Shown in pieces: positions 1 to 28,582 of a DNA stretch of 28,582 bases (positions are counted from its first letter, which is position 1; each line of letters begins with the position of its first letter). Below the pieces are notes generated by a model. That model worked only from the letters and a program-made list of their open reading frames with translations, did not search any database and was not told the DNA's origin. The DNA comes from a virus. Its lineage: Duplodnaviria > Caudoviricetes. The translations under genes and the position numbers were made by a program. The stretch covers positions 1 through 28,582 of IMG/VR virus record IMGVR_UViG_3300006947_000062. One strand, 5' to 3'.

Positions 1-438
1 ATGAAATACGATGAGGTAACAACTTTTGCGGCTTTGTATGCCATCACAAAAGACATGCTTGATTATCTGGAGATGAACAAAACTCTCAGAACGCAAGAAG
101 AAATTCAACATGCAGTATCAGTTTTGCTGAATGAATTTCCAGCGTATAAATTAGAGGAATGGAAAATTGTGATGGACAGATTCAAAGCTGGTTATTTTGG
201 CAACATGTATGAACGTCTAAAATTGCCAGAACTTAGGGATGCATTTTTAAAATTTGCAGATGAAAGATCAATCATGATGGAAAACAAATATCATGAGACT
301 AAAAAAATAGAACCAGAACCATTGTCTGAAGAACAGAGAAACATCATGAAGCAGATTGTAAAGGATCTTAAACTTCCAGAAGATGACACGAATCACAAAG
401 GTCGATGGAATCATATTCACCACCCACACACAACATAA
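1..438 (+). CDS. C-terminal part of a replication-associated protein (possible helicase loader/initiator partner); N-terminus at 28466-28582
   Basis: 145-aa ORF, in frame with the open 39 codons at the right end. It directly follows the replication initiator on the circle. Function is inferred from position only. Confidence 0.55.
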   Translation: MKYDEVTTFAALYAITKDMLDYLEMNKTLRTQEEIQHAVSVLLNEFPAYKLEEWKIVMDRFKAGYFGNMYERLKLPELRDAFLKFADERSIMMENKYHETKKIEPEPLSEEQRNIMKQIVKDLKLPEDDTNHKGRWNHIHHPHTT

Positions 439-908
439 TGAAATTAGAAGTATATAGATTCAATAAATCAAAAGAATCAACAAACGGAATCTTGTTTGAC
501 ATAACAAATGAAAAAAAATTTATGTGTTACACTCTGGAAGATGAACCAAGAAAAATCAAAGTAAAACATGAGACTTGTATTCCATCGGGTGAATATTGTC
601 TTGCATTGAAAAAGCATGGAAGATTGCATGATACATATCTTCACAGATTTGCTGATGTCCATGTTGGAATGATTGAAATTCTCAACGTGCCAAATTTTAC
701 AGATATTTTAATCCATTGCGGCAATACAGATGAAGACACTTCTGGTTGTTTATTAGTTGGAGACACACAAAAAAACAACAATATATCTGAGTCTGGTTTT
801 ATTGGTAAAAGTACTGTTGCATATTTTAGGATTTACAAAGCCATTTCTGATGCTTTAATGTCTGGAGAGCATTGCACACTTGTAATTACAAATGATATAA
901 ATATATGA
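438..908 (+). CDS. DUF5675-like protein (L,D-transpeptidase-like His/Cys motif; candidate cell-wall enzyme/endolysin)
   Basis: Motifs CYTLED, IPSGEY, VPNFTDILIHCGNTDEDTSGCLLVG. Start placed at ATG 438, which overlaps the upstream TAA (TAATG). Confidence 0.75.
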   Translation: MKLEVYRFNKSKESTNGILFDITNEKKFMCYTLEDEPRKIKVKHETCIPSGEYCLALKKHGRLHDTYLHRFADVHVGMIEILNVPNFTDILIHCGNTDEDTSGCLLVGDTQKNNNISESGFIGKSTVAYFRIYKAISDALMSGEHCTLVITNDINI

Positions 909-1312
909 GTGAACGTTCCAAAGCAAAAAATGCATGTGATAAAGCATTCAGCAGATTTGTGAGGTTGTCATGTGCAGATGAATATGGAATGATAAACTGC
1001 ATCACTTGTGACAAGCGCAAGATGTGGAATGAAGTTGATTGTGGTCACTTTCAAACCAGAGCAAAACTTTCAGTTAGATGGCTATATGAACCACCTTTGA
1101 TTAATGCATCTGCCCAGTGTAAAGGATGCAATATGAGTAATGGAGGACATTCGTATCAGTTCGGTAAGAAGATAGATGCTTTGTACGGCTCAGGGAGTGC
1201 TGATACAGTCGTTTTCATGTCTAATCAGATACGCAAGTACACAGTGCAAGAGTTAAGGGATATGGCAAGCTCTTTTGAAGCAAGAGCGAAAGCAATATTA
1301 AAAGAAATTTAA
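905..1312 (+). CDS. NinG/Rap-like HNH-type recombination endonuclease
   Basis: DKAFSRFVRL, CITC, DCGHF, QCKGCN zinc/HNH pattern typical of the lambda NinG family; ATGA overlap with the upstream gene. Confidence 0.8.
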   Translation: MSERSKAKNACDKAFSRFVRLSCADEYGMINCITCDKRKMWNEVDCGHFQTRAKLSVRWLYEPPLINASAQCKGCNMSNGGHSYQFGKKIDALYGSGSADTVVFMSNQIRKYTVQELRDMASSFEARAKAILKEI

Positions 1313-1329
1313 TATGATATTGATTTTCT

Positions 1330-1337
1330 TATATTTG
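1330..1337 (+). promoter_or_regulatory. Bacteroidota-type -7 promoter element (TATATTTG) ahead of the sigma-like gene
   Basis: Exact TAnnTTTG match in a 30-bp intergenic gap, 5 nt before the GTG start; no clear -33 element. Confidence 0.55.
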
Positions 1338-1342
1338 TAAGT

Positions 1343-1873
1343 GTGGTAAATGCATACATTTCAGAAAATTACAAAGCCATTAAAAAAATGGCGTGCATGA
1401 TTGCCAAAAAAAGTGATGTTGATTGTGAAGAATTGTGTCACATGGTCATCTTGGATGTTTTGGAGAGTGACCAAAACAAGATTGAAGAACTAATTAAGAA
1501 GAAACAGTTGAGATATTGGATGGCTAGGATGATGATGAACCAATACAACTCTGTGACTTCACCATATTATTACACATATCGAGATCCTGAAAAACGACAC
1601 AGAGAAGCCAAGAATGAAATCATGCTGTGGTTCGATTCAAACATGGACAAGAAGATAAAAGATGAAGAAAAAATTGACTTCATCAATACAGCTCTTGCAG
1701 AAATGACATTTTTTGACAGAACAGTCACAAAGATTTACTATGATCACAATCATTCATTTCAATCCATGTCTGATGCAACTGGAATCTGTAAAACAACAAT
1801 ATTTTTAACAATAAAACGTGCCAGAAATGAAATCAAAAAACAAGCCAAGCAAAGGACTTGGAGACACGATTGA
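1343..1873 (+). CDS. Phage RNA polymerase sigma-70/ECF-like factor (probable late transcription activator)
   Basis: 176 aa. Region-2-like segment (EELCHMVIL...LRYWMARMMMNQY) and region-4 HTH (SFQSMSDATGICKTTIFLTIKRAR). It precedes the packaging genes. Confidence 0.7.
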   Translation: MVNAYISENYKAIKKMACMIAKKSDVDCEELCHMVILDVLESDQNKIEELIKKKQLRYWMARMMMNQYNSVTSPYYYTYRDPEKRHREAKNEIMLWFDSNMDKKIKDEEKIDFINTALAEMTFFDRTVTKIYYDHNHSFQSMSDATGICKTTIFLTIKRARNEIKKQAKQRTWRHD

Positions 1874-2198
1874 AAAAGTCGCAAAATTCACTGGCTTAAA
1901 AGCTGCTGTTGAATCCATCTTTGGAGAGGATTGTGGATGTAATGAAAGGAAAGAGAAATTGAATAAACTTTTTCCATTCAAAGCTCTGATGAGTAGTGAT
2001 GATCGTGCTCTATATGAAAAGCATTTGATTCACTGGAAGAAAGGAAAATCTGTGACAGCAACACAGCAACATCTGGCCATTGATATTTGGATCAGGAGCA
2101 CAAACAAGAAAAAGAAATTTTCAAGTTGCACATCTTGTGTCAGGAAATTCTTTGAGGATCTTGAAAAACTATATGAAAACAGCTGTGAAAATGAATAA
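1827..2198 (+). CDS. Conserved Cys-containing phage protein of unknown function
   Basis: SKGLGDTIEK...DCGCNERKEKLNKLFP and CTSC motifs; start uncertain (GTG 1818 or ATG 1827). Confidence 0.7.
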   Translation: MKSKNKPSKGLGDTIEKVAKFTGLKAAVESIFGEDCGCNERKEKLNKLFPFKALMSSDDRALYEKHLIHWKKGKSVTATQQHLAIDIWIRSTNKKKKFSSCTSCVRKFFEDLEKLYENSCENE

Positions 2199-3390
2199 AC
2201 CAATCAATACAATATTTGCTCATCCAAAGAATCCGCGTTTGATTCGCAATGAAAAATATCTGGAGCAAAAAAAGAGCATAGAGGAAACGCCTGAGATGAT
2301 GGATTTAAGGCCAGTGATAATTGATGAAGATGATATCATACTTGGAGGGCATCAAAGGTGGAGAGCATGCAAGGAATTAGGTTGGAAAGATGTTCCAGTG
2401 ATGCAATACACCAGAGAGAAACATTTGAAATCTGAATCATTCACTAAATTCAACAAAACATATGAGCTGGTTTGTGCTGAGATAGTAATCAAGGATAATA
2501 CACACTATGGAGAATTTGATTATGATATCCTTGCAAACGAATGGGATTACTTACCACTGACAGAGTATGGTGTTGCAGTCTGGGAAACTGAACCAGAAGA
2601 AGTTGAAGGATTGACAGATGAAGATGCAGTACCTGAAGCACCACAAGAACCGATAACTAAACTGGGTGACGTTTGGATACTTGGTGAACATCGGGTTATG
2701 TGTGGCGATTCTACGAGCAAAGAAGCGGTAGAGATTCTTATGGATGGGGAGAAGGCAGATATGGTTTTTACTGACCCACCTTATGGTATAGAATACAAAA
2801 GCAACTGGAAAAACAAAGACAGGGAGAAATTTAAAACTCTTAAAAACGACAATTTAATTTTAGACTTTAGGCACATATTAGATTCGTTTTGTAATGAGTT
2901 CTGCCCAATATACATATGGACATCACACCAAGTTTTCCAAATATGGAGAACGATGTATTCAGATATTTACAAGTCAACTATTATATGGTATAAGAAATTC
3001 GGGGGGATGGGAGATTTAAAAGCGGAATACGGACATAATTACGAGATGTGCCTATACTTAACAAAAAACAGAATAGAATTTGTATCAGATAGACCTAAAG
3101 CGGTTTGGGAAATAGGGGGAGATAGCCCTTCAAAATATCAACACCCAACACAAAAACCTGTTGAATTAGCAGAAACGGCTTTTTCACATCATAAGAAAGG
3201 CACAGTATTAGACCTATTCTTAGGTTCAGGTTCAACACTAATAGCAGCCGAGAAAACAAAGCGCAAATGTTACGGAATGGAATTAGACCCGAAATACTGC
3301 GATGTAATAGTAAAGCGATGGGAAGACTTTACTGGTAAAAAAGCACACCTTGAAGAAAACGAATTTGAAGTAATAACACAAGCGCACTGA
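2191..3390 (+). CDS. ParB-like N-terminal domain fused to a beta-class N6-adenine/N4-cytosine DNA methyltransferase
   Basis: N-terminal HPKNPR...LRPVIID...ILGGHQRWRA (ParB-N). Catalytic FTDPPY, then HPTQKPVEL and SAM-binding VLDLFLGSGST (motif IV before motif I = beta class). Start 2191 or 2173 is more plausible than 2080. Confidence 0.9.
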   Translation: MNKPINTIFAHPKNPRLIRNEKYLEQKKSIEETPEMMDLRPVIIDEDDIILGGHQRWRACKELGWKDVPVMQYTREKHLKSESFTKFNKTYELVCAEIVIKDNTHYGEFDYDILANEWDYLPLTEYGVAVWETEPEEVEGLTDEDAVPEAPQEPITKLGDVWILGEHRVMCGDSTSKEAVEILMDGEKADMVFTDPPYGIEYKSNWKNKDREKFKTLKNDNLILDFRHILDSFCNEFCPIYIWTSHQVFQIWRTMYSDIYKSTIIWYKKFGGMGDLKAEYGHNYEMCLYLTKNRIEFVSDRPKAVWEIGGDSPSKYQHPTQKPVELAETAFSHHKKGTVLDLFLGSGSTLIAAEKTKRKCYGMELDPKYCDVIVKRWEDFTGKKAHLEENEFEVITQAH

Positions 3391-3734
3391 TGGATAAAAC
3401 AGAACTTAAAAAGAAAGCAACACTTGAAGCTTTAGAGAAATCACTTGGTGTGGTCACTCAGGCATGTAAGATTGCAAGTATATCCAGAACACAATTTTAT
3501 CATTGGCTAAAAGATGACGCAGATTTCAAAGCTAAGACAGATGACATTGCTGATATTGCAATTGACTTTGCTGAGAGCAAACTTCATTCTCTTATTAGTC
3601 AAGAGAACGTACCAAGCACAATATTCTATCTCAAGACTAAAGGCAAAAAACGTGGATATGTAGAAACTCAAGATTTGACTATCTCAGAACCAAATAAAAA
3701 ACCAAGCTGGATCACAAGTGAAGAAGCAGAGTAA
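3390..3734 (+). CDS. terS: Terminase small subunit (HTH)
   Basis: HTH-like GVVTQACKIASISRTQFYHW and IFYLKTKGKKRGY; lies immediately upstream of and overlaps terL. Confidence 0.7.
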   Translation: MDKTELKKKATLEALEKSLGVVTQACKIASISRTQFYHWLKDDADFKAKTDDIADIAIDFAESKLHSLISQENVPSTIFYLKTKGKKRGYVETQDLTISEPNKKPSWITSEEAE

Positions 3735-4878
3735 ATCATATTATGACTGCAAGAACTGTGATACACGTATTCAAGTGCATCAAGGTGGAACGAGATCAGG
3801 CAAGACATACTCCATATGTCAGGCATTGATTGAATGGTGCTCAGACAATCCCAATGCTGGTTGGGTAATTACAATCATCAGGAAAACAATGCCATCACTC
3901 AGAGCATCTGTGATGAGAGATTTCTTTCAAATACTGGAAGCAGAAGATTGGTATTCAGAAGCAAACCACAACAAATCAAGCTCTCAATACATTCTTTTTG
4001 GAAATGTCATTGAATTTGTTTCAATCGCAGAACCACAGCGCATCAGAGGCCGAAAAAGACACATTGCTTTTTTGAATGAAGCAAATGAATTAACCTTTGA
4101 AGATTTCACTCAGATAATTTTGAGAACATCAGAAATCATGATCATGGATTTTAATCCATCAGATGTATTTTCATGGATATATGACAAAGTAATGACAAGA
4201 GAAGATTGCAGTTTTTTTCAAACTACATATCTTGATAATCCATTCTTAGACGAAAACACAATAAAAGAGATTGAATACCTAAAATTAACAGATGCAAATT
4301 ACTGGAGAGTATTTGGACTTGGTGAACGTGGTATGAATGTTTCTGCAATCTTTCCATTCTTCAATCAAGTTGATAAAACTCCAGACAGAGCAAAATTCAT
4401 TTCATTTGGTTTAGATTGGGGATTCACAAACGATCCAAGCGCACTCATATCTGTGTATAAAGATGGTCTGGATTTATATGTTGAAGAACACTTGTATGAA
4501 ACTGGCCTGACAAATAATGATTTAATAAGAAAAATGAAAGATCTTGGAATTGAACGCCAAGAGATTATTGCAGATTCAGCCGAGCCGAAATCGGTAACTG
4601 AGCTTTCAAGAAATGGATTTTTAATCAAGGGCGCAAAGAAAGGGCCAGACAGCATCAGACTGGGGATTGACGTAATGAAACGCCACAGAATAAACATCAC
4701 AAAAGAAAGCACGAATCTAATTAAAGAGATGCAGTCATATAAGTGGAAAACAAACAGAGATGGAAATCAAATCAATGAACCAGAAGCAAATCAAAAGGAT
4801 CACGCAATTGATGCTTTCAGATATGTGTGTTTGAATAAACTCATGGAAAATTACTCAGGAAAATATTACATATCATGA
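3718..4878 (+). CDS. terL: Terminase large subunit, PBSX/SPP1-like family
   Basis: Walker A QGGTRSGKT, Walker B AFLNEANE, DFNP coupling motif, nuclease GLDWGFTNDP, ADSAEPKS and DHAIDAFRY. Confidence 0.96.
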   Translation: MKKQSKSYYDCKNCDTRIQVHQGGTRSGKTYSICQALIEWCSDNPNAGWVITIIRKTMPSLRASVMRDFFQILEAEDWYSEANHNKSSSQYILFGNVIEFVSIAEPQRIRGRKRHIAFLNEANELTFEDFTQIILRTSEIMIMDFNPSDVFSWIYDKVMTREDCSFFQTTYLDNPFLDENTIKEIEYLKLTDANYWRVFGLGERGMNVSAIFPFFNQVDKTPDRAKFISFGLDWGFTNDPSALISVYKDGLDLYVEEHLYETGLTNNDLIRKMKDLGIERQEIIADSAEPKSVTELSRNGFLIKGAKKGPDSIRLGIDVMKRHRINITKESTNLIKEMQSYKWKTNRDGNQINEPEANQKDHAIDAFRYVCLNKLMENYSGKYYIS

Positions 4879-4890
4879 AGATGCGCACGT

Positions 4891-5006
4891 TTTACGTAAA
4901 CCCGTACGATTCCCGTACAAAACCCGTAAACCCGTAAAATACCCGTAACCCCAGTAAAACCTAGCAACACCGCAAACCCCGCAAATACCACCTTAAAAAC
5001 CGCAAA
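4891..5006 (+). repeat. Intergenic tract of short degenerate direct repeats (CCCGTA x5, CCGCAAA x3) preceded by palindrome TTTACGTAAA
   Basis: CCCGTA at 4901, 4912, 4923, 4931, 4942; CCAGTA at 4951; CCGCAAA at 4970, 4979, 5000; perfect 10-bp palindrome at 4891-4900. Confidence 0.85.
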
Positions 5007-5537
5007 ATGAAAATAGTAGTTCCAACATCAGTTGCAGATATTACAGTCAAGAAATGGATCAAACTTTCCAAGACTGAAAACGTTGTGAAACGTGTTGCAA
5101 TACTCTGTGATATAACACAGAAAACAGTCAAGAGCATGACAATGGAAAGCATGGAAACAGTCAATGCTTTGCTGGAGGAATTGGAAGACCCAAATGAAAC
5201 AGAATTTGAACTCTTTCCAATTATAGAATTAAAAGGTGAAAAATATGGAATACATCCAAACCTCTCAGAGCTTACTGTGGGAGAGTATGCAGATCTGGAG
5301 ACAGCTTGTGTTGATTCAGATGAGAACCTCCTTCAGATCCTCTCTATGCTATACAGAAAGGTCACACATCAATCCAAAGACTTCTATCAGATAGCTCCAT
5401 ACACTGGAAATGAAAACAGAGAGATCTTTAATGAGATGAAAATGGACAAAGTATTCTCTTTGCTCGCTTTTTTTTTGAATATAGGTCTGGTCTTTATGAA
5501 AGATTCAGTGCAATCTTTGGAGGAGGGGGAGCAGTAG
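5007..5537 (+). CDS. Tail assembly chaperone (lambda gpG-like, zero-frame product)
   Basis: 176-aa acidic ORF heading the tail module, with slippery run GCT TTT TTT TTG near its 3' end. Confidence 0.65.
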   Translation: MKIVVPTSVADITVKKWIKLSKTENVVKRVAILCDITQKTVKSMTMESMETVNALLEELEDPNETEFELFPIIELKGEKYGIHPNLSELTVGEYADLETACVDSDENLLQILSMLYRKVTHQSKDFYQIAPYTGNENREIFNEMKMDKVFSLLAFFLNIGLVFMKDSVQSLEEGEQ

Positions 5538-5710
5538 GATCTTCAATGGCATCTAAATGGGGCTGGTTTGCTTCAATTTATCATCTGGCTGGTGGAGACA
5601 TCTTGAAAATCGAAGCTGTCACAGAGCTTAAAATTGAGCAAGCATTCACTTTTTTGTGTTACGAATTAGATCTTTCCATATCTAAGAATAACAAAGACAT
5701 CATAAAATAA
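5468..5710 (+). CDS. -1 frame extension of the tail assembly chaperone (gpGT-like); not in the ORF track
   Basis: The -1 frame is open from the T9 run (5468-5476) to TAA 5708-5710: FEYRSGLYERFSAIFGGGGAVGSSMASKWGWFASIYHLAGGDILKIEAVTELKIEQAFTFLCYELDLSISKNNKDIIK. It fills the otherwise empty gap before ATG 5712. Confidence 0.75.
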   Translation, partial: FFFEYRSGLYERFSAIFGGGGAVGSSMASKWGWFASIYHLAGGDILKIEAVTELKIEQAFTFLCYELDLSISKNNKDIIK

Positions 5711-5711
5711 C

Positions 5712-6188
5712 ATGGAAGCGAATCAATCAGAAACAACAGTCTATAAATTACTGGAGGCATTTGAAACGTATGGAGCAAAAAACACACAAATTCACAGCAC
5801 TGTAATAGGGCCGATTGATGAAATGGATGTCAAGAAGATGAATGCAGATCTATTTCCATGTTTGTTTGTGAATCTTAGTGCTGGAAGTATTGACAAAGGT
5901 GAAGCAGATTTGACTGTTGAGGTAATCATTGCAACACTTCAGCCAAGTGACTTGAAGGATCGTGCATGGATTATCAGCAACATGTTCTATATGATTAAAG
6001 ATGTGATTGCGTTAGGTCACAATCATGCATTTGATGACAATAAATTCATTCCGAGAGCAACAATGGAATTGCCAGTGTCAGTTTTACCTTTCAACTTGAG
6101 ATTTGAAAATCAATTAATTGGATGGACAGCTGATTTGACGTTTGGAGTAGATAACACAAATGACGTTTGTCTGATACCAATGTCATGA
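5712..6188 (+). CDS. Putative tail terminator/completion protein
   Basis: 158 aa, LFPCLFV and FENQLIGW motifs; position in the tail module. Confidence 0.5.
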   Translation: MEANQSETTVYKLLEAFETYGAKNTQIHSTVIGPIDEMDVKKMNADLFPCLFVNLSAGSIDKGEADLTVEVIIATLQPSDLKDRAWIISNMFYMIKDVIALGHNHAFDDNKFIPRATMELPVSVLPFNLRFENQLIGWTADLTFGVDNTNDVCLIPMS

Positions 6189-6754
6189 TAACAATGACAA
6201 TTGATAAAGTGGTATATAAAGCACCACTGACTGATGCAGTGATGATGCGAGTTGCAAAACTCTGGAAGAAAAACGCACTTCAGATGTTAAGGAGACAAGG
6301 CCACAAAGCAACTGGAGCACTTGCAAACTCCATACAGTTGAAATGGGATCTGAACACAGACAAAGATGAGTGGAATATTGAACTCACACCTGATGTTGAT
6401 TATTGGCAATTTGTGGATTCTGGAGTTGATGGAGTAAATAAGAAATATAGTCGGGAGACTTTCAAACTCATGAACTCAAACACCAGAACATTCAGCTTCA
6501 CAAATAAGAAACCACCACTCTCAGCAATTATGGGATGGCTAAAAACAAAAGGATATCAAGGAAGGAATGCAAAAGGTCAATTCATCACAGATAGATCATT
6601 CGGATTCATAGTTCAAAACGCAATATATCAGAGAGGATTAAAACCATCATATTTTATCTCTAAAACTGGTAACAATATCTTGAAGAAATACTCTCAATCA
6701 ATAGGTGATGCAGTCGCTCAAGACATTGCATCAATCACTGCTTCTTTTATTTAA
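6185..6754 (+). CDS. Putative tail completion/neck protein (HK97 gp10-like)
   Basis: Basic protein with ATGALANSI, YWQFVDSGV, KPPLSAIMGW, IYQRGLKPSYF motifs; ATG 6185 overlaps the upstream TGA. Confidence 0.6.
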   Translation: MITMTIDKVVYKAPLTDAVMMRVAKLWKKNALQMLRRQGHKATGALANSIQLKWDLNTDKDEWNIELTPDVDYWQFVDSGVDGVNKKYSRETFKLMNSNTRTFSFTNKKPPLSAIMGWLKTKGYQGRNAKGQFITDRSFGFIVQNAIYQRGLKPSYFISKTGNNILKKYSQSIGDAVAQDIASITASFI

Positions 6755-6782
6755 AGACTTACAGAACCGAACACATATAAAA

Positions 6783-8186
6783 ATGGCATATATCGTAGAA
6801 CAACAACCATCACAAGTTGCTTTAACCAGCACATTACAACCAGTAATATTTACAGTGAGTGATGTTTCATATTCTGGTTTCAAGTATCGCTTTGCATTAA
6901 AGATAAATGATGATACAGGTGCACAGCTTACCACCTTAGCACTACAACCAAACAATAATGATGCAGCATCTTTCAACATTTCTCAAGTATTAGACAGCTA
7001 CATAAAAACCACAGAGATACAAACACCAGATGATGAATCAAGCGGATCAATACATCTGCTTGGTATTACGACAGCAGCAAAAACATGTGCCATTGGAGGA
7101 TATACAGCTAGAAAGTTTTTGATTACTCTTGGATTTATCAAAGCAACAACTGCAACTGGTGCTGTTGCATTTACTTCTGTGAGTACTGGAAACAAAGTCT
7201 TTGGTTTGAGATGGTCTGGTCAAACATCTGACTTTGCTGATTGGGATACAACACGTTTGAACAACACTTTGATATCTGGATTCTCTGAAGGATTAACATC
7301 ATTCACATCACCTTTATTGAGTGAAATTCCTCAAAATGGAACAGGAACATGGGCAACAGGAACAAATTCCAACTCTGCGATTTACAAAGATACTGTATCA
7401 ATGGAATCATACAGAACACTTGCAACTCCAACTGGAATCTCAGCAGGCTTTGACCTTGATCGACCTTTGAATTTCTGGAGAATTAGAGTGATGAATGGAT
7501 CAACTGAAGTAGGTGTTTTTGTTTATACAATTAATACTGCTGGTGGTGTCTCTTCAACTCTTGTAGATGCAGACAGCATGATATCATTTGTTGGAATTGG
7601 TCCAATGAATTTAAAAACACAAACACACAACGCAGGACTTGCAACAGCCATCAATGGAACTTGGACACATTATGATATAATTGCAAGCAATACAAGTGCA
7701 GCAAATCCCGGCACACAATTGAGTGGAATATATAGATACACCAAAGTGGATTCACCCTGTCTTTACAACCAGTTTACAATTGGATTTCAGAACAGATCAG
7801 GCACATTTGATTACATTGATGTATTGGGAGCACAAACCAACACAACAAAGGTCACAAGTAGATCAAAGTATGTAGGCAAGTCAGGAAACTATCTTGATAC
7901 AAGCACAACAGTTGATTGGGCTGCATATGGAAGGAATGGAGGAACTACATTCAGAGATGTAAGATCCAAGAGAGGAATGAAAGTATCAACACATTGGTAT
8001 GATGAATCAAGAAATGTATTGATGGAGTCTTTGATTGTTTCACGAAAAGTTGTTATGATTGACAAGGATCAAAATATCATTCCAATTGTTATCACCTCAT
8101 CTAATTACGTGGAGAAAACAAGTTTGGCAAATAAACTATTTGCATATGATATCACACTTGAATATGCAAAGGAAAGAATCTCATGA
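6783..8186 (+). CDS. Virion structural protein (putative distal tail/baseplate component)
   Basis: Ser/Thr/Gly-rich beta-type ORF; C-terminal FQNRSGTFDY...LIVSRKV...LFAYDITLEYA. Start placed at ATG 6783 after an A-rich leader. Confidence 0.55.
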   Translation: MAYIVEQQPSQVALTSTLQPVIFTVSDVSYSGFKYRFALKINDDTGAQLTTLALQPNNNDAASFNISQVLDSYIKTTEIQTPDDESSGSIHLLGITTAAKTCAIGGYTARKFLITLGFIKATTATGAVAFTSVSTGNKVFGLRWSGQTSDFADWDTTRLNNTLISGFSEGLTSFTSPLLSEIPQNGTGTWATGTNSNSAIYKDTVSMESYRTLATPTGISAGFDLDRPLNFWRIRVMNGSTEVGVFVYTINTAGGVSSTLVDADSMISFVGIGPMNLKTQTHNAGLATAINGTWTHYDIIASNTSAANPGTQLSGIYRYTKVDSPCLYNQFTIGFQNRSGTFDYIDVLGAQTNTTKVTSRSKYVGKSGNYLDTSTTVDWAAYGRNGGTTFRDVRSKRGMKVSTHWYDESRNVLMESLIVSRKVVMIDKDQNIIPIVITSSNYVEKTSLANKLFAYDITLEYAKERIS

Positions 8187-11100
8187 TTGAACTACAAGCA
8201 AGATATGGTGATCTTTATGATTGGAAGACTTTAGAGCTGTCTGAAGGTGCTGCAATTCCTTTGACGTACTCTTTTGCAGATCCAGAGAAATTAACGTCAA
8301 GAGAAGCCCCATATTCTGGAACGTTTCTTTTGCCATTCTCAAATATCAACAATGATTTCTTTGCGAATTATTTCATGGTTGATCTCACAGTTGGTGATTG
8401 GAGCACTGATGTATTTCGTCCAGAGAATCCAGTTCAATGCACTCTCTTGAATGATGGTGTTTCTCTAATTGAAGGAGTCTTGCAATTGCTTAGTGTTTCT
8501 AAAACTGGACAAACATATGAATGTGCTATTAGTGGAGGTGCTGGAGATCTATTCACTCAAATGGGGAATGCAAAACTTAAAGATGTTTTTGCAAATCCAC
8601 AATTGTTCAAATACTTAAACACACCACAGAATGTGATTGCATCATGGAGTGGAGATATTACAGCTGGAAGTGTTGGTGATGGTGTCATTAGGATTCCGCT
8701 TGTTGACAAAGCAATGTCACAAGGAGGTAGATTGTACGGAAATTTTGGAATAGATGAAGGCCTGTATTTAAACAACTATTTGACACCTTCACAATTGTTG
8801 CCGTTTATGAATATTGATTACATATTCAGAACGATTTTGAACTTCTTTGGGTTTTCACTCTCAAGTGCATTCATGAGCACTTCAGTATGGACAAATCTGT
8901 ACATGTCACTTGGAAATGGATCAAATGCTTTAAAAACTTTGCCATTTTACGGATGGAAAGCTGGACTAACTTCTTCACTCACTTTGGGTGCTGGTCAAAC
9001 AAGCCTCACCATTCCATTTAACAATACTACAACAGTTGGATTGTATGATCCAGATGATAACTATGAAGAAGCAAATGCAACTTTTGTTGTTCCATCTGAT
9101 ATGTATGTTGTTTTTGATTTTTCATTCCAAGTAGATAATTCAGCTTTGACAGCTTCAGGATCAATCGGTTTTGAAATAATATCTGGAGGGTCAACAATTT
9201 CATCACAATTGTTTTTTGTTTCTGATAATGGTTTTGATACAACACAAACACCATTCACATTCACTATGCCTGAACCAGTTTTGTTAACAGCTGGATCAGA
9301 TGTTCAAATACAATTAGCTTCATTCAATTTATCTGGTGCTGTTATCAATGCAGATCCAAATTTCACGTTCTGGAGGTTTCTATCATATGAGAGTGTTACA
9401 ACATCAGGATTGATTGTTGACACCATAGCAAATTTACCAGACATCACATGCTCTTCATTTGTTAAAGATCTAGTTCAGAGATACAATTTAACTTTGTTAC
9501 CTTCATCGAGTCCACAGGAATTGATTCTAGAACCTTTAACGGACTTTATTGGATCGGGTGATGTATTAGATTGGAGCGAGAAAGTTGATCACTCACAAGC
9601 GTTTGTTGTAAGTCCAGCAACATCATTAAGAAGCAAAAACATATATTTCAATGATGGTGTTGATGCAGACTTTCCAAATCAATTCCACCAGAAAGAATAT
9701 GGAACACCACTTGGTCAATACTCATACAGATCGAGTGATACATATGCAGTTGGAACACATCAAAACAATCCAGTATTTGGAAATGTTACAATTCAATCTT
9801 TGCCAACAGCAGACTGGAACTCAAGTGATGCAACCACAATCATATATCCTCGTTTGTTTGGTGAAAGCAATGGTGCTCAAGTTCCAGTATCACACAAACC
9901 TAAAATTGTATATTGGAATGGAACTCAGTTAACTGGTCCACAAGCAATATTGATTGGAAATGTTGCAACTCAAGTGTATGGATGTGTCACTCCATTTCAC
10001 ACAATACCAATAACAGACACAACACAGAGCACATACTGGAGGCACACATATAAAACTGCTGCTGGTTCTCCTTTGATTGGTCAAAATTATGCTCTTGGAT
10101 TAGCCAGATCATACTGGAGTAGTTATCTGCAACAAATTTACACAGAGGATGCAAGACTTGTGACTGCATTCATTGCGATAACACCAGCAGATATGAATCT
10201 GTTGACGTTTGATGATCGGATTTTCATTGATGGAATTTATTACAGAGTGATTGAGATTTCTGGATACAATCCTGTTGATCCAAAAACAACAGCTGTGAAA
10301 CTTTTGAAACTTCTGGACATTGGATCAGTTCCTTTATTTCCATCTGATGAATGCAGTTTGACATACATATCTGCAAACATAGATGGCACAACAAACTGGA
10401 ACAATGAATCAGGTGTTTCAGTAAATCCAACTCTGAAATGTTGCGAATCAGAAGGATTTACATTCTTGGTACAAGGAACAACACCGCAATGTTGGTGGAA
10501 CTGGCTTGGAGATGGAGGAAATGGTGATCCAGATGGCTTTGATGGTGTTGGTAGTAATGGTGGTGATGGTGTTATCACTGGAGATGATTTCACTCATGGA
10601 GGTGGTATCAAATCTGGTGTAGGTGTTTCTGGCATTCCTCCCAGATCATATGATCCTCAACTACCTATTCCAGTAGGAGCACAACAAGGAACACATTTAT
10701 TGAGGCAAAGTTCCAAGAATTTCAGCATGGCTTGGTCACAAAATGGAACTGCTTCATACACCAACAACCTGACAAATGTCGGAATGAGTTCATCAATGAC
10801 TTTCCAACTTCATTGTGTGACAAACAGTCCTGATGCAGTCACAGCTGGAGTATCTGGAAAATCAACAAGTGATCTGTATATCCCAGTCAATACAACAGCA
10901 CATTTCAAAGTGAATGCGCTTGGTGTAATATATGCAGCTAAATCCAAAACTATTGGAGACACCTATTTTGTATCTCAATCGGTTGTAATTAAAAACATAG
11001 GAGGAACAATTTCAACTGTTGCATCTACAACAGACGAAAGTTCAAAGGATTCTGGATTGTCAAATCCAACAGTGAGCATTGCAGTTGCATCAATATCAAA

Positions 11101-11296
11101 AGGAATTGCAACAGACAATGCACTTGATTTAAAAGTCACAGGAGAGACAGACGTTCACACTTCTTGGGTCATGGATGTCAATGTTACATATATCAATCTC
11201 AGTATTGCATCATCAATTGGAAATGGAATTGTGACAGAAGCAAATGATTTCTTTGTTCTAGAAAACAATACACGATTAATCACACAAGCAACATGA
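8183..11296 (+). CDS. Large tail tip/baseplate hub protein
   Basis: 1037 aa. N-terminal YSGTFLLPFSNINNDFF...GVLQLLSV, C-terminal hub-like LTFDDRIFIDGIYYRVIEISGYNP, then a Cys/Gly-rich linker and a beta-rich distal domain. Confidence 0.7.
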   Translation: MIELQARYGDLYDWKTLELSEGAAIPLTYSFADPEKLTSREAPYSGTFLLPFSNINNDFFANYFMVDLTVGDWSTDVFRPENPVQCTLLNDGVSLIEGVLQLLSVSKTGQTYECAISGGAGDLFTQMGNAKLKDVFANPQLFKYLNTPQNVIASWSGDITAGSVGDGVIRIPLVDKAMSQGGRLYGNFGIDEGLYLNNYLTPSQLLPFMNIDYIFRTILNFFGFSLSSAFMSTSVWTNLYMSLGNGSNALKTLPFYGWKAGLTSSLTLGAGQTSLTIPFNNTTTVGLYDPDDNYEEANATFVVPSDMYVVFDFSFQVDNSALTASGSIGFEIISGGSTISSQLFFVSDNGFDTTQTPFTFTMPEPVLLTAGSDVQIQLASFNLSGAVINADPNFTFWRFLSYESVTTSGLIVDTIANLPDITCSSFVKDLVQRYNLTLLPSSSPQELILEPLTDFIGSGDVLDWSEKVDHSQAFVVSPATSLRSKNIYFNDGVDADFPNQFHQKEYGTPLGQYSYRSSDTYAVGTHQNNPVFGNVTIQSLPTADWNSSDATTIIYPRLFGESNGAQVPVSHKPKIVYWNGTQLTGPQAILIGNVATQVYGCVTPFHTIPITDTTQSTYWRHTYKTAAGSPLIGQNYALGLARSYWSSYLQQIYTEDARLVTAFIAITPADMNLLTFDDRIFIDGIYYRVIEISGYNPVDPKTTAVKLLKLLDIGSVPLFPSDECSLTYISANIDGTTNWNNESGVSVNPTLKCCESEGFTFLVQGTTPQCWWNWLGDGGNGDPDGFDGVGSNGGDGVITGDDFTHGGGIKSGVGVSGIPPRSYDPQLPIPVGAQQGTHLLRQSSKNFSMAWSQNGTASYTNNLTNVGMSSSMTFQLHCVTNSPDAVTAGVSGKSTSDLYIPVNTTAHFKVNALGVIYAAKSKTIGDTYFVSQSVVIKNIGGTISTVASTTDESSKDSGLSNPTVSIAVASISKGIATDNALDLKVTGETDVHTSWVMDVNVTYINLSIASSIGNGIVTEANDFFVLENNTRLITQAT

Positions 11297-11478
11297 AAAA
11301 AAACTACGTGAAAAATATGTTTATCACCATTCCAAAGATTATCAAACTTGGAACATTGAATGATTCAAAAACATACACAAAAGAAACAATCAGATTCTAT
11401 GGATATTTTGAAGAAACTGGATTCAAAGGATTTTTCAGAAAAGTATTAATGGGAATAAAAGCAAGAATAAATGTCTAA
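11293..11478 (+). CDS. Small basic hypothetical protein between tail tip and tape measure genes
   Basis: 61 aa; overlaps both neighbours, which suggests translational coupling. Confidence 0.55.
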   Translation: MKKNYVKNMFITIPKIIKLGTLNDSKTYTKETIRFYGYFEETGFKGFFRKVLMGIKARINV

Positions 11479-13315
11479 GACAGCAACGGTAAAACTCAGG
11501 ACGGAAGGCGTTAAAGAACTTACATCAGAATTATCAAAGGCAAAAAAAGGTGTTGAGGATCTTGAAGATTCACTAGAACAAACTTCTGATGCAGTGAATG
11601 ATGTCATTGCTTCTGAAGTAGTAATGGCAAAAGGCTTGGATGATTTGTCTGGTGGATCTATTACGGCATTTAAAGCTGCAACAAGAGGCGCAAAGACTTT
11701 TGTGATGGGATTGAAAACAGTGAGAGGTGCTTTGATCTCAACTGGTATAGGTGCACTTGTTGTTGTTGTGGGTTCTCTGGTTGCTTATTTCACTTCGACA
11801 AAAGAAGGAGCAGAAAAGCTAGAAATCGCAATGGCTGGATTGAAAGCTGTTTTTTCCATTTTTACAGATACGTTATCATCATTTGGAAGTGTGCTTGTTG
11901 GCATATTTACTGATCCAATTAAATCTATACAAAACTTTAATGATAGTTTAAAAAAGTTTGTACTTGACAAATTTGAAGCTATATTAGAAATGGCTGGATT
12001 TCTTGGTTCTGCATTCAAAAAATTATTTACTGGTGATTTTTCAGGTGCTGTGGACGAGGCTGGGAAAGCATTTAGAACATTCCAAGATGAATTGAATCCT
12101 ATTCATGGAGTAATGGAGGACATAGCGGATGGAATAAGTAATGTTGTAGACAAAGTAACTGGTTTAATTGTTTCCTCAACATCACTTTCGCAAAGGTCTA
12201 TTGATTTAAGAAAAGCACTTCGAGATACAAATGAAGCATTTTCAGATCAGAGAAAAGAGATTGCTGATCTGAACAAGCAAGGAGATGATACTTCACTGAG
12301 TATAGAAAAGAGAATTGCAGCAACAGAGAAAGCAGCAGCAAAAGAACAAGCGTTGATGGATCAGAGAGTTGCTAATTCTCAAGAGGCTATTGATATACAA
12401 ATAGCTGAAATGGATTTGAGAAAAACAACAGAGGAAGATGAGATCAGATTATCTGAATTGCGTGTTGCACTGTCTGATGTTCAAACCGAATCTTTAGGAA
12501 TGCAAACCAGCTTACTTACTAAGGTTAATGGATTGTATCTGGAACAAGAAGCAACAGCAAAAGAGATTGCAGATGCTGAATTGTTAAGAATAGCAACTTT
12601 GAAAACAGCAACACAATCAGCTCAACAAAATGAGATTGATGCAGTTGCTTTGAAATATGCCACACTGCATGAAATGGCAAGGGGCAATGCTGAAACTGAG
12701 AAACTCTTAAAGGAAAAACAAGAAGCAGAACTCCTTGCAATTACAGAAAAATTTGCAGTAAAAGAAGTAAAGGTTGAAACAAAAGCAGAGAAAACAAAAC
12801 AAGAATTACGCAAAGAAACGATTGATGCAATTGTTGGAATGACACAAGCAGCATTCTCATTATTTGCAGCATTGGATCAAGGGCGTGATAGTGATGATAA
12901 GAAAACAGCTAAAGCCAGATTCAAGAGAGCGAAAGCAATGCAAATTGCTGGAGCTGTTATGAGTACTGGATCAGCAATCATTGGAGCGTTATCACCACCG
13001 CCAGTAGGACTTGGGCCAACACCAGCTGGATTTGCAGCAAGTATCACATCAGCATTGACTGGAGCTGCTTCAATTGCATCCATATCAAAAACAAGATTTG
13101 ATTCAGGTGGAACTCCTGATATTGTATCACCACCAAGTTCTGGAGGTAGAAACCTAACAACAGCATTAGTGCCAGATACATTTGCACCAAGTGCAACAGC
13201 TCCAACAGACTTAGAATCATTAACAGATAAACCAATCAAAGCATTTGTTGTGGCTCAAGACATGACATCACAACAACAATTAAACGCAAATCTTTTACAC
13301 CACGCAACACTATGA
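11471..13315 (+). CDS. Tail tape measure protein
   Basis: 614 aa, Ala/Leu/Glu-rich helical protein; ALISTGIGALVVVVGSLVAYF hydrophobic segment; coiled-coil middle; C-terminal PIKAFVVAQDMTSQQ. Confidence 0.85.
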   Translation: MSKTATVKLRTEGVKELTSELSKAKKGVEDLEDSLEQTSDAVNDVIASEVVMAKGLDDLSGGSITAFKAATRGAKTFVMGLKTVRGALISTGIGALVVVVGSLVAYFTSTKEGAEKLEIAMAGLKAVFSIFTDTLSSFGSVLVGIFTDPIKSIQNFNDSLKKFVLDKFEAILEMAGFLGSAFKKLFTGDFSGAVDEAGKAFRTFQDELNPIHGVMEDIADGISNVVDKVTGLIVSSTSLSQRSIDLRKALRDTNEAFSDQRKEIADLNKQGDDTSLSIEKRIAATEKAAAKEQALMDQRVANSQEAIDIQIAEMDLRKTTEEDEIRLSELRVALSDVQTESLGMQTSLLTKVNGLYLEQEATAKEIADAELLRIATLKTATQSAQQNEIDAVALKYATLHEMARGNAETEKLLKEKQEAELLAITEKFAVKEVKVETKAEKTKQELRKETIDAIVGMTQAAFSLFAALDQGRDSDDKKTAKARFKRAKAMQIAGAVMSTGSAIIGALSPPPVGLGPTPAGFAASITSALTGAASIASISKTRFDSGGTPDIVSPPSSGGRNLTTALVPDTFAPSATAPTDLESLTDKPIKAFVVAQDMTSQQQLNANLLHHATL

Positions 13316-14082
13316 AAACAGTTGAATTATTAATTGACGAAGAACTGGAGCTTTCAGGAATTACTGCAATTGCAGTTGTACGACATCCAGCCATTGAAGA
13401 AGGCTTTGTCTTTTTCAATAAAGGTGAGAAATATGTACTTGCTCAAATAGACGAAGCTAAAAGAATGCTTGTAGGGCCAGCACTAATTCCAGAAAAAAGA
13501 ATTGGAAGATACAATGATGAAGAAGATGAAGAGTATGAAGTCTTTTTCTCAGCTGAAACTGTCAGACAAGCATCTCAGCTTTATATGAAAGAGGAAAGAA
13601 CCAACTCACACACGTATGAACATGCTGAAGAAGTCGAAGGATTAACAGTTGTGGAATCATGGTTGATTGAAGATCCTTTACGTGATAAAGCAGCACTGTA
13701 TGGATTTGATCATTTGCCAGTTGGAACATGGATGTTGGCCATGAAAATCAACAATGAAGATGTATGGAACTCAATTCTAAAAAAAGAAGTGAGAGGATTT
13801 TCAATTGAAGGATTTTTCACAGATCAATTAATCAAAGCACAAAAATCACAAAAGAGATCACCATGTCCAAACTGCCCAAAAGATGCTGAAACAATGGAGC
13901 AGTTAAAATCTCTTGTATTAGAGGAAATGGAATCTGTATTCACTCTGGATGGCAAACCACTTTGGAGGACTATTGAAGAAGCAGAGCTGTATGGAGAGCT
14001 ATTCAATAATTGCATTGGATATCATGAGCACAAAGTTGATGATATGGTGCTCTACATGGCTTGTGAGGATCATGAGAAGTGA
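13312..14082 (+). CDS. Prohead maturation protease (XkdF-like serine peptidase) with C-terminal Cys/His module
   Basis: KRMLVGPALIPEK, HTYEH, VESWLIE, GTWMLAMK, VRGFSIEG; upstream of scaffold and capsid genes. Confidence 0.85.
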   Translation: MKTVELLIDEELELSGITAIAVVRHPAIEEGFVFFNKGEKYVLAQIDEAKRMLVGPALIPEKRIGRYNDEEDEEYEVFFSAETVRQASQLYMKEERTNSHTYEHAEEVEGLTVVESWLIEDPLRDKAALYGFDHLPVGTWMLAMKINNEDVWNSILKKEVRGFSIEGFFTDQLIKAQKSQKRSPCPNCPKDAETMEQLKSLVLEEMESVFTLDGKPLWRTIEEAELYGELFNNCIGYHEHKVDDMVLYMACEDHEK

Positions 14083-14126
14083 TACGTTTCAATGAAAAAC
14101 ATATATATACATGAACAAGTAATATC

Positions 14127-14753
14127 ATGAGCAAAACAATAGACAAGATCAGAGGACTTTTGAACCTCCCAAACCTCACCAAATTCTATGCTGAAGCAAG
14201 ACTTGATGATGGTCGCTTAGTAGTAACAGAGGCCGAATCAATGGCTGTTGGTGTTGAGATTTCTGTGATGTCTGATGAAGGCAATGCAGATTATCTTGAT
14301 GACGGCACATATGCACTTGAAGATGGAACTGTTCTTGTTGTTGCTGAAGGTCGTATCACACAACTTGGAGAAGATGAACCAGAAGCGGAAGCAGAAGTGG
14401 AAGTGGAAGTTGAAATGGCTGAAGGTGATGAAGCAGATGTGCAAGATTGGGCTGGTATGGAGAAGCGTATCCAGAATCTTGAGGATGCTGTTGCAGATCT
14501 TAAAAGTGATAAGGTATCTGCTTATGAAGAAAAAGAAGAAGACGAAAAAATGTCTGAATTGGCTTCTGAAATCAACGCAGCATTTGAACACATGATGGAA
14601 CGTCTTTCAGCTATTGAAAACGAACCAGCATCAAATGGAGTGAGTCATTCTCCAACAAAAGGTAAAAATCAGGACATGGATCAAGAGACATTTTCTTCAT
14701 TGAAAACATCTGAAAGAGCACATGCAATTATTTCAAACTTCGCAAAAAACTAA
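14127..14753 (+). CDS. Capsid scaffolding protein
   Basis: Very acidic 208-aa protein with DGTYALEDGTVLVVAEGRI and a coiled coil; lies between protease and major capsid genes. Confidence 0.7.
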   Translation: MSKTIDKIRGLLNLPNLTKFYAEARLDDGRLVVTEAESMAVGVEISVMSDEGNADYLDDGTYALEDGTVLVVAEGRITQLGEDEPEAEAEVEVEVEMAEGDEADVQDWAGMEKRIQNLEDAVADLKSDKVSAYEEKEEDEKMSELASEINAAFEHMMERLSAIENEPASNGVSHSPTKGKNQDMDQETFSSLKTSERAHAIISNFAKN

Positions 14754-14754
14754 A

Positions 14755-15735
14755 ATGAAGTATATTAAAAAAACCTCATTCAATGCAGAGGATAAAAGCG
14801 TTGCAAACAAGCATGAATTTGCTGGGCCAACATTAACATCTCCAACATATGCTGGAGAGTTAGCATTGCCTTTTGTAAGTGCTGCTTTGAAAAGTGGTGC
14901 TACCTTAGCAAATGGATGGATCAGAACCATTGACAATGTATATTACAAAGCTGTAATAAACCAAATTGAAGGTGCTTCACTTATTGCTGATGCATCTTGT
15001 GATTTCGCTGATGGTGGATCTGTTACAATTACAGAGAACATTCTTGAAACAAAAGAACTAGCTGTAAATATTGACCTTTGCAAAAAGACAATGCGTCAAT
15101 CATGGTTAGCAGCTGAGACTGGAAACAGTTTAAACTCTGACATGCCAGTTGCATTCACTGATTATGTAATTGGTCACATTGCTGGATTAGTAGCTCAAGC
15201 AACTGAGAACTCAATCTGGCTTGGAGCTGCTGCAACTGGTGGACAGTTTGAAGGATTCTTAACAGCTACAACTGGAATATTCAATTTGGCTGGAAGTGGT
15301 GTAAATGCAGTAACTACAATCTCACCATACACGAAAGATATTATTGTTGTGGAAATGGAGAAGGTACTTGATGCTTGTTCATCAGAAGTATTAGCAAAGC
15401 CAGACTTCGCACTTTATGTCTCACCAAAATCATTATTCCTATACCAGCAGCATCTTGGAAAAGAAGGATATGTGAATGACTACCAAGCAAACGGAAAGCC
15501 ATCTAACATATACGGATATCCAATCTATGCATGTCCTGGAGTTCCAGACAATCAGATCATTGCTACATATGCAAGCAACCTTGTATTTGGATCTAACATC
15601 CAAACAAATATGACTGAAGTTCGTACAATAGATATGTCACCAATTGACGGATCTGACAACGTGCGTTTCATCATGCGTTATGCAGCTGGAGTTCAGGTTG
15701 GAGTAGGTGCTGATATCTACTGGGGTAAGGCTTAA
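14755..15735 (+). CDS. Major capsid protein (HK97 fold expected)
   Basis: About 326 aa; TYAGE, ELAVNIDLCK, ENSIWLG, IDMSPIDGSDNVRFIMRYAAGVQ; follows protease and scaffold. ATG 14755 lies just after the scaffold stop. Confidence 0.85.
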   Translation: MKYIKKTSFNAEDKSVANKHEFAGPTLTSPTYAGELALPFVSAALKSGATLANGWIRTIDNVYYKAVINQIEGASLIADASCDFADGGSVTITENILETKELAVNIDLCKKTMRQSWLAAETGNSLNSDMPVAFTDYVIGHIAGLVAQATENSIWLGAAATGGQFEGFLTATTGIFNLAGSGVNAVTTISPYTKDIIVVEMEKVLDACSSEVLAKPDFALYVSPKSLFLYQQHLGKEGYVNDYQANGKPSNIYGYPIYACPGVPDNQIIATYASNLVFGSNIQTNMTEVRTIDMSPIDGSDNVRFIMRYAAGVQVGVGADIYWGKA

Positions 15736-15760
15736 TATTAACTGAAAAAAATTAAAACAA

Positions 15761-16333
15761 ATGCCGTGTTTACTTACAAAAGCCATAGGACTAAACTGCA
15801 AAGACACAGTTGGTGGAATCAAGGCAATTTATTTTAGTGACTTTCAAGTGGCTGGATATTCTGAAATGACATTTGCTTCTGGTGTTTTAACTGGAATCGG
15901 TGTTGCTCAACAAGTGTTCAGATACGATGTGCAGCCAAATACAGCTTCACTGACTACAACTGTCACTAATGAACCAGCTGGATCTGCATCATTTGATTCA
16001 GCTCTTGAGATTACTTTAAATATCTTGAAGCAATCAACATCTGATGAATTGCAACTGTTAATCCAAACGAGAGTATTTGCGTACATCTTGGATGCGAATG
16101 ACAATGTGTACTGCATTGGACTTCAAAATGGATGCACAGTGACTGGTGGAACGTTTGTCACTGGTCAAGCTAGAGCTGACATGCAAGGTTATACACTAAC
16201 TGTGACAGCTGGTGAAGGTGAATATCCTCCATCTATTACAGCAAGTGATTCATCTGATGCGGCTGCATGGCCATTTGACGGTGTAAATGCTGGAGCTGGA
16301 GCTGCTGACTTTACTGTGACGAATCCAACATAG
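15761..16333 (+). CDS. Major tail (tube) protein
   Basis: 190 aa; NCKDTVGGIKAIYF, TGQARADMQGYTLTVTAGE; shares a terminator with the capsid gene, as expected for a high-copy subunit. Confidence 0.7.
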   Translation: MPCLLTKAIGLNCKDTVGGIKAIYFSDFQVAGYSEMTFASGVLTGIGVAQQVFRYDVQPNTASLTTTVTNEPAGSASFDSALEITLNILKQSTSDELQLLIQTRVFAYILDANDNVYCIGLQNGCTVTGGTFVTGQARADMQGYTLTVTAGEGEYPPSITASDSSDAAAWPFDGVNAGAGAADFTVTNPT

Positions 16334-16356
16334 GATTTCAAATAACTAATTGAAAG

Positions 16357-16387
16357 AGGGGTGGCAATACGCCATCCCTTTTTTTTT
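16357..16387 (+). terminator. Rho-independent terminator after the capsid/tail tube genes
   Basis: Stem AGGGGTGGC / GCCATCCCT (one G-U pair), loop AATAC, followed by a T run. Confidence 0.9.
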
Positions 16388-16410
16388 CTTAAATATCTCA
16401 ATATCTCATA

Positions 16411-19400
16411 ATGATTCAACTTACAAAAGGAACAAACACACTTGATATCAATCTCAGTGATTTCAGTGGTGCATCTGATGAGTTGGTTCAAAATGGGCAA
16501 TTCACTGACATTGGGCCAAACACAGTCAACAATGGTTCTTTCAATGAGACAGCAGCTGTCAATCTACTCAATCCAAACTTTAATGACATAGGATCTGAGC
16601 TTGTAACGAACGGAGATTTTAGTGCTGTTCCATTAGGTAGTGAGTTAATTCTTGACGGTAATTTTCCTTCACCAAATGAACGTTGGAGTAATGAAACGGG
16701 TTGGTCGATTGGAAGCAACGTGGCAAGTTATAACGGAACCTCTGCAAATAACGCCATATCGCAAAACAGAGGAGTCATTATTGCTGGTAAGACCTATCGC
16801 TTGTCTTTTACTGTTTCAAATTATCAAAGCGGAACTTTAGTTGGTGCATTAAGTAGTGGTTCTTTAACTGGAAACACTCCAGACATAACAGCAAACGGAG
16901 CGTATTCTTTTGATATTGTTTCAACTGGTGTCTTGTGTATTTTCAGAAGTACATCCAGTTTTCTTGGCTCAATCGGTAATGTATCAGTAAAAGAAGTACT
17001 CAACATTGTCACAAATGGTGACTTCAGTGAAATAGGAACGCAGCTTGTCACGAATGGTGACTTTAGTGGTGTTACTGAGTACGTTGGTACATGGTCAACA
17101 ATAGGCACAGGGTGGACTTTATCGGGGTCAAATTTAATAGGCTCATCAGGCACAACTGAAAACCTTCAAACTATTTTTGCCACCGCTGTTTCAAGAACTT
17201 TAAGGCTTTCTTATGAAATAACAAACTACAGTAGCGGACAAGTTGCGATGTTAATGGATGGGGAATCTAAAACCTTTGAAAGTGCAAACGGAATTTACAC
17301 CAGAATTATCACCACGACTTCACAAATTTTAGAAATAGACGGCAGAGATTCAGACCCATTTACAGGAACTATAACAAACATTTCTGTTAAAGAACTTGGC
17401 GAGGGGTGGACGGCAACAAATGCTGTGTTGTCTTTTGCAAATAGCCAGATGACGGTTGACGATTCGGGTGATGCGGGTGATGACTCTCGAGGTACTCAAA
17501 TTATTACAACTGAAGTAGGTAAAATTTACAATTTATCTTATAATAGAATTTCAACAACTGGGTTTTTTTATTTAGCTGTAGGAAGTAATGACACGGACAG
17601 CGATGGTTATAAAAATATATTTTACGAGAATTTAGGTGCATCAACGGGAGTGTACACGCTTCAATTTACGGCACTCAGCACAACAACTTACATAGGTTTA
17701 ATAACTTCAGGTATTAGTGCAAGTGTTTACTCTGATGTATCTGTTAAAGAGGTCGGACAGAATTGGACACCATCCACTAGTTTAGATGGGAATATTCAAT
17801 TTACTGCACAAGGTTTAAAGATTAGTAACGGAGCATCAAACGGACAGGCAAAAGTAACACAACCGTCAATATTTGAAAATGGCAAAACCTATAAATTCAA
17901 ATATAAGATAGTTGCATACAATGGTGGGGATATTGGTTTAGCTGGTGAATCTTCAGCGATGTCCAGAATCCCAGGTGACCATGTTGAATACCTTACAAGA
18001 TCAGGTGATACAACAGATTTTGTACTTGGTAAAGCAAATGATAATACTGATGTAACTGTAACAAACATCTCAGTTCAAGAGCTTGGAACGGATTGGACAC
18101 TTCAAGATGGTTGGAGTATTGGAGAAGATAAAGCGGTATGCGATGGCTCACAAACAGCTCAAAGTTCCTTATTCCAATTAGGAATTGTACCAAAATTCAA
18201 ATCTTATAAAGTCGTTTTTGATATTGTGGTAGATGCTGGTAGTATGATTGTCGCGGTAGGGGGTTCCAATGCACAGCCCACAATTACATCTACCAACACA
18301 TATACATATTACACACAAGCTACTCAAGGAGATCCTAATTTATATTTTTCTGCTCAGACTAATTTTGTTGGTTCAGTAACAAACGTAACAGCTAAGGAGG
18401 TCGGACAAAATTGGACAGTACAACAGCCAGCTGGACAATTGGTCACCTTTCCAAATAGCACACTGAAAATTGAATATGATTCAACACAGACGCAAGGATC
18501 AACTGGAGTGTATCAAGATATTCTAACGATTGGAAAGAATTACAAAATTGTTCTCAGTGTTATATTAGTTACTGGAACTTTCAAAATTCAGGTAGGAAGT
18601 AAACAAAAAGATATTACGACATCAGGCATCCATGAATTTTATACAGAAGCGGAAAGTGACAGATTATTTATTGTAAGGAGACAAAATTCTCTGAGCGTCA
18701 CAGCCGTTGTTGACACAGTATCAGTCACAGAACTTGATCCAAATTCTTACTGGAATATACCAGATCCAGCCACAACTCAAATTGCAACAAATAAAGTTGA
18801 GATAACAAATGGAATTGGTGCTGTGATTACTCAATCAGGAACGGAAAGCTCACAATATTTCAGGATGCAATTCACTGTTTTAGATTATGTTTCTGGAGGT
18901 GTTAAAGGCTTCGTTTCAAATAATCTTGCAAGCTCATATGCTGAAAGTGATGGAGTAAAAATACAATATATTCAAGGCGGTGGAAATGGAACTCTGTTTG
19001 CTTTGTTTTGTAATGCATTCACTGGAAACGTCACAAATATTCAACTCAATTTATTAGATCCCAATTCAAGATGGATTCCATATACAGTTGCAGCATCAAA
19101 AGTTGTTTTTAAATTTGCTGAAGTAGATCTTGAAATCAGTGCTCTTGGTGATGATGTTGGAATTATTCAAACTGGTATTATAAAACCAAAAAAAATATAT
19201 ATCATTAGCATCAGCATGAAAGCAACAGCTGCTTTAAATGTTGAGATTGCAACATCTACATTGTCAGTTATCAGTGAGGTGATTGCAACACAAGCCATCA
19301 CAACTTCATTTGTGGAGTATTCTTTTGAATTTATACCAACATCAACCACAACAAAAGATTTCTTGATTCATAGGTCTTTAGGATCTGGAAATGGTGAAAC

Positions 19401-19827
19401 AATTTCAATCAATTCTGTCTCAATAAATAGCGTTGATGAAAGTCAGTGGATTAATGATCCAGCATGGAATCCATTTGCAACTACATTGACCTTTGTACCT
19501 ACATTAACAGATGAATCAACCAACAACTCAAAGCAATTTACACTTGATACATCCATAACTGATGGCGGTTTTGATGGTCGTAGTTTACATGGTCAAGTTG
19601 TTGTTAATGATACACAAGCAGAAGCTCCAAATGCTGGAATCATATTCCTAAAACAACCAGAATTTTTGGAGGGATTTTATAGTGTAGAGATTCGTGGCTA
19701 TCTTGGCACATATTACAGAGTTCTTGGAAAAGGCATGGCACACCTTCAGAGAGCTTTAGGGGAGGACGGATACAACAGATTCGAATCATACAATGATAAA
19801 GTAACATACAAGGCTTATGAAGAATAA
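16411..19827 (+). CDS. Giant virion protein with eight CBM/galactose-binding-like beta-sandwich repeats (putative adhesin/receptor-binding appendage)
   Basis: Repeated ELVTNGDF-type openers and eight ~105-125-aa bodies that start with W and end in N(I/V)SVKE(L/V)-like strands; non-repeat N- and C-terminal ends. Confidence 0.75.
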   Translation: MIQLTKGTNTLDINLSDFSGASDELVQNGQFTDIGPNTVNNGSFNETAAVNLLNPNFNDIGSELVTNGDFSAVPLGSELILDGNFPSPNERWSNETGWSIGSNVASYNGTSANNAISQNRGVIIAGKTYRLSFTVSNYQSGTLVGALSSGSLTGNTPDITANGAYSFDIVSTGVLCIFRSTSSFLGSIGNVSVKEVLNIVTNGDFSEIGTQLVTNGDFSGVTEYVGTWSTIGTGWTLSGSNLIGSSGTTENLQTIFATAVSRTLRLSYEITNYSSGQVAMLMDGESKTFESANGIYTRIITTTSQILEIDGRDSDPFTGTITNISVKELGEGWTATNAVLSFANSQMTVDDSGDAGDDSRGTQIITTEVGKIYNLSYNRISTTGFFYLAVGSNDTDSDGYKNIFYENLGASTGVYTLQFTALSTTTYIGLITSGISASVYSDVSVKEVGQNWTPSTSLDGNIQFTAQGLKISNGASNGQAKVTQPSIFENGKTYKFKYKIVAYNGGDIGLAGESSAMSRIPGDHVEYLTRSGDTTDFVLGKANDNTDVTVTNISVQELGTDWTLQDGWSIGEDKAVCDGSQTAQSSLFQLGIVPKFKSYKVVFDIVVDAGSMIVAVGGSNAQPTITSTNTYTYYTQATQGDPNLYFSAQTNFVGSVTNVTAKEVGQNWTVQQPAGQLVTFPNSTLKIEYDSTQTQGSTGVYQDILTIGKNYKIVLSVILVTGTFKIQVGSKQKDITTSGIHEFYTEAESDRLFIVRRQNSLSVTAVVDTVSVTELDPNSYWNIPDPATTQIATNKVEITNGIGAVITQSGTESSQYFRMQFTVLDYVSGGVKGFVSNNLASSYAESDGVKIQYIQGGGNGTLFALFCNAFTGNVTNIQLNLLDPNSRWIPYTVAASKVVFKFAEVDLEISALGDDVGIIQTGIIKPKKIYIISISMKATAALNVEIATSTLSVISEVIATQAITTSFVEYSFEFIPTSTTTKDFLIHRSLGSGNGETISINSVSINSVDESQWINDPAWNPFATTLTFVPTLTDESTNNSKQFTLDTSITDGGFDGRSLHGQVVVNDTQAEAPNAGIIFLKQPEFLEGFYSVEIRGYLGTYYRVLGKGMAHLQRALGEDGYNRFESYNDKVTYKAYEE

Positions 19828-21676
19828 TAAAAGCGAATTTTCAGTAATGGGAATGCCAGTGCACGACATTCCACAATTTGAGGAGGTACAAGGCAAGAAT
19901 TGGATCTCATATGGTTCAGATGATTGCTATGGTGATTATCTGGAGAGTTTATATCTTGGATCATCGATACATTCAGCAATTGTGAATGGTGTTGGAGCTA
20001 TGATATACGGCAAAGGATTGGATGCGGTTGAGAGAGATGATTCAGATGGCAATAAAGAGCAGTGGTTGAGACTTCAATCTCTATTGAATACCAGTGATGA
20101 TGAGTTGCTCAAGAAACTTGCTCTGGATTTGAAGTTGTATGGTCAATGTTATGTAAATACTATCTGGAACAAAGCGAGAACTTCAGTTGCTCAAATGAAA
20201 CACTTGCCAGTTCACACAATGAGAGCTGGAATTGCTGACAGTGAAGGAAAAATCCATGAATGGTATTATAAAAGCTCATGGAACAAATCAAATGACCGAG
20301 TGAGTCCAAATGTATTGAAGTCTTTTTCAAGTGAAGACAGAACAAATGCATCAACAGTGCTCCAAATCAAAAGATACTCACCTTCGTTTCACTATTACGG
20401 ACTTCCAGACAGCCAAGGATCAAACGGATATGTAGAACTGGACATCCAAGTGCAATCTTTTCATTTGAACAACATCTCTAACTCATTGATGCCCAGTATG
20501 ATGCTGAGTTTTTCCAATGGTATTCCAACAGATCAAGAGAGAGCAGATATTGAGCGCAAAGTGTATGAAAAATTCTCTGGAAGCAATAATGCTGGAAAGC
20601 TGTTGATTACGTTTAATGATGGGCCAGATACAGCTCCAAAGATTGAACCGATTGCAAGCAATGGATCAGATGATATGTACACATATTTGTCAGGGGAAAT
20701 CACAAACAAAGTTCTCACTGGTCACAGAATCACATCACCTCTTTTATTTGGTGTTTCTGGAAATTCAAATTGGGGTTCTTCGGCTGATGAATTAAATGAT
20801 TCATACAGTTTATTTCACAATACAGTTATTGAGGAATTTCAAGATATTTTGCTCAAAGGATTGAGTCCAGTATTTGTTGCAAATTCTATCAACCTTGATT
20901 TGTTTTTCATTCCTTCAAAACCAGCCAATTTCATAAATATTGATGAGGACACAACGGAGGTTGTAAAGCCAGTAAAAGAAGAAATGAAGTCAGCATCCTC
21001 TGAGGATAAAGAAGCGGTTGCAGAAGCTCTTATTGCGCTTGGTGAGGATGCACCTGATGGATATGAACTTATTGATGAGAGGAAAGTGGATTATGATGAC
21101 GAAGATCGGCTCGATGGAATGATTAATGGAGTGAATTTAGCTTCTGCAATTCCAGCCACAAGTGATCAATCAAAAGAACAAGACAATCCTCTGTTCAAAA
21201 TACGATATCAGTATGCTCCATTAAAGATTGATCAGATGCCATATCCAAGCAGAGATTTTTGTGTCAAGATGGTGAATGCTGCACGATTTTACACGAAAGA
21301 AAACATATACAAAGCTGGAAGAACATCTGTCAATGCTGGATGGGGGCCAAAGGGAGCATCTAAATATGATATATGGCTAAATAGCTGTGAATCAAATAGA
21401 TACGATATGTACAAAGGCGGTGGATCATGTGCTCATTATTGGAGCAGATTTACGTTCTTGAAAAAAGACAACAAAAAAATTACAGCAAAGCAAAGACAAG
21501 CCATAATAAATGCACTTGATCCAGCTGAAAGGAAAGCAGTTACACCAAAGAAGAATGATTCAAAGGTTGCAGAGAGGCCAAGAGACATGGATTATAGAGG
21601 GTTTTTACCTTCAAACAAAGCAGCGAAAAACATTAGAACTGATAGAAATCCAAAACCAAAAAAAGAAGACAATTAA
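19817..21676 (+). CDS. Portal protein with long C-terminal extension
   Basis: SSIHSAIVNG, DLKLYGQCY, FHLNNISNSLMPSMML, KFSGSNNAGK, GHRITSPLLFG; core about 375 aa plus about 245 aa of extra domain. Confidence 0.88.
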   Translation: MKNNKSEFSVMGMPVHDIPQFEEVQGKNWISYGSDDCYGDYLESLYLGSSIHSAIVNGVGAMIYGKGLDAVERDDSDGNKEQWLRLQSLLNTSDDELLKKLALDLKLYGQCYVNTIWNKARTSVAQMKHLPVHTMRAGIADSEGKIHEWYYKSSWNKSNDRVSPNVLKSFSSEDRTNASTVLQIKRYSPSFHYYGLPDSQGSNGYVELDIQVQSFHLNNISNSLMPSMMLSFSNGIPTDQERADIERKVYEKFSGSNNAGKLLITFNDGPDTAPKIEPIASNGSDDMYTYLSGEITNKVLTGHRITSPLLFGVSGNSNWGSSADELNDSYSLFHNTVIEEFQDILLKGLSPVFVANSINLDLFFIPSKPANFINIDEDTTEVVKPVKEEMKSASSEDKEAVAEALIALGEDAPDGYELIDERKVDYDDEDRLDGMINGVNLASAIPATSDQSKEQDNPLFKIRYQYAPLKIDQMPYPSRDFCVKMVNAARFYTKENIYKAGRTSVNAGWGPKGASKYDIWLNSCESNRYDMYKGGGSCAHYWSRFTFLKKDNKKITAKQRQAIINALDPAERKAVTPKKNDSKVAERPRDMDYRGFLPSNKAAKNIRTDRNPKPKKEDN

Positions 21677-21678
21677 TC

Positions 21679-22257
21679 ATGGCAAGTACAACAATCGTAT
21701 TAGTATCTCCAGCGAGAGTTCAGAGAGATACAGCACTTGGAGGATCAGTTGATCCAAATGTCTTATTTCCAGCAATTTTAAATGCTCAAGAAAAATGGAT
21801 CTTGCCAGTGGTAGGGACAGATTTATTTGATAAGATAAAAACACTGATTTCTGCTGATGAAATTGACAATGTTGGAAATGAAAAATATGCAACTTTGCTC
21901 AATACATACATCATTCCATGTTTGGTTCAATTTAGCTTCATGGAGGTGATACCAGTGCTTCGTGTGAGGTTCGTGAACAATGCAGTTGTTGCCATGAATA
22001 CTGAGCAAGGTGGATCTGTATCATATGATGATATTAAACCTCTAATATCAACAGCCAGAGATATTGCGTCATGGTATAAAGAAAGATTAATTGACTACCT
22101 ATGCGCAAACTCAACTCTGTATCCAGAATATACAAGCAATTCATTTCCAGATGTGCAACCATCTTCAACAAATTACACTCAAGGATTAAATGTAGAGAGA
22201 ACTTACAGAGACGAAGATCAAGCACTTTTAAACATGATTCTTGGCCCAAGAAGATGA
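21679..22257 (+). CDS. Putative head-tail adaptor/connector protein
   Basis: 192-aa helical protein directly after the portal gene; AQEKWILPVVGTDLF, RLIDYLCANSTLYPEY. Confidence 0.6.
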   Translation: MASTTIVLVSPARVQRDTALGGSVDPNVLFPAILNAQEKWILPVVGTDLFDKIKTLISADEIDNVGNEKYATLLNTYIIPCLVQFSFMEVIPVLRVRFVNNAVVAMNTEQGGSVSYDDIKPLISTARDIASWYKERLIDYLCANSTLYPEYTSNSFPDVQPSSTNYTQGLNVERTYRDEDQALLNMILGPRR

Positions 22258-22397
22258 AACCAAACAAGCGCACCAGAGCTAATATCAGAAAATTAAAGAA
22301 ATATATTAAGAAACATGGCAACCAAGAAAGTTACACAATTAGCAACAGCGACAAGTGCAGATGCAGCGGATCTTGTGATGATTGTAGATGTAAGTGA
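22254..22397 (+). CDS. Small basic, Cys-tailed overlapping ORF (47 aa)
   Basis: ATGA-coupled to the adaptor gene; MKPNKRTRANIRKLKKYIKKHG...KCRCSGSCDDCRCK; overlaps the next gene by 83 nt. Confidence 0.4.
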   Translation: MKPNKRTRANIRKLKKYIKKHGNQESYTISNSDKCRCSGSCDDCRCK

Positions 22398-22869
22398 CAC
22401 AGCGATGTCACCAGAGGGCACGAATAAAAAAATCACAAAAGCAAATCTGATAACTGGTGGAGGAAGCAGTGACGAATTTTTCACTGTGAATGGTGCTTGT
22501 TTTATTGGACAAACATCTGAAAGAGCAATTCCATTTGGATCTACAACAGCAGAATCTACAGTCTTCACATATACAAATGTTTTTGCAATACCTAAAAATT
22601 GTCGTTTGGTATCTGTCACATCTGCAAGTCAAGTGAATGGTGGATCTGTTGACTTGAAACCATACAAACCAACTTCAGATATCAACTTATCTAATTTTAC
22701 AGCACTTGGAACTGTAAACGTTGCAAGCCATACCAACTCAGGAACACACACATTCACCTTCAATACATCAACATTCGATTATGTTGTTGGTGACAGATTC
22801 GGAATTTCAGTCACTCCATCTTCAAACATGAGTGGATTCCGTTACACTTGTTTATTTAAAATGACATGA
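22315..22869 (+). CDS. Short fibre/virion accessory protein
   Basis: N-terminal MATKKVTQL...DLVMIVD...NKKITKANL fibre-anchor-like motif, GGGS linker, then a beta-rich C-terminal domain. Confidence 0.6.
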   Translation: MATKKVTQLATATSADAADLVMIVDVSDTAMSPEGTNKKITKANLITGGGSSDEFFTVNGACFIGQTSERAIPFGSTTAESTVFTYTNVFAIPKNCRLVSVTSASQVNGGSVDLKPYKPTSDINLSNFTALGTVNVASHTNSGTHTFTFNTSTFDYVVGDRFGISVTPSSNMSGFRYTCLFKMT

Positions 22870-23006
22870 AAGATTATACAATCCCACAGATCTTACAAGA
22901 CTTTTGTTCAGAAGAAGAAATTGAACACCTACCAAATCATGAACACCTCATGGATGTGCTAGGAAGAATTTTGACAAAGATTGACAATTTAGAACGTAAA
23001 AAATAA
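22866..23006 (+). CDS. Small hypothetical protein (46 aa), not in the ORF track
   Basis: MKDYTIPQILQDFCSEEEIEHLPNHEHLMDVLGRILTKIDNLERKK; ATGA overlap upstream and TAATG overlap downstream. Confidence 0.6.
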   Translation: MKDYTIPQILQDFCSEEEIEHLPNHEHLMDVLGRILTKIDNLERKK

Positions 23007-23206
23007 TGGAAATTATTGCAGTTGGATTTTCTTGCTTTGTTGGAATCCTTGGAACGTGGATCAGGATGACAAACGATGTCACAAAAATCAAAGCACGAAT
23101 TTTCTCACTTGAAAAACAAGAGGGAGAAGTCAAATCCTTATTAAAGGAATTGTGTATTGGAATGCAAGAGATTAAAATCTTACTTGCTGAAAAAGGTATC
23201 AAATAA
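23006..23206 (+). CDS. Small membrane-anchored coiled-coil protein (holin/lysis accessory-like)
   Basis: N-terminal hydrophobic helix IIAVGFSCFVGILGTWI followed by a heptad pattern; at the end of the structural module. Confidence 0.55.
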   Translation: MEIIAVGFSCFVGILGTWIRMTNDVTKIKARIFSLEKQEGEVKSLLKELCIGMQEIKILLAEKGIK

Positions 23207-23221
23207 ATAAAATCATATATC

Positions 23222-23383
23222 ATGGAATTTTTAACATTAAACTGGTCAATAATTGCACTTGCACTTATCACAGCTGCAAGCACACTAACAGCTTTAACTG
23301 AAACAAAAAAAGATGACAAAATTGTAAATATCTTGAGAAGGATTTTGCAAGCTGTTGTGATGGGCAAAAATAGAAAGGGATAA
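23222..23383 (+). CDS. Putative holin (53 aa), not in the ORF track
   Basis: MEFLTLNWSIIALALITAASTLTALTETKKDDKIVNILRRILQAVVMGKNRKG: one TM helix, TxTKKDD turn, basic C-terminus. Confidence 0.6.
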   Translation: MEFLTLNWSIIALALITAASTLTALTETKKDDKIVNILRRILQAVVMGKNRKG

Positions 23384-23389
23384 AGCCCA

Positions 23390-23482
23390 ATGAAAAAAAC
23401 TGAGGAATACATCTGGACTTCAAATCAGACATTTCACTCTGGATTCATTTCAGCGGTTGTGTTCACTTATATTTCTAAATGA
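23390..23482 (+). CDS. Possible 30-aa micro-ORF
   Basis: MKKTEEYIWTSNQTFHSGFISAVVFTYISK; fills the gap and ends in an ATGA overlap with the phosphoesterase start. Confidence 0.35.
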   Translation: MKKTEEYIWTSNQTFHSGFISAVVFTYISK

Positions 23483-24177
23483 GACCTAGACTATCAGGAA
23501 AAAGATTGAAGGCCTTTAAACGGCTTATAAAGGACGAGAGAAGAATCTTGGTGATAGGTGACGTTCATGCACCCTATACCAAAACGGGATATTTAGAGTT
23601 CTGTAAGAGATGCTTTGCAGAGCATAATTGCAATCAAGTTATTTTCATAGGTGACTTGGCCGATCACCAATATTCCTCGTTCCATGATTCAAATCCTGAT
23701 CTTGCTGGTGGTAAAGATGAACTTGAATATGCAATTGCAGAAATTCAAAAGTGGCGTGATGCTTTTCCAGTTGCTGATGTCATAATTGGCAATCATGATC
23801 GGATCATTGCCAGAAAGATGTTCAAAGCTGGTATCCCATCACAATGGATGAAATCATACAATGAAGTGCTTGGAACTGATTGGAACTGGACAGAGCGCAT
23901 TGTGTACGATGGAGTGCAGTATGTGCATGGTGAAGGTGGAACTGCATCAACAAAGGCAAAGAATGACATGATGAGCACTGTTCAAGGCCATATACACACT
24001 CAATGCTATGTGCAGTGGTTTTCTGGACAGAAAAGAGTGTTTTCCATGCAGGCTGGATCGGGCGTTGATCGTGATAGTATGGCGATGTCATATGCAAAGG
24101 CATACAAATTTCAGCAATTAGCGTGTGGTATCGTTATAGGTGGCCACACAGCATTCAATGTCATGATGCCATTGTAA
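23479..24177 (+). CDS. Calcineurin-like metallophosphoesterase
   Basis: All five metal-binding motifs: IGDVH, GDLAD, GNHD, YVHG, GHIH. Confidence 0.92.
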   Translation: MRPRLSGKRLKAFKRLIKDERRILVIGDVHAPYTKTGYLEFCKRCFAEHNCNQVIFIGDLADHQYSSFHDSNPDLAGGKDELEYAIAEIQKWRDAFPVADVIIGNHDRIIARKMFKAGIPSQWMKSYNEVLGTDWNWTERIVYDGVQYVHGEGGTASTKAKNDMMSTVQGHIHTQCYVQWFSGQKRVFSMQAGSGVDRDSMAMSYAKAYKFQQLACGIVIGGHTAFNVMMPL

Positions 24178-24303
24178 CAAATAGAAAGAGAGCTACAGAA
24201 AGCAAGGTTTTCAATCCTCATTTTGGTGCAGCTCTCAACTAAACAGATAACAAACTGAATGGAAACAGCAGAAATCTGGTCAAATATACATCTAAATTTA
24301 ATC

Positions 24304-24329
24304 AACTCACTTCATGTGGGTTTTTTTTT
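24304..24329 (+). terminator. Rho-independent terminator closing the late region
   Basis: Stem AACTCAC / GTGGGTT, loop TTCAT, T9 tract at 24321-24329. Confidence 0.7.
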
Positions 24330-24389
24330 GCTCTAAATTCTCCAGTAAACACTAGGAAATCAAAGAAAGATTAAAGAAAATACAACAGT

Positions 24390-24423
24390 TTTGTAAAAGG
24401 GTACAAGTAAACGTGTATCTTTG
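24390..24423 (+). promoter_or_regulatory. Bacteroidota housekeeping-type early promoter (TTTG ... TATCTTTG)
   Basis: TATCTTTG at 24416-24423 matches TAnnTTTG. TTTG at 24390-24393 gives a 22-nt spacer, slightly long. AT-rich upstream region; heads the small-gene cluster. Confidence 0.65.
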
Positions 24424-24427
24424 GAGT

Positions 24428-24646
24428 ATGAATAACGCAAACAACAACAAAATGAAAAATTCTAAATTAACAACAACACAAAAAATATTTGTGGAAACTC
24501 TAAAGGAATACACTATAAAAACTGGTCATGGTTTTACAGCTCAAACAAATAGAGCAAGAACAATAGAATCATTAATAAAAAAGGGTGTTATTAAGTTGGT
24601 AGAAAGTCCATTTTGCAAAGGCAATGAGTTAGTAGAATTAATTTAG
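24428..24646 (+). CDS. Early hypothetical protein (possible winged-helix)
   Basis: LTTTQK...RTIESLIKKGVIKLV; start at ATG 24428 or 24452 because the track start 24413 overlaps the promoter. Confidence 0.6.
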   Translation: MNNANNNKMKNSKLTTTQKIFVETLKEYTIKTGHGFTAQTNRARTIESLIKKGVIKLVESPFCKGNELVELI

Positions 24647-24647
24647 T

Positions 24648-24779
24648 ATGAACATTCAAGACTTTTTAACTCCAGAGCAATACGAAGAACAATTGCAAGA
24701 ATATAACAAACTGGTAAAAAATAATGAAATCACATTTTTTCAATTTTTAACTGAAACCTATAAAATCAAATCAAAATGA
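24648..24779 (+). CDS. Early hypothetical protein (43 aa), not in the ORF track
   Basis: MNIQDFLTPEQYEEQLQEYNKLVKNNEITFFQFLTETYKIKSK; fills the gap, with ATGA overlap downstream. Confidence 0.55.
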   Translation: MNIQDFLTPEQYEEQLQEYNKLVKNNEITFFQFLTETYKIKSK

Positions 24780-24988
24780 AAACAGATCTAAAAGACAAAC
24801 TTCAGTATCTAAGACAAGAAGCAGAGAAAGAGGTTGTGTACTATCGCAACCGAATGATTGAAGCAGAAGAAGAAGGAGCTGGAAAATTTAGCTTTGAGTT
24901 TTATCAATCTAAACACAGCGAATCAAAAGCATATCTATCTGGCATGATGGACACACTGAATGCAATATCTCAACATCAAGCAGAATGA
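24776..24988 (+). CDS. Early hypothetical protein
   Basis: 70-aa ORF coupled to both neighbours. Confidence 0.65.
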   Translation: MKTDLKDKLQYLRQEAEKEVVYYRNRMIEAEEEGAGKFSFEFYQSKHSESKAYLSGMMDTLNAISQHQAE

Positions 24989-25158
24989 AGGATCAGTTGA
25001 TTCATATGCTCACAAGACTGGACACAGCATGTTACAGATGCACTCCATCTGGGCCTTATGAACATGAACAGCCCAAGTTCAGATCTGATCTATATGATGT
25101 TTACAATAAACTCAGTGAGGCGGATCTTGAAACATTAATTAATATCAGAACAAAGTAA
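24985..25158 (+). CDS. Early hypothetical protein (57 aa), not in the ORF track
   Basis: MKDQLIHMLTRLDTACYRCTPSGPYEHEQPKFRSDLYDVYNKLSEADLETLINIRTK; ATGA overlap; CxxC motif. Confidence 0.55.
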   Translation: MKDQLIHMLTRLDTACYRCTPSGPYEHEQPKFRSDLYDVYNKLSEADLETLINIRTK

Positions 25159-25205
25159 TACTTTGTAAATGTATTTGTATCTTCACCATCTAAACAGACA
25201 CAAAA

Positions 25206-25457
25206 ATGAACTTAACAGAAACAACCAGAATCCTCAAGAGAATCTTGGAACAGACTGAATACTCTATTGAGTACAATGGTAAGAGGCTTGAGGATGCGAA
25301 GAATGAAAGCATCAAGGATTCCAGCACTAAGATGTGGATTGAAGCGAATGAGGAAAGGATGATTAGATTCAATGAAGAAGTTGATGCTCTCAGACAAGCT
25401 CTCAGAAACACACAAAGACAGAGAGAATATGAAGATTGGACAAATAAGAATTTTTAA
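25206..25457 (+). CDS. Early hypothetical coiled-coil protein
   Basis: 83-aa ORF with an A-rich leader. Confidence 0.65.
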   Translation: MNLTETTRILKRILEQTEYSIEYNGKRLEDAKNESIKDSSTKMWIEANEERMIRFNEEVDALRQALRNTQRQREYEDWTNKNF

Positions 25458-25474
25458 CCCCTAAAACATAAAAC

Positions 25475-25726
25475 ATGGGAATCAAGAAAAGCGAGTTGAA
25501 GCAACTCCAAAATAATGCTTCAAACATGGTCAAAATCTTAACGGATTTCACAAAGGAAACTGGCAAGATGTCACAGATAGCCATGAAGCTCACAGAACGA
25601 GCTGAGACAAGTCAAAAGAAGTCCTCAATTAAGATGGCACAAGACATGAATGATGTGATGATTGAACTCTCAACATCACTTTCAATAATCGGATCAGCTT
25701 TACAGAAAGCATTAAAAATTAAATAA
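25475..25726 (+). CDS. Early hypothetical helical protein
   Basis: 83-aa ORF with an A-rich leader. Confidence 0.65.
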   Translation: MGIKKSELKQLQNNASNMVKILTDFTKETGKMSQIAMKLTERAETSQKKSSIKMAQDMNDVMIELSTSLSIIGSALQKALKIK

Positions 25727-25735
25727 ACTAAACAG

Positions 25736-26140
25736 ATGACAAATTTCAACACAGAGATTCACGACAAAGTGAAACTTTTATCAAGGGCAACAGAAACAAT
25801 CTTGAACACTAATATCAGAACATTAAGTGATGATAAGAAATTCAAGCGAAGAAATACCAGATGGAAGATGATGATGAGCATGCTCAACGGCTCTCACATG
25901 CTATTCAAAACAGTTTCTGATATGGTCACAACAGAAGTCAATCAAAGTGCTATTGTATTAGACCTGATTGATTCATTAGACAATACATTCATTACATGCA
26001 ATTCATACGGAGTGAGTTTTGATGGAACTGATGAACTCATGTCTGCATGGAACTCTGGACACAAATGGTGTTTAAAGCAAGAAGGGAACATGAAAACTGT
26101 TTCACCTAAGAATGTACTAAATCTATTTGAGAATGAATAA
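25736..26140 (+). CDS. Hypothetical protein
   Basis: 134-aa ORF in the tightly packed early cluster. Confidence 0.7.
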   Translation: MTNFNTEIHDKVKLLSRATETILNTNIRTLSDDKKFKRRNTRWKMMMSMLNGSHMLFKTVSDMVTTEVNQSAIVLDLIDSLDNTFITCNSYGVSFDGTDELMSAWNSGHKWCLKQEGNMKTVSPKNVLNLFENE

Positions 26141-26321
26141 AGAAATAACCACAGAAACAGCTGCTTTATACATTCAGGATTATATTGAAAGCATCAATAC
26201 AGATGGTGTATTTGAGGAATCTAGAAAACACAGCGCACAACAATTCATTCAGTATCTTATTAACTGGCACGTAGAACCAGCTCAGAACGATTCTAAGCGC
26301 AACACAGAGCATAATGAATAA
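26133..26321 (+). CDS. Hypothetical protein
   Basis: About 62-aa ORF overlapping both neighbours by 8 nt; ATG 26133 preferred over TTG 26127. Confidence 0.6.
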   Translation: MNKEITTETAALYIQDYIESINTDGVFEESRKHSAQQFIQYLINWHVEPAQNDSKRNTEHNE

Positions 26322-26556
26322 AAGTGATAGCAATATGAGACAAATTGATAAAAGTCGATTAAAAGACAGCTTTACACCATTACATCAATTAGAGTGGATT
26401 GAATGTCAAGCCAGATTAAATGCCATTGGTGAAGAACGTGAAAGGAAAGGTGCACCATATGACAATCCAATGGTTCAGATTGAATCAACTTTGTTTGATA
26501 TAGAGTGCAAAACTGAAATGTTGAAGAAGTTGCTCAATCAATTTGTTCTGAAATGA
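26314..26556 (+). CDS. Hypothetical protein
   Basis: 80-aa ORF with ATGA overlap downstream. Confidence 0.6.
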   Translation: MNKSDSNMRQIDKSRLKDSFTPLHQLEWIECQARLNAIGEERERKGAPYDNPMVQIESTLFDIECKTEMLKKLLNQFVLK

Positions 26557-27029
26557 ATCATATTTCACCATTAACAAATGAAGTTGTAAATACTGGCCAA
26601 TCTTTTGATATTAATGAGAGTGTTTTCACAACCAAAACAATCACACCATATGAATTGGCTCACAAGTATAATAAATCTGTGACAGCTCTTGTAAATGGTT
26701 CTTATGTTGGATGGGGATTTGCTCCAGATTTCATCAGGTTTAAGTCCAAAGCAGAAAACTATGACAATCAGATCTCAGAAATTGTTTTCTGGCACAATTC
26801 AGCATTCGGAAAATTTTGCAGACATCACGCAATGATGCTGGTTGCATTTGGAGGTGATTCAGTAATAAAATTTGATTCTGGTAGAATGTCACCAGAAGAT
26901 AATGCACTTTATTTTACACAGATAAGAGGCCGAAATCTACCAAAAAGTAAAATTCAAACAATAACATTCAAAACCAGATATGATAAATCTGGAGAAATAA
27001 TCAAAGACAAATCAAATGCCATTACCTAA
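26553..27029 (+). CDS. Hypothetical protein
   Basis: 158-aa ORF; no motif recognised. Confidence 0.7.
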   Translation: MNHISPLTNEVVNTGQSFDINESVFTTKTITPYELAHKYNKSVTALVNGSYVGWGFAPDFIRFKSKAENYDNQISEIVFWHNSAFGKFCRHHAMMLVAFGGDSVIKFDSGRMSPEDNALYFTQIRGRNLPKSKIQTITFKTRYDKSGEIIKDKSNAIT

Positions 27030-27156
27030 ACCAGAAAAAAACGAGGATAAAACAAATTTTCTTGATAGATGTTTAAAAAACAATACAATCAAAACTGAGT
27101 ATCCTGATATAAATCAAAGAATTGCAGTGTGCAATTCACAATGGAAAAACAAATAA
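27016..27156 (+). CDS. Small two-cysteine phage protein (46 aa), not in the ORF track
   Basis: MPLPKPEKNEDKTNFLDRCLKNNTIKTEYPDINQRIAVCNSQWKNK; the P..E....F..RC...EYPD..QR.AVC..W pattern is recalled from other phages; fills the gap to ATG 27159. Confidence 0.7.
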   Translation: MPLPKPEKNEDKTNFLDRCLKNNTIKTEYPDINQRIAVCNSQWKNK

Positions 27157-27158
27157 CT

Positions 27159-27569
27159 ATGAAAAATTCAAAAATTACAGCTTTACAAGCCAACGGAACG
27201 TGGCAAACAAAAAGAGGTGACACAATGTATTCATTTGAGATACAATTCGAAGATGAGCAGACTGGACAGTGTAATGCTAAGACAGCAGAACCACCATATG
27301 CAATTGGTGACATGGTATTCTATGAAGTGACAAGATCAACAAACTTTGGTGATGTGCTGAAAGTGACTAAAAATGATCCAACTGCATACAATGGAGAATC
27401 AGGAGCACCAAAAAACTCCAGCACTCAGAGAAATATTGAAAATTCTTGGGCTATTCAGACAGCTGTTCAGATAATAGGATCATGCAAAGAAGAAACATAT
27501 GATGCATATCTTGAACAGATGGGAATTTTAGCTCGTATTCTACTTATGGAACGTGACAATTTAAACTAA
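27159..27569 (+). CDS. Putative OB-fold/ssDNA-binding-like protein
   Basis: Beta-rich N-terminal half (NGTW...YSFEIQFE...YAIGDMVFYEV) plus helical C-terminus, next to the replication genes; function inferred. Confidence 0.45.
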   Translation: MKNSKITALQANGTWQTKRGDTMYSFEIQFEDEQTGQCNAKTAEPPYAIGDMVFYEVTRSTNFGDVLKVTKNDPTAYNGESGAPKNSSTQRNIENSWAIQTAVQIIGSCKEETYDAYLEQMGILARILLMERDNLN

Positions 27570-27793
27570 TGAAAAATAACAACAACGGTTTCAAATCTTA
27601 CATTGTAAAAATGTACGGATCTCAATCAAACATGGCAAATTCACTGAACGTATCAACGAACACAGTGAACAATTGGGTGCACAAGAATCCAATGTCATTA
27701 TTGAAGCACTCAAAAATGATTCTAGAACAATGTGATACAACAGCACATGAACTTCTGTCTGAAGTAATGTATCACAACGATGTAATAAGTTGA
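27569..27793 (+). CDS. Cro/XRE-like helix-turn-helix regulator
   Basis: YGSQSNMANSLNVSTNTVNNWV is a canonical HTH pattern; 74 aa. Confidence 0.75.
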   Translation: MKNNNNGFKSYIVKMYGSQSNMANSLNVSTNTVNNWVHKNPMSLLKHSKMILEQCDTTAHELLSEVMYHNDVIS

Positions 27794-28533
27794 ATAGAGA
27801 CCTTTGTTTCAACTCTGAAGCAGCTAAAATGTATGGTGTAGATGGTGCAATCATGCTCCACCACCTTGCATTTTGGGTATATAGAAACAAACTCAATCAA
27901 AAGAATGAGATTGATGGCCACACTTGGACTTGGAACAGTGCATCTGCATTAAGAGAGATATTTCCATTTTGGAAAGACAATCAAATCAGAAGGATCTTAA
28001 CGAACTTAGAAAAAGAAGGAGCAATCATCTCAGCTGTTCACAATCGTGCTCGATGGGATAGAACAAAGTGGTACACAATCACTGAAAAAGTCCAGCAATT
28101 CTACCAATTCCAGAAATCTGAACATGCAAGTGCAGAAATCAAAACTTCGAAGTTGAAGAAAAAGAAATTGGATGTTGAGAAATCGGTTGACCAATACCAG
28201 ATAGTAACTACAGATAGTAAACAGATATTAACACAGATTGTATATCCTTATGAAAGTAAGGAATTTGAAAAGCTCTGGATTCTTTGGAAGCAAGACCGAT
28301 CCAATCGGAAAATAAAAAAATATACAAAGGTTGGAGAACAAACAGCTCTCAAGAAATTGCAAGATGAGAGTGAAGGAGACGAACACACAGCAATAAAAAT
28401 GATTCAAAACTCAATAGCAAATGGATATCAAGGAATCTTCCCAATTAAAAACAACAGAAAACAGAATGCAGCTGTTCAAGGATTCGACAAATCAAAGCTG
28501 CTTGATCATCTTAAACAAACTCGCAACTCTTAA
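27790..28533 (+). CDS. Phage replication initiator (winged-helix N-terminal domain)
   Basis: AKMYGVDGAIML...GHTWTWNS...FPFW...IRRILTNLEKEG...DRTKWYTI; C-terminal IQNSIANGYQGIF; internal iteron-like repeats; TTG start. Confidence 0.75.
   Translation: MNRDLCFNSEAAKMYGVDGAIMLHHLAFWVYRNKLNQKNEIDGHTWTWNSASALREIFPFWKDNQIRRILTNLEKEGAIISAVHNRARWDRTKWYTITEKVQQFYQFQKSEHASAEIKTSKLKKKKLDVEKSVDQYQIVTTDSKQILTQIVYPYESKEFEKLWILWKQDRSNRKIKKYTKVGEQTALKKLQDESEGDEHTAIKMIQNSIANGYQGIFPIKNNRKQNAAVQGFDKSKLLDHLKQTRNS
28198..28243 (+). repeat. Iteron-like direct repeats (candidate replication origin) inside the initiator gene
   Basis: CAGATAGTAA (28198), CAGATAGTAA (28211), CAGATATTAA (28222), CAGATTGTAT (28234). 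Confidence 0.65.
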
Positions 28534-28582
28534 ACCAGTTGAGGCATGGCATCAAGGAACAAATGTCAGGACAGCAATGAAA
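28466..28582 (+). CDS. N-terminal 39 codons of the gene that continues at position 1
   Basis: MQLFKDSTNQSCLIILNKLATLKPVEAWHQGTNVRTAMK with no stop; the final ATG AAA is identical to bases 1-6. Confidence 0.65.
   Translation, partial: MQLFKDSTNQSCLIILNKLATLKPVEAWHQGTNVRTAMK

Follow-up and report, generated by a model that had tools for sequence, protein, structure and literature searches.

Recursive domain insertion is defined as the arrangement A1-B1-C-B2-A2 (PMC13114784). In the beta' subunit of cyanobacterial RNA polymerase (RNAP), the Si3 region comprises copies of a small beta fold, recursively self-inserted and branched, that form an elongated arm, and a survey of 2.7 million domains gives its six-level nesting as the most extreme case (PMC10895346, PMC13114784). 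Si3 consists of sandwich-barrel hybrid motifs in the beta' trigger loop of an intracellular enzyme, and its architecture is fixed.

Further systems share single aspects of such an organization. Contractile tail sheaths of phages have been likened to Russian dolls; they contain two to four unlike, non-homologous domains and no carbohydrate-binding modules (CBMs) (PMC6088184). Evolved Dit and Tal proteins of Gram-positive siphophages carry CBMs as single insertions on long linkers or as tandem CBMs, and not as CBM-in-CBM, in the examples described (PMC9437275). The split domains of RTX adhesins belong to secreted bacterial proteins in which host and insert have unlike folds, and self-recursion is absent from the architectures described (PMC12077191).

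The P0001 Locus

The window, i.e., the whole stretch of 28,582 nucleotides analyzed here, stems from an uncultured marine tailed phage and carries the gene order tube-like gene, P0001 gene, portal gene. The P0001 open reading frame (16411-19827, plus strand) encodes 1138 aa without internal stop, and its stop codon overlaps the portal start (19817). Its parts, named openers O1 to O8 and bodies A to H, are collected in Table 1. A terminator-like hairpin is found upstream in all nine loci printed, the window counted among the nine; a promoter scan gave no excess over shuffles.

Table 1. Features of the P0001 gene and its upstream region, with positions in the window.
Feature	Residues (aa)	Position	Strand	Level and partner	Basis
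Intrinsic-terminator-like hairpin with U run		16352..16390	+		between tube-like gene and P0001 gene; 14 pairs, -21.2 kcal/mol, z -5.9
Host domain, N-terminal part (two strands), including INLSD	1-20	16411..16470	+		matches N-terminus of 136-139-aa empty relatives; AF2 strands 2-5, 7-14
Opener O1	24-31	16480..16503	+	level 1, H	sequence parse; weak model rows 22..1026, 22..1007, pLDDT ~34
Opener O2	37-44	16519..16542	+	level 2, G	pairing from bracket order; unplaced by AF2
Opener O3	51-57	16561..16581	+	level 3, F	pairing from bracket order; unplaced by AF2
Opener O4	63-70	16597..16620	+	level 4, E	structural-alignment rows 60..665, 60..664, 61..664, 61..666, each to a complete CBM chain
Branch domain O5 + body A, contiguous, complete, CBM-like	78-197	16642..17001	+		model 74-198 matches CBM16/CBM61
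Opener O6	198-205	17002..17025	+	level 5, D	pairing from bracket order
Opener O7	211-218	17041..17064	+	level 6, C	sequence parse
Tip: degenerate opener O8 (EYVGT, 223-227) + body B (228-329)	223-329	17077..17397	+	level 7	count balance
Body C	333-448	17407..17754	+		body HMM; 80% identical to P0035 body (another host protein)
Body D	452-558	17764..18084	+		body HMM; 93% identical to P0021 body at different position
Body E	562-664	18094..18402	+		pLDDT 79-91 by block; with O4 makes CBM16-like domain
Body F	668-775	18412..18735	+		body HMM; low pLDDT
Body G	781-882	18751..19056	+		body HMM; low pLDDT
Body H, basal, family-conserved	888-1008	19072..19434	+		model 880-1008 against CBM4 1GU3, Z 12.9
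Host domain, C-terminal part	1013-1138	19447..19827	+		61% identity over 114 aa to empty 139-aa relative P0130

An assembly artefact was rejected. A second contig (L007), possibly from the same sampling campaign, carries the identical reading frame but for one difference in 3417 nt, and a run of another study (X2) contains pieces with zero differences that bridge O1-O4, O5-A-O6-O7, and C-D-E-F, none of which spans the whole gene. Body C is without cover in runs X3, X4, and X10, which is not proof of its absence there. Near-identical strains from two runs diverge within O7, at 17057.

None of 50,697 GenBank phage records matches P0001, and relatives were not found in GTDB genomes, so that no prophage names the bacterial host. 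Likewise, Pfam yields no family for P0001 at E<=0.1, and PHROGs no hit.

Bracket Structure and Matched Counts

The initial annotation had split the repeat of P0001 into short openers, i.e., first strands, and long bodies, and proposed that each domain was inserted after the first strand of the previous one, with domain A as the only branch. Its seven canonical openers (codons at 16480, 16519, 16561, 16597, 16642, 17002, and 17041) and eight body-start tryptophan codons (16684, 17092, 17407, 17764, 18094, 18412, 18751, and 19072) are present as claimed, and the body HMM also finds eight bodies. Recursive insertion with one branch is supported by counts, level losses, and linker lengths. INLSDFSG, put forward as a possible eighth opener, was discarded: it is part of the host domain, as its alignment with the empty host protein shows, and homologues sharing that N-terminus balance without it. 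This role falls instead to the degenerate EYVGT immediately preceding body B; all four proteins with a tip of this type (P0001, P0021, P0034, and P0151) balance only when it is counted. The resulting parse, O1(O2(O3(O4[(O5 A) O6(O7(O8 B)C)D]E)F)G)H, comprises eight openers and eight bodies, and we hold its topology to be highly probable. Sequence comparison contributes matched counts, level-wise loss, and linker co-variation to this assessment; the structure model contributes the pair O4+E only.

Co-variation of openers and bodies, suggested earlier as a check, was followed through the homologues, and the numbers track each other. Both counts are equal in 44 of 48 clade homologues with 3-10 domains (r=0.98; shuffled mean 12.9), under parsing rules that were tuned on those same homologues; canonical openers alone correlate with bodies at r=0.89. 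With frozen rules, 53 of 78 blocks in held-out nests are balanced, compared to 21.9 expected and a maximum of 35 in 10,000 shuffles. Fourteen of the 25 held-out failures were inspected by eye, and 12 of these are parser misses. Among other-host proteins with stacked openers, 34 of 67 balance on whole-protein counts, most of them not inspected. Orphan openers occur in two complete proteins, P0042 (6/5) and P0159 (8/7), and the arrangement of P0274 is jumbled. The inner nests found at a second site in P0004, P0021, and P0034 balance independently.

Judged by sequence comparison, the whole nest is inserted into the first loop of a small host domain of 136-139 aa, which constitutes an additional (eighth) level. 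The earlier scheme missed this level. Relatives at the same locus encode the host protein empty (136-139 aa), flanked by genes 74-94% identical to those of the window, and such empty alleles occur often and in high abundance. No family was found for the host domain in Pfam, PHROG, PDB by sequence, or the ESM Atlas, and comparison with GenBank phages gave only noise (E~0.6). Foldseek against BFVD returns viral proteins without function, including one 136-aa host relative; gp05 of the Nonlabens phage, at the same gene position, has no score against the host profile.

Order of Pairing

Openers and bodies were predicted in the initial annotation to pair last-in-first-out (LIFO), with O7 in body B and O6 in body C. 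The order stands, the register does not: the corrected pairs are O8-B, O7-C, O6-D, O4-E, O3-F, O2-G, and O1-H. Eight openers are needed since the model pairs O4 with E.

Halves of a level are gained and lost together in LIFO order, with exceptions in two complete proteins, and the branch domain (O5 + A) is gained or missing as one unit, e.g., in P0005 versus P0010. The AEIGS-type opener is accompanied by an EV-GQxW return in 24 of 24 cases, and six proteins lack both. In P0168, an opener is joined straight to the return junction, as though the inner domain had been excised. Under LIFO, the return partner of a short outgoing linker is itself short in 8 of 8 cases, and under FIFO in 1 of 8, the proteins being partly related and the class redefined after the cases had been seen; an earlier, too narrowly defined version of this test was uninformative. 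Mutual information of linker classes barely separates LIFO (1.40 bits) from FIFO (1.25 bits), because most proteins are collinear.

Structure Models and Fold

The full-length AlphaFold (AF2) model, proposed earlier as a check, bears out one pairing and leaves others unplaced. O4 and body E (residues 60-665) form a single CBM16-like domain (Z 13.4, 118 aligned, rmsd 2.3 against CBM16 chain 8XMZ), and O1-O3 (aa 19-60) remain below pLDDT 50 in a model with pTM 0.39. In a second model (P0010, 40 sequences), all openers have pLDDT 30-45 and most bodies 60-85, and no opener is confidently placed; two structural-alignment rows, 55/56..299, are loosely compatible with LIFO.

The CBM-like beta-sandwich fold that had been claimed, a CBM4/16-like jelly-roll of about 120-145 residues whose N- and C-termini lie close together, is matched by three model domains. 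These domains (74-198, 60..665, and 880-1008) match CBM16/CBM4 structures with Z 12-13.4 and rmsd 2.3-3.0, at 9-19% identity to the best structural matches; C, D, F, and G are of low confidence and barely covered. The CBM structures matched or compared are 8XMZ, 2ZEY, 3OEB, and 1GU3, and the best fold matches are to modules that bind porphyran, mannan, and xylan and to CBMs of phage baseplates and tailspikes (8IQ9, 9EUF). P0001 stays below the gathering cut-off of Pfam CBM_4_9 (PF02018); the homologues P0004, P0043, and P0074 exceed it (three of 12 proteins scanned), and their matches begin at position 2 of the model, which falls on the innermost opener. PDB sequence searches returned nothing significant, and the ESM Atlas returned unnamed viral clusters, one with CBM_4_9 on 13% of its members. 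The structural calcium site of the CBM4_9/CBM16-like fold is situated between first loop and last strand. As judged by eye, the residues expected there, an acidic one following NGxF and the last-strand aspartate, are mostly missing from P0001.

Distribution and Mosaicism

Relatives of P0001 carry 0 to 10 domains. The same nest occurs in tail terminators with 0, 1, 2, 3, and 6 domains (130-863 aa), P0158 having five, and PF11367 is above cut-off in all five tail terminators tested. A further family split by it is that of gp10, a putative tail fibre in Nonlabens phage P12024S. The family profile matches 6887 clusters (50% identity), nesting having been checked in the best 150 only.

Host domain, openers, and basal body are near-constant, at about 90% identity (body H: median 92% in 16 six-domain homologues), and other bodies share 25-30%. 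Bodies of P0001 are 80-99% identical to bodies in other host proteins, and its tip domain shares 99% identity with that of P0021. This strong mosaicism suggests that bodies are exchanged between phages as cassettes.

Proposed Function and Alternatives

In the arrangement we propose, each beta-sandwich would be split after its first strand and hold the next one in that loop; the chain would run out along the first strands and back through the bodies, two linkers tying each level to the next. Openers and junction motifs would provide a near-constant scaffold, any body would accept any generic first strand, and bodies would be exchanged by recombination at the conserved junctions. As the first strands are generic and a single uninterrupted piece of DNA encodes the inner levels, one double crossover could replace or resize the tip. 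The host domain would fix an arm of low copy number to the virion, whereby the CBM-like domains would bind, multivalently and variably, surface glycans of a marine Bacteroidota host or algal polysaccharide. That P0001 is located on the virion is suggested by its gene lying in the head-tail module, between tube-like gene and portal, and by the nest in tail terminators and a putative tail fibre family. We consider a virion-anchored glycan-binding arm a moderately probable function, and also give some preference to nested topology and virion adhesion arm taken jointly. The nest may let the virus vary what it sticks to.

More tentatively, the family might reflect topology-preserving diversification: a self-nesting CBM cassette of marine phages, whose constant strands and junctions would be both scaffold and recombination points, and which would now be found in several unrelated virion proteins. 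Single steps would swap bodies and lengthen, branch (in two different loops), or remove the arm, and outer levels would fold only after strand complementation across up to about 980 residues.

A nested protein might also serve without binding glycans, as spacer, shield, or protein-binding decoration, body turnover being neutral or driven by other partners. The low identity of the CBM-fold domains to their best structural matches would fit such a role, and so would the frequent empty alleles, which indicate that the arm is dispensable. Against it stand the homologues above the CBM_4_9 cut-off, the polysaccharide-binding and phage baseplate or tailspike modules among the best folds, and the diverse bodies on a fixed scaffold. 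Receptor-binding parts show body diversity of this kind. We regard a role without glycan binding as rather unlikely, and prefer the glycan-binding arm.

Other objections concern the topology itself. A different register, in which O7 completes B as first annotated, or a swap of openers between chains of an oligomer, draws on openers that are nearly interchangeable in sequence, on low pLDDT at residues 225-229, and on the structural-alignment row 209..330, which suggests that O7 may sit on B in the P0001 model itself. With O7 on B, however, one body would be stranded without opener in each of the four proteins with an EYVGT-type tip, LIFO would yield O4-D where the model has O4-E, and in P0011 and P0050, F-[ST]GVT-E occurs as a normal outgoing linker ahead of canonical openers; we consider this register or swap improbable. 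Still less credible, and in our judgment very improbable, is the absence of nesting, i.e., complete strand-less bodies in tandem beside a separate disordered or solenoid-like repeat of stacked openers. AF2 does fold bodies while their openers stay unplaced, and rare orphan openers exist, but opener and body counts track each other over a range of 0-10 across several unrelated host proteins, the second-site nests balance alone, level-wise co-loss and linker co-variation obey LIFO, and the Pfam CBM_4_9 model begins at the opener.

Comparison with Known Systems

The nest defeats domain annotation, as the missing Pfam hit illustrates, as well as AF2 with shallow alignments. It is a candidate for a mechanism of host range in marine phages that are abundant but uncultured, and a beta-sandwich arm that can be extended, is doubly linked, and has exchangeable bodies would offer a design principle for multivalent binders.

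The initial annotation did not recognize the architecture from described phage adhesins. This holds in part: same-fold recursion has been published for RNAP Si3, and no description of a self-nested, variable-depth CBM arm in phage proteins was found in CC-licensed PMC papers and bioRxiv main texts; Si3 supplements and ECOD survey tables may list further deep nests. The nesting principle is known, from RNAP Si3, sheath Russian dolls, and RTX split domains. A split host with uninterrupted relatives, as expected of recursive insertion, is found here in the empty locus relatives, the tail terminators, and the gp10 family.

P0001 shares with CBM4_9 (PF02018) and CBM16 the fold and the N-terminal xLVxNGxF strand, but its domains are 9-19% identical, below Pfam thresholds, and discontinuous. 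Like the evolved Dit and Tal proteins, in which modules are combined LEGO-like, it has CBMs in the loop of a structural protein (PMC9437275); unlike them, its host is not recognized as Dit or Tal, and its gene adjoins the portal gene. With the RTX adhesins it has in common the exit after a first strand (there of an Ig-like domain) and the return after an insert, there a ligand-binding domain in up to three heterologous levels (PMC12077191), yet P0001 has no Pfam hit, RTX repeats included, and is encoded in a virus record. The contractile tail sheath is likewise a phage structural protein with domains within domains, of which the outer ones vary (PMC6088184). RNAP Si3 is likewise built by recursive insertion of a single small beta fold into copies of itself, with branches. 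This resemblance lies in topology only: P0001 has a CBM fold and belongs to a phage morphogenesis module, and its nest comprises seven CBM levels plus the host, with a depth of 0-7 in close relatives, exchanged bodies, and a distribution over several unrelated virion proteins. This depth exceeds the six-level extreme given in the 2026 survey. Unlike in Si3, a natural ladder of 0-10 domains in close relatives makes the insertion steps readable from populations, and testable.

Organization of the Nested Protein P0001

P0001 finds no match in Pfam or PHROGs. The initial annotation divided it into openers (O, the short first strands) and bodies (A-H, the remainders of CBM-like domains); all their coordinates were correct on re-examination, and the eight bodies were recovered by a profile iterated from P0001's own bodies. 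The ORF recurs with a single difference on a second contig, and most of its junctions are covered by identical pieces in a run from another study. The protein parses as O1 O2 O3 O4 O5 A O6 O7 O8 B C D E F G H, i.e., seven CBM levels plus the host, the base protein split by the nest; no deeper nest was found among the parsed relatives. O8 is a degenerate opener, EYVGT, without which none of the four proteins sharing this tip (P0001, P0021, P0034, and P0151) balances.

A search for shorter relatives yielded 29 proteins, 17 of which are 136-139 aa long and correspond to P0001 residues 1-20 plus 1025-1138 (61% over 114 aa). At 16 viral loci, whose neighbor proteins are mostly 74-94% identical to those of the window, the same gene slot holds an empty gene in five cases and a nested one in eleven (670-1138 aa where complete). 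Since these empty relatives match the ends of P0001, the N-terminal motif INLSD, once considered a possible eighth opener, has to be reassigned to the host. By this comparison, the whole nest is a single insertion into the first loop of the host.

Nests in Other Host Proteins

Tail terminators, too, are interrupted by the same nest; all five tested score above the PF11367 cut-off. The 25 terminator loci, among them L024-L044, give 14 different complete ORFs, which form a ladder of 130, 259, 363-420, 514-537, and 863 aa with 0, 1, 2, 3, and 6 domains, respectively. Eleven are balanced by parse, and the remaining three show degenerate openers fitting their length; the small members are ideal for structural studies. 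The gp10 family is split likewise: gp10 of Nonlabens phage P12024S, a putative tail fiber, lacks the nest; in its marine relatives, nests three levels deep occur together with single domains. Nests are inserted in dispensable loops of morphogenesis proteins.

Balance of Openers and Bodies

Opener and body numbers were expected to co-vary among homologues, and they do. Scoring of 8000 candidates in the first search yielded 129 proteins, 120 of them listed. Of the 149 proteins subsequently available, 48 have both a host-clade N-terminus and more than 400 aa and make up the clade set. The parser combines an opener regular expression, a degenerate-opener rule, and a body profile. With the initial rules 39 of the 48 balance, and after tuning on the same proteins 44 do (r=0.98; shuffled mean 12.9); canonical openers only give r=0.89. 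Domain counts range from 3 to 10, in at least 15 different bracket words. Among the unbalanced proteins, P0024 and P0100 are parser errors, P0044 ends mid-body, and P0042 (6/5) is a true exception, whose two ends derive from different host subfamilies.

For an independent check, the frozen rules were run on 128 further proteins supplied by a profile search. These gave 127 blocks with stacked openers, 49 of which lay near protein ends and were dropped. Balance was found in 53 of the 78 blocks kept, versus 21.9 expected by shuffling. Fourteen of the 25 failures were inspected, revealing 12 missed or false openers, one true orphan (P0159), and one jumbled block (P0274). A contrary result comes from whole-protein counts: of 67 proteins from the first search that have other hosts, only 34 balance, a minority of the 67 having been inspected; these hosts also bear further single domains of their own.

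In P0042, P0274, and P0179, ends of different host families are joined, or a break lies inside a body. They are either assembly chimeras at repeated junctions or real unbalanced recombinants.

A second nest at another loop inside a body occurs in P0004, P0021, P0034, and P0043. The site follows the second Trp hairpin ('QALG[SG]' outgoing, '[AS]TSYL' return), and its nests are balanced on their own, yielding tree-shaped proteins in these four and in P0019, P0036, P0037, P0061, and P0151.

Order of Pairing

Equal counts could be paired last-in-first-out (LIFO) or first-in-first-out (FIFO). Under LIFO, every type of opener has a single return junction as its partner; the AEIGS-type opener meets EV-GQxW in 24 of 24 cases. 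Both are absent from P0017, P0033, P0062, P0074, P0100, and P0112, where adjoining levels are kept; FIFO predicts the loss of a different junction. A four-residue outgoing linker is paired with a two-residue return linker in 8/8 informative cases under LIFO and 1/8 under FIFO, for a class defined after the cases were seen and with five of the proteins related. In P0168, an opener is joined directly to a return junction, a scar as would be expected from excision of the inner domain. Moreover, the body after the tip starts a few residues away and would reach only the nearest free opener, which favors LIFO. On this comparative evidence, the architecture is balanced and LIFO-ordered.

Predicted Structure

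The initial annotation expected a full-length model to display this order, which it did in part. The AF2 model of P0001 (52 sequences) has pLDDT 66 and pTM 0.39, with O1-O3, F, and G below pLDDT 50. Its top match is the porphyran-binding CBM16 8XMZ (Z 13.4, 118 aligned, rmsd 2.3, range 60..665); 2ZEY, 3OEB, and the phage tailspike CBM 8IQ9 align over the same range. The model thus brings O4 together with E across 490 residues to make one domain, the pairing that LIFO with eight openers predicts. CBM16/CBM4 matches were also obtained for domain A and for body H (Z 12-13), and the domains have a CBM fold. Two alignment rows run over 22..1007/1026 and would join O1 with H, at low confidence; in another, over 209..330, the model may put O7 on B. 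For the five-level P0010, AF2 placed no opener confidently. Structural support covers one nesting level; the others rest on comparison.

Exchange of Bodies

In a set of 16 homologues with six domains, median identities are 90-92% for the host, openers 1-3, and the basal body and 25-30% for the remaining bodies. For P0001 bodies B, D, E, and C, counterparts in proteins that have other hosts, or at different positions, are 99, 93, 83, and 80% identical, respectively, whereas among themselves these bodies are only 7-35% identical. Bodies are exchanged between proteins. The main DNA repeats are the junctions (a 33-nt family). Two runs from separate studies, X4 and X10, contain contigs that match the window at 98-99% identity from the start of the gene up to 17057, inside O7, where the match ends; in X4 the match restarts at 18072, the end of D. 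If, as we infer, the X4 pieces come from one strain (one side of the joint is only 30 letters long), the X4/X10 pattern fits a one-step replacement of the three tip bodies.

Genomic Context

The window (28.6 kb, 97% complete by CheckV) encodes terminase, head protease, major capsid, and portal. Its capsid protein has cultured matches solely in Nonlabens phages P12024S/L (27% identity, 4 records), which share a similar order of capsid, tube-like gene, small gene, and portal; the phage therefore presumably infects Bacteroidota. Metagenome runs carrying the P0001 gene are of marine, seawater, or sponge origin (20 rows from 10 studies).

Features of the window and of Nonlabens phage P12024S
Feature	Position	Description
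ParB-methylase gene	2080-3390	ParB-like domain fused to N6/N4 DNA methylase, just upstream of terminase genes
Tube-like gene	15761-16333	190 aa
Terminator-like hairpin	16352-16390	strong; separates capsid/tube genes from P0001 gene and portal
P0001 gene	16411-19827 (+)	1138 aa; between tube-like gene and portal gene, behind the hairpin
184-aa gene	22315-22869	
ORF-poor region	24180-25200	roughly 1 kb in which no ORF reaches 80 aa
gp10, Nonlabens phage P12024S	L018:6549-8216	empty representative of a further host family; PHROG 5939 tail protein

The hairpin is kept upstream of the P0001-type gene at all nine loci compared, the window included, with stem variants. The upstream gene, which we take to be tube-like, matches a PHROG of unknown function; its sequence match to the designed beta-propeller Tako8 (E 9e-8) is probably a composition effect. 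The product of the 184-aa gene differs among relatives in its C-terminal part, with matches that seldom extend beyond the first 45-60 aa, and gives weak scores against two profiles, that of the bodies (E 0.01) and Pfam Lectin_like (E 0.06). Might it be a second variable lectin-like appendage?

Proposed Function and Comparison with Known Systems

The host domain would anchor the arm to the virion in low copy, as suggested by the terminator ahead of the gene and by its overlap with the portal gene. Each level would be held by two linkers and advance by one 12-14-residue opener step, so that the arm would form a compact domain spine rather than a long fiber, with a contour of at most ~29 nm and probably much less. 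The bodies may bind glycans of the bacterial host or of algae.

In the literature searched, no description was found of phage proteins whose CBMs sit inside one another, or of variable nesting depth with exchangeable bodies. The nest is real; its principle is already known, and the CBM-in-CBM phage form with variable depth is apparently new to that literature. Recursive insertion of the same fold reaches six levels in RNAP Si3 (PMC10895346, PMC13114784), compared with seven CBM levels plus host in P0001. Similarly, RTX adhesins contain domains split after the first strand (PMC12077191), evolved Dits carry CBM insertions (PMC9437275), and tail sheaths share the Russian-doll order of domains (PMC6088184).
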